DNA of 64,000 bases, taken from contig JAJDUJ010000007.1 in the NCBI GenBank assembly GCA_022826705.1, positions 211,134 through 275,133 of the forward strand, written 5' to 3'. A program made the position numbers and the translations under genes. A model generated the notes under the pieces. That model saw nothing but the letters and a program-made list of their open reading frames with translations, did no database searches and was not told where the DNA came from. This document shows positions 1 to 64,000 of this stretch, one piece after another. Source of the stretch: Acidimicrobiia bacterium (GTDB lineage: Bacteria > Actinomycetota > Acidimicrobiia > Acidimicrobiales > Bin134). How positions within the stretch are numbered: position 1 is the first letter of the stretch; each line of letters begins with the position of its first letter.

Positions 1-303
1 ATCCAGACTGGGCATACGCTGGTCGTACCCCGGGCCGAGATCGATCACTGGCTGGACGTCCCGCCGGAACTGGCCGCCCACCTCATGGTGGTGGCCCATA
101 CGGTGGGCACCGCTCAGATGGCCGCCTTCGAGCCGTCCCGTGTGGGCCTCATCATCGCCGGCCTCGAGGTCCCCCACACCCATCTGCACGTGATCCCCAT
201 GTCAAACATGAACGACTTGAACTTCGCCAACGCCAAGGCCTCAGTTCCCCCCGAGGAGTTGGCCCATACCGCTGAGACCCTGCGCTCGCACCTCTCCGCT
301 TAG
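1..303 (+). CDS. HIT (histidine triad) family protein, 5' end outside window
   Basis: Frame 1 is open from base 1. The translation contains the histidine-triad motif PHTHLHVIP. Stop TAG at 301-303. Confidence 0.8.
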   Translation: MQTGHTLVVPRAEIDHWLDVPPELAAHLMVVAHTVGTAQMAAFEPSRVGLIIAGLEVPHTHLHVIPMSNMNDLNFANAKASVPPEELAHTAETLRSHLSA

Positions 304-1829
304 CTCTGGATCACGTTGCGGAGTCGGTAGACCCACAGGGTGCGCCCTCCCTCTTCCAGCTCAAGCCGTTCAAAGCCGGTTCGTCGCACGTCCAAGTCGA
401 AGCCCTCGATGTCGAGGGGGGTCCAGCCGGGAGCGGATGCGGGGTCGAACACAATCCACTCCACTTTGGGAGTGGCGGCCACCGCAGCGCTGGAAGGGTC
501 TTCTCCGGTGTGGAGCTGATACAGCCGGGTGCGGTCCGACAGCAGGGGAAGGACCTGCTCCGAGGCTCGCACCGAAGCATCTGACGGGATCAGATCGGCC
601 GCCTCTTGCCGGGCGATGTCTATCGTGTCGCGTTGGCCCCAGTTCCACGGCCTCTCGTACAGGGAGCTGGGAGCATCGCGCACGAAGAACAGACCGGCAG
701 TGAGCACAAGCGCGGTGAGCAGACGACGGTCCACGTTCACCCGCTCCACCAGCACCCGACCGGAGCGGGCCAGGGCGAACACCGTGGCCGCGAAGACAAA
801 CGGAATCATCGGCACCGTCTGAGAAGCCTCGGCCAATTGGCCGGTGGGCACATCGGCCACCAAGTACACCGCAAACAGGGGCAGAACCGGCAGCACATAG
901 CGGGGCGCCACCAACGGCAGCAGCATCACCGGGGCCAGCAGGAAGACGATCATCTGGAAGTTGACCTGCGAAACCGCATCGGCCACCACCTGATGAGGGC
1001 CGGAGATGAAGCCCCAGAGAACCGACCCCGGGTGTCCACTGCCAAAGTCGGAGAACGCCTCGATGTGGGGGAATCGCCCACCGTTGAAGCGAGGCTGAAT
1101 GGCGGTCATGGCCACCAGCCCGTAGGCCAAGCCCCCAAGGGAGATGTACGTTCCGGGGCGGCGCCGACCCTCCAAGAGCACCAGCAGTCCCAGCCCGGAG
1201 AGGGCGAAGGCCAAATCCGACCGGCAGGTCACCACCAGCAGGGCGAACATGGCAAACCAATTCCAGCGGCCGGTCAAGGCAGCGAGCACGGCAGCGAACA
1301 ACGCGGGCACTGCCAGTGCCTCGGGGTGGAAGTCGGACAGGTTGATCGTGTGAACCGCCGGATAGGCGCAATAGGCGAATACAACGGCAAAGGCCGCCCC
1401 CGATTTGAGGCCACCCACATCGCGGGCAATCCGCCACAGTGGCACTACTGCCAAGCCCAAGGCCGCGGCTTGCAGACAGAGCAGCGTGGGCTGGTCGGGG
1501 AACAGGGCGGTCAGCCCCGCCACCGGGTAGAGGATGAAAGCAGCCTGCTCCCACAGCAGGTTGTGGCCGGCCACGCTAGAGCGCGGCTCGTAGCCCTCCC
1601 CGATGAGCCACAGTCCCTGGAGGTGGGCCGACAGGTCGGCCCCAGCGTCTAGTTGGTAGGCCCGAGTCAAGGCCAGACCGGCGAGCGCCGCGCCCAAGAA
1701 CACGGCGATGATCCATGGAACGGCCTGGTCGAATTGCCTGGTGTCGAGACGAGCCTGCCAACGCAGCGAGAAGATCTCCAGCCGCCGCCGAAACTGGGCC
1801 AGCGACACCTTGGTCTGCTCGAAATCCAC
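300..1829 (-). CDS. DUF2079-like polytopic membrane protein
   Basis: This is the C-terminal ~509 aa of the 660-aa ORF. It is hydrophobic with many predicted TM segments (e.g. AVPWIIAVFLGAALAGLAL, MIVFLLAPVMLLPLV). The Arg/Pro-rich N-terminal 150 aa overlaps the upstream amidohydrolase gene and was discarded. GTG at 1829-1827 overlaps that gene's TAG by 1 nt. The start is uncertain. Confidence 0.6.
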   Translation of the reverse strand: MDFEQTKVSLAQFRRRLEIFSLRWQARLDTRQFDQAVPWIIAVFLGAALAGLALTRAYQLDAGADLSAHLQGLWLIGEGYEPRSSVAGHNLLWEQAAFILYPVAGLTALFPDQPTLLCLQAAALGLAVVPLWRIARDVGGLKSGAAFAVVFAYCAYPAVHTINLSDFHPEALAVPALFAAVLAALTGRWNWFAMFALLVVTCRSDLAFALSGLGLLVLLEGRRRPGTYISLGGLAYGLVAMTAIQPRFNGGRFPHIEAFSDFGSGHPGSVLWGFISGPHQVVADAVSQVNFQMIVFLLAPVMLLPLVAPRYVLPVLPLFAVYLVADVPTGQLAEASQTVPMIPFVFAATVFALARSGRVLVERVNVDRRLLTALVLTAGLFFVRDAPSSLYERPWNWGQRDTIDIARQEAADLIPSDASVRASEQVLPLLSDRTRLYQLHTGEDPSSAAVAATPKVEWIVFDPASAPGWTPLDIEGFDLDVRRTGFERLELEEGGRTLWVYRLRNVIQS

Positions 1830-3550
1830 TACCCGGCCAGTACGGTCTCGGTATCGCGCCCCGATCGCAGCAGGGTGCCGGGTCGGGCGTCGGTGGCCTG
1901 ACCGCCGCTCACGATGGGCTGGCCGTTCACCAGCACGTGGTGTACTCCCACTGCGTCGGCGAACAGCCGGGGCGAACCGCCCGGCAAATCGTCCACCATG
2001 CGCATGGCGCCGGAGTCGATCGTTTCGGGATCGAACACCACAAGGTCGGCGTGCCAGCCCCCCTCGATGCGGCCCCGCTCTCGCAGGCCGAACAAGCGGG
2101 CCGGGGCGTCGGTCAGCATGTGAATGGCCGTCTCCAGCGATGCCAGCCCTCGGCCCCGCAGGCAGTCGCCCAAAAATGCGGTGGTATAGGGGGCGCCGCA
2201 CATCCGATCGAGGTGGGCGCCGGCATCGGAGCCGCCCAGCAGGGTGTGCTCGCTCTGCCAGGCTTCGGCCCGAAGTCGCCAACTCTCGTCATCGTCGTCG
2301 GTGGGGGCCGGCCACAGCACGGTGCGCAGCTCGTCGGCGAGCACGATGTCGAGCAGGGTGTTGAAGGGCTCGGATCCGCGCTCGTAGGCAATGTCAGCCA
2401 CGGTACGCCCGGTCAGCCCCTGGTTGGCCGAGCTGAAGGTGTCGCCGATCCGGTAGCCGCCCCAGCCGGTGAGGCGGGTGAACACCCCGGCGTCGGGCGA
2501 GGCAGCCCGCTCGGCTAGATGGGCCCGGGTTTGGGGATCGGCAAGTTTGGCCATTCGCTCGGACACCGGCAGGCCGAGCACCTCCCCCCAGTCGGGGAGC
2601 ATGTTTAGGGCGCAGTAGCTGAGAAAGCTCATATTCATGCCCACCAGCACCGGCATGGTCAGCGCCACCACCCGAGCGCCGTGCTCGGCGGCACGCACTG
2701 AGGCACCCAGTTGAGCCCGGTAGCGATCGGGATCGGCGGAGTCGATGGTGAGCACGTTCCAATTGAGCGGGCGGCGGGCCGATCGGGACATGGCCACCAT
2801 GAGATCCAGTTCTTCATCGGTGAAGCCCTGCATGCACCCGTCGGTCACGTATTCCAGGGTGGTCCCCTCGTGCTCCGACACCACCGAGCAAAGCGCAATT
2901 ACCTCTTCGTCGCTGGCGAAGCGGGAGGCCACCGGGGCGCCATCGCCGTCGTTGTGGGTGTAGGAAAGCGAGGTGGAGAACCCCAGGCCGCCCGCGGCAA
3001 TGCCCTCGGTCAACAAAGTCTTCATCGCCTCGAGCTGGCTGGGATCAGCCTCGTTGCCGGTGGCGTCGGCCCCCATGACCGCCCGGCGGATGGCACAGTG
3101 GCCTACCAAGAATCCCGCGTTCACGCCGAGGTTGCCGTCCAATCGGGCCAGGTAGTCGGCAAATGTGCGCCACGACCAGTCCAACCCGGTCTCCAGAGCA
3201 GAAAGCGGCATGCCCTCCACCTTGGCCATCATGCGCTGGAGGTAGGGGGCGTCGCCGGGGTTGAGGGGCGCCAGGGTGAATCCACAGTTGCCGCCGATCA
3301 CGGTGGTCACCCCGTGCAGGTTGGACGGGGAGGCGGCCGGATCCCAGAACAGTTGGGCGTCGTAGTGGGTGTGGGGGTCCACGAAACCGGGGCAAACCAC
3401 CAGGCCAGAGGCATCAATCTCGGTGCGTCCAGATTCGGCGACGTCCCCGATAGCAGTAATCCGCCCGTCCCTGACTCCGATGTCGCCAGAGAAACCCAGA
3501 CTCCCCGAGCCGTCGATAATCGTGCCCCCGCGGACTACCAGGTCCAACAC
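1829..3550 (-). CDS. N-acyl-D-amino-acid deacylase (D-aminoacylase) family amidohydrolase
   Basis: 573-aa ORF. The N-terminus MLDLVVRGGTIIDGSG...GFVDPHTHYD is the typical metal-binding HxH start of D-aminoacylase-type amidohydrolases. Confidence 0.85.
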   Translation of the reverse strand: MLDLVVRGGTIIDGSGSLGFSGDIGVRDGRITAIGDVAESGRTEIDASGLVVCPGFVDPHTHYDAQLFWDPAASPSNLHGVTTVIGGNCGFTLAPLNPGDAPYLQRMMAKVEGMPLSALETGLDWSWRTFADYLARLDGNLGVNAGFLVGHCAIRRAVMGADATGNEADPSQLEAMKTLLTEGIAAGGLGFSTSLSYTHNDGDGAPVASRFASDEEVIALCSVVSEHEGTTLEYVTDGCMQGFTDEELDLMVAMSRSARRPLNWNVLTIDSADPDRYRAQLGASVRAAEHGARVVALTMPVLVGMNMSFLSYCALNMLPDWGEVLGLPVSERMAKLADPQTRAHLAERAASPDAGVFTRLTGWGGYRIGDTFSSANQGLTGRTVADIAYERGSEPFNTLLDIVLADELRTVLWPAPTDDDDESWRLRAEAWQSEHTLLGGSDAGAHLDRMCGAPYTTAFLGDCLRGRGLASLETAIHMLTDAPARLFGLRERGRIEGGWHADLVVFDPETIDSGAMRMVDDLPGGSPRLFADAVGVHHVLVNGQPIVSGGQATDARPGTLLRSGRDTETVLAG

Positions 3551-3613
3551 GGCCCCAATCCTACTTATCCGTATGGGGTCCCCCCACCCCGCCCCACTAT
3601 GCTCACCCCGTTA

Positions 3614-3691
3614 CGGGCTGTGGCGCAGCTTGGTTAGCGCGTCGGTCTGGGGGACCGAAGGTCCCGGGTTCAAATCCCGGCAGCCCGACCA
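3614..3691 (+). tRNA. tRNA-Pro (anticodon GGG), CCA encoded
   Basis: Hand-folded cloverleaf: acceptor CGGGCTG/CAGCCCG, D-stem GCGC/GCGC, anticodon stem TCGGT/ACCGA with loop CTGGGGG, T-arm CCGGG-TTCAAAT-CCCGG, discriminator A, then CCA. Confidence 0.9.
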
Positions 3692-3713
3692 CTGGGATTT
3701 CAGAAGATCCCCC

Positions 3714-3938
3714 TCAGAACAGAAGGCCGATGCCTTGGATGGCGCGCCAGGCCAGGTAGATGCCGGCGGCGGTGATGGCGACCCAGAAGTGCCAGGGGAC
3801 CTTTTGGCGAGCGGCGGAATCCATGTTGGGCGGGATCTCAACCGGCGTATCCACCGGGGTGCCGCAGGTGGGGCACTCCCCCGCCTCGGTCACCGAGGCG
3901 GGGTTCCAGAACCGGTCGCAGGGCTCGCACCAGGGCAC
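3714..3938 (-). CDS. small zinc-ribbon-like protein with C-terminal TM helix (hypothetical)
   Basis: 74 aa. Contains CEPC...CPTC (two CxxC pairs) followed by the hydrophobic stretch WHFWVAITAAGIYLAWRAI. No family name recognised. Confidence 0.5.
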   Translation of the reverse strand: MPWCEPCDRFWNPASVTEAGECPTCGTPVDTPVEIPPNMDSAARQKVPWHFWVAITAAGIYLAWRAIQGIGLLF

Positions 3939-4072
3939 GGGTATAGCTTGCCACCACTGGACTTCGCCGCCCGATCCGGCCCATCTGCCTGGCGCGTTGC
4001 ACCGAACAGATTCTCGGCGGTAGCGTGCTGTTTTCCAGCAAAATCCTTGCTAATCCGGAGGGAATCCCAGAA

Positions 4073-5464
4073 ATGAGAACCAAGTCAAGACTGTTCGCGC
4101 TCATCGCCGTGCTTTTCGCGATGGCCCTGGTGGCCGCCGCTTGCGGCAACGACGACGATGACGCACCGGCAGCTTCCACGCCCGCTCCGGCGGCGGCTAC
4201 TGAAGAGCCCATGGCCACCGAAGAGCCTATGGCCCCTGAGGAGCCGATGGAGGAAGAAGACGACATGCCCCTGGCCGGGACTGTGGTCAATATCCTCGGC
4301 CCAGAAACCGGCCCGGAAGCCGAGGGCTTCTTGGCGGGCTTCGAGCCGTTCGAGGCTCGCACCGGCATCGAAGTGCAGTATTCCGGCACCCGGGACGCCA
4401 CCACCGAGCTGAACTTGGCTCTGGAAGGCGGCAACCCGCCCGACATCGTGATCATCCCCCAGCCGGGACGCATCATTCAGTTCGGTGAGTCCGGCGATGC
4501 CGTGGCCCTGCCGCAGTCGCTGCTCGACAACATCAGCGGAGCGTATGACCCGTTCTGGTTCGACCTGGCCACCACCGGCGGACAGGTGTACGGCGTGCCC
4601 AACAAGGGCGACGTGAAGAGCCTGGTGTGGTACAGCCCGCCGCTGTTTGCCGAGAATGGCTACGAGGTTCCCAGCACCTGGGCCGAGCTTGATGCGCTGA
4701 CCGACCAGATCAAGGCTGACGGTCTCGCCCCCTGGTGCATCGGCATTGGTTCGGGCGACGCCACCGGCTGGGTGTTCACCGACTGGATGGAGGACATGAT
4801 GCTCCGCCTCCAGGGCCCCGACGTGTATGACCAGTGGGTGTCCCATGACATTCCGTTCAACGATCCGCGAGTAGTCGAAGTGGCTGAGTTCGTGGGCGAC
4901 ATCTGGTTCGAAGAGGGCAACGTGCTCGGCGGACGCGACCTGATTGCGGCCACCGGCTTCAAAGAGGCCTCCCTGCCAATCGTCGACGGCGACTGCGTGC
5001 TGCACCGCCAGGCCAGCTTCGCCGGGGCCTTCTACACCGAGGTCGGCGCTTCGCTTGGCCCCAACGGTGACGTCAACGTGTTCTACCTGCCGACCGTCAG
5101 CGATGAGTTCGGCACAGTCGTGCTCGGCGCGGGAACCCACGCGGTGGCCTTCACCGACAAGCCCGAGACCCTGGCCGTGATGGAGTACATCGGCACCGCC
5201 GAATACGCCAACGCCCGGATTATGGCCGACAAGGGCGGATTCCTGTCGCCCAACCGTGAGCATGACACCTCGCTGTACAGCTCCGACTTCGATCGAGGCC
5301 TGGCCGACATCCTGGTGAGTGCCGATCCGTTCCGGTTCGACGCTTCCGACCTGATGCCCGGTGAGGTCGGCGCCGGCGAGTTCTGGCGCTCCGGCACCGA
5401 CTACGTGTCGGGCTCAAAGACCGCTCAAGAGTTCGCTGACGACACCGAGAACGCGTGGCCGTAG
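4073..5464 (+). CDS. carbohydrate ABC transporter substrate-binding lipoprotein (solute-binding family 1)
   Basis: ATG at 4073 is preceded by GGAGGGA. Signal peptide with lipobox LVAAAC|G. The length and composition fit a sugar-binding SBP, and two ABC permease genes follow. Confidence 0.85.
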   Translation: MRTKSRLFALIAVLFAMALVAAACGNDDDDAPAASTPAPAAATEEPMATEEPMAPEEPMEEEDDMPLAGTVVNILGPETGPEAEGFLAGFEPFEARTGIEVQYSGTRDATTELNLALEGGNPPDIVIIPQPGRIIQFGESGDAVALPQSLLDNISGAYDPFWFDLATTGGQVYGVPNKGDVKSLVWYSPPLFAENGYEVPSTWAELDALTDQIKADGLAPWCIGIGSGDATGWVFTDWMEDMMLRLQGPDVYDQWVSHDIPFNDPRVVEVAEFVGDIWFEEGNVLGGRDLIAATGFKEASLPIVDGDCVLHRQASFAGAFYTEVGASLGPNGDVNVFYLPTVSDEFGTVVLGAGTHAVAFTDKPETLAVMEYIGTAEYANARIMADKGGFLSPNREHDTSLYSSDFDRGLADILVSADPFRFDASDLMPGEVGAGEFWRSGTDYVSGSKTAQEFADDTENAWP

Positions 5465-5479
5465 GCGAACGCCGACAGA

Positions 5480-5539
5480 CCAGTCGCTAGCGACTGGCCA
5501 ACTGTGACCGTGGCCGGGGGCGCTTTAGCCCCCGGCCAC
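5480..5539 (+). terminator. two intercistronic stem-loops between the SBP and permease genes
   Basis: Perfect 18-nt palindrome CCAGTCGCTAGCGACTGG (5480-5497), then hairpin GTGGCCGGGGGC-gcttta-GCCCCCGGCCAC (5510-5539, 12-bp stem). No U-tract follows. Confidence 0.5.
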
Positions 5540-5587
5540 GTCGCGTTCACGCGGCGACGAATAGCCAGCGCGTAGGGTAAGGACGTC

Positions 5588-7213
5588 ATGGGCCAGATCG
5601 TCACCATGCTCATCAGCGTCGCCGGGGCTCTGGCCGTGACCGCGGTGCTGTTCATCGGCGCCGACCGAACCGTCGATTCGGCCCTCAACCGGTGGGCTGC
5701 ATTCACGGCCAGCATCGGCGGAGTGCTCGGCCTCATAGCTGGATCTGTGCTTCAGCACAACGGATGGGTGCCCCGAGGTCCTGGCCTCGGAGGCCCGTTT
5801 GACGAGGGGTGGCTGGCAATCGTCATCGGCGGGCTCGTCGGCGCAACCCTGGGCTCCGCTGGCGGGCGCGCACTAGTCCCAGTGCTGGACCGGCGCATCC
5901 GCATAGAGGCTCGGCTGAGACCCTGGGTCTTCGTGGGCCCGGCCCTGCTGTTCGTCACCGGTGGGCTGGTCATTCCCGGATTTCGGACCATGTGGCTGTC
6001 ATTCAAGAATGGGTCGAGAGGCCGCGAGCCCGGCTTCACCATCCGGCACTACGAGGAGATCTTCACCGATGACACTTTCTTCTCTATCGACGGATGGGTT
6101 TCGATTTTCACCAGCCGCCTGTTCATCATCGGCTTGGCCGCCGCCGCGGTCGCAGTAGTGGCCGCTTGGGCCAGCGCATCACGCATCGTCGGCGGACCGC
6201 TACGGGTCAAGGTGGCCCGACGCACCATGAAGGTGCTGGGCCTTGCGGCCGCCATCGTTGGGATGGCCACCCTGGCCGGCTTCGTGGAGTCACTGGTCCG
6301 CGAGCCAAACCGATCGGAGATCGTGGATGTACTCACGGTGATGGTGTCGAGCCGGGTCACCCTGGTGATCGTCGCTGCGGTGGCCGCTGTTGTCGTGGGA
6401 GGCTGGCTCTGGGCCCGGTTGCGCAGCGGTGACGTGGAGATGGACTGGGGGTCGCCGACCTCCTCCACGATGCTGGTCCTCGCCATCGGTCTAGGCATTT
6501 TCGGCGCGCTGTCCACTCTGCAAGGCGTGGTGTGGAACAACATCTGGTGGGTGGTCACCGTGGCCGGGCTGTCCACCGTGCTGGGGCTGTTGCTGGCCAT
6601 ACTGGCTGAGCGGGCTCGGGGCGAGCGGGTGGCCAAGACCTTGATCTTCATGCCCATGGCCATCTCTATGGTGGGCGCCGCGGTGATCTGGGACTTCATC
6701 TACGAGGTGCAGCCCACTGGCAACCAGACCGGGCTGCTCAACGCCATCCTCCAGGGAATCGGATTCCAACCCCGCGGATTCTTCATCAACTCGTCAATGA
6801 TCCCGTGGAACAACTTCTGGATCATGTTCATCATGGTGTGGATCCAGACCGGGTTCGCCATGGTCGTTTTGTCGGCCGCCATCCGAGCGGTTCCCGAGGA
6901 GCTCACCGAGGCGGCCCGGGTGGACGGGGCCAACGAGGTCCAGGTCTTTTGGCGGGTGATCGTCCCCCAGATCCGTCCCACCATCATCGTCGTGACCACC
7001 ACGCTGATGGTGATCGTGACCAAAGTCTTCGACCTGGTGAAGGCCACCACCAACGGGGCGAACCGAACCAATGTGCTGGCCAACGAGATGTTCGACCAGC
7101 TCCGAGACCGCAACTTCACCTCCAGCAGCGCGTTCGCCGTGGTGCTGCTGGCCCTGGTGCTGCCAGTGATGATCTACAACATCCGCCGACTCCAATCGGA
7201 GCTGAAATCATGA
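5588..7213 (+). CDS. carbohydrate ABC transporter permease (MalF-like, enlarged)
   Basis: 541 aa. The C-terminal half carries the EAA-type loop (EELTEAARVDGANEVQVFWRVIVPQIRP). Multiple TM segments. RBS AAGGA lies upstream of the ATG. Confidence 0.85.
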   Translation: MGQIVTMLISVAGALAVTAVLFIGADRTVDSALNRWAAFTASIGGVLGLIAGSVLQHNGWVPRGPGLGGPFDEGWLAIVIGGLVGATLGSAGGRALVPVLDRRIRIEARLRPWVFVGPALLFVTGGLVIPGFRTMWLSFKNGSRGREPGFTIRHYEEIFTDDTFFSIDGWVSIFTSRLFIIGLAAAAVAVVAAWASASRIVGGPLRVKVARRTMKVLGLAAAIVGMATLAGFVESLVREPNRSEIVDVLTVMVSSRVTLVIVAAVAAVVVGGWLWARLRSGDVEMDWGSPTSSTMLVLAIGLGIFGALSTLQGVVWNNIWWVVTVAGLSTVLGLLLAILAERARGERVAKTLIFMPMAISMVGAAVIWDFIYEVQPTGNQTGLLNAILQGIGFQPRGFFINSSMIPWNNFWIMFIMVWIQTGFAMVVLSAAIRAVPEELTEAARVDGANEVQVFWRVIVPQIRPTIIVVTTTLMVIVTKVFDLVKATTNGANRTNVLANEMFDQLRDRNFTSSSAFAVVLLALVLPVMIYNIRRLQSELKS

Positions 7214-7247
7214 TCTGCGAGGCCACGCCTTGGCAGGGGGATCTGAA

Positions 7248-8183
7248 ATGAGCTCGGTTGAGACCGCGCTGATGCCCACCGGCCAGCGGCTGCGCCGACT
7301 GGCGGCCACCGCCCCCAGCTGGGTGATGTGGCTGATCGTGGTGGTCTGGACCGTGCCCACGTTCGGGCTGTTCATCTCGTCGTTCCGAAAGGTGCCCGAC
7401 ATCAACAGCTCAGGCTGGTGGACATCGTGGAACGACCTCGACAACCTGACCCTCCAGAACTACCGCGACATCTTCCGGGAAAGCGCGGCGCAGCCGTCTA
7501 TGTGGGAGTTCGCCCTGAACTCCCTCGCCATCGTGGTTCCGGCCACCATCATCCCCATCGCCATTGCTGCGTTTGCCGCCTACGGATTCGCCTGGATCGA
7601 CTTCCGAGGCCGCAACTGGCTCTTCATCGCCCTGGTCTCGATGATCGCCCTGCCCAACCAGATGGCCTTCGTGCCGCTGCTCCAGTTGTTCAATAACGGG
7701 GCCCGGCTCACCATCCCCGGACTGGACTGGACCTTCGTGCTGATTCCCGATGTCGGGGTGGCCAACACCGCAGCCGCGGTGTGGCTGACCCATACCGCGT
7801 TCGGGCTGCCGCTGGCCGTGCTATTGCTGCACAACTTCGTCAGCCAACTCCCCCGCGAGGTGTTCGAGGCGGCCCGAATCGACGGCGCCAGCCATTTCAC
7901 CATCTTCTGGCGGCTGGTAGTGCCCCTAGCCCGGCCAGCGCTGGCCGCCTTCGCCGTCTTCCAGTTCCTGTGGACCTGGAACGACTACCTGATCGCAGCG
8001 GTGTTCCTCACCGACAACGAGCCGATGACGGTGGCATTGGTCAATCTGGTGGGCGAGCGGGGTTCCAACTTCCAGCTTCGCTTCGCCTCCGCGTTCGTGA
8101 TCATGATCGTGCCGCTGATCGTGTTCTTCAGCCTTCAGCGCCACTTCGTTCGGGGACTGCTGGCCGGCTCGGTTAAGGGCTGA
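7248..8183 (+). CDS. carbohydrate ABC transporter permease (MalG-like)
   Basis: EAA loop EVFEAARIDGASHFTIFWRLVVPLARP. I prefer ATG at 7248 (GGGGGA 8 nt upstream) over the track start at 7230. Confidence 0.85.
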   Translation: MSSVETALMPTGQRLRRLAATAPSWVMWLIVVVWTVPTFGLFISSFRKVPDINSSGWWTSWNDLDNLTLQNYRDIFRESAAQPSMWEFALNSLAIVVPATIIPIAIAAFAAYGFAWIDFRGRNWLFIALVSMIALPNQMAFVPLLQLFNNGARLTIPGLDWTFVLIPDVGVANTAAAVWLTHTAFGLPLAVLLLHNFVSQLPREVFEAARIDGASHFTIFWRLVVPLARPALAAFAVFQFLWTWNDYLIAAVFLTDNEPMTVALVNLVGERGSNFQLRFASAFVIMIVPLIVFFSLQRHFVRGLLAGSVKG

Positions 8184-9252
8184 TATCGGCGAGGGCTACC
8201 GGCACCCCGGTAGCCATGGACTCCTGTCCGGCAACCCCCATGGCCACACACAGCATGGCGGCTTCAAGCGCCTGTCGCGATTGAGACCTTGAATCAGGGT
8301 GATCGCCGGTGCTGATCGCCTCCAGAAATCGCTGGTGCTCCACGAAGCTGGACCCGTGATGGAACCCTGCATACGCGGCCTCAACCGGCGTCGCCACCAC
8401 CTGGACTGCTCCGATCGAATGCTCGCCTCGGCGCCCGATCCGCACGATGTGCTCTGGAACGAGCGCTTCCACTTTCCCGGCATCGCCCATCACCGCGAAT
8501 TCCTGCTGGTTGTAGGTGGCCTCGGCGAACATGCACAAGTCGAGCATGGCCCGGGCACCGTCGTCATACTCCACCACCACATAGGCATTGTCGTCGATGT
8601 CGGGGGTGCGGCCTCCATAGCGCTCATCCCGGTGGTTCACCGCCTGGCCTCCCGATGCGAAGACCCGAACGGGCCGCCCGGGCATCACCAGGTTCATCAA
8701 GTCGAAGAAATGGCAGCACTTCTCCACCAGTGTGCCGCCGGTGTTCTCAGAAAACCGGTTCCAGTCGTCCACCTTGGAGAGGAACGGGAAGCGGTGCTCG
8801 CGCATCGAAGCCATTCGCACCCGCCCCACTGCGCCTCCCGCCACCTCTTCGATCAGCCGGGCGAACGGCGCCATATACCGGTACTCCAACCCCACTCGTA
8901 TCACCCCGCGGTGGTCTGCGGCTGCGTCGATCACCCGGCGGCAGTCGGCCACCGTGGTACACAGCGGCTTTTCGACCAGCACATGCAGATCGGCCCCCAA
9001 TACGTCGCCGAGCACATCGGCATGGGTCATGTTGGGGGTGGCGATGACCACGGCATCGCAGATCTCAGCCTCCAGCAGACGGCGATGGTCCGCAAACCGC
9101 GCTGCTCCCGGCGCCATTCCCTCCGCGGTGTCCAAAGACGCAGGATGGGGATCGGCCAGTGCAATCACCTCTGCCCCGGGAAGGTGGGCGATATTGGCAA
9201 TGTGCTCCCGGCCCATCATGCCGGTCCCAATCACCCCGTAACGGATCACCAT
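8173..9252 (-). CDS. Gfo/Idh/MocA family oxidoreductase
   Basis: ATG at 9252 is preceded by GAGGGGAA. N-terminal Rossmann motif MVIRYGVIGTGMMGREH and the EKP motif (VLVEKPL). The remaining upstream part of the 681-aa ORF is an Arg/Gly-rich artefact. Confidence 0.85.
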   Translation of the reverse strand: MVIRYGVIGTGMMGREHIANIAHLPGAEVIALADPHPASLDTAEGMAPGAARFADHRRLLEAEICDAVVIATPNMTHADVLGDVLGADLHVLVEKPLCTTVADCRRVIDAAADHRGVIRVGLEYRYMAPFARLIEEVAGGAVGRVRMASMREHRFPFLSKVDDWNRFSENTGGTLVEKCCHFFDLMNLVMPGRPVRVFASGGQAVNHRDERYGGRTPDIDDNAYVVVEYDDGARAMLDLCMFAEATYNQQEFAVMGDAGKVEALVPEHIVRIGRRGEHSIGAVQVVATPVEAAYAGFHHGSSFVEHQRFLEAISTGDHPDSRSQSRQALEAAMLCVAMGVAGQESMATGVPVALADISP

Positions 9253-9300
9253 TTCCCCTCGAACGACGCTGGCGGCGGGTTCACACGATAGCTTGATCCG

Positions 9301-10206
9301 GTGCCAAACAGCCTTGTCGACTCTGATTCTGTCACTCTCGGTGCCGACTTCCGGGTCGGACGACTGGGGTTCGGATGCTGGCGCCTTGTCGGGCGCTCCG
9401 ATTCCCAATACCAGGAGCTGTTGGAGACGGCTCTGGGGCTCGGCATGAACTTGGTGGACACCGCCGATGTGTACGGGCTCGACTGGGGCGGAACCGCCTT
9501 CGGCCAAGCCGAGGCCAACCTTGGCCGGGTCCTGGCCGCAGCCCCCGAACTGCGCAACCGCATGGTGCTGGCCACCAAGGGAGGGATCACTCCGCCCACG
9601 CCCTACAACTCGGGCGCCTCGGCCATTACTGCGGCCTGCGAGGCGTCGCTCACCCGCCTCGGCATCGATGTCATCGACCTGTACCAGATTCATCGTCCCG
9701 ACCTGTTCACGCATCCCGCGGAGTTGGCTGAGGCACTGGCCGCGCTCCGGGATCAGGGCAAGATCCGCGAGGTGGGCATCTCCAATTTCACTCCCCAGCA
9801 GCACGAGTCTCTCGCCGCCCATCTGCCGTTCCCGCTGGCCTCCACCCAGCCCGAGTACTCCGCCGCAGAGCTGGGTGCGCTTCGGGACGGCACACTGGAT
9901 CTGTGCATGCGCGACGGCGTAGTCCCGCTGGCCTGGAGCCCGCTCGCGGGCGGGCGGCTGTCCACCGGCACCGATGTGCGTCCCGAGCTGATCGCCGCAC
10001 TGGACCAACTGGCCGAGCGCCACGGCTCTAGCCGAACCGCGGTGGCGCTGGCCTTTGTCCTCGCCCATCCGTCCCGCCCAGTGGCATTGCTCGGTACCCA
10101 GAACTCCGAGCGGTTGACTGATGCCGCCCAGGCCGCCAATGTTCCCCTCGACCGGGCCGACGTCTACACCATCATCGAGGCCTCCGAGGGCGTGCCGCTG
10201 CCGTGA
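9301..10206 (+). CDS. aldo/keto reductase
   Basis: RLGFGCWRL...LVDTADVYG...GKIREVGISNF are typical AKR motifs. GTG start. Confidence 0.85.
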   Translation: MPNSLVDSDSVTLGADFRVGRLGFGCWRLVGRSDSQYQELLETALGLGMNLVDTADVYGLDWGGTAFGQAEANLGRVLAAAPELRNRMVLATKGGITPPTPYNSGASAITAACEASLTRLGIDVIDLYQIHRPDLFTHPAELAEALAALRDQGKIREVGISNFTPQQHESLAAHLPFPLASTQPEYSAAELGALRDGTLDLCMRDGVVPLAWSPLAGGRLSTGTDVRPELIAALDQLAERHGSSRTAVALAFVLAHPSRPVALLGTQNSERLTDAAQAANVPLDRADVYTIIEASEGVPLP

Positions 10207-11276
10207 GCGGGTCGGCACCGGTCGAAGTGGCCTGGTTCGCCGCCCTGTGCGACGACGACTACGAGTTCTTGGGCGTGGCCGATCCCGCGCTGGCCAGTAG
10301 CTGGGAGCACTGCCGCGACATCACGCTGTCCGCTGATCGACACGGCTTCGACAACATCCTCCTGCCCTCGGGCTACACGCTGGGCATCGATTCCACCGCG
10401 TTCGCCGCCGCGGTGGCCCCGCACACCAGCCAGATCCAACTGCTGCTGGCGGTGCGGATGGGCGAGATGTGGCTTCCCCAGCTCGCTCGCCAACTGGCCA
10501 CCATCGATCGAATCCTTGACGGCCGCCTCACCATCAACATCATCTCCAGCGACATTCCCGGCCAGACACTCGAATCCGAGCCTCGCTATCGGAGAACACT
10601 GGAGTGGATGCAGGTGCTGCGGACGCTGCTCGACGGCCGTCCAGTGGACTTCCACGGCGAGTTCGTCGATCTGGCCCTCGACCCTCCTCGAGCCACCACG
10701 GTGTCGGGCCGCTGTCCCCCGTTCTACTTCGGCGGCTTCTCGGATGCAGCCAAGGAAACCGCCGCGGCCGCGGCCGATGTGTTCCTCACCTGGCCGGACA
10801 CGGTGGGCGGCGTCGCCGACACCGTGGCCGATATGAGGACCCGCGCCGAACGACAGGGCCGCACCCTGCGGTTCGGACTGCGGAGCCATGTCATCGTGCG
10901 TCCCACATCGGCAGAAGCCCGAGCCGCGGCTGCTCGGCTCATCAGCCAGCTCGACGACGAGACAGGAAAGGCCATTCGACAGCGATCACTGGACGCCGCC
11001 TCAGCAGGCGTCCGCCGCCAAACCGAACTTCGGGACCTCAGCGATGCCGACGGCTTTGTGGAAGACAATTTGTGGACCGGAATCGGTCGGGCGCGGTCCG
11101 GGGCGGGCGCGGCCATCGTGGGATCGCCCGACGAAGTGCTGGCCAAGCTGAACGCCTACCGGCAGGCAGGCATCGACGCCTTCATCCTCTCGGGCTACCC
11201 GCATCTGCCCGAGTGCGACCGGGTCGGCCGATTGGTGCTGCCCAACCTCGACCACGGGCCGCTGGTCTGGAACTGA
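10203..11276 (+). CDS. LLM-class (luciferase-like) flavin-dependent oxidoreductase
   Basis: 357 aa. SsuD/luciferase-like N-terminus (FDNILLPSGYT...LLLAVRMGEMWLPQLARQLATIDRILDGRLTINIIS). The GTG overlaps the AKR stop (GTGA). Confidence 0.8.
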   Translation: MSGSAPVEVAWFAALCDDDYEFLGVADPALASSWEHCRDITLSADRHGFDNILLPSGYTLGIDSTAFAAAVAPHTSQIQLLLAVRMGEMWLPQLARQLATIDRILDGRLTINIISSDIPGQTLESEPRYRRTLEWMQVLRTLLDGRPVDFHGEFVDLALDPPRATTVSGRCPPFYFGGFSDAAKETAAAAADVFLTWPDTVGGVADTVADMRTRAERQGRTLRFGLRSHVIVRPTSAEARAAAARLISQLDDETGKAIRQRSLDAASAGVRRQTELRDLSDADGFVEDNLWTGIGRARSGAGAAIVGSPDEVLAKLNAYRQAGIDAFILSGYPHLPECDRVGRLVLPNLDHGPLVWN

Positions 11277-11278
11277 AC

Positions 11279-12463
11279 TCAGCGGCGGATAGCCAGCCCG
11301 GTATCCAGATCGAAGAAGTGCGCGTTCTCCACTGACACGGCCACTTCGATCGCTTCGTTGGGCTGTACCGACGTGGTGGGGTGGAACCGGGCGTGGACCC
11401 GGGTGGAGTCCTGGGCCGCGTCAGCCATCTGATCCTCGGTCAGCTCCAACGCCTCTTGGGAGATGACCGGCTTGGCGTCCATTTCAAAGTACGCGATCAC
11501 CTCGTACCCGAGAGCCTCGATGTGCGAGACATGGGCCCTCACCCTCTGATCAGAAGGGTGATCGCTCACGAGGGCGGCGTCCTCAAAGTCCTTGGGCCGC
11601 AGGCCGACCGCCACTGTCGAGCCCAAGTAGCGTTCCAGGGCCGGACGCTGTCCGAGCACCGATTCAGGCACCGCCAACCTCTGGCTGCCCAGCTCCATCG
11701 ACAGTCCGGAGTCATTCCGGTGCAAGACCGCCTCCATGAGGTTCATAGAGGGAGAGCCGATGAAGGCGGCAACGAAGATGTTGTCGGGCTCGTTGAACAG
11801 CTTCATCGGGCTGTCCACCTGTTGCAGGATCCCCCGGTTGATCACCGCAACCCGGTCGGCCATGGTCATGGCCTCCACCTGGTCGTGGGTGACATAGAAG
11901 GTTGTGACCCCTACCTCGCGCTGCAGCTCGGTGATCTCGGCTCGCATCTGCACCCGGAGCTTGGCGTCGAGATTCGACAACGGCTCGTCGAGGAGGAACA
12001 CCCGGGGGCGGCGCACGATGGCCCGGCCCATGGCCACCCGCTGGCGCTGGCCACCCGACAACTGGGCCGGTCGCTTGTCGAGCTGATTCTCCAACTCAAG
12101 AATGCGTGCCGCCTCGCCGACCCTCTCTCTGATCTCCGCCTTGGGTCGCTGCGCCAGCTTCAGCGAGAAGGCGATGTTGTCGAACACGTTCATATGGGGA
12201 TACAGCGCATAGTTCTGGAACACCATGGCGATGTCGCGGTCTTTGGGGGCGAGCGTGTTGACCACCCGGTCGCCGATCTTGAGCGTCCCCGAGGTGATGT
12301 CCTCCAGACCGGCAATCATCCGCAGGGTGGTCGACTTACCGCACCCCGACGGGCCCACCATCACCAAGAATTCGCCCTCATTGATCTCCAGGTTCAGGTC
12401 GGAGACCGCCACAAAGCCGTTGCTGTATTCCTTGTTGATGTCCTCGAGAACGACATCAGCCAT
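11279..12463 (-). CDS. sugar ABC transporter ATP-binding protein (MsiK/UgpC/MalK type)
   Basis: Walker A GPSGCGKST, signature LSGGQRQR, Walker B VFLLDEPLS, plus a C-terminal MalK-like regulatory domain. Confidence 0.9.
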   Translation of the reverse strand: MADVVLEDINKEYSNGFVAVSDLNLEINEGEFLVMVGPSGCGKSTTLRMIAGLEDITSGTLKIGDRVVNTLAPKDRDIAMVFQNYALYPHMNVFDNIAFSLKLAQRPKAEIRERVGEAARILELENQLDKRPAQLSGGQRQRVAMGRAIVRRPRVFLLDEPLSNLDAKLRVQMRAEITELQREVGVTTFYVTHDQVEAMTMADRVAVINRGILQQVDSPMKLFNEPDNIFVAAFIGSPSMNLMEAVLHRNDSGLSMELGSQRLAVPESVLGQRPALERYLGSTVAVGLRPKDFEDAALVSDHPSDQRVRAHVSHIEALGYEVIAYFEMDAKPVISQEALELTEDQMADAAQDSTRVHARFHPTTSVQPNEAIEVAVSVENAHFFDLDTGLAIRR

Positions 12464-12522
12464 TTAGTGCCCCCAAATGTTCTGCGCGGCAGTCCTGCGA
12501 ACGGTCAGCCTAGCTTCTTGGA

Positions 12523-13632
12523 CTAGGCCCGGCGGACGGCCAGGATGGCCACGTCGTCGGTGATGGTGCCGTCGGCGAAGTCTCGGGCGGCCTCCAACAG
12601 CGTCTTGCACAGCACATCGGGGGAAACGGTGGGGTCGCGGCGGAGGTGCTGGGCGATGCGGTCCTCGCCGAACTGGGCGTCGCCGTAGCGCACCTCGGCC
12701 AGCCCGTCGGTGTACATGAGCACCATGTCCCCTTGATCCAGAGGAATCTCCCGGCTGAAGTAGGTGCTGTCGGGGTCGAGCATCAACAGCGCCCCGGTGG
12801 CCCGCAGCGGCTGCACCTCTCGCTCATGCCACAGCCAGGCCGCCGGGTGTCCGGCAGAGGCGTACCGCATGGTCTGGGCCTCGGTGTCGAACAACACGAC
12901 CACCACGGAGATGAACTCCTCGGCCCTCTCGATGGACGACATCTGGGCGTTCAGCTCCTCTAGGGCTTGGGCCGGATCGCGGAACTGGCGCAAGAACACC
13001 CGAAGCAGGTACTTGGCCTGGAATGCGGTGATCGACGACTCGATGCCCCGACCGGCCACATCGCCGATTACCGCGGCCACCCGGGTCGGGCCCACTCGGA
13101 ACACGTCGAAGAAGTCCCCGGCCATCACGCCTTCGCCCGCTTGGTACACCCGGCCCATCTCGTAGCCGGCGAAATCGGGCAAATCGTCGGGGGCCAGTCG
13201 CCCGGCCCAGGCCCGGGGGGCGAGATCGCCCTGGCTCAGCGTCTCCTCGGCCCGACGCTCCATCTCGAACCGCTCCTGAGTAAGCCGGGCCTCGGCCACC
13301 GATCGCCTTCCCCACCACAGCGGGAACAGGGCGGGCACCACCACTATGGCCAGGATGGCGGCCACCGCCCGGGACTCCAAGGCTGCGGTCATTGCCGCCA
13401 CCACAGTCAGGGCCGCGTATAGCAAGGCAGAATGGGCGTCCCGGCGGAAGCTGGACTGGGCCAGCGTGCGGGCCGCCTCGTAGGCGTATTCGCCCTCTTC
13501 GTCATACCCCTCGCCCGCGTGGGTTCCCTCAATGCGGAGCAGGAACCGGTAGCGATGCCGGGCCGCTCGGGTGAACACGCCCGCAGCCACCGCGCAGACC
13601 CCCGCGGTCAGCACGAGGAGAAGGTTCTCCAT
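12523..13632 (-). CDS. membrane-anchored PP2C/SpoIIE-family serine phosphatase
   Basis: N-terminal TM segments followed by a PPM domain (GDFFDVF...GDVAGRGIESS...MYTDGL...DDVAILAVR). Confidence 0.8.
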   Translation of the reverse strand: MENLLLVLTAGVCAVAAGVFTRAARHRYRFLLRIEGTHAGEGYDEEGEYAYEAARTLAQSSFRRDAHSALLYAALTVVAAMTAALESRAVAAILAIVVVPALFPLWWGRRSVAEARLTQERFEMERRAEETLSQGDLAPRAWAGRLAPDDLPDFAGYEMGRVYQAGEGVMAGDFFDVFRVGPTRVAAVIGDVAGRGIESSITAFQAKYLLRVFLRQFRDPAQALEELNAQMSSIERAEEFISVVVVLFDTEAQTMRYASAGHPAAWLWHEREVQPLRATGALLMLDPDSTYFSREIPLDQGDMVLMYTDGLAEVRYGDAQFGEDRIAQHLRRDPTVSPDVLCKTLLEAARDFADGTITDDVAILAVRRA

Positions 13633-13683
13633 TGCCGAAGGTTACCCCGCAAGATGGCCGAGTTCTTAGCGCTTTCTTGGCAA

Positions 13684-15018
13684 TTACTCCCCTGAGCGGC
13701 GGCGCACCCGCAGCTTGACCGGAACTGATCCGAGGTCGAATGCCTCTCGCAGACGGCGCTCCAGATAGCGAAGATAGGTGCGGGGCAGGGTCCGGTTGGC
13801 GAACAGCGTGAAGGTGGGGGGATCGGCCGCCCCCTGGGTGGCGTACAGCACCCGGGCCCCGTCGGGGGCAGGATGGGCAGCCTGGGCGTCACGCAGCACC
13901 CGGTTCACCGCCTGGGTGGGAATGCGACGCCGGTACTCGGCGATCACGCCCCGAAGCTCGGGCAAGAGCCGGTTCAGCCCCTTCCCCGACAGGGCGCTGA
14001 CCCGGAGGACGGCCGCGTCGCCCAAAAAGTGCAGACGGTGGTCGATGTCGATGGCAATCGCCTCCCGGGCCTCGGTATCAAGCAAGTCCCATTTGTTGAG
14101 CAGTACCACGATTGGGCAGCCCGCGCCGTCTATGCGCTCGGCAAGGCGCTGATCCTGGTGCGTTACCCCCACGGTGGCGTCGATCACCAACAGGGCGATG
14201 TCGGATCGGTCCACTGCGGCCAAGGCTCGCAGCAGGGAGTAGTACTCGGTGGCCTGGTCTATGCGGGCTCGACGCCGCATGCCCGCGGTGTCCACAAACC
14301 GAATCGGCCCCAACTCGGTTTCCACCACGGTGTCGATGGCGTCGCGCGTCGTGCCCGGCTGATCGTGGACCACCGATCGGTCGTCGCCAATGAGGCGGTT
14401 GAACAAGGTGGACTTGCCCGCATTGGGCCGACCCACGATGGAAACCGAGACCATGCCGGCATCAGCCTCGGACTCGGTGTCGGAGTCGGTTGCCCCGGCT
14501 GGCTCATCGGGCAGCACGGCCATGACCGCATCCAGCAGGTCGCCCACTCCCCGCCCGTGAAGCGCGCTCACCGGGAAGGGGTCGCCTAAACCCAGGCGGA
14601 TGAACTCCCAGATGAGGTCTTCGCGGGCCTCGTCGTCCACCTTGTTGACCGCCACCAGCACCGGCCCGGCCCGGCCCCGCAGCCGTCCCGCCACTCCTTC
14701 GTCGTCACCGGTGATGCCCGCATGCGAGTCCACCACCATCACCACGACGTCGGCACCTTCCATGGACTTCTCGCTCTGGGCCGACACTTTGGCGTCCATC
14801 GAGGCGTTGTCGCCCGAACCCTGCGGTAGCCAGCCGCCGGTGTCCACCACCGTGAAGTCCCGCCCTTGCCAGCTGGCTGGCATCTCCTTGCGGTCCCTTG
14901 TCACGCCGGGCTGCTCGGCGACGATGGCCTCTCGGCGTCCAAGGACCCGGTTCATGAGCGTGGACTTGCCCACGTTAGGCCGTCCGACGATCGCCACCGT
15001 GGGCAGGGAGCTAGCCAC
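13684..15018 (-). CDS. der: ribosome-biogenesis GTPase Der (EngA)
   Basis: Two tandem GTPase domains: GRPNVGKSTL...DTGG and GRPNAGKSTLFN...DTAG...NKWD. C-terminal KH-like tail. Confidence 0.95.
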   Translation of the reverse strand: MASSLPTVAIVGRPNVGKSTLMNRVLGRREAIVAEQPGVTRDRKEMPASWQGRDFTVVDTGGWLPQGSGDNASMDAKVSAQSEKSMEGADVVVMVVDSHAGITGDDEGVAGRLRGRAGPVLVAVNKVDDEAREDLIWEFIRLGLGDPFPVSALHGRGVGDLLDAVMAVLPDEPAGATDSDTESEADAGMVSVSIVGRPNAGKSTLFNRLIGDDRSVVHDQPGTTRDAIDTVVETELGPIRFVDTAGMRRRARIDQATEYYSLLRALAAVDRSDIALLVIDATVGVTHQDQRLAERIDGAGCPIVVLLNKWDLLDTEAREAIAIDIDHRLHFLGDAAVLRVSALSGKGLNRLLPELRGVIAEYRRRIPTQAVNRVLRDAQAAHPAPDGARVLYATQGAADPPTFTLFANRTLPRTYLRYLERRLREAFDLGSVPVKLRVRRRSGE

Positions 15019-16372
15019 CGAGCGCCCTTCGCAGCGCGATCCCGTCGGAGGGAACCACCTCCACAGGGCGGGGTAGGTCGTCGGGCCGGGTGCCGTCCAA
15101 GAACATCCCCTGCGACAGGCACACGTCGGGCAAAAGATAGCGGTGGCCCTCCGGCTGGTTGGCCAGCGCGTGGGCGATGTCTTCGCCCACCAGCAGCCCA
15201 GCCACCGCGGTGGTCCCGCCGAAGAACCGGTTTTCCACCGGCACTACCCTCACATCGTCGCGGCCCAAAGACCTCAGCAACGGGGCCAGCACCGCCGCCC
15301 CGTACCCCCCCGTTACTACCCCCACGGGAGCGCTTTTGCGGGGTCGCAGGCTAATCGCCGTCGAACCGTCGGACCGGGGAGCTCGGTAGCCTTCGGCCGG
15401 AGCTCCCTCCACCCAGGCGAAGAAGCCGGGCCGCGTCCCGGTTGCGCTCTTCGCCTGGCCCATAAACTCCATTTTCAGCGTGGTTGCCATTCCCACCCCA
15501 TCCTCGTGCATGGGAAACCCCTCGTAGGCCTCCGGATCGGGAAACTCGATCCCAGCCAGCAGGTAGTACTCGTCGGCGGCAAACACCAAGCGGCGACCCA
15601 GCATCTGTCGGTTGATCTTCTGCCAATCGTGCACTGCCTCTACCACCTCAATCGCCTCGGCCTTCGTGTGGGGCCTCAACCGGGGCTCGGAGGTGTGGCG
15701 AGACACCCCCAAAGGCACCACACACACGCTGGCCAACTCGGGGTACTCGTCGGTGACGCCAGCCAGAGTGTCCTCCAGCACCTCCCCGTCGTTGACATCG
15801 GGGCACACCACCACTTGCCCGTGTATTTCGATGCCGTGGTCGAGCAGCGCCCGCAGCCAGCGCAGGCTTGTTGCCCCCCGGCGGTTTCGGAGCATGGCGG
15901 CCCGCACATCGGGATCGGTGGCGTGGATGCTCACATTCAGCGGTGACAGCCGCTCGGTTACCACCCGCTCCAGGTCGGCTTCGGTGAAGCGGGTCAGAGT
16001 GGTGAAGTTCCCGTAGAGGAATGAGAGGCGGTAGTCGTCGTCCTTCAGATACAGGCTGGGCCGCAGGCCCGGCGGCAGTTGGTAGATGAAGCAGAACTCG
16101 CAGTGATTGTCGCAAGTCTGCACCCGGTCGAACAGCGCCGAGTCCACCTGGGCGCCCAGCGGCTCCCCGGCCCGCTTGAGCACCTCCAACTCCAGCACCA
16201 CCCCATCGCGGCGGAGGTCCAGACTCAACTCGGGCTCGTCCACCAACTGCTGGTACTCGATCACGTCCTTGGGGACGCAGCCGTTGACGGCCAGCAGCTC
16301 ATCACCAGGTCTCAAACCGAATCGCTGAGCCACCGACCCATAGGCCACTGCGGTGACCCGAGGCGCGGACAT
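15011..16372 (-). CDS. DUF512 domain protein (PDZ plus radical-SAM-like Cx3Cx2C)
   Basis: N-terminal PDZ-like segment (GLRPGDELLAVNG), then CDNHCEFCF and YLKDDDYRLSFLYGNFTTLT, typical of DUF512. The stop overlaps the der start by 8 nt. Confidence 0.8.
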   Translation of the reverse strand: MSAPRVTAVAYGSVAQRFGLRPGDELLAVNGCVPKDVIEYQQLVDEPELSLDLRRDGVVLELEVLKRAGEPLGAQVDSALFDRVQTCDNHCEFCFIYQLPPGLRPSLYLKDDDYRLSFLYGNFTTLTRFTEADLERVVTERLSPLNVSIHATDPDVRAAMLRNRRGATSLRWLRALLDHGIEIHGQVVVCPDVNDGEVLEDTLAGVTDEYPELASVCVVPLGVSRHTSEPRLRPHTKAEAIEVVEAVHDWQKINRQMLGRRLVFAADEYYLLAGIEFPDPEAYEGFPMHEDGVGMATTLKMEFMGQAKSATGTRPGFFAWVEGAPAEGYRAPRSDGSTAISLRPRKSAPVGVVTGGYGAAVLAPLLRSLGRDDVRVVPVENRFFGGTTAVAGLLVGEDIAHALANQPEGHRYLLPDVCLSQGMFLDGTRPDDLPRPVEVVPSDGIALRRALGG

Positions 16373-16461
16373 GCCTGAAATGATACGAGGCCCGCAATGC
16401 CAGAGCAGACCGCTAAATCCACCTAGTTAAGGCTGAGAACATCATCCGCTAAATTGGCTCT

Positions 16462-17499
16462 GTGAACGTCGAGAAGGTGATCCTGGCCGCTCCCCGGGGG
16501 TTCTGTGCCGGAGTGGAGATGGCCATCAAGGCGCTGGCCTGGCTGGTCCGAACGTTTGACGGACCGGTGTACTGCTACCACGAGATCGTCCACAACAAGC
16601 TGGTGGTGCGCCGATTCGAGAAACTCGGCGTGGTGTTCGTAGACGACATCTCCGAGGTTCCCCCCGGATATCCCATCATGCTCTCCGCCCACGGTTCGGC
16701 GCCTGAGGTTGTGGCTGCGGCGACCGACCAGGCCAGCTACATGGTGGATGCGGTATGCCCGCTAGTCACCAAGGTCCACCACGAGGTCAAAGTGCGGGCC
16801 AACAAGGGCTACCGCATCATCTACGTGGGCCACGAAGACCACGAGGAGGCCGTGGGCACCATGGCAGTAGCCCCCATGGCCATCCACCCCGTGGAGGACA
16901 TCGCCGGCGTGGAGGCACTGGACGACTTTGAAGAGCCAGTAGCCCTTTTGGCCCAGACCACCTTGTCGCACCGAGACTGGGAGGGGGTGCTGCACGCGGC
17001 CCAAGACCGGTTCCCCGACATGTGGACGCCGGGACGCAGCGATCTGTGCTTCGCCACCACCAACCGCCAAGCTGCACTGACCGCCATCGCCGAGCAATGC
17101 GACACCGTCGTCATCGTGGGCTCGGCCAACTCCTCCAACACCCGGGCGCTGGAGAAGCTGGCTGGAGAGCTGGGCTGCCAGCGTGTTTTCCGGGTCAACC
17201 GGGCGTCTGAGTTGCCCGACGACATCTCCGGCGTCGTGGGATTGACCGCGGGAGCCTCCGCTCCCGAAGAACTGATCAACGAAGTGTTGGACCGACTCGA
17301 CCCAGCCGAAGGCATTGAGGAGGTTTCGATCACCGACGAGGACGAGTACTTCCCTCCACCCCGCAATCTCCGCGACCTGATCGAAGCCTCCGGAGCCCTG
17401 GCTTCATTCAGCCTGGGCGGCCCACCGTCGCCCTCCCCAATGGTGGATCGCAAGGTGGCGGCCAGCGACGTGCTCGACGGGTTGATCGCCAGCCGCTGA
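16462..17499 (+). CDS. ispH: 4-hydroxy-3-methylbut-2-enyl diphosphate reductase
   Basis: The N-terminus VILAAPRGFCAGVEMAI...YHEIVHN and overall length match IspH/LytB. GTG start. Confidence 0.93.
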   Translation: MNVEKVILAAPRGFCAGVEMAIKALAWLVRTFDGPVYCYHEIVHNKLVVRRFEKLGVVFVDDISEVPPGYPIMLSAHGSAPEVVAAATDQASYMVDAVCPLVTKVHHEVKVRANKGYRIIYVGHEDHEEAVGTMAVAPMAIHPVEDIAGVEALDDFEEPVALLAQTTLSHRDWEGVLHAAQDRFPDMWTPGRSDLCFATTNRQAALTAIAEQCDTVVIVGSANSSNTRALEKLAGELGCQRVFRVNRASELPDDISGVVGLTAGASAPEELINEVLDRLDPAEGIEEVSITDEDEYFPPPRNLRDLIEASGALASFSLGGPPSPSPMVDRKVAASDVLDGLIASR

Positions 17500-17507
17500 G
17501 AGCAGCT

Positions 17508-18281
17508 TTATTCTGAATCGCCAGGATCCCAGCCAGGGATGCCCAGCTCCTGCTGCACTTCGTTGAACATGCCCTGAAGGATCTCCCGCAGCTCTGTGGA
17601 GTACTCGGCCAGGGCCTCCCGGCTCAACCGCCCTCGTTCGTCTACCTCAGGCGGGTTCAATGGCTCACCCCATACGAGACGGACGGCACGGGGGCGGGGC
17701 ATGCGGACGCCGATGCCCATGGCCCGCTCGGTGCCCCCAATGGCCACCGGCACCACCGGCACTTGCGATTTGGCTGCCAACCAGGCCGCCCCATCCAACA
17801 GAGGATGAATGCGGGGGCCCGACTTGCGCTCACCCTCGGGGAACACCACCAGCGGCTGCCCGGCCTCCAGCACCGATAAAGCGGCCTTCAAGGCACTGCG
17901 GTCGACCATGTCCCTTCGAACGGGGAAGGCCCCCATGCTCACCAATATCCATGTGGTAATCGGTCCTCGGAACAAGCCGCTCTTGGCGAAATAGCGCAGC
18001 GGACGCCCAGCCGATGCCCCGATCATCGGAGTGTCCAGGTTGGAGCGGTGGGTTGGGGCGATGATCACCCCGCCTTTTGAGGGCAAGTTGCGTCTTCCCC
18101 GGGTGTAGCAGCGGAAATATGCACCGAAAACCGCTCGGGCCAGTCGCTGCACAAAGAAGTGGAACACCACCCCTGCCAATCGCCCTTTGACCTCCAGCTC
18201 CTCGGGATGCAACTCGGGCGGGTTCACGTGACCTACAACTCCTCGGGATGAAACTCGACTTGGCTCATCCCAGTCGGGCAA
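17508..18281 (-). CDS. 1-acyl-sn-glycerol-3-phosphate acyltransferase family protein
   Basis: Acyltransferase blocks APTHRSNLD and VVFPEGERK. The start is uncertain because it overlaps the cmk 3' end. Confidence 0.8.
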   Translation of the reverse strand: MPDWDEPSRVSSRGVVGHVNPPELHPEELEVKGRLAGVVFHFFVQRLARAVFGAYFRCYTRGRRNLPSKGGVIIAPTHRSNLDTPMIGASAGRPLRYFAKSGLFRGPITTWILVSMGAFPVRRDMVDRSALKAALSVLEAGQPLVVFPEGERKSGPRIHPLLDGAAWLAAKSQVPVVPVAIGGTERAMGIGVRMPRPRAVRLVWGEPLNPPEVDERGRLSREALAEYSTELREILQGMFNEVQQELGIPGWDPGDSE

Positions 18282-18948
18282 TCAGCTCGTCCACTACTTC
18301 GTCAACGGTGAGGTCGGTGGTGTCAATGTGCACTGCGTCGGGCGCCTGGGTCAGCGGGTCGTGTTGGCGAGACGTGTCGGCCGCATCCCGAGCCGCCAGG
18401 TCGGCGGCCACCGTCTCGTAGTCGAGCGCGCTCACCTCGCCCGCCCTTCGCTCGGCCCTGACCGCGGCCGACGCGCTCAGATACACCTTGAGCTCGGCGT
18501 TGGGAAATACCACGGTGCCGATGTCCCGACCCTCCAAAACCCCTCCGCCCCGTTCCACCACCCAGGCCTGCTGGCGCACCCGCAGCACCTCCCGCACCCC
18601 CGAGATAGCCGCCACCGTGCTCACCGATCGGGTCACCTCTGGACCTCTGATCTGGGTGGTGGCGTCCACTCCGTCGACGATGACCGAGGCGTCGTCTACG
18701 TGGATATCGCTGGTTCGCGCCACCTCGACGATGGCGTCGCTGTCAGCCAGGTCCACCTCCCGAGCCATCGCGGCGAAAGCCACCGAGCGGTACATCGCCC
18801 CAGTGTCCAAATACTCCAGCCCCAGCCGCTCGGCCAGCCGCCGGGCCACCGTGGACTTGCCCGACCCGGCCGGTCCGTCGATGGCCACAACCCTCAAATG
18901 CTCGGCCGCGTCGCGCATTTGCCCGGCGTCGGTGCTCACGGGGCCCAT
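18265..18948 (-). CDS. cmk: cytidylate kinase
   Basis: VVAIDGPAGSGKSTVARRLAERLGLEYLDTGAMYR. An alternative start at 18918 would remove the overlap with aroA. Confidence 0.9.
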   Translation of the reverse strand: MGPVSTDAGQMRDAAEHLRVVAIDGPAGSGKSTVARRLAERLGLEYLDTGAMYRSVAFAAMAREVDLADSDAIVEVARTSDIHVDDASVIVDGVDATTQIRGPEVTRSVSTVAAISGVREVLRVRQQAWVVERGGGVLEGRDIGTVVFPNAELKVYLSASAAVRAERRAGEVSALDYETVAADLAARDAADTSRQHDPLTQAPDAVHIDTTDLTVDEVVDELIARLG

Positions 18949-20234
18949 ACTGTGCTGTGCTCCAGGTTGCGGGCAAAGCTCGGGTAGCTCGTGTTCGTGG
19001 CCTCAAACCCCTCGACTGTCATCGAGCCGCGGCCCACTGCTCCGGCGATGGCCGCAGCCATGGCCATCCGGTGGTCTCCACGGGAGTCCACAGTACCGCT
19101 GCCCAGGGCTTCGGCGCGACCGACTCCAGTGATCGCCAGCATGTCGTCGTCGATCCGGCATCCTGCGCCGAGGACGGCCAGCATCTCGGCGATGGCCGCC
19201 ACCCGGTCGGTCTCTTTGACCCGCAGCTCACCGATGCCCTCGAAGACGGTGTCCCCTTCGGCGGCTGCGGCGGCCACGGCCAGAATGGGCACTTCGTCAA
19301 TACAGCCCGGCAGTTCTTCGGCGGTCACCCGGGTTCCCTCGAGCTCGCTGGATCGAGTCACGATGTTTCCTGTGCTCGATTCCACGGTGATGTCGGCACC
19401 CATGCGCCCCAAGACCTCGATGAACCCTCCCCGGGCTGGCCCGAGGTAGACGTTCTCTACGATGAAGTGGCTGCCGGGGGCGACGCAGGCGCCCACCACC
19501 CAGAATGCGGCCTGCGACGGATCGCCGAGTACCTCGACATCGGGGGGTTCCACCTCTCCAGGCCACACGGTCACCGAACAGGCCTCGCGCTCCAGCCTCA
19601 CTCCGGCGTCGGCCAGCATTTCCTCGGTGTGCGTCCGGGTGGGAACCGTCTCATGAACCGTGGTCGGCCCCTCAGCCCTCAGAGCGGCGAGCAGCACGGC
19701 GCTCTTCACCTGGGCCGAGGCCACCGGCAAGGTGTACTCGATACCCCGCAACGGGCGGCCCTCGATGGTCAGAGGTGCCAGCGAGCCGTTTTCGCCGCTG
19801 CCTTTGATGGACGCTCCCATCTCAGTGAGCGGGTCGATGATCCGGTCCATGGGCCGCTGGCGAATCGAGGCGTCTCCGTCCAGCGTGGTGGTGAAGTCGA
19901 AACCGGCCACCAGCCCGGCCAGAAGCCGGATGCCGGTGCCGGAATTCCCCAGGTCAATGGGGCCGCGGGCGCCGCGCACTCCCCCAGTGACGGTCACCAC
20001 GCCAGATTCCCCCACCTCCACTTGAGCGCCCAGCGCCTCAACGGCGCGGCGAGTGCGGACGACGTCGTCGCCGTTGGACAGCCCCGTTATGGTGCACGGC
20101 CGCCGGCCCAGCGCAGCGATCATCAGCGCCCGGTGGGAGATCGACTTGTCGCCCGGCACTTGGAGCCGTCCAAAGAAATTCCGGCTCCCCTCAACGGTGA
20201 TGGCGGTCACAACCGGCCCCCCGCGCCCGGACAC
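18936..20234 (-). CDS. aroA: 3-phosphoshikimate 1-carboxyvinyltransferase (EPSP synthase)
   Basis: 432 aa. PGDKSISHRALM and LGNSGTGIRLLAG motifs. Confidence 0.95.
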   Translation of the reverse strand: MSGRGGPVVTAITVEGSRNFFGRLQVPGDKSISHRALMIAALGRRPCTITGLSNGDDVVRTRRAVEALGAQVEVGESGVVTVTGGVRGARGPIDLGNSGTGIRLLAGLVAGFDFTTTLDGDASIRQRPMDRIIDPLTEMGASIKGSGENGSLAPLTIEGRPLRGIEYTLPVASAQVKSAVLLAALRAEGPTTVHETVPTRTHTEEMLADAGVRLEREACSVTVWPGEVEPPDVEVLGDPSQAAFWVVGACVAPGSHFIVENVYLGPARGGFIEVLGRMGADITVESSTGNIVTRSSELEGTRVTAEELPGCIDEVPILAVAAAAAEGDTVFEGIGELRVKETDRVAAIAEMLAVLGAGCRIDDDMLAITGVGRAEALGSGTVDSRGDHRMAMAAAIAGAVGRGSMTVEGFEATNTSYPSFARNLEHSTVWAP

Positions 20235-20247
20235 TCCCGCGGCGCAC

Positions 20248-21324
20248 TCACGACAGGGGTCTCGAAGACGGGGCGTAGCCCTGCTCCCTCAGGGCCTCCA
20301 ACAGACTCGCCATCGCCTCGTCGTCCACCACCAATATGGCCACGCCCTGGCCTCCCTCCACTGAGTGGGCGATCTCCAAGTCGTAGATGTTCACCCCGAT
20401 GTCGGTGGTCAAACTGGTTATCCGGGCCAGCTCGCCAGGACGATCGAACACCGGCACCCTGACCTCCGCCAGCGACACTTCTCGATCCAAGCCATACGGC
20501 AAGTGGGCCCGGGCATTTCGAGCCTCCTCCAACAGCTCCAACAGGCCGCTCCGATTCCCATCGGCTACCAGGGTGCGCACGTCGCCCAGTGCGGCGATGA
20601 ACCGGTCCAGCACCGAGCAGATGGCATCGGAGTTCTCCTGGCAGATATCCGGCCATATGCCGGGATGCCCGGAGGCGATGCGGGTCATGTCTCGAAATCC
20701 GCCCGCGGCCAGCCGAAGCATCGCCCGGTGCTCTTCAGAGCGCTCGTTGGCCAGCGCCATCAGGGTGGCCGCGGTGAGATGGGGAACGTGCGATACCACC
20801 GCCACCAGCGCGTCATGCCGTTCGGGGGCCAGCGACACTACGTCGGCCCCGAGCGAGGCCACTGTTGAGCGAATCTGGACCAGCGAATCGTCATCGGTCT
20901 CATCGTTCGGGGTGAGCACCCACACCGCATTCTGGAACAGGTCGGCCCGGGCGCCGGCCACTCCCTCCTGCTCACTGCCGGCCATGGGGTGACCGCCCAC
21001 AAAGCGGCGGTCGGCCACTGCGGCCACAATGGGGGCCTTCACGCTGCCCACGTCGGTGACCAGTCCATTCCCTGCGGCCAAGGCCTTGCGGGCCTCAGCC
21101 GCTGCCGACCCCACCGGGGTGGCCACGAACGTGATGTCGGCATCGGAGGGCGGTCCTACCGCGTCAAGGGCACCTCGGCGCAGCGCCTCGGCGGCCACCG
21201 CCTCGTTTTGGTCAGTGCCGGTGACCCACCACCCCCGCTCCCGCAAGGCCAAGCCGATGGAGCCTCCGATGAGGCCGGTGCCGACGATGGCTGCCCGCTG
21301 AGGGGCCTCGCCAGCAGCCATCAC
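20248..21324 (-). CDS. tyrA: prephenate dehydrogenase with C-terminal ACT-like domain
   Basis: N-terminal Rossmann motif IVGTGLIGGSIGLAL and the conserved HPMAG motif. Confidence 0.88.
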   Translation of the reverse strand: MMAAGEAPQRAAIVGTGLIGGSIGLALRERGWWVTGTDQNEAVAAEALRRGALDAVGPPSDADITFVATPVGSAAAEARKALAAGNGLVTDVGSVKAPIVAAVADRRFVGGHPMAGSEQEGVAGARADLFQNAVWVLTPNDETDDDSLVQIRSTVASLGADVVSLAPERHDALVAVVSHVPHLTAATLMALANERSEEHRAMLRLAAGGFRDMTRIASGHPGIWPDICQENSDAICSVLDRFIAALGDVRTLVADGNRSGLLELLEEARNARAHLPYGLDREVSLAEVRVPVFDRPGELARITSLTTDIGVNIYDLEIAHSVEGGQGVAILVVDDEAMASLLEALREQGYAPSSRPLS

Positions 21325-21689
21325 TCGGGAAGGTCGTCGCGCAGACCTTGTGCGCCTTCCAGGTAGATGTGGTGCAGTTCGTCACGCCCCCGCTCCGTGG
21401 TCAGATGGACCAGCACGCGCAGACACAGCGGCGTTCCATCAACGATGTCCAGTTCCTGGGCGCAGAGCAGCGGCACATCGCCGAGGCCGAATTTTCGGGC
21501 TGCGGCCGCGGGAAAGGCCGAGTTGATGTCAGAGGTGGCAGTGAAGATGATGCTGATCAAGTCATCGTGATGGATGTCGTTTCGATCGAACAGCTCGGTC
21601 AACAGCGCGATGATCCGCTCCTCGATGTGCTCGGGGAGATCGGCATCAATCGTTGTGGCACCCCGCAGGGCGCGCACGGCATTGCTCAC
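21321..21689 (-). CDS. aroH: chorismate mutase, AroH class
   Basis: 122 aa. The N-terminus VRALRGATT and overall length match monofunctional AroH-type chorismate mutase. The stop overlaps the tyrA start by 4 nt. Confidence 0.85.
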   Translation of the reverse strand: MSNAVRALRGATTIDADLPEHIEERIIALLTELFDRNDIHHDDLISIIFTATSDINSAFPAAAARKFGLGDVPLLCAQELDIVDGTPLCLRVLVHLTTERGRDELHHIYLEGAQGLRDDLPE

Positions 21690-21699
21690 GGCCAGGATT

Positions 21700-22482
21700 T
21701 TACCGGCCCGCGCTCCCGTCCCCGAACTCAGTTGACGGTTCAGTCCCGCTCCCGCCCCCGAACTCAGTCGACGGTTCAGTCCCGCTGCGTTCCAGTTCTC
21801 TGACCTCGCCCTGGGACAGCTCTCGCCACTGGCCTGGTGGAAGCTTGCGATCGACCAGCGGGCCGATCCGGGTGCGGACCAGACGGATCACAGGGTGGCC
21901 GACCGCCTCGCACATTCGCCGGACCAGCCGATTGCGGCCTTCATGAACCACGAGGCGAATGACCGACGGCTCGGGCCGCGACACCGCCTCTGCCCGGGCC
22001 TCGCCGTCCTCCAGATTCACTCCTTCCCGCAGCTGCCTCAGCGCGCCGCGGCTGGGGCGGCCCTGCACATGGGCGAGATACTCCTTGTCAACCCCGAAAG
22101 ACGGGTGGGTCAAGCGGTGGGTCAGCTCCCCATCGTTGGTAAGGAGCAGCAGGCCCTCGCTGTCGGCATCCAGGCGACCCACCGGAAAGATCCGGGGGTT
22201 GTCGGGCACCATGGCCACCACAGTGGGCCGCCCCTGGGGGTCGGATGCGGTGGCGACCACGCCCGGCGGCTTGTTCAGCAGGTAGTACACCAGATCTGCT
22301 CGTAACCCCACCGGGTTGCCGTCCACCTCCACCGTGTCGTGTTCAGGGTCGATCCGCTGGCCCAGCCGGGCGGGCTGCCCATTGACCGTGATGCGGCCCC
22401 CGGCCACCATCTCCTCTATCGCCCGACGGCTGGCCACGCCGGCTGCGGCCAAGACCTTTTGGATCCGCTCAGCCTCGCTCAC
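21700..22482 (-). CDS. rluB: pseudouridine synthase (RluB/RsuA family) with repeated acidic tail
   Basis: S4 domain (IQKVLAAAGVASRR) and catalytic motif FPVGRLDADSEGLLLLTNDG. Confidence 0.9.
   Translation of the reverse strand: MSEAERIQKVLAAAGVASRRAIEEMVAGGRITVNGQPARLGQRIDPEHDTVEVDGNPVGLRADLVYYLLNKPPGVVATASDPQGRPTVVAMVPDNPRIFPVGRLDADSEGLLLLTNDGELTHRLTHPSFGVDKEYLAHVQGRPSRGALRQLREGVNLEDGEARAEAVSRPEPSVIRLVVHEGRNRLVRRMCEAVGHPVIRLVRTRIGPLVDRKLPPGQWRELSQGEVRELERSGTEPSTEFGGGSGTEPSTEFGDGSAGR
21712..21786. repeat. 36-bp tandem duplication (2 copies, 2 mismatches) inside the rluB 3' end
   Basis: cccgaactcagtTgacggttcagtcccgct at 21721-21750 recurs at 21757-21786. It encodes GTEPSTEFGGGS / GTEPSTEFGDGS. 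Confidence 0.85.
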
Positions 22483-23105
22483 ACCGGCGGGGCATCGCCG
22501 TTTTCAGAACCCGGCTCCAGGCTAGGGCGGCTGTCGGCCATGAGACTGGTCTCCAAAGCCTCGATGACCTCGGCACCGGGCACGAAATCCACCAGCGGGG
22601 GCAGCTCGTCGATGGAGTCCAGACCCAGCCGCTCCAGGAATGCCGGGGTGGTGGCAAACAGCCGGGCCTGGCCGGGACCGGGATCCCGACCCACCTCTTC
22701 CACGAGGCCTCGCTGCTGGAGCGTGCGCATCGCCCCTTCGGCATTCACCCCTCGAATGGCCGAGACCTGGGCTCGTGACAACGGCTGCTTGTAGGCCACG
22801 ATGGCCAGAGTCTCCAGCGCGGCCGCCGACAGCCGAGCGCTCTGGCCGCTGACAACAAACCTCTTGACGTACGACTCGGCGTCGGGATGGCTGCGGAAGC
22901 GGTAGCCGCCGGCCGCCCGGACCAACTCGAAACCCCGGCCGTCAACTCGGTACTCGTCGGCCAGCTGGGTGCAGATGGCTTCTACCTGCTCGACGGGGAT
23001 CTCGATGAGCTGAGCCATGAGCCCCGGAGCGACCGGCTCCTCGGCCACCATCACGATGGCCTCAACCGCTCGGCGGGCTTCTCGGTTCTCGTCCCTCACA
23101 AGCAT
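22479..23105 (-). CDS. scpB: SMC-Scp complex subunit ScpB
   Basis: EAIVMVAEEPV...LSAAALETLAIVAYKQPLSRAQVSAIRGVN is typical ScpB. The gene lies directly downstream of scpA. Confidence 0.9.
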   Translation of the reverse strand: MLVRDENREARRAVEAIVMVAEEPVAPGLMAQLIEIPVEQVEAICTQLADEYRVDGRGFELVRAAGGYRFRSHPDAESYVKRFVVSGQSARLSAAALETLAIVAYKQPLSRAQVSAIRGVNAEGAMRTLQQRGLVEEVGRDPGPGQARLFATTPAFLERLGLDSIDELPPLVDFVPGAEVIEALETSLMADSRPSLEPGSENGDAPPV

Positions 23106-23129
23106 TCACTCCCACCAACAGCTCGGTTC

Positions 23130-23939
23130 TCATCCCTCATAGGCGTCAACTCCCACGAGCGGCTCGGTCAACTCGTTCTCGCCGCTCCACGTAATGGCAA
23201 TGCGTCCAAACGTGCTGGCCTGCGATACATCCACCAGACCGCGCTTGAAAAGCTCAAGCACGGCGAGGAAATACACCACCACTTCGATACCGGTCTCCAA
23301 GTCCTCGGTCAGCTCCCGAAAACCCACGGTGCCGATGTCGGGTAGCCGAGCCATCAGGCCAGTGGTCACTTCATCCACGCTGATGGGGATGTCGGTGATG
23401 TGAGCGATGTCTACCTGGGGCGCAGGTCGGGAGGTGGTGGCCCGCAAGAACGCAGCTCGGAGATCGTCGGGGCTCATCCCCTCCAAGAAGTCGGGCACCA
23501 GGTCGAGATAGCGCTCGTCGGGACCGGCACGGCGGGGATAGCTCCGACCGGCGACCGCAGCCGACTGCTCCAGAGCCTGAGCCGCCGCCTTGAAGGTCTG
23601 GCACTCCAGCAGGCGGGCCAGCAACAGATCGCGCTCCGACCACAGGGCCAACTCCTCGTCCAGGTCCAGCGACTCGCTGTCGGGCAGCAGGCGGCTGCTC
23701 TTCAACTGGATCAGCGTGGCAGCGATGAGCAGAAACTCGGTGGCCACATCCAAGTTGAGCCGTTCCATACGGTCTAGCTCCGCCAGATAGGCGTCCACGA
23801 TGTCGCCCACCATCACCTCGTAGAGGTCAACCTCGTCGCGCAGAATTAGGTGCAGCAGCAGATCGAGCGGGCCTTCGAATACTTCCGTACGCACCTCGAA
23901 CGGCGCCTTGAGCACCTCTGCTCTCGCCCCTGCGGTCAC
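23130..23939 (-). CDS. scpA: segregation and condensation protein A
   Basis: FEGPLDLLLHLI and the overall kleisin-like layout. Adjacent to scpB. Confidence 0.9.
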   Translation of the reverse strand: MTAGARAEVLKAPFEVRTEVFEGPLDLLLHLILRDEVDLYEVMVGDIVDAYLAELDRMERLNLDVATEFLLIAATLIQLKSSRLLPDSESLDLDEELALWSERDLLLARLLECQTFKAAAQALEQSAAVAGRSYPRRAGPDERYLDLVPDFLEGMSPDDLRAAFLRATTSRPAPQVDIAHITDIPISVDEVTTGLMARLPDIGTVGFRELTEDLETGIEVVVYFLAVLELFKRGLVDVSQASTFGRIAITWSGENELTEPLVGVDAYEG

Positions 23940-24035
23940 CCGCCAAGTGTAGGACTCGCCTTCTGCTAGTTCGGGGTTTTGGGATCAGGGCTGGCACCTA
24001 GGGATTTCGGGATCGGGGCGGGTAGTTTGACCGGC

Positions 24036-25022
24036 GTGGCTCGTGTGTTCTCAGGAATTCAGCCGTCCGGCGGCATGCACCTAGGCAACCTTTTGGGCGC
24101 GCTGCGCAACTGGGTGGCCTACCAGCACGAACACGACGCCGTGTACTGCGTAGTGGACCTCCACGCCCTTACCACCGCTCCCGATCCGGCCGAGTTACGG
24201 AACAACACCGTGGCCGCGGCCACCATGCTCATGTCGGTAGGCATCGACCCCGAGCGGTCCACGCTGTTCGTGCAGAGCTCGGTGAGCCAGCACGCCGAGC
24301 TGGCCTGGATGATGGAGTGCACTGTGGGCTTCGGGGAGCTGCGCCGCATGACCCAGTTCAAGGACAAGTCCGACCGGACTGAATTCGTGTCGGCCGGCCT
24401 GTTCACCTATCCCGCCCTCCAAGCGTCCGACATCTTGCTGTACGACACCGACTTGGTGCCGGTGGGAGACGATCAGCGCCAGCACATCGAGCTGTGCCGG
24501 GACATCGCCGAGCGGTTCAACCGCCGCTATGGCGACACCTTCACGGTCCCCGCCCACGTCATCCCTGACACAGGCGCCCGGGTCATGGACCTCCAGAACC
24601 CGGACGACAAGATGTCGAAGTCGCTGGAATCGGCCGGCACCGTCGGGGTGCTGGAGGATCCCGAGAGCGTGGTCCGCAAGTTCAAGCGGGCGGTAACCGA
24701 CAGCGACAGCGAGGTGTGCTACGACCCGGTGGCCAAGCCGGGGGTGTCCAACCTGCTCGGCATCCTGGCCGCAGCCACCGGGCAGAACCCCGTGTCGGTG
24801 GCCGACGAATACGCCCAATACGGACCGCTGAAGTCCGACACCGCCGATGCGGTGAACGAAATGCTCAATCCCATTCGGGATCGATTCGCCGAGCTGTCGT
24901 CCGACCCGGGTGAGATCACCCGAGTACTGGCCACCGGCGCCGACAAGGCCCGCACGGTGGCGGCGGCCACCCTGGAGCGGGCCAGAGTCAACGCGGGGCT
25001 GATCCCCCGCTCCCCCGCCTGA
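24036..25022 (+). CDS. trpS: tryptophan--tRNA ligase
   Basis: Class I motifs: SGIQPSGGMHLGN (HIGH-like) and KMSKS. The start is uncertain (GTG 24036, TTG 24027 or track start 23979). Confidence 0.92.
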   Translation: MARVFSGIQPSGGMHLGNLLGALRNWVAYQHEHDAVYCVVDLHALTTAPDPAELRNNTVAAATMLMSVGIDPERSTLFVQSSVSQHAELAWMMECTVGFGELRRMTQFKDKSDRTEFVSAGLFTYPALQASDILLYDTDLVPVGDDQRQHIELCRDIAERFNRRYGDTFTVPAHVIPDTGARVMDLQNPDDKMSKSLESAGTVGVLEDPESVVRKFKRAVTDSDSEVCYDPVAKPGVSNLLGILAAATGQNPVSVADEYAQYGPLKSDTADAVNEMLNPIRDRFAELSSDPGEITRVLATGADKARTVAAATLERARVNAGLIPRSPA

Positions 25023-25048
25023 TACCAAGCACCGACCTGAGGAGTCCC

Positions 25049-26179
25049 ATGTCCGAGATCACCCCGTTCACCGTCGAAATCTCCGACGCCGCATTGGAAG
25101 ACCTTCAACGCCGCTTGAGGGATGCCCGCTGGCCCGACCAGCTCCCCGACGCCGGCTGGGACTACGGGGCAGAGATGGGCTACATCCAGGAACTGGCCCG
25201 CTACTGGGCCGACGAGTACGACTGGCGGGCTGCCGAAGCCGAGCTGAACGAGTTCGACCACTTCACCACCGCCATCGACGGCCAGAACATCCACTTCATC
25301 CACCAGCGCTCCTCCCATCCCGACGCCTATCCGCTGATCATCAGCCACGGATGGCCCGGAACGGTGGTGGAGTTCCTCGACATCATCGGAATGCTCACCG
25401 AGCCCGATGACCCCGCCGATGCCTTCCATGTGATCGCCCCGTCGCTTCCTGGCTACGGCTTTTCGGGGCCGACCGCCGACCGGGGATGGGACACCGTCCG
25501 CACTGCCAAGGCATTTTCCGAGCTGATGGGACGTTTGGGATACGACCGCTACGGGGCCCAGGGGGGTGATTGGGGCTCGATGGTCTCCCAGAACATTGGG
25601 CGCTGTGACCCCGACCACTGCGAGGCCGTCCATGTGAACTTCTTGTTCGCCACGGCACCAGAGGATGGGCCCGGCGAGCTCACCGAGGCAGAGCAGGCCG
25701 GGTTGGGCCGCGCCAACCTCTATTTCACCGAGGGCGCGGGCTACATGCAGATCCAGAGCACAAAGCCCCAGACCCTGGCCTACGGCCTCACCGACTCCGC
25801 GGTCGGGCAGCTGGCCTGGATCGCCGAGAAATTCCTGGCCTGGACCGACAACGACGGCACCATCGAATCGGCGGTGAGCCGGGATCGACTCCTCACCAAC
25901 ATCTCCCTGTACTGGTTCACGGCCACCGGAGGATCGTCGGCCCGCATGTACTACGAGACGCTGCGCCCTGGTGCAGCCGGATTGGGCGGCCCTCTCAGCA
26001 CCCCTCTGGGGATGGCCAGCTTTCCCATGGAGATCATGCAGGCCCCCCGGCGCTGGTTGGAGGACAACTACAACATCGTCCACTGGTCCGACATGGCCGA
26101 GGGGGGGCACTTCGCCGCCATGGAGGAACCCGAAGCGCTGGCGCAAGACATCCGCGAGTTCTTCCGACGCTTTCGGTAG
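25049..26179 (+). CDS. epoxide hydrolase (alpha/beta fold with EH N-terminal domain)
   Basis: The N-terminus FTVEISDAALEDLQRRLRDARWPD and HGWPG oxyanion motif are characteristic of microsomal-type epoxide hydrolases. Confidence 0.85.
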   Translation: MSEITPFTVEISDAALEDLQRRLRDARWPDQLPDAGWDYGAEMGYIQELARYWADEYDWRAAEAELNEFDHFTTAIDGQNIHFIHQRSSHPDAYPLIISHGWPGTVVEFLDIIGMLTEPDDPADAFHVIAPSLPGYGFSGPTADRGWDTVRTAKAFSELMGRLGYDRYGAQGGDWGSMVSQNIGRCDPDHCEAVHVNFLFATAPEDGPGELTEAEQAGLGRANLYFTEGAGYMQIQSTKPQTLAYGLTDSAVGQLAWIAEKFLAWTDNDGTIESAVSRDRLLTNISLYWFTATGGSSARMYYETLRPGAAGLGGPLSTPLGMASFPMEIMQAPRRWLEDNYNIVHWSDMAEGGHFAAMEEPEALAQDIREFFRRFR

Positions 26180-26191
26180 TAATACATAACT

Positions 26192-27577
26192 ATGAGGATG
26201 CCGTCGCTGCCTCAGGGATTGGCCGCCAGTGCGGCCCGAGGTGCAGGACGGCTGTCCCAGAAGCTTGGACGGGGCGGAGGCACCACCATTCCCGGTCTGC
26301 TGCTGAATCGATTGCGACCGGAGGCCACCGCAGAGATGGCCCTGGCCGTCCCCCGCGGCGTGGTCCTCCTTTCGGGAACCAATGGCAAGACCACCACCGC
26401 CCGGCTGGTTCGGGCCGCACTCGACGCTTCGGGAACCCGAGTGGTGGCCAATACCGCCGGCTCCAATCTGGAGCGCGGGGTGGCCACCGCACTGCTCAAC
26501 TCCGAGGGCGCCGAATTAGCCCTGTTCGAAGTGGACGAAGCCGCTCTGCCGGGGCTGATGGCCCAGACCAGGCCTCGGGTAGTCACCCTGATGAACCTCT
26601 TCCGAGACCAGCTCGACCGCTACGGAGAGCTCGAACACTTGGTGGATCGCTGGCGGGAAGCAGTGGCCGAGCTCGACCCAGCCGCAACCGTGATCTACAA
26701 CGCCGACGATCCTGCGGTGGCCGAGATCGCTTCTGGGCACCCCAGCACTGTTTCCTACGGCATAGAGGACCCCCGGGTGGGCCGCGATCGGCTGCCGCAC
26801 GCGGCCGATACCACCGACTGCCGTCGCTGCGCCGCCCCGCTGCACTACGACATGGTCACCATCGCCCACCTCGGCCGGTGGTCATGCCCGGAATGTGAGT
26901 CGGCCCGTGACCTGCCCGATGTGAGAGCCACCCGGGTGGAGTTGCATGGCCTGGACGGCCAGCGGCTGTCCATTGCCGCTCCCCAGGGCCCGATGGAGGT
27001 GTCTCTGCGCCTGCCCGGCATGCACAATTCCTACAACGCCCTTGCTGCCACGGCGACTGCGTCGGCGCTGGCCCTGACCCCCGAGTCCATCGGCCCCGCG
27101 CTGGCCAAGCGGGAGGCCGCCTTCGGGCGGGCGGAGCGCACCCAGATGGGTTCGACGAGGGTGACCACGCTTTTGGCCAAGAACCCGGCCGGCGCCAACG
27201 AGAACATCCGAATCATGCTGCTCGAAGGCGGCCCCCTGCACTTGCTGGTGCTGCTCAACGACCGCACTGCCGACGGGCAGGACGTTTCGTGGATTTGGGA
27301 CGTGGACTACGAGCTGCTGCTGGAAAACGATCGGCTGGCGTCGCTCACGGTGAGCGGCGACCGGGCCTACGACATGGCGCTGCGATTCCGCTACGCCGGG
27401 TTCGATCCCGACCGGCTGTCGGTGGTTCCCTCGGTACCCGCCGCTCTCAACGCCGCTTTGCAGTCCAGCAGTTCCACTGGCGATCTCTACGTGCTCCCCA
27501 CCTACACCGCGCTGCTCGAGTTCCAGGCTGTGCTGGCCGACCGGGGGCTCGTCCCCTCCTTTTGGGAGGATCGATGA
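26192..27577 (+). CDS. murT: lipid II isoglutaminyl synthase, Mur-ligase-like subunit MurT
   Basis: Mur ligase P-loop GTNGKTTT, Cys-rich insert CRRC...CPEC, and a C-terminal DUF1727-like region. The gatD partner follows. Confidence 0.85.
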   Translation: MRMPSLPQGLAASAARGAGRLSQKLGRGGGTTIPGLLLNRLRPEATAEMALAVPRGVVLLSGTNGKTTTARLVRAALDASGTRVVANTAGSNLERGVATALLNSEGAELALFEVDEAALPGLMAQTRPRVVTLMNLFRDQLDRYGELEHLVDRWREAVAELDPAATVIYNADDPAVAEIASGHPSTVSYGIEDPRVGRDRLPHAADTTDCRRCAAPLHYDMVTIAHLGRWSCPECESARDLPDVRATRVELHGLDGQRLSIAAPQGPMEVSLRLPGMHNSYNALAATATASALALTPESIGPALAKREAAFGRAERTQMGSTRVTTLLAKNPAGANENIRIMLLEGGPLHLLVLLNDRTADGQDVSWIWDVDYELLLENDRLASLTVSGDRAYDMALRFRYAGFDPDRLSVVPSVPAALNAALQSSSSTGDLYVLPTYTALLEFQAVLADRGLVPSFWEDR

Positions 27578-28320
27578 GCATCGGCCAGCCCAGCGTCGGG
27601 CTTTGCCACCTGTACCCGGATCACCTGAACATCTATGCCGATCGGGGAAACATCGCTGTGTTCCAGCGCCGCCTGGAATGGCGGGCGCTGTCTCTGGAGG
27701 TGGTGGAAGTCGGGCTTGGTGATCCCATCCCCAGCGATTGCCATCTCTACTACCTGGGCGGTGGCCAAGACCGCGACCAGATGCTGGTGGCCGAGGACTT
27801 GGTCCAGAAGGCCGATCCGCTGCGCCACGCTGCCCACGACGGCGCCGTCGTGTTGGGAGTGTGCGGCGGCTATCAGCTCTTGGGCCACGGCTACTCCGGC
27901 GCCGACGGCCGGCGAATGCCCGGTATCGGGCTGTTGGACTTGGAGACCACTGCGGGAAGCAGCCGCCTCATCGGCGACGTCGTGCTGAACGTGACTCTGG
28001 GCGGTCAGACCCGCACGGTGGTCGGCTATGAGAACCACGCCGGACGCACCCATCTAGGCGGGGGATGTACGCCGCTTGGCCACGTACGCCGGGGACACGG
28101 CAACAACGGGGACGACCGTTGTGAGGGGGCGGTGGCCGGTCGGCGCCTCGGCACGTACCTGCACGGACCGCTCCTGCCCAAGAATCCCTGGCTGGCCGAT
28201 ACTCTGCTGGGCTGGGCTCTGGAGCACGCCGGCTTTGGGGTGGACTTGGAGCCTCTGGACGACGATCTTGAAGCGGCGGCCCACGGAACGGCCGCTACCA
28301 GAGCAGGACGAAAGCGATGA
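27574..28320 (+). CDS. gatD: lipid II isoglutaminyl synthase glutaminase subunit GatD (CobQ-type amidotransferase)
   Basis: ATG at 27574 overlaps the murT stop (ATGA). Nucleophile motif GVCGGYQLLG and YLHGPLLPKNP. Confidence 0.85.
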   Translation: MSIGQPSVGLCHLYPDHLNIYADRGNIAVFQRRLEWRALSLEVVEVGLGDPIPSDCHLYYLGGGQDRDQMLVAEDLVQKADPLRHAAHDGAVVLGVCGGYQLLGHGYSGADGRRMPGIGLLDLETTAGSSRLIGDVVLNVTLGGQTRTVVGYENHAGRTHLGGGCTPLGHVRRGHGNNGDDRCEGAVAGRRLGTYLHGPLLPKNPWLADTLLGWALEHAGFGVDLEPLDDDLEAAAHGTAATRAGRKR

Positions 28321-29273
28321 GCGACCAATCCACCATTCCCCGCCCGATCATCATCGACACCGACCCTGGCCAAGACGACGCCATCGCCATCCTGGCCGCA
28401 TTGGCCTCCCCCGAGCTCGAAGTACTGGGCGTCACCGCGGTGGCCGGAAACGTGCCCTTGGACCTGACCGCCCGCAACGCCCTCATCCTGGTGGAGCTGG
28501 CCGGTCGCACCGACGTCCCCGTGTTCGCCGGCTGCGACCGCCCCCTGCGCCGAGATCTGGTGACCGCTGAGCACGTCCACGGCAAAACCGGCATCGACGG
28601 TGCCGACTTGCCCGATCCTGTTACTCCACTGCAACCCCAGCACGCGGTGGACTGGATGATCGAGACGCTCTTGGCCGCCGGGGAGCGGGAGATCACCATC
28701 TGCCCGGTGGGGCCGATGACCAATGTGGCCACTGTGCTGGAGACCGCCCCGGAGGCAGCCAAGCACATCCGGGAGATCGTGTGCATGGGCGGCGGGTTCT
28801 TCGGCGGGGGCAACACCACCCCTACCGCGGAGTTCAACGTGTTCGTCGACCCCGACGCCGCTCAGATCGTCCTCCACTGCGGTGCCCCGGTCACCATGCT
28901 CCCCCTTGACGTAACCCACAAGGCGCTGATGACCGACGCCTGGATAAACCAAGTGCGGGCCCTGGGCAATCGTACCGGGGCAGCCGCCGCGGGAATGCTG
29001 GACTTCTACGAGCGCTTCGACGTGGACAAATACGGCACCTTCGGCGGTCCTCTGCACGATCCCAACGTGATCGCCTACCTGCTGCGCCCCGACCTCTACG
29101 GCGGGCGCCACTGCAACGTGGAGGTGGAGACCCAATCCCCTCTCACTATGGGCATGACCGTGGTGGACTGGTGGGACGTCACCGATCGACCCCCCAACTG
29201 CCAGTTCATCACCGAAGTGGACTCCGACGGCTTCTACGCCCTGCTCTTGGACCTCCTCGCCCGCCTGCCCTAG
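28317..29273 (+). CDS. nucleoside hydrolase (IUNH family)
   Basis: N-terminal fingerprint IIIDTDPGQDDAIAIL. ATGA overlap with gatD. Confidence 0.9.
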   Translation: MSDQSTIPRPIIIDTDPGQDDAIAILAALASPELEVLGVTAVAGNVPLDLTARNALILVELAGRTDVPVFAGCDRPLRRDLVTAEHVHGKTGIDGADLPDPVTPLQPQHAVDWMIETLLAAGEREITICPVGPMTNVATVLETAPEAAKHIREIVCMGGGFFGGGNTTPTAEFNVFVDPDAAQIVLHCGAPVTMLPLDVTHKALMTDAWINQVRALGNRTGAAAAGMLDFYERFDVDKYGTFGGPLHDPNVIAYLLRPDLYGGRHCNVEVETQSPLTMGMTVVDWWDVTDRPPNCQFITEVDSDGFYALLLDLLARLP

Positions 29274-29285
29274 CCGCGGACAGGG

Positions 29286-30458
29286 TCAGTCGGTGCCGAC
29301 TGTCAGCACATCTATCTCGGCGTCGTCGTAGCCCAGCTCGGCGAGGATCTCCTGCGTGTGGTGACCAGGGTGGACGGGACCGGCGCCCACCGCAGCCGGG
29401 GTGTCAGAGAAGGTGAGGGGAAGCCGCAGCACTGCCAGCTCGCCGCCATCGGGGTCGGGAACCATCGAGAAGATGTTCAGGTGCTCCACTTGAGGGTCGG
29501 CGAACGTCTCGTCCACCGCCAGCACCGGTCCGCAAGGGCACCCGGCGGCGTTGAGCCGCTCCACCCATTCGGCGGTGGTGGCGGTGGCCAAGCGCTGCTC
29601 GATTATCTCGTCCAATTCGATGCGGTGGGCCGTGCGGGCGTCGTGGTCGGCGAATCGGGGATCGGCCACCAGCTCGGGAGCGCCCAGCGCCTCGGCGAAG
29701 GTCTCCCACCGGGACATCGGGGCCACGTTGACGTGCCCGTCGGCAGTGGCGAACATGCCCATCGGCACGATGGTGGGATGGTTGTTGCCCTCTTGGGGTG
29801 GGACCTCGCCGTCGGTCAGCCAGCGCACCGCTTGGAAGTCCATGAAGTTGATGGCCGCCTCCAGCAGCGACGTGTGGACCCACTGGCCCCGCCCGGTGCG
29901 CTCCCGCGCCAACAGCGCGGCCAACACCCCCTGGGTGAGGAACGTTCCCGCCGCCGTGTCGGAGATGGCAATCCCCACCCGCCAGGGCCCGCTCCCCGGT
30001 GGACCGGTCACGCTCATCAGCCCGCTCAGCCCTTGGGCGATCTGGTCCACTCCCGGGCGGTTGGCATACGGCCCTTCTTGTCCGAACCCCGAAAGGCTGG
30101 CGTAAACCAACCGGGGGTTGCGGGCCGACAACACCTCGTATCCGATGCCCAGGCGGTCTTTCACCGCCGGCCGATAGTTCTCCACCACCACATCGGCCCG
30201 ATCAGCCAGCCGGAAAAACGCCTCCCGGGCCCGGTCGTCGGTCAAGTCCAGGCCCATCGACCGCTTGTTGCGCTGAAGGTTGTAGGTGTCGGACCCGCCC
30301 AGGGAATAGGGACTGGGCTCGACGACGCGGATCACCTCGGCCCCCATGTCGGCCAGCTGTCGGGTGCAAGTCGGGCCGGCCCGGGCCCTGGTGAGATCGA
30401 CCACCCGCAGGCCGGCCAGCGGCCCGTTTCCCGCCTCGGCTCGGTCGTACAGGGCCAT
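29286..30458 (-). CDS. CaiB/BaiF family (class III) CoA-transferase
   Basis: The GLRVVDLT...GPTCTRQLADMGAEVI N-terminus is typical of family III CoA-transferases. Confidence 0.9.
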   Translation of the reverse strand: MALYDRAEAGNGPLAGLRVVDLTRARAGPTCTRQLADMGAEVIRVVEPSPYSLGGSDTYNLQRNKRSMGLDLTDDRAREAFFRLADRADVVVENYRPAVKDRLGIGYEVLSARNPRLVYASLSGFGQEGPYANRPGVDQIAQGLSGLMSVTGPPGSGPWRVGIAISDTAAGTFLTQGVLAALLARERTGRGQWVHTSLLEAAINFMDFQAVRWLTDGEVPPQEGNNHPTIVPMGMFATADGHVNVAPMSRWETFAEALGAPELVADPRFADHDARTAHRIELDEIIEQRLATATTAEWVERLNAAGCPCGPVLAVDETFADPQVEHLNIFSMVPDPDGGELAVLRLPLTFSDTPAAVGAGPVHPGHHTQEILAELGYDDAEIDVLTVGTD

Positions 30459-30475
30459 CGTGCTACTACTACCCC

Positions 30476-31273
30476 ATGGGCCAGACTGTGGACACAGGAA
30501 CCGACAAGCTGATCGCCGAGGTCGAGGGCGCGCTCGGCCGCATTGTGTTCAACAATCCTGAGCGGCACAACGCCATCACCACCGACATGTTCGCGGCGCT
30601 GGCCGCCGTTGTCGACGCCTACGAGCAAGACCCGGAAATCCGAGTGGTGGTCATCTCCGGTGCAGGGGATCGGGCGTTCGCCTCTGGCGCCGACATCGGA
30701 AGCCTGGACTCCGCTCGGGGACCGAGCAGCAACCCCTCACCCGACGATGCCCGCACCAGCCGGGGACCGGCCGCGCTGGGCCGACTGACCAAGCCGCTGA
30801 TCGCCGCAGTGAACGGGTACTGCCTCGGAGGGGGGCTGCTGGTGGCCCTCCACGCCGATCTGCTGGTGGCCACCGACCGCTCGCAGTTCGGCATCCCCGC
30901 GGCCCGCCTGGGAGTGGGCTATCCCATCGAGGGCGTCGAGCAGCTTGTGGGCCGGGTGGGCGATGCCAACGCGGCGCGCATCTTGATGACCGGGGACCGG
31001 ATCAGCGCTGAGGAGGCGGCCCGCATTGGCCTTGCCCATTCAGTGGTGCCCGCCGGCGAACTCGACCGCGAAGTCGACAAGCTCTGCTCCCGCCTGGTGG
31101 CCAACGCCCCGCTCACCCTGCGGGCCGTCAAGCTGTCCATCCACGCGGCCACTGGCCGGGGCGATCGCCAGGCAGCCTTGGATGCCATCGCCGACTGCTG
31201 GGCCAGCGAGGATTTTGCCGAGGGACGGGCCGCTTTCGCCGAGCACCGCGACCCCCGTTTTCAGGGGCGTTGA
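30476..31273 (+). CDS. enoyl-CoA hydratase/isomerase (crotonase) family protein
   Basis: RIVFNNPERHNA...VVVISGAGDRAFASGADI...AAVNGYCLGGG. Confidence 0.9.
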   Translation: MGQTVDTGTDKLIAEVEGALGRIVFNNPERHNAITTDMFAALAAVVDAYEQDPEIRVVVISGAGDRAFASGADIGSLDSARGPSSNPSPDDARTSRGPAALGRLTKPLIAAVNGYCLGGGLLVALHADLLVATDRSQFGIPAARLGVGYPIEGVEQLVGRVGDANAARILMTGDRISAEEAARIGLAHSVVPAGELDREVDKLCSRLVANAPLTLRAVKLSIHAATGRGDRQAALDAIADCWASEDFAEGRAAFAEHRDPRFQGR

Positions 31274-31297
31274 GCGTAAAATCCAACCACTAGAGCT

Positions 31298-31933
31298 ATG
31301 TCCACAGTTGCCGCCTTCTTCGTCTTTCTGCTGATCATGCTGGCGTTGGCCACCCTGGCCATCATCTTGGACTGGATGGGCAAGCCCATCCGCCGCTCCT
31401 TTCGACCCCGCACCACCGGCACGCCCGCCTGGCTGATGGTTGACGCCCCCATACCTCCAGAGGCTCCCGACACCGCTTCAGCGCCGAGTGCTCGCAGTGA
31501 TCTGCCGGCGCTCCCCGCCGAATCCACCACCATCCAACAGCCGGAGGTCCCCCTTGGGCCTACCGCAGAACAGCCCACCGAGTACCCCGCTCCCGACCCT
31601 GCCCCTCAGCCAGAAGAACCGTCGTCGTCGGGACCTTGGCAGGCGGGTGAATCCATCTTCAAGCTCACCCCTCGGGGAACCCCGCCGTCGATCACCGCGG
31701 TGCGCCGCCGCTACTGGAAGAACCTGTCCGAGCGCCGATCCTCAGTGTTGTTCGGCGAGGACAATCGGACCCTGATGGCCGTAGGGCAAGCCCCCCAGCG
31801 CTTCAATCCCCGAACCAGCACCATTGAGGAGCTGGACCTGCCTGAGCCCATGCTGCGCTACTGCTGGGCCACCAAGCGCAAGCCCACCCCCACTTGGGGA
31901 GACAAGGGGCTCGACCCCTTCGCCCAGCCATGA
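31298..31933 (+). CDS. hypothetical membrane-anchored protein with Pro-rich linker
   Basis: N-terminal TM (AAFFVFLLIMLALATLAIIL), ~90 aa Pro/Ala/Glu-rich linker, and a basic C-terminal ~90 aa (RRRYWKNLSERRSSVLFGEDNRTLMAVGQAPQRFNP). Confidence 0.55.
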   Translation: MSTVAAFFVFLLIMLALATLAIILDWMGKPIRRSFRPRTTGTPAWLMVDAPIPPEAPDTASAPSARSDLPALPAESTTIQQPEVPLGPTAEQPTEYPAPDPAPQPEEPSSSGPWQAGESIFKLTPRGTPPSITAVRRRYWKNLSERRSSVLFGEDNRTLMAVGQAPQRFNPRTSTIEELDLPEPMLRYCWATKRKPTPTWGDKGLDPFAQP

Positions 31934-32388
31934 GCGCCACCCCCACGCTCAGCGATCAATTTGCCGATGGGGCCGAGACCGTGGCGCACCGGGGGCGAGA
32001 CGTCCGGCCGCTGCTGCGGCTGGCGGTGTCGGAGGGCACCAGGGTGCGGATAGAGCGGATCGCCGCCCGCCCCGACCGTCGCCAAGCCCTCAAGCTGGCC
32101 GCAGTAAACGGTCTCCTCGAGGCTAATGAGGCTGTTTCTGAGGTCATCTCGCTGTGGTCCGACACCAGCCCGACCGAGGTGGAGCTGACCGTGCTCGGGG
32201 CCCAGGTCCGGCGCTTGGAGGTGTGGAATGCCTGGGATCTGGGCGGACTGGAAACGGCGTGGCTGGGCAACGCCGGCATGATCGTGGAAACCGATGAGCG
32301 GCACCTGGCCCTGCACTGTAGCGACGGCCTCGGCCCGCCCAGCTTCACTGACCTCCAAGTACACCTCTCAGTGGCTCAACCGGGCTGA
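31930..32388 (+). CDS. hypothetical protein, translationally coupled to the preceding gene
   Basis: ATG at 31930 overlaps the upstream TGA (ATGA). 152 aa with no recognised family. Confidence 0.5.
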   Translation: MSATPTLSDQFADGAETVAHRGRDVRPLLRLAVSEGTRVRIERIAARPDRRQALKLAAVNGLLEANEAVSEVISLWSDTSPTEVELTVLGAQVRRLEVWNAWDLGGLETAWLGNAGMIVETDERHLALHCSDGLGPPSFTDLQVHLSVAQPG

Positions 32389-32406
32389 TTCGCGGCAAGC
32401 TTAGGT

Positions 32407-33663
32407 ATGGCCATATCGCTCGACGATCTCACTGCTGACACCTCCTTCACCCAGCACGTCAAGGGCCAAGTCACGTTTCTGCCCGAGCCCGAGCGGGCCG
32501 ACCGGTGGACGCCGATGATCTCGGTGGACGACCACATTGTGGAGCCCCCTGGGGCCTTCACCGATCGATTCCCGGCCAAATATGCCGACGACGCTCCCCG
32601 GGTTGTCACACTCGACGACGGATCGGAAACCTGGCTGTACGCCGGGCACTCGCTGCCCAACGTGGGGTTTAACGCGGTGGTGGGCCGCCCTGTCAGCGAG
32701 TACAGCTTCGAACCCACCCGCTTCAAGGACATGCGCCGGGGCTCATGGGACATCGACGCCCGGATCGCCGACATGGACCTCAACGGGGTCTACGCCTCGC
32801 TGTGCTTCCCGTCGTTCTTGCCCGGCTTCTGCGGACAGCGGTTCCAGCAGCTCACCGACGACCCCGACCTGGCCCTGGCCGCGGTGCGAGCCTGGAACGA
32901 CTGGAACATCGAGGAGTGGTCCGGGGCCTGTCCCGACCGCATGATCCCCTGTCAGCTCACCTACTTCCTCGACCCCGAGGTGGGCGCGGCAGAGGTGTAC
33001 CGCAACGCCGAGCAGGGCTACAAGGCCATCAGCTTCTCCGAGGCCCCCCATTCTCTGGGGTTCCCCTCGCTGCACTCCGGCCATTGGGACCCGATCATGG
33101 CCGCCTGCGAGGAGACCGAGACCGTGGTGTGCCTGCACGTCGGCTCCTCGGGCACCTCGCCGGCCACCTCGCCCGACGCCCCCTCCGACACCGTGGGGGT
33201 GCTGTTCTTCGGCTACGCCATGTTCGCCGCGGTCGACTGGCTGTACTCCAAGATCCCGGTGCGGTTCCCCAACATCAAGATCGCCCTCAGCGAGGGGGGC
33301 CTCGGCTGGGTGGCCGGTCTGTTGGACCGCCTGGAGCACGTCCGCAAGTACGACTCCATGTATGGCACCTGGAACGACGTGGAGCTCTCCCCCGCCGACA
33401 CCCTGCGCCGCAACTTCTGGTTCTGCGCCATAGACGACCCCTCGGCCTTCGACCACCGCCACTACATCGGCCTGGAGAACCTGATGGTGGAGTCCGACTA
33501 CCCCCACGCCGACTCCACCTGGCCCAACACCCAGGAACTGCTCCGCAAACAACTTGCCGGCATCCCCGCCGACGAGGTCGCCCGCATCTGCTGGGCCAAC
33601 GCCAGCGACCTCTTCCGCCACCCCGTCCCCGACTCGGTGATCGCCGATCCCAACAGCTTCTAG
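32407..33663 (+). CDS. amidohydrolase family protein (amidohydrolase_2 / ACMSD-like)
   Basis: ISVDDHIVEP at the N-terminus and ESDYPHADSTWP near the C-terminus are hallmarks of the amidohydrolase_2 fold. Confidence 0.85.
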   Translation: MAISLDDLTADTSFTQHVKGQVTFLPEPERADRWTPMISVDDHIVEPPGAFTDRFPAKYADDAPRVVTLDDGSETWLYAGHSLPNVGFNAVVGRPVSEYSFEPTRFKDMRRGSWDIDARIADMDLNGVYASLCFPSFLPGFCGQRFQQLTDDPDLALAAVRAWNDWNIEEWSGACPDRMIPCQLTYFLDPEVGAAEVYRNAEQGYKAISFSEAPHSLGFPSLHSGHWDPIMAACEETETVVCLHVGSSGTSPATSPDAPSDTVGVLFFGYAMFAAVDWLYSKIPVRFPNIKIALSEGGLGWVAGLLDRLEHVRKYDSMYGTWNDVELSPADTLRRNFWFCAIDDPSAFDHRHYIGLENLMVESDYPHADSTWPNTQELLRKQLAGIPADEVARICWANASDLFRHPVPDSVIADPNSF

Positions 33664-33688
33664 GCTTCATCAAACCATCGGGAACCAG

Positions 33689-35188
33689 ATGAACGAGAAG
33701 AACCTTCGCCCAAGAAGCCCACAAGCAGTCGCCATTCTGTGCGCCGTGGCCCTCTCAGTGCTCGCCGCCTGCGGGGGTTCCTCTCAAGACCTCGGAGTCG
33801 GCGCTGACGCCGACGACGCGGATGCCGAGACCATCTCCGAGATTGATGTCGATGCCGGCTCCACTTGGCAAGAGGTATTCGACACGTTCAACGCCGCTGA
33901 GCAGTCCTGCATCAAAGACAGACTCGACGAGGACATATTTGAATTGGGGATGAAGCAAACAGCTATAAGCGAGGACACTAGGGAACAATGGGTAGCAGCG
34001 ATCTTCTCATGTTCTGAATTCGATACCCCCCGTCGACAGTTGCTAGGGGGAATAATGGCGGACATAAGAGAAGGGATAGGGGGAGAAGTGGAGGTGAGCG
34101 ACGACGAGGGGGGGTGCCTCCGGGATTGGGCAATCGGCCTCGATGACGACGACGTAACGGTCATGCTCACCCAAGATGACAATGCCATCGCCGCGGCCCA
34201 TAGTCTGGGAGTAATAGCTTGCGTGCCCGACCTGATCGTCGAACTCGTGACCACCGGGATGGGAATAAACGCCAGCGACCTGAGCGACGACGAACGAGAG
34301 TGCCTGCGGGAATGGGTAATCGGCTTGGATGAAGACGACATGACGGTCATATTCACCCAAGAAGACGATGCCAGCGCCGCGGCCCATAGTCTGGGAGTAA
34401 TAGCTTGCGTGCCCGACTTTATCGTTGAAGGAATGGCTGTTGGGATGGGAGTGACCGCCGGCGATCTGAGCGACGACGAACGAGAGTGCGTACAAGAACG
34501 AATAGCCGACGTCGACCCGGCTAGCCTAACCGCCGAAGACGACGCCACCCTTGAAATAGCCTTCTTTGGCGCGTTCGCCTGCGTGCCCGACCTGATCGTT
34601 GAAGGAATGGCTGTTGGGATGGGAGTGAACGCTGGCGATCTGAGCGACGACGAACGAGAGTGCCTGCTGGAATGGGTAAACAGCCTCGACGAAGACGATA
34701 TGGCGGTCATCCTCACTCAAGAAGACGATGCCGCTTCCGATGCTCTTGCCCTGACATTTGTTGCCTGCATGCCCAACCTGCTCCCCCAAGGAATGACCGG
34801 CGCGGTACCGCCGACCGCCGAATGCAACACGATCGCTGATGCAGGTAACGGGCAAGATGATCACGCCGACACCATCGCGGATGCCACCCCTCTCGCAGTA
34901 AGGGAGGCTGCCGAGGGCACGATTGATTATGATGTCGATTCTGATTTTTTCGTGTTCGAGGCAGAGGCAGACGAGTCTTACCAAATTGACGTTGCCCCAG
35001 GCACCATGCGGGATCCGGTGGTTTCGCTGTGTGACGGCGAGGAATTACTGGCTTACAACGACGACTATGACGGCTTGGCCGCGCGCATCTACTGGGAGGC
35101 ACCGAGTTCGGGTCCGTTCTACGTGAAGGTTGAAGGATGGGACACTGGCACCTACACGTTAACAGTCACCGCTGAAAGCCCGTTGTAG
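33689..35188 (+). CDS. secreted acidic Cys-repeat lipoprotein with C-terminal PPC (pre-peptidase C-terminal)-like domain
   Basis: Lipobox LSVLAAC|G. Contains 4-5 copies of a ~58-62 aa module (DLSDDERECLREWV..LDEDDM.VI.TQEDDA...IACVPD.IVEGMAVGMGV). The tail GTIDYDVDSDFFVFEAEADESYQIDV...GTYTLTV resembles a PPC domain. The gene is visibly lower in GC than its neighbours. Confidence 0.7.
   Translation: MNEKNLRPRSPQAVAILCAVALSVLAACGGSSQDLGVGADADDADAETISEIDVDAGSTWQEVFDTFNAAEQSCIKDRLDEDIFELGMKQTAISEDTREQWVAAIFSCSEFDTPRRQLLGGIMADIREGIGGEVEVSDDEGGCLRDWAIGLDDDDVTVMLTQDDNAIAAAHSLGVIACVPDLIVELVTTGMGINASDLSDDERECLREWVIGLDEDDMTVIFTQEDDASAAAHSLGVIACVPDFIVEGMAVGMGVTAGDLSDDERECVQERIADVDPASLTAEDDATLEIAFFGAFACVPDLIVEGMAVGMGVNAGDLSDDERECLLEWVNSLDEDDMAVILTQEDDAASDALALTFVACMPNLLPQGMTGAVPPTAECNTIADAGNGQDDHADTIADATPLAVREAAEGTIDYDVDSDFFVFEAEADESYQIDVAPGTMRDPVVSLCDGEELLAYNDDYDGLAARIYWEAPSSGPFYVKVEGWDTGTYTLTVTAESPL
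34091..34810 (+). repeat. in-frame 174-186 bp tandem repeats (4 clear copies) within the lipoprotein gene
   Basis: Copies of ga(g/c/t)(g/c)tgagcgacgacga(g/a)... start at 34091, 34277, 34463 and 34637 (spacing 186, 186, 174 nt). Confidence 0.8.
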
Positions 35189-35219
35189 TCTGCTGGTGGG
35201 CTAGGTAGGATGCCCCCGG

Positions 35220-35291
35220 TGGAGCTGGGGGGACTCGAACCCCCGTGGCGAGGTGTCAAGTCTGCACCGCCCCGACCTACCGGGCAGCCCC
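35220..35291 (-). ncRNA. 72-nt tRNA-like element (Ala-type acceptor, canonical T-arm, aberrant anticodon arm): atypical tRNA, tRNA mimic or pseudogene
   Basis: Minus strand reads GGGGCTG...GGGGG-TTCGAGT-CCCCC-CAGCTCC-A. It has a 7-bp acceptor stem with G3:T70 and a T-loop matching GTTCRANYC. The middle folds only as CCCG-GTAGGT-CGGG plus GGTG-CAGACTTGA-CACC (4-bp stem, 9-nt loop, no U33-NNN-R37 layout). CCG, not CCA, follows the discriminator. Confidence 0.5.
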
Positions 35292-35318
35292 AAGTGGAGA
35301 AAGCGAAGCTCTCTCCAA

Positions 35319-35357
35319 GGGCCGCACCGGGTCTGTGCATGAGACCCGGTGCGGCCC
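35319..35357. terminator. perfect 16-bp GC-rich hairpin
   Basis: GGGCCGCACCGGGTCT-gtgcatg-AGACCCGGTGCGGCCC. On the plus strand it is followed by CTTAGTATTGTAT. It could terminate the lipoprotein gene transcript and/or form the 5' end of the minus-strand RNA. Confidence 0.55.
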
Positions 35358-35362
35358 TTAGT

Positions 35363-35391
35363 ATTGTATGGACAGACATGACACTTACCAA
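35363..35391 (-). promoter_or_regulatory. sigma-70/SigA-like promoter candidate pointing at the hairpin and tRNA-like element
   Basis: Minus strand reads TTGGTA-N17-TACAAT (-35 at 35391-35386, -10 at 35368-35363) within a ~100-nt AT-rich tract. The predicted start falls at about 35357-35355, the first G residues of the hairpin. Confidence 0.35.
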
Positions 35392-35463
35392 CAAAAGTTT
35401 AGATAGACTGAAAGATACTGATGGCAAGGAATCGCTCTGAACGAATTCGCTGCTGATCCTGAG

Positions 35464-37134
35464 GTGGCGGCTGGCTATGTGGCTGCCGGGTGGTGGGGGG
35501 ATGAGACGCCCACTGACCTGATTCGGCGCAACGCTGCTGAGCGGCCTGATGACACCGCCTATGTCACTTGGAGCCAGCCCAAGGGTGAGACCGAGGATGC
35601 GAGTGGGAGCATCGACCGGACCACTTGGGCGGGATATGACCGGCTGTCCGATCGGATGGCGGCTGCGCTGTTGGCTGCGGGGCTGGAACGGGGCGATCGG
35701 GCGGCAGTGATCTTGCCTGACGGCGCGGCGGTTCATGCTGTCTTTACCGGCGCCGACAAGGCCGGAGTGGTGGTCATGGGGATCGGACACCGGGCTGGGC
35801 CGGCAGAGATCGCCCACTTGGTTGAGAAATCCGGGGCTCGGGCCATCATCACCGGGGCTGACCACCGGGGACGCCCAGCCAGCGACGCAGTGGCCGAGTT
35901 GCGGCGCAGCATTCCCGCTCTGGCCCACCACATCACCATTGACGGACCCGGCCAGGGGGCGGCCATCAGCCTCGACGGTAAGCCCGCCCCGTCTCCAGAT
36001 TCGGTCCTCAGCTTCGCCGAGGCCGTCGATGCCCGCCGCCTGGTAGCCTCCGAATTGTGCCTGTTGAACTCCACTTCGGGCACTACCGGGCTGCCCAAGT
36101 GTGTGATGCAGACCCACAACCGGTGGTTCTACTTCCATCAGAAGGCGGTGGAGTACAGCGGGCTGGGATCCGACGAGGTGTTCTGCGTGCCGGTGCCGGC
36201 GCCGTTCGGCTTCGGGCTGTGGACCGCCCACTACACCCCCACCATCCTGGGAGTTCCTACCGTGGTGATGGCCGACTTCGACGCCGCCGCGCTGATTCGC
36301 CTCATCGAGGCGGAGCGGGTGACCGTGCTGTGCGCGGTCACGACTCAGTTCATCATGATGCTGAACTCCCCGGTGTTCGACGACCACGATCTGTCGTCGC
36401 TGCGGCTGATGTTCACCGGGGGCGAGGCCATTCCCTATCAGCGGGCATCCGAGTTCGAGGAGCGCACCGGCTGCACGGTGCTGAACTTCTACGGCTCCAA
36501 CGAGACCGGGATGCTGAGCGGCACTCGTTTGGGCGATCCCCGGTCGGCCCGGCTGCGCTCCGGGGGCCGGTGCGAGCCAGAGATGGACTGTGCCCTCTAC
36601 GACCCCGACGACGGTTCCCTGCTTCCCGAGCTGCGAGGCCGGGGACAGCCCGCCTGCCGGGGACCGGCCACCGCCTTGGGCTACTACGACGATGCCAAGG
36701 CCAACACCGAGCTGATGACCGACGATGGCCGGATGCTGATGGGCGACATCGTGGAGATCGACGACGACGGCTATCTGCGGGTGGTGGGGCGAACGTCGGA
36801 CTTCATTATCCGCGGGGGCAAGAACATCAGCGCACCTGCGGTGGAAGACGAGGTGATGACCCATCCGTCGGTAGCCATGGTGGCTGCGGTAGCCGCCCCT
36901 GACCCGGTGTTCGGCGAGCGGGTGGCCGCCTACGTGGAGTTAGTGCCCGGAACCAGCCTGGATCTCGACGGGCTTCGGGAGCACCTGGCCAGCCGCGGGG
37001 TTTCCCGGGAGTGGTGGCCCGAGCATCTGTTCGTAGTCGATGCCCTCCCCCGGTCTTCGGGGGGCAAAGTAGCCAAGGGCCAACTCAAGAAGGACGCCGC
37101 CGACCGACTCAGTGCTGAAGAGGATCAGATTTAG
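35464..37134 (+). CDS. AMP-dependent synthetase/ligase (acyl-CoA synthetase family)
   Basis: The AMP-binding motif LNSTSGTTGLPK plus GYYDD, GDIVEIDDDGYLRVVGR and the C-terminal GKVAKG are typical adenylate-forming enzyme motifs. GTG is the first canonical start after the in-frame stop at 35419. Confidence 0.85.
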   Translation: MAAGYVAAGWWGDETPTDLIRRNAAERPDDTAYVTWSQPKGETEDASGSIDRTTWAGYDRLSDRMAAALLAAGLERGDRAAVILPDGAAVHAVFTGADKAGVVVMGIGHRAGPAEIAHLVEKSGARAIITGADHRGRPASDAVAELRRSIPALAHHITIDGPGQGAAISLDGKPAPSPDSVLSFAEAVDARRLVASELCLLNSTSGTTGLPKCVMQTHNRWFYFHQKAVEYSGLGSDEVFCVPVPAPFGFGLWTAHYTPTILGVPTVVMADFDAAALIRLIEAERVTVLCAVTTQFIMMLNSPVFDDHDLSSLRLMFTGGEAIPYQRASEFEERTGCTVLNFYGSNETGMLSGTRLGDPRSARLRSGGRCEPEMDCALYDPDDGSLLPELRGRGQPACRGPATALGYYDDAKANTELMTDDGRMLMGDIVEIDDDGYLRVVGRTSDFIIRGGKNISAPAVEDEVMTHPSVAMVAAVAAPDPVFGERVAAYVELVPGTSLDLDGLREHLASRGVSREWWPEHLFVVDALPRSSGGKVAKGQLKKDAADRLSAEEDQI

Positions 37135-37619
37135 CGCTGGGTCAGAACCATCGCCTGCCAGCGTCCGCTGAGCGGAAACTCCACGAGATTGGCCATGGCG
37201 TCAACCAGGAACTCCAGTGCCACCCGCGGGTCCTGGCCTTCGGGCAGCTCGTACACCAAGCCCCGCTTGATGTGGTCCTGGCGCCGGTTCCAACCGTCGG
37301 GCTCGGCCACCCCCCGCTCCTCCAACAGCTTGGCGGCGTGTCGCCCACCGGCATGCTGCAAGCCCACCGAGGCGGGCTGCCACTTGTCCCGGTAGTGGTG
37401 GCCCGGCACCCAGGTGCCGAGCGGTACGGCCGGTCCCTTCGCAGTGAACAGCTTGAATATCGGCGACTCGGGGGGTCGATCCTCGTCGGCTACCAGCGGC
37501 TGAACGTTTATCCACCCCGAGCCGTCGCCCCGGGCCGCCAAGGTCAACATCTCGTGGACCACTTCTTCCAGGGCCAACCGCTCAAACCGGATGGGTCGCT
37601 TATCGAGCGCCATCTCCAC
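37131..37619 (-). CDS. hypothetical protein
   Basis: 162-aa ORF with balanced composition and no recognised family. Its stop overlaps the convergent synthetase stop within TTAG. Confidence 0.5.
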   Translation of the reverse strand: MEMALDKRPIRFERLALEEVVHEMLTLAARGDGSGWINVQPLVADEDRPPESPIFKLFTAKGPAVPLGTWVPGHHYRDKWQPASVGLQHAGGRHAAKLLEERGVAEPDGWNRRQDHIKRGLVYELPEGQDPRVALEFLVDAMANLVEFPLSGRWQAMVLTQR

Positions 37620-37655
37620 TCCCAGAATGCGAAACCGCTTCGGCCCAGACGGGAA

Positions 37656-38216
37656 TCACCCCCGAGGCTCCCCCATCAGCCCTCGGCGGGTGTATGTGAT
37701 GTCGGACCGATCCCGGCAGCCGATGGTGAAGTCGTCGTCGTAGGGGAACGAGTAATTCAGCTCCAGGGTGTAGCGCCACTCGAATGCGCAGACCCGGGTG
37801 GCGATCAGCCAGGGACCGCCGTCGCGCCGCTCGAACCGGTCCACGTAGCGCAGCCCCATGCGCATGTCGGAACCCGGCCCTTCCTCGGTGGGATGCACCA
37901 CATGGTGGGCGTTGCAGTAGGTCTCCACAAAGGCCACATCCCCCTCAAGCTGGATGCGAGACTGACCCAACAGGTGCTGGGTGTAGTCGAAGTGCGCCAG
38001 CACTTCCAACACCCAGTCGGCAAACTCTGTCGGGCTGCCTCGGAAGTTGTTGTGGTCGTCAAAGCCGTCGGGGTGATAGCCGGAAATGATCAGCTCCTTG
38101 TCGAGCCGGTCGGTACCCCGGGCCACCCGGTGGATGGTGTCGGTGATCTCGTCCTTGTCGAGCAGCGCTTGGAGCCTCGGGTCGAGATCAGCCCCTGATC
38201 GATCAATCACTGGCAA
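37656..38216 (-). CDS. SnoaL-like / NTF2 superfamily protein
   Basis: 186 aa. The pattern LLDKDEITDTIHRVARGTDRLD...HLLGQSRIQLEGDVAFVETYCNAHH is typical of SnoaL_4-type proteins. Confidence 0.65.
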   Translation of the reverse strand: MPVIDRSGADLDPRLQALLDKDEITDTIHRVARGTDRLDKELIISGYHPDGFDDHNNFRGSPTEFADWVLEVLAHFDYTQHLLGQSRIQLEGDVAFVETYCNAHHVVHPTEEGPGSDMRMGLRYVDRFERRDGGPWLIATRVCAFEWRYTLELNYSFPYDDDFTIGCRDRSDITYTRRGLMGEPRG

Positions 38217-39156
38217 CCCCGATCATCACCGCCGACAGGGTGAACGGGCCGTCGCCGGTATTCCGCCAGGCGTGCTCGGTGCCCCGCTGAATCACACAGT
38301 CGCCGGCCACGAGGTGCGTCGGCGGCTGTCCAGGCAGCTCCAAATCAACCGTGCCCTGGGCGATCCGCACGAAGTCGATGGTGGGCGTTTGGTGCATCAA
38401 CGCGGCCTGGTCGGCCATCGACGCCGGAATGGTCACCTGCTTCCAGGTCACCCCTCCGCCGGGCGGGTTGAGCTGCATCTCCGACTGGGGAGCGTCGCCA
38501 CCCTGGAGCTCGCTGACCGCCGGGGCGAAGGTGTGCCACAGCTCGGCGGTGACCAGTCCCCCATCGGACTGCGATGCAGTGGCCGGAGGGCCGTCGGCGC
38601 ACACCCCGTCGCCGTCGGTCACGATCCTGCGAGGGCCGACGGTGCCAACGGATGCCCCCGCGAAGCCGGGATCATCGCCGTCGCCCACTCCCAGCATGGT
38701 GGCGCTGAACGTGCAGGGCTCGTCGCCGATCACAATCCACCGATGCCACGTGCCCCGCTGAATGACACAGTCACCGGCGGCCAACTCAACCCAATGCTCG
38801 TTCAACTCCAACCGGATCTGCCCTGAAATGATCTCGATGAAGTCGATGGTGGGGGTGGCGTGAAAGCCGACCCGGTCTTGGTCGAATCGAGGGTCGTCAA
38901 GAGGGCCGATCGCCTTGCCGCCTGAAGGCTTCAACGTGAACAGCCGCCACGAGATCCCACCGGGCGGGGGAACGAAGTCCTTGCGATCGTCCGGCTCCTC
39001 TCCGCCGTCATCCACCGTGGCCGGACGCTGTCCGACGTACCACATGCTGGCCGTGCTCCGCCCCAAGAAGCTCGACGGTGCCTGCCCGTCGGAGATGATG
39101 ACCGGTGCCCCGCTGTCGTCGTGCCCGGTAACGATTCGCCGTCTCGTAAGTGCCAT
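38203..39156 (-). CDS. bicupin domain protein
   Basis: Two cupin-like halves, each ending in AGDCVIQRGT.H.W (LAAGDCVIQRGTWHRW and LVAGDCVIQRGTEHAW). Confidence 0.7.
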   Translation of the reverse strand: MALTRRRIVTGHDDSGAPVIISDGQAPSSFLGRSTASMWYVGQRPATVDDGGEEPDDRKDFVPPPGGISWRLFTLKPSGGKAIGPLDDPRFDQDRVGFHATPTIDFIEIISGQIRLELNEHWVELAAGDCVIQRGTWHRWIVIGDEPCTFSATMLGVGDGDDPGFAGASVGTVGPRRIVTDGDGVCADGPPATASQSDGGLVTAELWHTFAPAVSELQGGDAPQSEMQLNPPGGGVTWKQVTIPASMADQAALMHQTPTIDFVRIAQGTVDLELPGQPPTHLVAGDCVIQRGTEHAWRNTGDGPFTLSAVMIGVASD

Positions 39157-39241
39157 CCGGCAACCGTAGCGGCCCGCAGCAACCCCGGCGCACGTTGCCC
39201 AATCCGAAGAAGCACCACCCCACTAGGTAGCCTCGGAGCAG

Positions 39242-41080
39242 ATGTTTGACCCGCCTGATGACGTGATTGCGCCGGATCGCCCCCTGCGAGTGGCTGTATT
39301 GGTCAAGCAGATCCCGGTGTTCGAGGACATGGTTCTCGGGCCCGACGGCCGCATGGTGCGAGACGGCATCGACATGCACATGAACGACTACTGCCGCCGC
39401 GCCGTGGCCAAGGGCACCGAGGTGGCCCGGGCCAGCGGGGGCACGGTGACCGTATTGACGCTGGGACCGCCATCGGCCGAAAACGTGTGTCGGGAGGCCC
39501 TCCTATTCGGGGTGGACGCTGGAATCCACATCTGCGACCCGGAGTTCGCCGGGTCCGACACTTGGGCCACCGCCAAGGCGCTGGCCGCTGCCCTGGATCG
39601 GTTCGGACCGTTCGATCTGGTGATGATGGGACGCAACTCAGTGGACTCCGATACCGGCCAAGTGCCTCCGCAGTTGGCCGAGCTGCTCGGGCTGCCGTTC
39701 GCCACCGGGGTTAGGCACTTCTCTCTTCACGGCGACCGCTTGGAGCTGCGGTTGGAACACGACGACGAGTGGGTGGACGTGGCCGTGCAGTTGCCCGCGG
39801 TGGTGTCGTGCGCGGAGCGATTGTGCGACCCGTGCAAGATCAAGGACCCGGAGGCCTGGGCCACGGTGGACAGCTCCCACATCCAGACGGTGAGCGCCGC
39901 CGACCTGGGTCCCGGCCCGTGGGGCCAGGAGGCCAGCCCCACCACGGTCGGGCCAGTTCAAATGATCGACGTGGAGCGCGGCCGCCAGATGATGGGCGGC
40001 ACGCTGGAGGAGCAGATCGAACAGGCAGTGGCCATCCTGGCCAAGAAGGGGGCGCTTGTCTCCAGCTCTATGCCCGAGCCGGCTATGGTTGCCCGGCGCT
40101 CGGGGGCCGGATCCGACGGCCCCGCCATAGCCGTGCTGGTGGAACCGGGCCGAGACCGGGTTACCAAGGAGCTTCTGGGAACGGCATCGGAGTTGGCCGC
40201 GGAGATCGGCGGACAAGTAGCCGCCCTCGGCCCTGGCCTGGACGATGCCGACGAGGATCTGGGCCCATGGGGAGCCGATGAGCAGATCGACATCTCAGGC
40301 GGCGATAGCAGCGCTTCGCTGGTCGAGGAAGATTTGGCCGCGGCCATGTCAGACTGGGCAGCCGAGACCCAGCCATGGGCCGTTCTGGCACCGGGCACCG
40401 CTTGGGGGCGGGAAGTGGCCTCCCGAATGGCCGCGACGCTGGGCGCGGGGCTCACCGGCGACGCAGTTGGGCTCAAGGTGGATGACCACGGGAAGCTGAT
40501 CGCCATGAAGCCGGCCTTCGGCGGATGGCTGGTGGCCGAGATTCTCTGCGCTTCTCCCATCCAGATGGCCACGGTTCGCGCCGGAGTGCTGCCCTTCCCC
40601 CGTCCTAATCCCGACCGCCCCCCAGCCCTCCAGTCGTCGCTGGACTCTCCCGGTCAGAGCCGCCTCGAGATCATCAGGCGCTACCGAGACGACGACAGCG
40701 ATGAGCTGGCCAACGCCTCAGTGGTGATCGGCGTGGGCCAAGGGGTGGACCCGGCCGACTACCCCAAGCTGGAGAAGCATCAGGCCGCCATCGGCGCCGC
40801 CCTGTGCGCCACTCGCAAGGTCACCGACTACGGCTGGATGCCCCGGGCCCGCCAAGTGGGCATCACCGGCCACAGCATCAGCCCGCGGCTCTACTTCGCT
40901 ATCGGCATGAGCGGAAAATTCAACCACACCGTGGGCGTCCGCAACGCCGGCACAGTGGTGGGTATCAACCCCGACCCCGACGCTCCCCTATGGGAGATCG
41001 TGGACATCGGCTTCGTGGGCGACTGGGCGGAGGTTTTCGACGCGCTCATCCCCCGCCTCGCCGAAGCCCAGGCCGGCTGA
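39242..41080 (+). CDS. fused electron transfer flavoprotein, EtfB-like N-terminal half plus EtfA-like C-terminal half
   Basis: The N-terminal ~240 aa resemble EtfB (VAVLVKQIP...NDYCRRAVAKG...VLTLGP...DLVMMGRNSVDSDTGQVPPQLAELLGLPFATGV). The C-terminal part resembles the EtfA FAD domain (ATRKVTDYGWMPRARQVGITGHSISPRLYFAIGMSGKFNHTVG...VGINPDPDAPLWEIVDIGFVGDW). It is a single 612-aa ORF. Confidence 0.8.
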   Translation: MFDPPDDVIAPDRPLRVAVLVKQIPVFEDMVLGPDGRMVRDGIDMHMNDYCRRAVAKGTEVARASGGTVTVLTLGPPSAENVCREALLFGVDAGIHICDPEFAGSDTWATAKALAAALDRFGPFDLVMMGRNSVDSDTGQVPPQLAELLGLPFATGVRHFSLHGDRLELRLEHDDEWVDVAVQLPAVVSCAERLCDPCKIKDPEAWATVDSSHIQTVSAADLGPGPWGQEASPTTVGPVQMIDVERGRQMMGGTLEEQIEQAVAILAKKGALVSSSMPEPAMVARRSGAGSDGPAIAVLVEPGRDRVTKELLGTASELAAEIGGQVAALGPGLDDADEDLGPWGADEQIDISGGDSSASLVEEDLAAAMSDWAAETQPWAVLAPGTAWGREVASRMAATLGAGLTGDAVGLKVDDHGKLIAMKPAFGGWLVAEILCASPIQMATVRAGVLPFPRPNPDRPPALQSSLDSPGQSRLEIIRRYRDDDSDELANASVVIGVGQGVDPADYPKLEKHQAAIGAALCATRKVTDYGWMPRARQVGITGHSISPRLYFAIGMSGKFNHTVGVRNAGTVVGINPDPDAPLWEIVDIGFVGDWAEVFDALIPRLAEAQAG

Positions 41081-41091
41081 CTCGCTCGCTG

Positions 41092-41901
41092 ATGGGCGCT
41101 GACGAGGCACCGTCGGCTGCTGCTGAGAGTTGGTTCACGAGGGCCGTTTCCCTGGCCAAGCAGTCCGTTTCGTGCTGGCGGGAGGGCGAAGGCGGCACCA
41201 GAGCGGCGGAGATCGCCTTCTGGTCGGCGGTATCCCTGTTTCCGGCCGCGGTGGCCGCCGCAGCCATCGCCTCCACAGTTCGGGCGGTGTCGGACCGGAT
41301 CGCCGACCGGTTCAACGAGTGGCTGGCCGACGCAGGCCAGACCGCGCTGAGCGATGTTGACAGCACCATCGGCGAGGAGTTCGCCGACGTGGTCTCCGCT
41401 CCCCCGGCAGCCACGTCCATCGCCGCAGTGGTCGCAGTATGGGGCACCATGCGAGCCGCTGCTGCTGCCTGCCGGGCCGTCCGCCGGGTGCGGGGCGCCC
41501 CCCGCCGGTCGTGGTGGCTGGAACGGTTCACCGGATTTTGGCTGCTGATAGGCGCGCTTCCCCTGATCGCCGGTCCCACCGCCATTGCGGTTTGGGTTGA
41601 CCCCCGACTGGCCCCGGTGGTCGGCTTCATATCTGCATTGGCCGTGTTCTCCCTGGTGCAGAAAATGTCCTGCCCCCACCAGCCATGGCGCCATCACTTG
41701 ATTGGCGGCTTGGTGTCGGCCCTCTGGTTCTCAGTGGTATCGGCCATAGCCGCAGTAGCTGTGAACTGGACCGTAGGAGGCACCGCCATCACCGTGGCCA
41801 CCGCCGGAACCCTGGCCGCCCTCAGCTGGCTATGGGCCGCCGCCTGCGGCGTCACCGCCGGCGCCGCCATAGCCGGCGCCTTAGACCAGCGCAACACCTA
41901 G
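41092..41901 (+). CDS. YihY/BrkB (virulence factor BrkB / RNase BN-like) family membrane protein
   Basis: ATG at 41092. RAAEIAFWSAVSLFPAAVA and multiple TM helices resemble the YihY family. The upstream part of the track ORF overlaps the etf gene and was discarded. Confidence 0.65.
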   Translation: MGADEAPSAAAESWFTRAVSLAKQSVSCWREGEGGTRAAEIAFWSAVSLFPAAVAAAAIASTVRAVSDRIADRFNEWLADAGQTALSDVDSTIGEEFADVVSAPPAATSIAAVVAVWGTMRAAAAACRAVRRVRGAPRRSWWLERFTGFWLLIGALPLIAGPTAIAVWVDPRLAPVVGFISALAVFSLVQKMSCPHQPWRHHLIGGLVSALWFSVVSAIAAVAVNWTVGGTAITVATAGTLAALSWLWAAACGVTAGAAIAGALDQRNT

Positions 41902-42479
41902 TCGCCGCCCAGAAAGGAGACCTCTCGATCAGGTTCATTCCTGTCAGGCGGTTCAAGATCGATACCGCGCGGCACATTGTCGACAAGCCATCGACCCATA
42001 TGCTCACGCTCCCGTCGTTGGGCGAAGTCAGCCGGAGTAGCCCCGGTTGCAGCGACAAGTTGCTCTGGAGCGATGGGAAAGCAGGAATCAGGTGTTCCGG
42101 CCGCAGCCCATATCGTGTCGTAGGCCAGCAGGTCTTCATCGATCCAGACAGGAAGCGGATTGAGATGCCCGAATGGCGGGGTTCCTCCAATGGCAAAGCC
42201 GGTGGCTGCTCGCACCTCATCCGGATCGGCCAAGCTGACCTCTTCGCCAGCCAACTCGCCCAAGCAATCAGTATCCACCTGGTTGGCCCCCGAAGTCAGC
42301 GCCAACACCAGCTTCGTCGGAGTTGCGAATACCAGCGACTTCACGATCTGCCCCACCTCGCACCCCACCGCGGCGGCAGCATCAGCCGCCGTCCGAGTGC
42401 CCGCCGGATACCGCACTGGCTCCACCTGAACACCTAGCTCTTCGGCCGCCGCCCGAAATCGCTCAAATCCGCTAGCCAT
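41898..42479 (-). CDS. YbaK/EbsC/ProX-type aminoacyl-tRNA deacylase domain protein
   Basis: The core GCEVGQIVKSLVF...GFAIGGTPPFGH is typical of YbaK editing domains. There is a ~45-aa charged C-terminal extension. ATG at 42479 was chosen. Confidence 0.72.
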   Translation of the reverse strand: MASGFERFRAAAEELGVQVEPVRYPAGTRTAADAAAAVGCEVGQIVKSLVFATPTKLVLALTSGANQVDTDCLGELAGEEVSLADPDEVRAATGFAIGGTPPFGHLNPLPVWIDEDLLAYDTIWAAAGTPDSCFPIAPEQLVAATGATPADFAQRREREHMGRWLVDNVPRGIDLEPPDRNEPDREVSFLGGD

Positions 42480-42541
42480 CAGCGTCACCTTATGAGATGA
42501 CCGTTGCGCTACTTGGGACAATTGTGGAGTACCTTCAGGCC

Positions 42542-42886
42542 ATGACCGAACCTCGTCAGCCCGATGTGCTTAGCCGCCTGCCCATTCCCGATGAAGTCCG
42601 CGATGACGTGATGGAAATGCTGAAAGTGGGACCGTCTGCTGTGTGGGGTCGGCCGGTGCTGAGCCGCCGGGAGCGCAGTCTGGCCACCATCGCCATGATG
42701 ACCGCACTGGGCAACGAGTTCGCCATCCGCGAACACGTCATCATGGGCTTGGACTCCTTCGGCCTGAGCCGAGAAGAGATCTGCGAGGTCATGATCCAAG
42801 CCGCCATCTACGCCGGATTCCCCGCCGCCATGAAGGCCTTCGAAATCGCCACCGACATCTTCGCCGAGCGCGACGCCGCTGCTTGA
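42542..42886 (+). CDS. carboxymuconolactone decarboxylase (CMD/AhpD-like) family protein
   Basis: LSRRERSLATIAMMTALG...EEICEVMIQAAIYAGFPAAMKAF is typical of the CMD family. The start could also be 42497. Confidence 0.8.
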   Translation: MTEPRQPDVLSRLPIPDEVRDDVMEMLKVGPSAVWGRPVLSRRERSLATIAMMTALGNEFAIREHVIMGLDSFGLSREEICEVMIQAAIYAGFPAAMKAFEIATDIFAERDAAA

Positions 42887-42906
42887 GAGAGCCCCTCTTG
42901 GCCACA

Positions 42907-43812
42907 ATGGCAACTATGCGCCGCCATCCCGTTGGGCCTCGGGTCATGCACAGGCTGCCGGAGGGCTGGGAACCGGCTCAATTCCAGCGATTCAAGGTCT
43001 CACCAGTAGCCCCCACCATCGGCGCTGAGCTATCCGGCTTGTCGCTGGAGGATGTGGACGACGAACTGTTCGCAGAACTCGACCGGGCCTTGCTGGAGTG
43101 GAAGGTACTGATCGTGCGAGATCAGCCAATCGATGTCGCTGCCCAGGGAGCGCTGGCCCTTCGCTGGGGACCGCTCACCGATGATCAGCTGATCCCCAAT
43201 CCCGGCACCGCCGCCCAAACCGATGCGATCACCTTTGAGCGCAACGACGCCGTGGTTGGACTGGAGAACATGTGGCACACCGACGGCACGTTTCGAACCC
43301 ACCCGCCAGTCTGCACCATCCTGCGAGCTATCGAGATTCCTCCCGTAGGAGGCGACACCCTGTTCGCCGACATGGCCGCCGCCTGGGACAACCTCGACCC
43401 TGACCTTCAAGACCGACTGACCTCCCTGTCAGCCCGCCACGACTGGAGCATCGGGGCCTACGCCGACAAGTACGGGGACGATCTGGACAAGCTGCGGGCC
43501 GAAATTCCACCCGCCATCCATCCGGTGGCCCGCCCTCATCCCCGCACTGGGCGGCCCACCCTGTTCGTGAACGCCGGTTTCACCACCGAACTGGTCGACC
43601 TCGAAGGCTCACCGGTTGACGACAGCAACGACTTGCTCAACCTGCTCTGCCGCCAAGCCGAGATCCCCGAATACCACTGCCGGGTCCGCTGGACGCCCAA
43701 CACCGTGGTCATCTGGGACAACCAAGCCGTCCAGCACTACGGCGTCAACGACTACCACCCCACCCGCCGAGTGATGTCCCGGGCCTCCGTCGCGGGAAAC
43801 AGCGTCAGCTGA
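42907..43812 (+). CDS. TauD/TfdA family Fe(II)/2-oxoglutarate dioxygenase
   Basis: WHTDGTF (the HxD iron ligands), GGDTLFADMAAAW and NTVVIWDNQAVQHY. ATG at 42907. Confidence 0.85.
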   Translation: MATMRRHPVGPRVMHRLPEGWEPAQFQRFKVSPVAPTIGAELSGLSLEDVDDELFAELDRALLEWKVLIVRDQPIDVAAQGALALRWGPLTDDQLIPNPGTAAQTDAITFERNDAVVGLENMWHTDGTFRTHPPVCTILRAIEIPPVGGDTLFADMAAAWDNLDPDLQDRLTSLSARHDWSIGAYADKYGDDLDKLRAEIPPAIHPVARPHPRTGRPTLFVNAGFTTELVDLEGSPVDDSNDLLNLLCRQAEIPEYHCRVRWTPNTVVIWDNQAVQHYGVNDYHPTRRVMSRASVAGNSVS

Positions 43813-44125
43813 GGCCGATGGCCAGGATTGAGCCCCAGATCGTCACGGCGAATCCCACCAGCGTAAACACCATTGTGCGAGTTTGCTGGGCGAACATCTG
43901 CTTCATTTCGCCACGCAGATTCGTAAACTCTGCCTGGGTCCACTCTTTGAGGGCTCTGATGTCGTCTTTGGTGGCTCTGATGTCGTCTTTGGTGGCGATG
44001 TTGTACCAAGAGGTAGGGGGAAGGCTCTCCATAAGCGTTCTGGCCTCCTCCTCTCCTAGGACTTCGGTAAGACGCTGCATCAGCGCCAAACGCCGTTCCT
44101 CTCCAATTGGCTCACTCACAGGCAT
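43805..44125 (-). CDS. hypothetical coiled-coil protein with C-terminal TM anchor
   Basis: 106 aa. Heptad-like charged region with the duplicated ATKDDIR, followed by MVFTLVGFAVTIWGSILAIGL. GC is lower than the flanks. Confidence 0.55.
   Translation of the reverse strand: MPVSEPIGEERRLALMQRLTEVLGEEEARTLMESLPPTSWYNIATKDDIRATKDDIRALKEWTQAEFTNLRGEMKQMFAQQTRTMVFTLVGFAVTIWGSILAIGLS
43952..43996. repeat. perfect 21-bp tandem duplication (2 copies plus 3 nt) in-frame
   Basis: ggctctgatgtcgtctttggt occurs at 43952-43972 and again at 43973-43993. Confidence 0.9.
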
Positions 44126-44242
44126 GCCCTGCCTCCATGGATTCTCTGTCTCATTGGAGGGGGACCGTTTTCGCTGTCCCCGAGCGATGACCCGACCCTA
44201 CCGAGCATCAGGGTGTTTTACAACCACCTACATTGGTGCTTG

Positions 44243-45100
44243 CTACGACTTGACGGTGAATACCCAGCGGCCTTCGGTGTGGGACAAGTGGCCGCAGCTG
44301 GGGCCGGCGAAGTGGGTGCCGAAAATGAGGATGCCGGAGTCGGCGTAGCGGTCGCGGAAGGTTCGCCTGGTCTCAGAGGCTCTTGTCGGGTCGTCGTCGG
44401 CGGTCATAACCCACTCGGGGGCGGAGAACTGGACGGGGTGGTGGACTAAGTCGCCGGTGATCACGGCCTCTTGGCCCGCCGATGAGATGCGCACGCTTAC
44501 GTGGCCGGGGCTGTGGCCCGGTGATGGCTCCAGGCTGATCTCGCCGGTGACTTGGTGGTCGCTGTCCACCAGGTCGGCCAGGCCGGCGTCCAGCACGGGA
44601 CGCACGGCGTCGCCGAAGGTGATCGCCGCTCCTTCGGCGCCGGAGTCCCAGTACTCGTACTCAGTGCGGTTGAACAAGTACCGGGCGTTGGGGAAGGTGG
44701 GCACCCACTCCCCGTCCACCAGGATCGTGTTCCAGCCCACATGGTCGAAATGCAGGTGGGTACAGAGCACGATGTCGATATCGCCCGGCTCAAAGCCGGC
44801 CGCAGACAGCTCGTCGAGAAATCCTTCGCCCAAATGGCTCATCTGGGGGACCATCTCGATGGGACGGTTGCCGATGCAGGTGTCCACCATGATGGTTTGG
44901 CCCTCCGACTCCAGCACCAGGGCATGGATAGACAGCGGCATGTTGCCCTCGTCGTCCAGGAAATAGGGCCGAAGCCAGTCGGCATTGGCCTCGAACACCG
45001 CCATGTCGGGTTCCACATACATTCCCTCGGCCGGAACCGGTTGCAGGGTCTCTCGCACCAGCATCACCTTCACGTCGCCGACTTGAGTGGTCAGTGCCAT
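44243..45100 (-). CDS. MBL-fold metallo-hydrolase (lactonase-like)
   Basis: HLHFDHVG metal motif. ATG at 45100 is preceded by GGAGGA. The upstream Arg-rich 61 aa of the track ORF was discarded. Confidence 0.85.
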   Translation of the reverse strand: MALTTQVGDVKVMLVRETLQPVPAEGMYVEPDMAVFEANADWLRPYFLDDEGNMPLSIHALVLESEGQTIMVDTCIGNRPIEMVPQMSHLGEGFLDELSAAGFEPGDIDIVLCTHLHFDHVGWNTILVDGEWVPTFPNARYLFNRTEYEYWDSGAEGAAITFGDAVRPVLDAGLADLVDSDHQVTGEISLEPSPGHSPGHVSVRISSAGQEAVITGDLVHHPVQFSAPEWVMTADDDPTRASETRRTFRDRYADSGILIFGTHFAGPSCGHLSHTEGRWVFTVKS

Positions 45101-45102
45101 GG

Positions 45103-46005
45103 CTATCCTCCGATCTTGTCCAGCACTTCGGCTTGGTAGCGACCAACGAAGCGCCGGATGTCGTCTATGTCGGTGCTGCCCGACTCGGCGGCCGAGACGA
45201 TCAGGCGGTCGAGGCCCGACTCGGCGTACTTCTCGATCAGGTCCAAGTCGAACGACCCGCCCCGCTGGTAGCTGCCCGGCCACACCGTCATCTCGATGGC
45301 ATCGGGATCCCGGTCGTGCTCAACGGCGGTGGCCCGGATGGTGGCCACCCGGTCGGCATAATCCTCCGGCGAGATCACATAAGGGTAGAACCCGTCGCCA
45401 ATGCGCCCGGCTCTCCGGGCCGCTCGTCCGGTACTACCGCCGATGACGATGGGCGGGCCGCCGGGCTGGGCTGGATTGGGCAGGCTCTCGCACTCAGTGA
45501 AACTCACGGCATTGCTCTCGTAGGTGCGGTAGCCCGGCGCCCACAGCTCCCGCAGGGCGCCGATGCACTCGTCGAGCCGCTCGCCCCGGCCCTCATAGGG
45601 CACCCCGCAGGCAGCGTACTCCTCGATCTGCCAGCCGCTGCCCACCCCGAGGATCACCCGCCCGCCGCTGAGGGCATCGAGAGTGGCCACCCGCTTGGCC
45701 ATCACCGCCGGCGGGTGCAGGGGCAGCACCACCACCCCGGTGCCCAGCCGCACCCGCTCGGTGACCGAGGCCATGAAAGCCAGCATCTCCAGCGGGTCGG
45801 GCATCACCACGCCGGGGGCGCCGGGCATGCGGCCCGACTCCGAGTACGAATAGCGGGGCTCGTAATTGTTGGCCACCACCACGTGCTCCACCGTCCAGAT
45901 CGATTCCACTCCCTCTTCGTCCATCGCCTGGGCAAACTGGGTGATCCAGCGGGCGTCGGTGACCACCGACTCGTGCATGTGGGGAAGGACTCCAAGACTG
46001 ACCAT
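45103..46005 (-). CDS. LLM-class (F420/flavin-dependent) oxidoreductase
   Basis: MVSLGVLP...GVESIWTVEHVV...RLGTGVVVLPLHPP...GGRVILGVGSGW are luciferase-like monooxygenase family signatures. Confidence 0.8.
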   Translation of the reverse strand: MVSLGVLPHMHESVVTDARWITQFAQAMDEEGVESIWTVEHVVVANNYEPRYSYSESGRMPGAPGVVMPDPLEMLAFMASVTERVRLGTGVVVLPLHPPAVMAKRVATLDALSGGRVILGVGSGWQIEEYAACGVPYEGRGERLDECIGALRELWAPGYRTYESNAVSFTECESLPNPAQPGGPPIVIGGSTGRAARRAGRIGDGFYPYVISPEDYADRVATIRATAVEHDRDPDAIEMTVWPGSYQRGGSFDLDLIEKYAESGLDRLIVSAAESGSTDIDDIRRFVGRYQAEVLDKIGG

Positions 46006-46072
46006 GGGCAGCAGACTACGCCCTGTCCGCCCGGCGCGGGCCACCACCCGCCCGAGGGGTTAGCTTCATGGC

Positions 46073-47149
46073 ATGCCGGAGCATCTGGTGATCGACGTGG
46101 ACGGCCACGTGTTCGAGCCCGACGAGCTGTGGGAGCAGTACCTCCCGGCCCGGTTCCACGAGCGCCGGCCCCGGATGATCACCGATGAGCGGGGCACCAC
46201 CCGCTACGTGATCGAGGGCAAGGTGATCCCCCCGGGAACTGGGGTGGGCGCCTGGGCGCCCGAGGGCATCCGAGAATCCACCACCCTCCGGGAGGGCGGG
46301 GTCGACTCGGGGCTCCGGCTGGCCGACATGGACACCGAGGGCATCGACATCGCCGTGCTGTACGGGGCGATGTCCCTCGGCTTATACGCGGGAGCAGACC
46401 AAGAGCTGACTGTGGCCTGCTGTCGGGCCTACAACAACTGGCTGGCAGGCTGGTGCTCGGCCGACCCGAAGCGCTTGCGGGGCACCCCGGCGCTGCCGCT
46501 GAAGTGGGTGGACAGTGCGGTGGCCGAGGCCGAGCGGTGCGTGACAGAACTGGGCTTCGTGTCGCTGACCGTTCCCTGCGCGGTGGGCGACCGCAATCCC
46601 GACCACCCCGACAACGACCCCCTTTACGACCTGGCCGAACAGCTCGATGTGCCCTTGGGCTTCCACGCTGGCGGCTGCCGGTTCGCCAATAGCCGGTTCA
46701 CCGACGCTTACGCCCAGCTCCATGTGATCGAGTTCCCGTTCAACCTGATGTTCGCGGCCACCACCTTGATCTGCGGGGGTGTGTTCGAGCGGTTCAAGCG
46801 GCTGAGGGTGGCTCTGCTGGAAGGCGGCGTGGGCTGGTTTCCCCACACCTTGGAACGCCTCGAAGAGCATTACGAGTACCGGAGCCATGAGTTCGACGCC
46901 ATCACCAAGCCGCCCGGCGAGTACCTGGCCGAGGGGCGTCTGTTCGTTTCCACCGAGGGCGAAGACGGCTTGCCCCAGGTGATCGAGCAGATCGGCTGCG
47001 ACATCATTGTGTGGGCATCGGACTACCCCCACTGGGACAGCGATTTCCCCACCAGCGTGACCGGCGTGGCCAATCGCTCCGACTTAGCCGATGCCCACAA
47101 GCAGGCCATATTCGAGACCAACCCCAAGCGGCTCTTCGGGTGGGATTGA
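46073..47149 (+). CDS. amidohydrolase family protein (amidohydrolase_2)
   Basis: VIDVDGHVFEP at the N-terminus and WASDYPHWDSDFP near the C-terminus. Confidence 0.85.
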   Translation: MPEHLVIDVDGHVFEPDELWEQYLPARFHERRPRMITDERGTTRYVIEGKVIPPGTGVGAWAPEGIRESTTLREGGVDSGLRLADMDTEGIDIAVLYGAMSLGLYAGADQELTVACCRAYNNWLAGWCSADPKRLRGTPALPLKWVDSAVAEAERCVTELGFVSLTVPCAVGDRNPDHPDNDPLYDLAEQLDVPLGFHAGGCRFANSRFTDAYAQLHVIEFPFNLMFAATTLICGGVFERFKRLRVALLEGGVGWFPHTLERLEEHYEYRSHEFDAITKPPGEYLAEGRLFVSTEGEDGLPQVIEQIGCDIIVWASDYPHWDSDFPTSVTGVANRSDLADAHKQAIFETNPKRLFGWD

Positions 47150-47153
47150 GCAC

Positions 47154-48194
47154 ATGAGCCGCATCACAACTGCCGACACCATCGAAGAGTGGGTGGAGCT
47201 AGCCCACGCCGAGGGATTGACCGACGGCTTGCCGGTGTATCCCCCCACCCGCGCCGCAGTTGACGCCTTGGTGGAGGCCTCAGGCCGCGATCCCGGCCAG
47301 CTGCTGGGGGCTATCCCCCCGAGGGGCGGGGCGGCTACCGTGGAGGTGGCAGCGGCCAACGCGGCCATGGCCGGCTGTCGGCCCGAGCACTTCGAGGTGG
47401 TGCTGGCCGCCGTTGAGGCGATGATGGAGGACCGCTTCAATCTGCGGGGGGTGGTCACCACCACCCATCCGTGCTGGCCGCTGGTCATCGTGTCGGGACC
47501 AATCGTGGAGCAGCTCGACATGGCCCATGCCGAATCGGCGTTCAGCGGCGGCGGGGCCCACGCCAACGCGGCCATCGGCCGGGCCGTCAAGCTGCTGTTG
47601 TGGAACGCCGGCGGCGCCACCCCCGGAGAGCCGGTCAAAGAGGTGTTCGGCCATCCCGGTCGCTATGCCTTCTGCGTGGCCGATTCGCCGGCCAGTCCTT
47701 GGCCTCCGCTGCACCAGGCCCGAGGCATCGACGCAGTCAGCGGGATTACCGTGTTCGCCTGCGAGTCCCCCACCAGCGTGGCCATGTGGGGCGCCGACGA
47801 CACGCCCGTCAACCGCCTGGCGCAGTTGGCCGATGCCATGGCCATCAAGGGGTGCAACAACACCCACACCATGGGCGAGACCCTGGTGGTGCTCACCCCC
47901 AATGAGGCCCGCCACATGGCCGAGAACGGCTACGACCGCAGCGCGGTTCAAGAGCAACTCTGGCAGCAGGCCCGGCGGCGCATCGGCGACCTCCTTTCCC
48001 CCGGCGTTCCTCCCTATGCGTGGTGGCCCGACTGGGTGGACACCGGTGACCCCGACACGCTGGTGCCGGTCACCGAGCGGCCCGAGGACATCCACGTGAT
48101 GGTCACTGGAGCCGAGTCCATTCCCTGGATGGCAGTGTGCGCCGGCTGGGGCAACCTGGGCGGCTACGCGGTGAGCCGGGCACTGGATGGCTAG
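47154..48194 (+). CDS. conserved-looking soluble protein of unknown function (346 aa)
   Basis: ATG at 47154 lies 4 nt after the upstream stop. Balanced composition and no TM. I cannot name a family for motifs such as GLTDGLPVYPPT and GGGAHANAAIGRAVKLLLWN. Confidence 0.65.
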   Translation: MSRITTADTIEEWVELAHAEGLTDGLPVYPPTRAAVDALVEASGRDPGQLLGAIPPRGGAATVEVAAANAAMAGCRPEHFEVVLAAVEAMMEDRFNLRGVVTTTHPCWPLVIVSGPIVEQLDMAHAESAFSGGGAHANAAIGRAVKLLLWNAGGATPGEPVKEVFGHPGRYAFCVADSPASPWPPLHQARGIDAVSGITVFACESPTSVAMWGADDTPVNRLAQLADAMAIKGCNNTHTMGETLVVLTPNEARHMAENGYDRSAVQEQLWQQARRRIGDLLSPGVPPYAWWPDWVDTGDPDTLVPVTERPEDIHVMVTGAESIPWMAVCAGWGNLGGYAVSRALDG

Positions 48195-48212
48195 AACTGG
48201 CAGGATTGGAGT

Positions 48213-48761
48213 GTGAAGTTGAGCGGCGAGCTAGTGGATCCCCGGGGCCAGGTGGTGATCAACGACGGCGCGCTGGCGTCCCGTCGGGGCCACACCCAGG
48301 GTCCGCTGACCATCGGTTTCCTGGTCAACGAGTACAACCCCTCGTCTGGCCCCGACTTCACCCGCTACACCGAAGCAATGGAGCAGGAGTTCCGCCACCG
48401 CCTAGATGTGACCGCGGTGGTCCGCCAGCACAAGCCGGTGCTCAGCCGCCCCGCGGGCGACGAGATGCTGGCCTCGTTCCGGGCCTGCGCGGGGGTGGTC
48501 AACGGCCTGGCCAAATGAGGCTCATGCACGTCGGGCAGTGTGCTCGACGCCGTGAACCTGGAGAGGCTGGGCATCCCCACTGTCACCGTGGTGACTGAGC
48601 CCTTCACCGTGGCCGCCGACACCGTGGCCCGCTCCTTGGGCATGCCCGACGTCCCCCGGGTGGTGATCCCCCACGACTACCTAAGCGAGGACACCGACGC
48701 CATCGCCAAGAAGCTCGAGCCTCTGCTCGACGAGATTCTCGACCGGTTGCTGGTTCGCTGA
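48213..48761 (+). CDS. UGSC-motif selenoprotein candidate (in-frame TGA at 48516-48518 read as Sec)
   Basis: Track ORFs 48213..48518 and 48540..48761 share a frame. Read-through gives ...VVNGLAK-U-GSC-TSGSVLDAVNLERLGIPTVTVV.... The start is GTG 48213 or TTG 48219 (GGAG at 48208-48211). Confidence 0.72.
48527..48554 (+). promoter_or_regulatory. SECIS-like hairpin downstream of the UGSC TGA
   Basis: Hand-folded: CAC-GTCG-GGCA / GUG loop / TGCT-CGAC-(gcc bulge)-GTG. About 11 bp in total, with the apical loop GUG at 48538-48540, about 20 nt after the UGA. Confidence 0.45.
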
Positions 48762-48780
48762 GCGGCCGCTGGTTCGCCGA

Positions 48781-49989
48781 CTACGAACTCTGCTCTTGGA
48801 ATTCCTCGGGGCTGAGGATGCGGCCGCCGTCCTTGAACAAGATGTCGTTGTAGCCCTGGCCAGGGGGGATGAACTCGGCCCAGATGGGCTTGTGGTAGCC
48901 CACATAGATGGTGCGGCGTCCCCCGGAGGCGGGGGCGGCAGTGGGAGGCGGGGCACCGTGCATGGTGTGGCCGTAGTGGACGGTGACATCGCCGGGCGAG
49001 GCGCTGATTGCCGCCGTGGGCCAGTCATCGCGCACATGACGAGACCGACTGGACGAGTCGCTAGAACCAGCCAGGTAATGGAGCTGGCCGTTGGCCTCAG
49101 AGCACTCGTCAAGCTGGATGCCGATGCTCACCGTGGGACAGGTGATGGAATGCCCACCGGTGCCGCAGTCCCGGTGCCAGGGCAGGTCGGCCATGCCCTC
49201 AACGATGCTGGGCAGCTTGATGACCACCGAAACGCCGTCGCCCCTCTCGGGATAGGCGGCGAAGTCGTCTCCGCCCAGCGCTCCGATGGCATCCAGACGA
49301 TGATCGCCGATCAGGCTGAGAATCAGCTCGCTGCGGTCGTCCATGTGGGTTACCCGGCAGCACACCTCCTCGCCATCGGCGTTGGTGGCCCACCAAGAGC
49401 GGTGGTCGTCGGGGGTGGCCTCGCCCCGCTGGCGCTCAACCTCGGCCCGCAAAGCGTCGATCTCCTCGGCGCTGAACACGCCTCGGATGTGTAAGAACCC
49501 GGCCTCGTTGAGGTACCAGCTCATCTCCTCATGGTCGTCGTCGAGGGTGAAGCTGCGGGACAGGTCCACCGTGGGCTCCCACCCCTCGTACAGGGGTCGG
49601 CCGTGGTACATGGCCAACAGCACCGGCTCGAAGTCCTCGAACAGCCCGAAATCGCCCCGAACCATCTCGGCAGCCTCGGAGTAAAGCAATCCGACCCAGG
49701 TCCACAGTTCGGCCGCGTAGTTCGACCAGTTCTGCTCGCTGACTTCCACCACCAGCTCGGCGTCGTCGCCAGGCCGGATCTCAATCTCACCGTCGCCCAC
49801 CACATAGGTCACCGACCGGCCGTCGGTCAGCCGCCAAGCAAAGCTCTTGACCAGGGCGCCTGAGCCGATGCTCGCGGCTAGCACCCCGTTGCCCTCGGCC
49901 AAGCGCCGGGGCAGCTCCTCTGAATGGAATTGTTCGAAATCCAGGGTGTCGAACAGGGGAAGACGGGGAGCCTGGTCCACTACAGCCAT
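48781..49989 (-). CDS. phytanoyl-CoA dioxygenase (PhyH) family protein with extra N-terminal domain
   Basis: PWHRDCG (the HxD iron ligands) ... VTVHYGHTMHGAPP in the C-terminal half, plus an unassigned ~150-aa N-terminal region. Confidence 0.78.
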   Translation of the reverse strand: MAVVDQAPRLPLFDTLDFEQFHSEELPRRLAEGNGVLAASIGSGALVKSFAWRLTDGRSVTYVVGDGEIEIRPGDDAELVVEVSEQNWSNYAAELWTWVGLLYSEAAEMVRGDFGLFEDFEPVLLAMYHGRPLYEGWEPTVDLSRSFTLDDDHEEMSWYLNEAGFLHIRGVFSAEEIDALRAEVERQRGEATPDDHRSWWATNADGEEVCCRVTHMDDRSELILSLIGDHRLDAIGALGGDDFAAYPERGDGVSVVIKLPSIVEGMADLPWHRDCGTGGHSITCPTVSIGIQLDECSEANGQLHYLAGSSDSSSRSRHVRDDWPTAAISASPGDVTVHYGHTMHGAPPPTAAPASGGRRTIYVGYHKPIWAEFIPPGQGYNDILFKDGGRILSPEEFQEQSS

Positions 49990-50034
49990 GACGAGAATTT
50001 AGTCCACCGCTACCCAAGGACCCCGAAGCGCCCG

Positions 50035-50868
50035 CTAGAGCTCCATTCCCTCATAGGGATCGGTGGGGTTGCGGCGGGCCTCGATGTCGGTGAAGCGAAC
50101 TGCGGCCGCTTCGGGAGTGATGTCATGGGTGAACACCCAAAACCGGTCATCCACAATGGCGCTCACCACATTGGCGGCAACCTGAGAAGGGGCAATTCCC
50201 CGCGCGCTGAGCATCTCCCGCATCGGGGTCATGATGGCATTCTGGGTGGCGGTCAGCTCGGCGTCGTAAGGTCGGTTTCGCTCCGACTGGAAGATCTGGG
50301 TGTTCACCAAGTTGGGGCACAGGCACGACACCCCCACACCCAGGGGATGCAACTCTCGCCACAGCGACTCGCTCAACCCCACCACGGCGTGCTTGGTGGC
50401 GCAGTACATGCCGAGCGCGCTGTTGGTGACCAAACCGGCCTCCGATGCAGTGTTCACGATGTGACCTTCCCCAGCCTCGGCCAGGATCGGACCGAACGTG
50501 ATCACTCCGTGAGCCACGCCCATCACGTTGACCCCTACGATCCACTCCCACTCCTCGGCGGTGGTCTCCAGCATCAGGCCGCCTGGCCCCACTCCGGCGT
50601 TGTTGCACACCACATGCACCCCGCCGTATGCCGACAAGGTTTGCTCAGCCAGGTCGCTCACCGAGGCCGCGTCGCTCACATCGCACAGCACGCCCAACAC
50701 ATCGGCACCTTCGGCCTGGACGTTTGAAGCCGACGCAGCCAGTGCCTCCTCCTCAACATCGGCCATCACCACCTGCATCCCCTCGGAGACGAACTGCTTG
50801 GTCATGGCCAAGCCGATCCCGCTGGCCGCTCCCGTTACCACCGCGACCTTGCCCTTGAGCTCCTTCAT
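50035..50868 (-). CDS. SDR family oxidoreductase
   Basis: ATG at 50868 has a GAGGCAGAGG RBS. TGAASGIGLA and YCATKHAV motifs. The upstream 155 aa of the track ORF was discarded. Confidence 0.9.
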   Translation of the reverse strand: MKELKGKVAVVTGAASGIGLAMTKQFVSEGMQVVMADVEEEALAASASNVQAEGADVLGVLCDVSDAASVSDLAEQTLSAYGGVHVVCNNAGVGPGGLMLETTAEEWEWIVGVNVMGVAHGVITFGPILAEAGEGHIVNTASEAGLVTNSALGMYCATKHAVVGLSESLWRELHPLGVGVSCLCPNLVNTQIFQSERNRPYDAELTATQNAIMTPMREMLSARGIAPSQVAANVVSAIVDDRFWVFTHDITPEAAAVRFTDIEARRNPTDPYEGMEL

Positions 50869-50980
50869 GACCTCTGCCTCTCTTCTCTGTCTTCGGAGCC
50901 TCATATTGCCAGGGATAATTCGCAGTTGATGATTTCTGCGTGACTCAGCAGACAGGGCGACAAGCCGTAGGGTGAGGGGA

Positions 50981-51820
50981 ATGGTTGAGCCTGTTGTCGA
51001 TCTCTCCGGTGCCGCTGTGATCGTTGCGGGAGCCGGAGGAGGAGGCATCGGCACTTGTTCCTGCGAGGCTGCTATGGCGGCCGGGGCCGAGGTCATAGCG
51101 GTGGAGCGGTCTCCAGAGGAGCTGGACAAGCTCGACTCGCTCACCCGCCCGGTGGTCAAGGTCCAAGCCGATCTCACCGCCCCCGATGCCCCGGCGGCTG
51201 TCGTGGATGCCGCGCTCAGTGCCCACGGCCGCATTGACGGATTGATCAACGTGGCCGGTGGCACCGGCATCGACGACTTCGGCCCCCTGGTGGACATCGA
51301 CCGCCTGGGCTGGGACCGGGTCATGGCCAACAACCTTCGCTATGTGGCGTTCCTGAACCGCGAGGTGGCCCGGGCAATGATCGACGCCGGCACCGGAGGA
51401 GCCATGGTCAATGTCTCCTCGGTGAGCAGTCTGGCATCTCAGCCCTTTCTGGCCGCCTACGGTGCAGCCAAGGCGGGGCTCAACTCGCTCACCCGCACCA
51501 TGGCTGTGGAGTGGGGTGGCCACGGCATCCGGGTCAACGCAGTCGCGCCCGGCACCATCACCACCCCCCGGGCGGGCGATCATGAGTCGCTCGATGCGGC
51601 CAAGCGGGCCATCCCCTTGGGACGTCGGGGCCATCCCGCCGAGATCGCCGCCGCCGCGGTGTTCTTGCTCAGCCCCCAAGCCAGCTACATCACCGGGCAG
51701 GTGCTGTCGGTAGACGGCGGCATGTCGGTGAAGCTGGCGATGCTGGGCGATGACAACGCTCCGGTGTTCGTCACCGAACCTGAGGTCCGGGCCCGGATGA
51801 TGGGATCTGAGCACCAATGA
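50981..51820 (+). CDS. SDR family oxidoreductase
   Basis: YGAAKAG active-site motif, NVSS, and IRVNAVAPGTITTP. ATG at 50981 is preceded by GAGGGGA. Confidence 0.9.
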   Translation: MVEPVVDLSGAAVIVAGAGGGGIGTCSCEAAMAAGAEVIAVERSPEELDKLDSLTRPVVKVQADLTAPDAPAAVVDAALSAHGRIDGLINVAGGTGIDDFGPLVDIDRLGWDRVMANNLRYVAFLNREVARAMIDAGTGGAMVNVSSVSSLASQPFLAAYGAAKAGLNSLTRTMAVEWGGHGIRVNAVAPGTITTPRAGDHESLDAAKRAIPLGRRGHPAEIAAAAVFLLSPQASYITGQVLSVDGGMSVKLAMLGDDNAPVFVTEPEVRARMMGSEHQ

Positions 51821-52551
51821 GCGACGACAGCAGCAGCAAGCGCCATCGGTTCTCCGACTGGGCCGGTCAAGACGACAATGCCCCCGAGCTGGTGGCCGCG
51901 GCCACGGTTGTGCTTCTGCGCGATGCCCCCGGAGGACTGGAAACCCTGATGATGCGGCGCAGCTCCAAGCTCAGCTTCGTCGGCGGGATGTGGGTATTCC
52001 CCGGCGGCCGAGTGGACGACGATGACTACCCCGCGGAGCGGCCCGATGACATCTACGCCGCCAGCCAGGTTGCGGCGGTGCGGGAGGCCGCGGAGGAGGC
52101 CGACCTGAGCATCGCCATCGAAGCTCTGGTGCCCTACTCCCACTGGGTGCCCCCCACCACCATCAACAAGCGGTTCGCAACCTGGTTCTTTTTCGCCCCT
52201 GCCCCCGCTGGCTCCGTGACCGTGGACGGCGGCGAGATAAAAGAGCACGCTTGGTGGCGTCCGGCCGACACCCTGGCCCGCCATGCCGCCGGCGAGATAG
52301 AGATGGTCCCGCCCACCTTCATCACCCTGATGGATCTGGCCGAACACCCCACCGTGGATAACGCCCTGGCCGCCGCCCGGAGTCGGGCCGACGACATCCC
52401 CCACTACGAAACCCGCATCGCCCTCAACGGCAAAGTCCCGGTGTCGCTGTGGCACGGGGACGCCGGATACGACACTCATGACGCCGATGCGCCCGGCCCC
52501 CGGCACCGCCTCACCCTGCACAAGGGCGGCTGGCACTTCGAGCAGACATGA
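51817..52551 (+). CDS. NUDIX hydrolase
   Basis: Nudix box GGMWVFPGGRVDDDD...AAVREAAEEADL. ATGA overlap with the SDR gene. Confidence 0.8.
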   Translation: MSDDSSSKRHRFSDWAGQDDNAPELVAAATVVLLRDAPGGLETLMMRRSSKLSFVGGMWVFPGGRVDDDDYPAERPDDIYAASQVAAVREAAEEADLSIAIEALVPYSHWVPPTTINKRFATWFFFAPAPAGSVTVDGGEIKEHAWWRPADTLARHAAGEIEMVPPTFITLMDLAEHPTVDNALAAARSRADDIPHYETRIALNGKVPVSLWHGDAGYDTHDADAPGPRHRLTLHKGGWHFEQT

Positions 52552-53915
52552 CCCGAGGCAACTCCCGCCGAATCGCAGCCGCCAAATGGGCGGTGCCCGT
52601 GGTCACCCTGGTGGTCACGGCTGCCATCGCCGCCTGCGGGTCCAGCACCTCCCCCCAAGCCGCCCCCACCGCCATGCCGGCCGTCTCCCAACCCCCGGTC
52701 ACCGCCACCCCGCCTCCCGACCCGGGTCCGGTGACCTATGTCGATCCCGTCTATCAGCCCGACGGCAACCGTCTAGCCGATGGCTCCGGCCTAGGCACCG
52801 GGTTCATCCAGCAAATCACCACCAAGGACATCAACCTGGGCGACATCCCGACCTGGGTCACCGGCACCAGCACCCCCGACGGAGATGTCTGGGTGGTGGC
52901 CTTGGCCGACGGAACGGTATACGGCTACCAGATCCCCATTGGGGGCCAGCCCTCCCCCATCGAGGTCCCCGGTGGCCGATTGGCCCCCGGCCAGCCGCCG
53001 GTGCTGGCCGTACAGGGAAACTCGGTGCGCCTGGCCACCACCCCGGCCAACGCATCGCCCAACAGCGTGCCGGTGTATCTGACTGGCAATCGAGCCGCCT
53101 ACGTGGACAACCTTCAGCGACTCACCGTGCTGGAGCCCGACGGCACGCTGTGGCGCCCCGATCTGAAAGTGCTTCCCGACACCCGGGTCATCCAGATCAG
53201 CCCCGAAAAGGTGCTGGTGCTGGCCGGTCCCACCGACCGCTTCCCCCATTCCGCATTGGGCGACAACCTGGAGGCCACCTCCGTGGTGGTGGTCACCGTT
53301 GGAGTGAACGAGGTGGAGACCGTCTACCGGTCTGAGGACGACGTGATCGAGTCGGTGGCCCCTCTGCTGGCCGATGTCGACGGCGACGGCATCAACGACG
53401 TGGTGCTTACCCTCAGCAACGACCGCGAGGTTTGGATCGTGGTGGCCTCGAGCACTGGCGGCGGTGTGGTGGCGATCAGCGACCCGGTAGACCGATTGCT
53501 GGGCTGGCGCCACTTGGTGGCGGTGGGACCGCTCGGCCCCAGCGGCCAAACCGAGATCGCCGAAGTTCTCTATCCCGACGCCCAGGGATCGCTGAGGTTC
53601 CTGAGCCTGAGCGGGAGCAAATTGGGGGTTGTTGCGACACGAACCGGCTATCGGTCCCACGAATTCGGCACCCGGAACTTCGAGCAGGCGGTGGCCGCCG
53701 ACGTCGACCGGGACGGCCGCGTCGAGGTGATCCTCCCCACCCTCGACCGCCAGCACATCGCCGGGGTCATCCATGGCCCCGACGGGGCGGTCGACATGTG
53801 GAGTCGCCCGCTCGGGGGCACGCTGGCCACCAACATCGCGGTGCTCACCCGCCCCGACGGCACCCTGTCGGTGGCTGCTGCCACGGTTGAGGGCTCGCTT
53901 CGCATCTGGCAATGA
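52548..53915 (+). CDS. predicted lipoprotein with FG-GAP/VCBS-like Ca-binding repeats
   Basis: Lipobox AAIAAC|G, a Pro-rich linker, and DVDGDGINDVV / DVDRDGRVEVI loops typical of FG-GAP propeller blades. ATGA overlap with the NUDIX gene. Confidence 0.62.
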   Translation: MTRGNSRRIAAAKWAVPVVTLVVTAAIAACGSSTSPQAAPTAMPAVSQPPVTATPPPDPGPVTYVDPVYQPDGNRLADGSGLGTGFIQQITTKDINLGDIPTWVTGTSTPDGDVWVVALADGTVYGYQIPIGGQPSPIEVPGGRLAPGQPPVLAVQGNSVRLATTPANASPNSVPVYLTGNRAAYVDNLQRLTVLEPDGTLWRPDLKVLPDTRVIQISPEKVLVLAGPTDRFPHSALGDNLEATSVVVVTVGVNEVETVYRSEDDVIESVAPLLADVDGDGINDVVLTLSNDREVWIVVASSTGGGVVAISDPVDRLLGWRHLVAVGPLGPSGQTEIAEVLYPDAQGSLRFLSLSGSKLGVVATRTGYRSHEFGTRNFEQAVAADVDRDGRVEVILPTLDRQHIAGVIHGPDGAVDMWSRPLGGTLATNIAVLTRPDGTLSVAAATVEGSLRIWQ

Positions 53916-53987
53916 ATGATCGGGCGGCTCGTCTGGCCGCTGGCGAATCCTCCTGTTTCGATTTCCAGCCGGTAACTTCGGAGCCTG

Positions 53988-56369
53988 ATGGCTCCTGACA
54001 CCGCCGCAACCTCGGCCACCGAAGTCGACCCGGCGCGGGGCCTCACCGCCGAGCAGGTGGCCGAGCGGGTGGCCGCCGGGCGCACCAATCAGGTGCCCGA
54101 CGCCCCGGTGCGCACGCTGCCCCAGATCCTGCGGGCCAACGTGTTCTCGCCGGTGAATGGGATCATGCTGGCGCTGTTCGCCGCCATCTTGGTGGCCGGG
54201 TTTCCCCGCGACGGCCTGTTCGTGGGGGTGGTGGTGTCCAATGCCGTCATCGGCGTGGCCCAGGAGATACGGGCCAAACGGGAGCTGGACAAGCTGGCGG
54301 TGCTCAGCGCCCCCAAAGCCCGGGTGGTGCGCGACGGGGAGGTGGCCGAGGTCGGCGTGAGCGAGGTAGTGGCCGACGAGGTGTTGGAGCTGGCCCCTGG
54401 CGACCAAGTTGTGGTGGACGGGATGGTCCTCACCTCTGCTGGGCTGGAGGCCGACGAGTCGCTGCTCACTGGCGAGGCCGATCCCATCGAGAAAGAGCCC
54501 GGCGACGAACTGCTGTCGGGCAGCTTCGTGGCTGCGGGCAGCGGTCGCTACCAGGCCACCCGCATCGGCGCGGAGTCGTACGCCAGTTCGCTGTCGGAGG
54601 AGGCCAAGCGCTTCACCCTGGTCAACAGCGAGCTGCGCCGGGGCATCGACACCGTGCTGCGCTGGCTGATCATCATCATTCCCCCCGCCTCTGCCCTGCT
54701 CATCCTGGTGCTGCTCGACACCGAGGACCGCTGGCAGAACGCGCTTCAGGGCACTGTGGCCGCCGCGGTGGCCATGGTTCCCGACGGGCTGGTGCTGCTC
54801 ACCAGCCTCTCCTTCGTGGCTGGGGTGGTCGCCCTGGCCCGCCGCCGGGCGCTGGCCAAAGAGCTAGCCACTGTGGAGCTGTTGGCCCGCACCGACGTGC
54901 TGTGCCTGGACAAGACTGGCACCATCACCACCGGCCACATCAGCTTCGGCGATGTGGAAGCGCTGCCCGGTGTCGATCCCGCTTTGGTGGCCACCGCCTT
55001 AGGGGCCATGGCCCACGCCGACGAGGCCCCCAACGCCACCATGCTGGCGGTGCGCGACGCCTATCCCGCGCCCGACGACGGCGACGGCGACACCGGTGGC
55101 TGGACACCGGTGGGAACCACCCCGTTTTCCAGCGCCCGCAAGTGGTCGGCCATGGAGTTCCGCAGCCACGGCGCCTTCTATTTCGGAGCCCCCGACGTGA
55201 TCGCCGGCGACCTCCCCGCCGTGATGGAACAGGTGGCGGTCCACGCCGAAGCGGGACGCCGCACCCTGTTGTTAGCCCGAAGCCCTGAGCCGCTGGCCGA
55301 TGAGACCCTGCCCGAGAACCGGACACCGCTGGCCCTGATCTTGCTGGAAGACACCATCCGCCCCGATGCCCCCGAGATCCTGGCCTTCTTCCGGGAGCAG
55401 GGGGTGAACCTCAAGGTGATCTCCGGCGACCACACCGCCACGGTGGCCGCGGTGGCCCAGCGGGCCGGCATCCCCAACGCCCACAACCACATGGACGCTC
55501 GGGAGTTGCCTGAAGACACCGACGAAATGGCCGCCGCCCTGGCCGAAAACGCCGTGTTCGGCCGGGTCACCCCCCAACAGAAGCGGTCCATGGTGGACGC
55601 GCTCCAGTCGAGGGGCCACACCGTGGCCATGACCGGCGACGGCGTCAACGACGTGCTGGCCCTCAAGAACGCCGACATGGGCATCGCCATGGGCAGCGGC
55701 TCGGCGTCCACCCGGGCAGTGGCCCAACTGGTGCTGCTCGACAACTCTTTCGCCACCCTGCCCGAGGTTCTGGCCCAGGGGCGCAAGGTGATCAACAACG
55801 TGGAGCGGGTGGCCAACCTGTTCGTTACCAAGGCGGCCTACGCCGTGCTGCTCACCGTGCTGGTGGGGATTTTCACCGTGGAATACCCGTTCCTCCCCCG
55901 CCATCTCACCCTCGTGGGCACCTTCTCCATCGGCGTGCCCGGCCTGTTCTTGGCCCTGGCCCCCAGCACCGAGTTGATACGCCCTGGATTCTTGGCCCGG
56001 GTGCTGCGGTTCTCCATTCCCGCTGGGGTGCTGGCCGCGGTGGCATCATTCTTCGTCTACGAGATCGCCCGCCGCCACGACGAAGTCACCCTCCCGGAGG
56101 CCCGCACAGTGGCCACCTTCACCCTGCTGGGGGTGGGCCTGGTGATCTTGGTGGTGATCAGCCGGCCGCTGCGCCCGTGGAAGGTCGGCCTGGCCGCGGC
56201 CATGGGCGGGTCGTATTTGATCGTGATGGTGTGGCCGTGGGCCCGGAATTTCTTTGAGCTGGACGTACCCCCGGCATGGATGTGGATTCCGACCATTGCC
56301 GCCGTGGCCATTGCCGGCTCATGCGTGGTCACCATCCCCCGGGCCTTGAGGAGATACCAGGACCAGTGA
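53988..56369 (+). CDS. cation-translocating P-type ATPase (HAD-IC type)
   Basis: Phosphorylation motif CLDKTGTITTG, hinge MTGDGVNDVLALKNADMGIAMGSG, and the TGE-type actuator loop LTGEADP. Confidence 0.92.
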   Translation: MAPDTAATSATEVDPARGLTAEQVAERVAAGRTNQVPDAPVRTLPQILRANVFSPVNGIMLALFAAILVAGFPRDGLFVGVVVSNAVIGVAQEIRAKRELDKLAVLSAPKARVVRDGEVAEVGVSEVVADEVLELAPGDQVVVDGMVLTSAGLEADESLLTGEADPIEKEPGDELLSGSFVAAGSGRYQATRIGAESYASSLSEEAKRFTLVNSELRRGIDTVLRWLIIIIPPASALLILVLLDTEDRWQNALQGTVAAAVAMVPDGLVLLTSLSFVAGVVALARRRALAKELATVELLARTDVLCLDKTGTITTGHISFGDVEALPGVDPALVATALGAMAHADEAPNATMLAVRDAYPAPDDGDGDTGGWTPVGTTPFSSARKWSAMEFRSHGAFYFGAPDVIAGDLPAVMEQVAVHAEAGRRTLLLARSPEPLADETLPENRTPLALILLEDTIRPDAPEILAFFREQGVNLKVISGDHTATVAAVAQRAGIPNAHNHMDARELPEDTDEMAAALAENAVFGRVTPQQKRSMVDALQSRGHTVAMTGDGVNDVLALKNADMGIAMGSGSASTRAVAQLVLLDNSFATLPEVLAQGRKVINNVERVANLFVTKAAYAVLLTVLVGIFTVEYPFLPRHLTLVGTFSIGVPGLFLALAPSTELIRPGFLARVLRFSIPAGVLAAVASFFVYEIARRHDEVTLPEARTVATFTLLGVGLVILVVISRPLRPWKVGLAAAMGGSYLIVMVWPWARNFFELDVPPAWMWIPTIAAVAIAGSCVVTIPRALRRYQDQ

Positions 56370-57199
56370 CTGACGACTACCAAGACATCGTCTATTCGGT
56401 GGACGACCGGGTGGCGACAATCACGCTGAACCGGCCCGAGAAGCTCAACGCCTTCAGCACGCTGATGGGCACCGAGCTCGCCGACGCCCTGCGCCGCAGC
56501 GATGCCGACGAGGAGGTGCGGGCGGTGGTCATCACCGGCGCCGGCCGCGCCTTTTGCGCGGGGGCCGACTTTTCCGGCGGACCAGGAGTGTTCGGTACCC
56601 CCAACCCCGACAGCTTCCGCTCTGACGCCCTGGAGTTCCACCCCTGGGACGTGCGCAAGCCGGTCATCGCCGCCATCAACGGCCATGCGGTGGGCCTGGG
56701 CATGACTATGGCCCTTCAATGCGACATCCGCTACATCGCCGCCGACGCCCGCTGGGGCATCGTGCAGAACCGCCGGGGAGTGCTTCCCGACTTTCGCTCC
56801 CACTGGACCCTGCCTCGCACCGTGGGCCACGCCAAAGCGCTCGAGATTCTGCTCACCGGCCAGATGTACACCGGCGAAGAGGCTGCCCAGATGGGGCTGG
56901 CCACCGCCGCCCTGCCCACCGATGAGGTATTGCCCGCCGCCTTGGAGACCGCCAAAGACATCGCTGTCAACGTTGCCCCGGTGTCGGTTGCCCTCAGCAA
57001 GCGCCTCTTGTGGACCACCTCACCAGGCGACCAAGGAGTGATCAACGAGCTGGAGCGCCGCATCCACCTCCACGTCATGGGCCAGCCCGATGCCACCGAG
57101 GGAGTCATGGCCTTTCTGGAGAAGCGCCCCCCGGAATGGTCGCTCACCCTGGCCGACCACTGGCCCGACTGGATGCCCCCTGCTACAGAGGACGAGTAG
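56366..57199 (+). CDS. enoyl-CoA hydratase/isomerase (crotonase) family protein
   Basis: The GTG overlaps the ATPase stop (GTGA). ITLNRPEKLNAF...VVITGAGRAFCAGADF...AAINGHAVGLG. Confidence 0.88.
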   Translation: MTDDYQDIVYSVDDRVATITLNRPEKLNAFSTLMGTELADALRRSDADEEVRAVVITGAGRAFCAGADFSGGPGVFGTPNPDSFRSDALEFHPWDVRKPVIAAINGHAVGLGMTMALQCDIRYIAADARWGIVQNRRGVLPDFRSHWTLPRTVGHAKALEILLTGQMYTGEEAAQMGLATAALPTDEVLPAALETAKDIAVNVAPVSVALSKRLLWTTSPGDQGVINELERRIHLHVMGQPDATEGVMAFLEKRPPEWSLTLADHWPDWMPPATEDE

Positions 57200-57246
57200 A
57201 GGCACCCAAGACGAGTAGAGCCGCTGAAGATCAGTAGGGTCGGGCC

Positions 57247-58218
57247 ATGCGCATCGGCATCTACATGGACCTGCGGAACCCACCGGAGTGGCAAAAGCCC
57301 TGGCCCGACTTCTATCGGCAGTCGCTGGAGCTGGCCGTGCAGGCCGAGGAGTGGGGGGCCGACTCGGTGTGGCTCAGCGAGCACCACTTCTTCGAGGACG
57401 GCTATCTGCCCCAGCCCCTCACCTTCGCCGCCGCGGTGGCGGCACGAACTGAGCGCGTCAGGATCGGCACCGCGGTGCTGCTGGCTCCGCTTCGTCTCGC
57501 TCCGCAGATCGCCGAGGAGGCCGCGGTGGCCGACCAGATCAGCAACGGCCGGATCGACCTGGGGCTAGGTGCGGGCTACGTGTACGACGAGTTCGAGGCC
57601 TACAGGGCCGACCTGTCCAAGCGCTACACCACCACCGACCAGCGGGTGCGGGAAGTGCGGGAGCTGCTGGACGGCGGCGTCGTCACCCCGCCGGCGGTGC
57701 AGAACCCCTTCCCCATCTGGCTGGGGTACAACGGTCCCCAGGGCGCCCGCCGAGCCGGACGGCTGGGCTGCGGCCTGCTGTCGATCAACCCGGCTTCGCT
57801 AGAGCCCTACACCGAGGGCCTGACCGAGGGCGGTCACGATCCGGGTATCGCCCAGATGGCCGGGGTGGTGAGCATGGTGGTGGCCGACGACCCCGAGGAG
57901 GCCTACGAGCGCATCCTCCCCCACTTGGCCTGGCAGCTCAACACCTACCGGGCCGCGGGGGCATCGGGCACCGGCAAGACTCCCAGCCGCCTCACGGTGG
58001 AGAAGCTGCGGGAGCGGCGCAGCACCATGGGGGTCATCTCCCCGATGGAGGTGTTGACCCCCGACGAGGCCATAGCCCATTTGGGCCGCTTGTCGGAGGG
58101 CATCCCCATGGTGGAGGCCTACTGCTGGACCAGCATCGCCGGCATGCCCGACGACTTGGCCCATCGCCATACCGAGCTGCTGTGTACTGCGGTGCGCGAA
58201 GGAGTAGCCGACCTATGA
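57247..58218 (+). CDS. LLM-class flavin/F420-dependent oxidoreductase
   Basis: GADSVWLSEHHF...RIGTAVLLAPLR...GRIDLGLGAGY. Confidence 0.85.
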   Translation: MRIGIYMDLRNPPEWQKPWPDFYRQSLELAVQAEEWGADSVWLSEHHFFEDGYLPQPLTFAAAVAARTERVRIGTAVLLAPLRLAPQIAEEAAVADQISNGRIDLGLGAGYVYDEFEAYRADLSKRYTTTDQRVREVRELLDGGVVTPPAVQNPFPIWLGYNGPQGARRAGRLGCGLLSINPASLEPYTEGLTEGGHDPGIAQMAGVVSMVVADDPEEAYERILPHLAWQLNTYRAAGASGTGKTPSRLTVEKLRERRSTMGVISPMEVLTPDEAIAHLGRLSEGIPMVEAYCWTSIAGMPDDLAHRHTELLCTAVREGVADL

Positions 58219-59042
58219 GCAACCCGTCTGAGAATCTGCCGCTGGCCGGTATGGCCGCCCTGGTCACCGGGGGTGCCGGCGGCATCGGCCGATCCACCGC
58301 CCGGCTTCTGGTGGCGGACGGCGCCCATGTGGTGATCGCCAGCCGCAGCGCGGGCCATCTCCAAGAGGTTGCCGACGAGCTCGGACCGCTGGCCGCAGAA
58401 GCAGGCGGCTCGATCCGCTGGACGGCCTGCGACGCCACCGACAGCGATCAAGTCCTGGCCGCGGTGGCCCTGGCTGCCGAGCCCACCGGGCGGCTCGACA
58501 TGGCGGTTTCAGTCCCCGGCGGGGGTGCTATGGCCGCGGTGCTCGACTACGAGCCGGAGCAAGTGGCGGAGACGGTCAGCTTCAACGTGGTGGTGCCGTT
58601 CATCATGATCAAGCACGCCGGAAAGCACATGGCCGACGCCGGAGGAGGCTCCATCGTGGCGGTGTCGTCCACCGCGGCCATCCAGTCGTGCCGCTTCTTG
58701 GCCCCATACTGCGCGGGCAAAGCCGGCGTGGACGCCCTGGTGCGGGTGGCCGCCGACGAGCTGGGCGGCCTCGGCGTCCGAGTCAATGCGGTGCGCCCAG
58801 GGCTGACCGCAACCGACACCACCCAGGGTCTGGTGAACAACGACTCGGTAGTGGCCCAGTACCTCGATCAGCAGCCCCTCCAGCGCATCGGCCGACCTGA
58901 CGATGTCGCCGGAGCCATCCGCTACCTGGCCGGACCGGAATCGAGCTTCACCACCGGCCAGTTCATCACCGTTGACGGAGGCCACACTCTGCGCTCGTTC
59001 GTGGACTTCACCGACGTGGTGGCCGCCCGCTCTTCCTCCTAG
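58215..59042 (+). CDS. SDR family oxidoreductase
   Basis: ATG at 58215 overlaps the LLM stop (ATGA). TGGAGGIG, YCAGKAG, and VRVNAVRPG. Confidence 0.9.
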   Translation: MSNPSENLPLAGMAALVTGGAGGIGRSTARLLVADGAHVVIASRSAGHLQEVADELGPLAAEAGGSIRWTACDATDSDQVLAAVALAAEPTGRLDMAVSVPGGGAMAAVLDYEPEQVAETVSFNVVVPFIMIKHAGKHMADAGGGSIVAVSSTAAIQSCRFLAPYCAGKAGVDALVRVAADELGGLGVRVNAVRPGLTATDTTQGLVNNDSVVAQYLDQQPLQRIGRPDDVAGAIRYLAGPESSFTTGQFITVDGGHTLRSFVDFTDVVAARSSS

Positions 59043-59046
59043 TGAA

Positions 59047-59913
59047 GTGTCACAGAGGCAAGCGATACTTCGAAAAATCACAGCTGGCCGTCTGGCGCTG
59101 TCCATCGCGGTGATCGCAGGCTTGTTGGCAGCATGCACCATTGAGGAACCCGCCGCCTCTGGGGAGCGCTTCTCCGCGGTGGCCGCCGGCCAAGATCGTT
59201 CGTGCGGCATCCGCGAAGACGGCACTGTCCAATGCTGGCGGGCCGGCGGGAACAACCCCGGCTGGGCCGTCTACCTCAGCGGCAACTTCACCGCCATCTC
59301 CGCGGGAAGCGGCTACTCGTGCGGGATTCGAGATAACGGTGCTGCCGACTGCTGGGAGGACGACTACCAAGCCGGCGTGGACCCACCTGAGGGGCACTTC
59401 ACCGCCATCTCGGTCGGAGCACAACACACCTGCGGGATTCGGGGCGACCGCACCCTCCATTGCTGGGGAAACCGGGTTGGCGGCCCCGAGCCCGCAATTC
59501 CCCCAGAAGGGCGCTTTGCCGCCATTTCCGTCGGCTGGGGCGATACGTCGTGCGGGTTGCGAGACGACGGCACGGCGGAGTGCTGGGGAGCAGGGAGTTG
59601 GGCTGATCCGCCCGAGGGCCGGTTTGCCGCCATTTCCGTAGGACTGTCCCATGCTTGCGGGCTCCGAGATGACGGCACCGCCCAATGCTGGGGTGACAAC
59701 ACCGTTGGGCAGGCCGATCCCCCGCTCAGCCTCTACACCGCCATTGCGGCCGGTGCCAGCTTCACCTGCGGCATCCGCGACGACGAAACGGTTCGGTGCT
59801 GGGGCCACGGCGAGGTCGTCGATCCCCCTGGAGACCGCTTCATCGCTCTTTCCGCCGGACTCAGCCACGCCTGCGCATTGCGCGACGACTACAAAGTCCG
59901 GTGCTGGGATTGA
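59047..59913 (+). CDS. RCC1-like repeat lipoprotein
   Basis: Lipobox GLLAAC|T. Six repeats of the form F.AIS.G..H.CG(I/L)RDDGT..CWG. A GTG start is assumed. Confidence 0.72.
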   Translation: MSQRQAILRKITAGRLALSIAVIAGLLAACTIEEPAASGERFSAVAAGQDRSCGIREDGTVQCWRAGGNNPGWAVYLSGNFTAISAGSGYSCGIRDNGAADCWEDDYQAGVDPPEGHFTAISVGAQHTCGIRGDRTLHCWGNRVGGPEPAIPPEGRFAAISVGWGDTSCGLRDDGTAECWGAGSWADPPEGRFAAISVGLSHACGLRDDGTAQCWGDNTVGQADPPLSLYTAIAAGASFTCGIRDDETVRCWGHGEVVDPPGDRFIALSAGLSHACALRDDYKVRCWD

Positions 59914-59940
59914 GTCACGCTGCCTGACCACCAGTCGATA

Positions 59941-60894
59941 GTGTCTCGGCCCATGCGAGCAGTTGGAGTCATTGAGTACGGCGGGCCGGAGGCCTTGGAG
60001 GTTGTGGAATTGCCCACGCCCGAGGCCGGTCCCGGCCAGGTGAGGATCCGGGTGCGAGCCACCGCGGTCAGCCCCACCGATACTCATGTGAGGGCCGGTA
60101 CCCGGGCCGAGCAGCAGGCCAAGACCGGGCCGCCGCCCTATATCCCGGGAATGGACGTGGCCGGGGTGCTGGACCAGATCGGAGAGGGCGCCCAAACCGA
60201 CCTACAAGTGGGCGATCATGTGATGGCCATGGTGGTGCCCATGGGATCGCACGGGGCCTACTCCGAAAATGTGGTGCTGTCGGCGGAATCTGTGGCCCGG
60301 ATGCCAGCAGGCTCATCGTTCGCCGAGGCCAGCACCCTGCCTATGAACGGCCTCACCGCCCGTCTCAGCCTCGACCAGCTCAACCTCCAGCCCGGCCAGA
60401 CGCTGGCGGTCACCGGGGCGGCCGGGTGCTACGGCGGCTACATGGTGGAGCTGGCCAAGGCCGACGGCCTGCGGGTGATTGCTGACTCCTCCGAGGCCGA
60501 CGAGGAGTTGGTGGCCTCCTTCGGCGCCGACGTGATTGTGCGCCGGGGCGACGACGTGGCTAACCGAATCCGGGAGCACGCCCCCGACGGCGTGGACGGC
60601 CTGGCCGATGGGTCGGTGCAGATGGAGCCGCTGGTGGCCGCGGTGCGCGACGGCGGAGGCTTCGCTTCGGTGCGGGGATGGCCGGGCAACGGCGAGCGAG
60701 GCATCCAATTCCACATCACCTGGGTGTTCGCATACGACAAGGACTACGCCCGCCTCGACCGCCTGCGCCAGCAGGCCGAAGACGGCCAGGTGTCACTGCG
60801 GGTGGCCGGCACGGTTCCCATGGAGAACGCCTCAGAGGCTCACGCCCACTTGGAAGCCGGCGGCACTCGCGGCCGGTGGGTCATCGAGTTCTGA
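59941..60894 (+). CDS. NADPH:quinone oxidoreductase / zinc-type MDR family protein
   Basis: MRAVGVIEYGGPEALEVVELPTPEAGPGQVRIRVRA and the nucleotide-binding AVTGAAGCYGG motif. Confidence 0.88.
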   Translation: MSRPMRAVGVIEYGGPEALEVVELPTPEAGPGQVRIRVRATAVSPTDTHVRAGTRAEQQAKTGPPPYIPGMDVAGVLDQIGEGAQTDLQVGDHVMAMVVPMGSHGAYSENVVLSAESVARMPAGSSFAEASTLPMNGLTARLSLDQLNLQPGQTLAVTGAAGCYGGYMVELAKADGLRVIADSSEADEELVASFGADVIVRRGDDVANRIREHAPDGVDGLADGSVQMEPLVAAVRDGGGFASVRGWPGNGERGIQFHITWVFAYDKDYARLDRLRQQAEDGQVSLRVAGTVPMENASEAHAHLEAGGTRGRWVIEF

Positions 60895-60921
60895 GCATCT
60901 CTCAAAGAGCTGCCTTAGGGG

Positions 60922-61392
60922 CTAGCTCAGCGCCTTGATGTCGGCAATGATCACGGCGGCGTGTTCAGCCAAGTCTTGACCCTCCAGGTCGTAAGACTTG
61001 GCCACCATGCCATCCGGTGAGATCAGGTAGCTGATCCGCCGGGGCAAGCCGTATTCGAAGTAAGGCTCGCCCTCGGCCCGCTCGGCGTCATAGGCCCGCC
61101 CCACGGCCCGGTCGGGGTCAGAGATCAGCGTGAACGGGAAGCTCTCCCCGTCAACAAAGCCCTTCTGGTCCTCCACGGAGTCGAACGACGCCCCCACCAC
61201 CACGGCGCCGAGAGCTTCAAATTCGGAGATTCGATCACGGAATCCCTGTCCCTGAATCGTTCAACCCTTGGTAGAAGCCTTCGGATACCACCAAAACGCC
61301 ACCCAGTTCCCCCGCAGATCAGCCAACGACAGATCGTTCCCATCCTGATCCGGCGCCGTGAACTCAGGAGCCTTCGTGCCTTCACTCAACAT
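60922..61392 (-). CDS. Bcp/Prx-type peroxiredoxin, selenocysteine candidate at the peroxidatic position (TGA at 61263-61261)
   Basis: From ATG 61392 the same frame reads MLSEGTKAPEFTAPDQDGNDLSLADLRGNWVAFWWYPKASTKG-TGA-TIQGQGFRDRISEFEALGAVVVGASFD.... The TGA sits exactly where Bcp proteins have the Cys of YPKD.TPGCT.E...FRD. The track shows only the last 93 aa. Confidence 0.78.
61226..61246 (-). promoter_or_regulatory. SECIS-like hairpin downstream of the peroxiredoxin TGA
   Basis: Minus strand: GGGATTC-CGUGAUC-GAAUCUC (7 bp including one G:U). The apical loop starts 22 nt after the UGA and has G at loop position 2. Confidence 0.4.
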
Positions 61393-61476
61393 GAGTGGCG
61401 ACCCTAGTGGCGGTGGTCAGAGACAGAGCAGTTGAAAGCGCCTCACTGCGAGGTGTGAAGGCCTGCGAACTTAGGC

Positions 61477-61668
61477 GTGCTCGGGTTCTACGGCACTACC
61501 AAAGCGGCCCTCAACCGCATGACCAGCGCACTGGCCGTGGAACTGCACCCCCGCAACATCCGCATCAACACCATCGAGCCCCAGGCCGCCGTGTTGTCCG
61601 AGGGAGCCGATGAACTAGTGCCGTTCCTGCCGCCCTTCGCCTGTCTTGATGTCAGCCGTCAGCAGTAG
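61477..61668 (+). pseudogene. 5'-truncated SDR gene fragment
   Basis: Encodes only the YGTTKAALNRMTSALAVELHPRNIRINTIEP part of an SDR (YxxxK plus the IRVN-type segment). An in-frame stop lies at 61456-61458. No Rossmann/TGxxxGxG part is present upstream. Confidence 0.6.
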
Positions 61669-61982
61669 ATGGTCTCATCATCAAGAATCATGCGTTTGGG
61701 GTCTGGCCGTCCTGAACCACCGATCGTGCCGTCGGGCAACAGATACTGGTGGACAATCGCCAGCTTGTGGCCGTCAAGGCTGAGATACCAGACCATTTGG
61801 CTTCTCGTCCCCTCGGGCAATCCCAGTTCTGCTCGGACTGGCCGATCATCCTCCAGAATCGTATTCAGCTCGCCCCGCAGGGCTTGCTCGAACAAACCCG
61901 ACCCATTGAATAGTTCTCTAATCTCGCTGGGGTCGACACGACGTACCGGCGCGTGTTGTTGCTTTCCACCCAATTTTGGCAA
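61659..61982 (-). CDS. hypothetical small protein (low-GC orphan)
   Basis: 107-aa ORF with a TTG start and no recognised family (contains LPDGTIGGSGRPDPKRMIL). It sits in a segment of visibly lower GC. Confidence 0.4.
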   Translation of the reverse strand: MPKLGGKQQHAPVRRVDPSEIRELFNGSGLFEQALRGELNTILEDDRPVRAELGLPEGTRSQMVWYLSLDGHKLAIVHQYLLPDGTIGGSGRPDPKRMILDDETIYC

Positions 61983-61989
61983 ATTCCCA

Positions 61990-62262
61990 GTGGCCTATGA
62001 CACACGGTCGCGTAGGATTGTTCCGGTGGAAGCAATCGATGCAGAGATCCTAGAGCAACTCAATCGGGTTGAAGAAGGACATTTGACAATCGTGCAGTTC
62101 GAAGATTGGTTCGTCGGCCGCACATTGAACGAACGGTCCAGGCTGGTTGCTGAGCTCGATCACACCCTGGCCGAAAAGTCCTTGCTCACCGAGGAGCAAC
62201 TGATCAGCGAACTCCTCTCGTACGCTAGGGCCACCGTACTAAAGCCCACTTTCACGGCATAG
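61990..62262 (+). CDS. hypothetical small protein (low-GC orphan)
   Basis: This is the 3' part of track ORF 61669..62262 beyond the antisense overlap. GTG at 61990 or 62026. Helical-looking sequence (AEILEQLNRVEEGHLTIVQFEDWF). Confidence 0.35.
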   Translation: MAYDTRSRRIVPVEAIDAEILEQLNRVEEGHLTIVQFEDWFVGRTLNERSRLVAELDHTLAEKSLLTEEQLISELLSYARATVLKPTFTA

Positions 62263-62281
62263 GGCTCTCACTTCGAATCCG

Positions 62282-63769
62282 CTAGCTAGACACCCAGCTG
62301 AGGGCTTGGAGTTCGCTGTAGGCGTGGAGGCCGAAGATGCCTCGGTCGCGGCCGATGCCGCTCATCTTGAAGCCGCCGAAGGGGGCGTGGACGTGGGGGG
62401 CCAGTGAGTTGATACCGACGTTGCCCGATTGGATGCGCTGGCCAATCTCGAAGGCTCGGGCGGGGCTGTCGGCGAACACGTAGCTAAACAGGCCGTAGCG
62501 GCTGTCGTTGGCCAGCTCCACCGCGTGGTCGTCGCCGTCGTGGGCCATTACCGCCACCACCGGCCCGAAGATCTCCTCGGTCACCACCCGCATGTCCGGC
62601 TCGCAATCCGCCAGCAAGGTTGGGGCCACAAAGTAGCCGGGCAGGTCCGGGCGCTCCCCACCGCACAGCATGGTGGCCCCATCGGCCACGCCGCTGGCGA
62701 TGAAGTGCTCAACCCGGTTGCGGTGCAGTTCGGTGATGACCGGGCCGACAATCGTCTCCCGGTCGAGCGCGTCGCCCACTTTGAGCATCCCCGCCACCGC
62801 GGTCAGCTTGTCCACCAGCTCGTCGTAGCGGGAGCGGTGGACGATCACCCGGGTGGGCGCGGTGCAGATCTGCCCGCTGTGGAGCCCCCATACCGAGGCG
62901 ATGGCCCCCACCGCGGCATCCACGTTGCAGTCGTCGGTGAGCACGCAGGCCCCCTTGCCGCCCAACTCCATGAGCAGGCGCTTCATGGTGGCTGCTCCGG
63001 CCCTCATGATCTTGACCCCCACTGCGGACGAACCGGTGAAGCTCACCATGTTCACGTCGGGCGATCCCACGAGTCCGGCCCCCGCCGCCGCCCCCGACCC
63101 GGTGATGATGTTGACCACGCCGGGGGGAAATCCGGCCTCCTCGATGATCTCCACCACCTTGATCATGGCCAGTGGATCCTGAGGCGCTGGCTTGATCACC
63201 ACGGTGTTGCCCATTGCCAGCGCAGGGGCGACCTTGCCCGACACGTTGACCAGCGGGAAATTGTACGAGGTGATGCAGGCCACTACCCCCACCGGCTGGC
63301 GGATGACATGGGCTCCGGCCAAGCCGCCCGGTCCCAGCGGGTTGGCCTCCACCGGGTAGGGCGCCATTGACTCGTCCAGGTCCACCGGAATCTCGTACTG
63401 GCGGAACCGGTCACCGCACGCGGGAAGCTGAACCGCCTCGGTGATGTTGATGGTGGCCCCGGTCTCCCCCTGAAGCAGCCCGGTCAGGCCGCCGATCCGC
63501 TCGTCGATCAGGTCAGCGGCCCGGCCCAAGAGGGCACACCGCTCGGCCATCGGCGTGTCCCGCCAGCCCGGCAGGGCCGCCTTGGCCGCGGCGGCAGCGT
63601 CGTTCACCTGGGAGACGGACGCCTCGGGAGCATGGCCGATCACCTGGGTGGTGTTGGGATCGACGATCTCGTAGGTGCCCGCCTCCGGGGTCACCCAGTC
63701 GCCTCCGATGAGCAGGCGATACTCCTCGTCGACGTTCAGCGGTTCCATTTCGGCCAGTGCCATGGCCAT
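62282..63769 (-). CDS. aldehyde dehydrogenase family protein
   Basis: FTGSSAVG, ELGGKGA, and the catalytic region HSGQICTAPTR. Confidence 0.93.
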   Translation of the reverse strand: MAMALAEMEPLNVDEEYRLLIGGDWVTPEAGTYEIVDPNTTQVIGHAPEASVSQVNDAAAAAKAALPGWRDTPMAERCALLGRAADLIDERIGGLTGLLQGETGATINITEAVQLPACGDRFRQYEIPVDLDESMAPYPVEANPLGPGGLAGAHVIRQPVGVVACITSYNFPLVNVSGKVAPALAMGNTVVIKPAPQDPLAMIKVVEIIEEAGFPPGVVNIITGSGAAAGAGLVGSPDVNMVSFTGSSAVGVKIMRAGAATMKRLLMELGGKGACVLTDDCNVDAAVGAIASVWGLHSGQICTAPTRVIVHRSRYDELVDKLTAVAGMLKVGDALDRETIVGPVITELHRNRVEHFIASGVADGATMLCGGERPDLPGYFVAPTLLADCEPDMRVVTEEIFGPVVAVMAHDGDDHAVELANDSRYGLFSYVFADSPARAFEIGQRIQSGNVGINSLAPHVHAPFGGFKMSGIGRDRGIFGLHAYSELQALSWVSS

Positions 63770-63814
63770 CTCCCCCCTTGCCGGAATGCTCGCTACTCCA
63801 AGCGGCTGGCTCGG

Positions 63815-64000
63815 CTACGCGGCGATTCCGTATTTCTCCAGGCTGTACAGCTCGATGGCGTTGCCCCGCAGTAGCTTGTAGGCCTCCTCATCATCGAGTC
63901 CGGCCTGGGTGACGATCCTGGTGGCGATTTCCTTGGTGTGAGGGAACGTGGAGTCGGCATGGGGGTAGTCCACTTCGAAGGTGATCTGGTCCATGCCGAT
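63815..64000 (-). CDS. amidohydrolase_2 family protein, 3' end only (5' end outside window)
   Basis: The minus-strand frame open to the window edge reads IGMDQITFEVDYPHADSTFPHTKEIATRIVTQAGLDDEEAYKLLRGNAIELYSLEKYGIAA*. The DYPHxDS motif matches the other two paralogues. Not in the ORF track because the start lies off-window. Confidence 0.75.
   Translation of the reverse strand: MGMDQITFEVDYPHADSTFPHTKEIATRIVTQAGLDDEEAYKLLRGNAIELYSLEKYGIAA

Follow-up and report, generated by a model that had tools for sequence, protein, structure and literature searches.

A putative compact RNA gene with tmRNA-type ends and no anticodon arm in sponge-associated Acidimicrobiia

The locus described here raises the question of what a tRNA-shaped RNA with alanine identity elements, and with no usable anticodon arm, might be doing on a bacterial chromosome. 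The sequence lies on the minus strand of the window (the whole 64-kb stretch of DNA that was analyzed), at 35220..35291, and is 72 nt long when counted to A73, with G1 at 35291 and the A73 equivalent at 35220, as placed by a sequence motif, by Rfam, and by alignment to our covariance model R1. The window itself comes from the chromosome of an Acidimicrobiia bacterium that is closely related to Candidatus Poriferisocius, a sponge symbiont. The answer towards which we lean, with slightly better than even confidence, is that the element is a selected compact tRNA-like RNA gene, derived from or mimicking the tRNA-like domain (TLD) of tmRNA and forming a diverged member of a family that we term class B, which would be chargeable and non-decoding and would probably modulate trans-translation or serve a role linked to mobile elements.

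Fold of the element

Read from 35291 to 35217 on the minus strand, the sequence is GGGGCUGCCCGGUAGGUCGGGGCGGUGCAGACUUGACACCUCGCCACGGGGGUUCGAGUCCCCCCAGCUCCACCG. The acceptor stem is paired at all seven positions (1-7, at 35285-35291, with 65-71, at 35221-35227), G3:U70 included, with A73 as discriminator, and the T arm (positions 48-64; 35228-35244) has the canonical form GGGGG-UUCGAGU-CCCCC; the perfect 7-bp acceptor stem with its alanine identity elements, the canonical T arm, and the 72-nt length described in the first-pass annotation are all confirmed on this strand. A tRNA-Ala or an Ala minihelix presents the same G1:C72, G2:C71, G3:U70, G4:C69, and A73, which are determinants for AlaRS. 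Unlike tRNA-Ala, the element carries C8, at a position where U8 is near-universal in tRNA, and possesses neither a 5-bp anticodon stem nor an Ala anticodon.

Only 40 nt lie between the two arms, and a 5-bp/7-nt anticodon arm cannot form there, as had been claimed at the outset: C32-U33-UGA-C37-A38 stands at the standard tRNA positions, with just 29:41 and 30:40 able to pair (2/5 stem pairs). The 4-bp stem with a 9-nt loop that the earlier description had proposed does exist (GGUG:CACC), as an alternative central fold, and GGCGG:UCGCC is a further candidate pairing. U33-UGA is in register and is followed by C at position 37, which is a purine in canonical tRNAs. Measured against a canonical tRNA, the element has the 7-bp acceptor stem and the 5-bp T stem with a GTTCRANTC loop, and falls short both in detection at curated thresholds and in the 5-bp/7-nt anticodon arm with U33 and purine 37. 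The Infernal alignment to R1 offers a different central arrangement, in which a mini D-like hairpin (35271-35284; C8-C10:G19-G21) is followed by a central stem (G22-G27:C42-C47; 5' strand at 35265-35270 and 3' strand at 35245-35250) that encloses a 14-nt loop (35251-35264) containing a bulged C28, A29:U41, G30:C40, an A31.C39 mismatch, and the loop CUUGACA. The window-type copies keep the outer 6 bp of this stem; of its inner 3 bp just 1-2 pairs are left, next to a 5' bulge (A31.C39 is a mismatch, as is A29.C41 in the copy at L003).

The 3' end reads ACCG in 4/4 window-type copies, with CCG at 35217..35219 after the discriminator. CC is thus encoded and the terminal A is absent, so that a CCA end would need post-transcriptional completion, unlike in the window's own tRNA-Pro, which encodes CCA. 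The motif GGGGNNG-N35-50-GGTTCRANTCC-N3-CNNCTCCA has one match in the 64-kb window and none in 100 dinucleotide shuffles. The folding energy of the element does not differ significantly from that of shuffled sequences (z = -0.9), and its unconstrained MFE structure is not a cloverleaf; the case for the element therefore rests on the motif match together with the comparative data.

ARAGORN in default mode called nothing at the element, its sole call in the window being a tRNA-Pro elsewhere; its tmRNA mode gave no call at the element, and its relaxed mode returned just an unconvincing "tRNA-Ser(act)", a call that we rejected. The Rfam search at gathering thresholds called no family at this position. 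The ARAGORN and Infernal/Rfam checks that had been recommended thus yielded no canonical tRNA call with a normal anticodon. The earlier suggestion of a Y-RNA-like mimic was also abandoned: no Y-RNA-type Rfam match was found for the element even at E<=10, its termini form a free acceptor end, at odds with a Y RNA-like (YrlA) molecule, whose tRNA-like module is embedded in a Ro-binding stem, and no Ro-type gene is present among the neighbors.

The locus and its conservation

The element lies between two plus-strand genes, those for an amidohydrolase and an acyl-CoA ligase, in a neighborhood of CoA-transferase, enoyl-CoA hydratase, amidohydrolase, acyl-CoA ligase, cupin, and ETF genes. As the first reading had stated, no rsr/Ro, Fem-type, or MprF-type gene is found among these neighbors (within ~10 kb for the Fem and MprF types). 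One of the neighboring ORFs, at 39242-41080 (+), encodes 612 residues with two ETF domains and an ETF-alpha FAD-binding domain; it is kept in all relatives, and its domain content suggests a fused EtfB-EtfA.

Comparison of 13 syntenic loci places the element within a module of ~250-290 nt that is found in four of them (the window, L003, L254, and L255) and is missing in nine, which indicates that the element is dispensable. In module-free loci (L001, L002, L004-L007, L248-L250, and L378), the amidohydrolase-ligase gap is 4-120 nt. One of these empty sites, from a Ca. Poriferisocius sp. (L007, ~3880-4000), holds about three tandem copies of a ~35-nt unit (CAGCCGTCC..TCGCCATAGC..CCCGTGTA). Read along the minus strand, the module contains an A/T-rich spacer with a promoter-like site, then two hairpins of 18 and 9 bp, and after these the element and its conserved trailer.

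The G+C-rich 18-bp hairpin (35317..35359) shows two independent compensatory double changes among the copies. On the plus strand it is followed by a T-rich tail, resembling a terminator for the upstream plus-strand gene, and on the minus strand a precursor of the element would begin with this hairpin. The 9-bp leader hairpin GGAGAGAGC-UUC-GCUUUCUCC (35296..35316, minus strand) keeps its stem in the four copies while its loop varies (UUC, GAU, GAA), and a 4-nt linker (35292-35295, minus strand) joins it to G1. Just upstream of the 18-bp hairpin lies the promoter-like TTGGTA-17 nt-TACAAT (35363..35391, minus strand; one found against 0.1 expected), of which TACAAT and the opening TTG do not vary among the four copies while the surrounding spacer is 26-35% divergent. 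TACAAT (35363-35368), which looks like a perfect -10 box, is also the reverse complement of the T-rich tail of the plus-strand terminator, a caveat to the promoter reading. The plus-strand terminator and the divergent promoter-like box on the minus strand overlap in the window, and class B loci likewise show an A/T-rich box directly upstream of the hairpin.

On the other side, the 3' trailer (35180..35216, minus strand) is 73-89% identical to those of L003 and L254 and overlaps the stop codon of a plus-strand lipoprotein ORF. This ORF (33689-35188) has 499 codons, a signal peptide with a lipobox (LAAC), a G+C content of 0.605 against ~0.66, and, by eye, several ~180-nt internal repeats; it has no Pfam match. 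Found only in the window among the 13 syntenic loci, and ending ~40 nt from the element's 3' end, it looks, on that distribution, like a recent insertion adjoining the element.

Several lines of comparison bear on whether the element is selected. The copies in L003, L254, and L255 are 92-99% identical to that of the window, and the divergence between copies (1.3%, 2.7%, and 7.9%) is to be set against 24.5%, 25.4%, and 36.2% at the 4-fold degenerate sites of the adjacent ligase gene in the same comparisons, and against 26-35% in the A/T-rich neighboring spacer of the same copies (Fisher p = 6e-6 and 8e-4 for the element against the neutral comparison). Within the 32 nt of the acceptor and T arms, copies show either no difference or a single one. 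Read on the opposite strand, G3:U70, which never varies, would give a C.A mismatch, which argues that selection acts on the tRNA-like strand. On these alignments, the element is maintained by strong purifying selection in some sponge-associated Acidimicrobiia. The module has diverged in parallel with the genes on either side, as expected under vertical descent.

The covariation check across syntenic loci that had been suggested was only partly rewarded, with clear conservation and with double changes in the 18-bp hairpin, but with no compensatory double change inside the element among the four copies. Since these sequences are too similar for such changes to be expected, they leave the central fold unproven by these copies. 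Of the single changes, G43A in L003 leaves U26 paired, and G46, which pairs with C23 in three copies, is replaced in the window by a derived A46, giving a C23.A46 mismatch.

Could the element then be a functionless relic, that is, a decaying pseudogene of tRNA-Ala or tmRNA, or an att-site scar, as the first-pass annotation had offered among its options? Such an origin would account for the non-canonical central arms, for the derived mismatch of the window copy, for the incomplete CCA, and for the lack of the module in most relatives. We regard it as highly improbable, however, as a divergence of 1-8% against 25-36% at neutral sites disfavors neutral decay, and the element scores as a member of a covarying family (R1, below). 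The att-scar form of the idea was rejected on its own account, given that only the 3' portion of the tRNA or tmRNA gene survives in an att scar, while the element has a complete, complementary 5' strand and no integrase nearby. A selected RNA gene remains the reading that we carry forward.

A family of compact tRNA-like RNAs and its mobile neighbors

Pattern scans of metagenome and viral contigs, whose figures describe samples among the matches listed, recovered two classes of related RNAs, class A (75-80 nt, of the phage DS6A type) and class B (67-73 nt, typically ~68). The patterns demanded GGGGCUG/CAGCUCCA ends, so that the census is limited to those acceptor sequences; a broader first pattern matched mostly tRNA-Tyr genes and tmRNA 3' ends. 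Two 64-nt matches, in L118 and L028, were considered as mini RNAs and then set aside, as they proved to be 3' parts of full tmRNA genes.

Class B RNAs are built of a tmRNA-type acceptor stem (7 bp, G3:U70, A73), a 3-4-bp mini D-hairpin (loop UGGU, with the GG of a D-loop), a long stem, and a T arm. The central part is a stem of 9 bp, interrupted by one bulge, that closes a 7-nt loop Y-U-NNN-N-A, and there is no variable loop; in class B1 the loop triplets vary, CUA and UUA being among them. In the class B1 seed, a gapless set of seven 68-mers, 14 of the 24 pairs have compensatory changes, among them every pair of the D-hairpin and of the long stem, and 0/500 shuffles reach this covariation, a result that is biased in favor of the fold since the seed was picked for structural fit. 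RNAalifold applied to a plain MAFFT alignment of class B did not recover the central helices, owing to that alignment not being structural.

From this seed we built the covariance model R1, under which the four window-type copies reach 55.6-60.5 bits, end to end. Elsewhere R1 gives 50-66 bits for non-seed class B members, 38-50 for class A and DS6A (DS6A itself 38), 35-38 for tmRNA 3' ends, and 33.9 for the window's tRNA-Pro. On the strength of this score, and of the shared order of acceptor stem, mini D-hairpin, long stem, and T arm, we place the element in class B. It departs from the class in lacking the fully paired 9-bp central stem with its 7-nt loop, and is best described from its alignment as a diverged variant with an eroded inner stem. 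We found no description of class B in the searchable literature. The element would seem to belong to a widespread and largely unannotated family of mini tRNA-like RNAs whose members are associated with phages and insertion sequences.

The anticodon-like loops of this family raise the possibility of a decoding tRNA. On this account the element would be an Ala-accepting missense tRNA with anticodon UGA (reading UCA), in which one long stem replaces the D and anticodon stems. C32-U33-UGA-C37-A38 does fall exactly at the standard positions, the class B1 stem and loop would suit such a role with their variable triplets, and the loop CUUGACA of the window element recurs in the unrelated L215, with AUUGACA in L225. 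With just 1-2 inner stem pairs in the window-type copies, a C at position 37, rejection by ARAGORN, and the harm that an Ala-for-Ser decoder would cause, we consider this very unlikely. We prefer to see the element as a non-decoding RNA. A point against our own reading is that the inner part of the central stem covaries in class B1 and yet is mostly unpaired in the element, so that its lineage may be in the course of losing a function.

Among the 35 class B loci examined, an IS1-family transposase lies 128-513 nt downstream of the element in 10, on the same strand in nine, and one of these loci belongs to a Pirellulales genome (class B loci with an IS1-family transposase are L147, L175, L184, L210, L172, L170, L131, L222, L223, L190, and L109; NCBIfam transpos_IS1, 2e-17). 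An IS1595-like transposase is found at 3/35 (L138, L158, and L162), and a small opposite-strand RHH-like ORF at 7/35, ending 6-8 nt from the element in four. This ORF often stands between the class B element and the IS1-family transposase. Toxin-antitoxin-like genes lie upstream in 3/35, and one locus of the 35 is part of a satellite-like unit with an integrase and AlpA. A search for terminal inverted repeats around the class B/IS1 units of L147 and L184 gave none. An IS1-family transposase or RHH gene accompanies about one-third of members and is absent in the window, L003, and L254; indeed, none of the protein genes seen beside class B elements, and no transposase, integrase, or RHH gene, occurs near the window-type copies. 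What the class B loci and the window do have in common is a layout of a convergent gene, the element antisense to it, and then a terminator-like hairpin of the other strand.

Two readings give mobile elements a larger part. According to the first, which we hold only tentatively, class B would be a large ~68-nt alanine-acceptor family that travels with insertion sequences of the IS1 family, with satellites, and with toxin-antitoxin loci, and whose members act as suppressors, regulators, or decoys, the sponge-symbiont copy having been domesticated with loss of its inner stem. The variable anticodon-like loops include triplets that would read stop codons, and the RNAs could serve, for example, as alanine-inserting suppressors, as regulators of transposase expression, or as decoys or sponges that occupy the factors and toxins recognizing the acceptor arm of tmRNA or tRNA. 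The second is that the module is a mobile-element RNA or DNA feature, a remnant or solo copy of a class B unit that precedes an RHH gene and an IS1-family transposase, in which the RNA, or its antisense overlap with the 3' UTR of the convergent gene, regulates neighbors, or which simply marks an insertion hotspot. The transposases and RHH-like ORFs at class B loci and the shared layout speak for it, as do the patchy presence of the module (four filled and nine empty sites), a possible imperfect direct repeat of 16-18 nt at the module junctions, and the lipoprotein gene inserted close to the element in the window. Yet the window-type copies have no such mobile gene nearby, the L147 and L184 units have no terminal inverted repeats, the module has diverged in step with its flanking genes, and the invariance of G3:U70 points to selection on the tRNA-like strand, and we judge it unlikely, though it is the strongest of the alternatives. 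A compact RNA gene that is selected as such is therefore still the account that we favor.

Three class B loci adjoin another unusual RNA. Long-variable-arm tRNAs with anticodon UUA, which is of the ochre-suppressor type, lie 7 nt from the class B element in L223 (875-960, minus strand), L190 (1156-1242, plus strand), and L109 (5172-5269, minus strand), and ARAGORN names the one in L109 "tRNA-Stop". These pairs may, by analogy, be allo-tRNA-like polycistrons. In Acidobacteria, allo-tRNAs and "irregular tRNA" polycistrons have been described near transposon-related and toxin-antitoxin genes, some of them with G3:U70 and with diverse or stop-reading anticodons (Mukai et al. 2017, PMC5389517). Allo-tRNAs, which carry Ser identity and long variable arms, divide their acceptor/T stems 8/4 or 9/3; the window element has 7/5 stems, no variable arm, and tmRNA-type ends.

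Likeness to tmRNA and a possible role

It is to tmRNA that the ends of the element bear the closest resemblance. In a sensitive local search its top Rfam match was tmRNA (RF00023), at 40 bits against a gathering score of 47 (local E 1.8e-14), and the model aligns end to end (positions 1-374), with 326 core positions replaced by 30 nt of the element; the tRNA model of the same clan scores it lower. A full tmRNA gene was available for comparison in L118 (Ilumatobacteraceae, another family of the Acidimicrobiia; 1771-2148, 378 nt, tag ANEQFALAA; smpB does not stand beside ssrA there), and the element shares with it the acceptor stem (GGGGCUG/CAGCUCC), the discriminator A, and, bar one T-loop base, the T arm. 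Compared with this standard tmRNA, the element has the tRNA-like ends, with their G3:U70 acceptor stem and T arm, and lacks the resume codon, the tag ORF with its stop, the pseudoknots PK1-PK4, helix P2, and the gathering score, at a length of 72 against 378 nt. From the matching acceptor and T arms we conclude that the element's ends are of the tmRNA type, with the messenger parts of tmRNA absent. This character, and the likeness to CDS-less tmRNAs and to a wider compact family, were overlooked in the first-pass annotation.

CDS-less tmRNAs have been recorded in the phage DS6A, in jakobid mitochondria, and in Mallomonadaceae plastids, and the TLD-only tmRNA of DS6A has been reported to inhibit E. 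coli tmRNA (PMC4131195, PMC11915505). We located the latter at JN698994 28478-28557 (80 nt), where the GenBank record has no annotation. It is like the element in its G3:U70 acceptor stem, canonical T arm, tRNA-like size, and lack of tag frame and pseudoknots, and the Rfam tmRNA model aligns to both end to end with the core deleted; as in other TLD-only forms, the element's ends are nearer tmRNA than tRNA. Class A RNAs, with their tmRNA D loop GGUnUCGAC, P2-like helix, inner AAAnCC hairpin, and GAC junction, belong to the same type. They made up 105 of the first 120 viral matches listed, for a pattern with a single acceptor-stem sequence, and lie among phage genes. Class A loci include IMG/VR L258-L377 and, from metagenomes, L173 (4026-4102), L168, and L130.

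However, DS6A and class A keep the tmRNA-type D loop (GGUUUCGAC), which is stemless (GGnUUCGAC), along with the P2-like helix and the GAC junction, and these are missing from the element, which has instead the mini D-hairpin and another central stem; its D region reads CCCGGUAGGUCGGG, and its T stem is preceded by AC or GC in place of GAC. The two also differ in residence, the element being chromosomal and DS6A and its class A viral relatives being carried by phage. Scanning viral contigs for a pattern designed around the window-type element gave no match, and blastn against a phage database gave only T-arm matches to phage tmRNAs. The jakobid mitochondrial and the ~65-bp Mallomonadaceae plastid forms are of similar size and consist of the TLD only (PMC3590771, PMC11915505), though they are the sole tmRNA of their organelle, whereas the window element is most likely an extra copy in a bacterial genome of ~3 Mb. 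The element is thus of a known kind, that of CDS-less tmRNAs and irregular tRNA-like RNAs, and is a further variant of it.

How such an RNA might work can be sketched from these likenesses. It would be transcribed on the minus strand from the promoter abutting the 18-bp hairpin, cleaved by RNase P at G1, and trimmed at its 3' end and completed to CCA. RNase P, the CCA-adding enzyme, and EF-Tu all recognize the 12-bp acceptor/T stack. AlaRS would then charge it with alanine, as can be inferred from the fact that an acceptor/T minihelix with G3:U70 is enough for this enzyme. With no tag reading frame and with its inner stem disrupted, the RNA most likely would not decode. It would instead probably engage the factors that read acceptor and T arms (AlaRS, EF-Tu, and SmpB), and in doing so modulate or compete with trans-translation in the manner of DS6A, or serve the mobile-element role of its class B relatives. 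By analogy, a modulator or decoy role at the trans-translation or aminoacylation machinery is probable; expression, charging, partners, and physiological role are all inferred here, and no partner gene for the element is found nearby.

Of the options offered at first reading, a non-decoding Ala acceptor has thus turned out to be the best general description, although nothing points to the use in cell-wall or lipid aminoacylation that had been attached to it. As a predicted chargeable RNA with no decoding arm, the element could in principle donate alanine to a non-ribosomal aminoacyl-transferase (of the Fem/MurM or MprF type, or in an antibiotic pathway); Fem/MurM-type and MprF-type transferases read mainly the acceptor end. 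As no such gene occurs within ~10 kb of the element and the class B relatives are not linked to such genes, we give this idea hardly any credence and did not retain it.

Reports of CDS-less tmRNAs have so far come from a single phage and a small number of organelles, and the molecules have passed for curiosities; "truncated" forms are discarded by the pipelines that annotate tmRNA. If our preferred interpretation is right, a bacterial chromosome can keep a tag-less, non-decoding tmRNA-like acceptor RNA under purifying selection; DS6A-type mini-tmRNAs, for their part, are common in viral contigs, and a second, distinct class recurs beside IS1-family transposases. Should they be charged and bound by SmpB or EF-Tu, such RNAs would act as natural modulators of ribosome rescue or would represent a new class of mobile-element RNA.

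A further unannotated tmRNA-like region was seen in Pseudomonas phage SM1 (L252, NC_041877), at ~1276-1531, with a GGGGCTG 5' end and a perfect tmRNA 3' end (GGACGGGGGTTCGATTCCCCCCAGCTCCACCA). Between these ends, at ~1355-1430, lies a sequence that by eye is tRNA-shaped.
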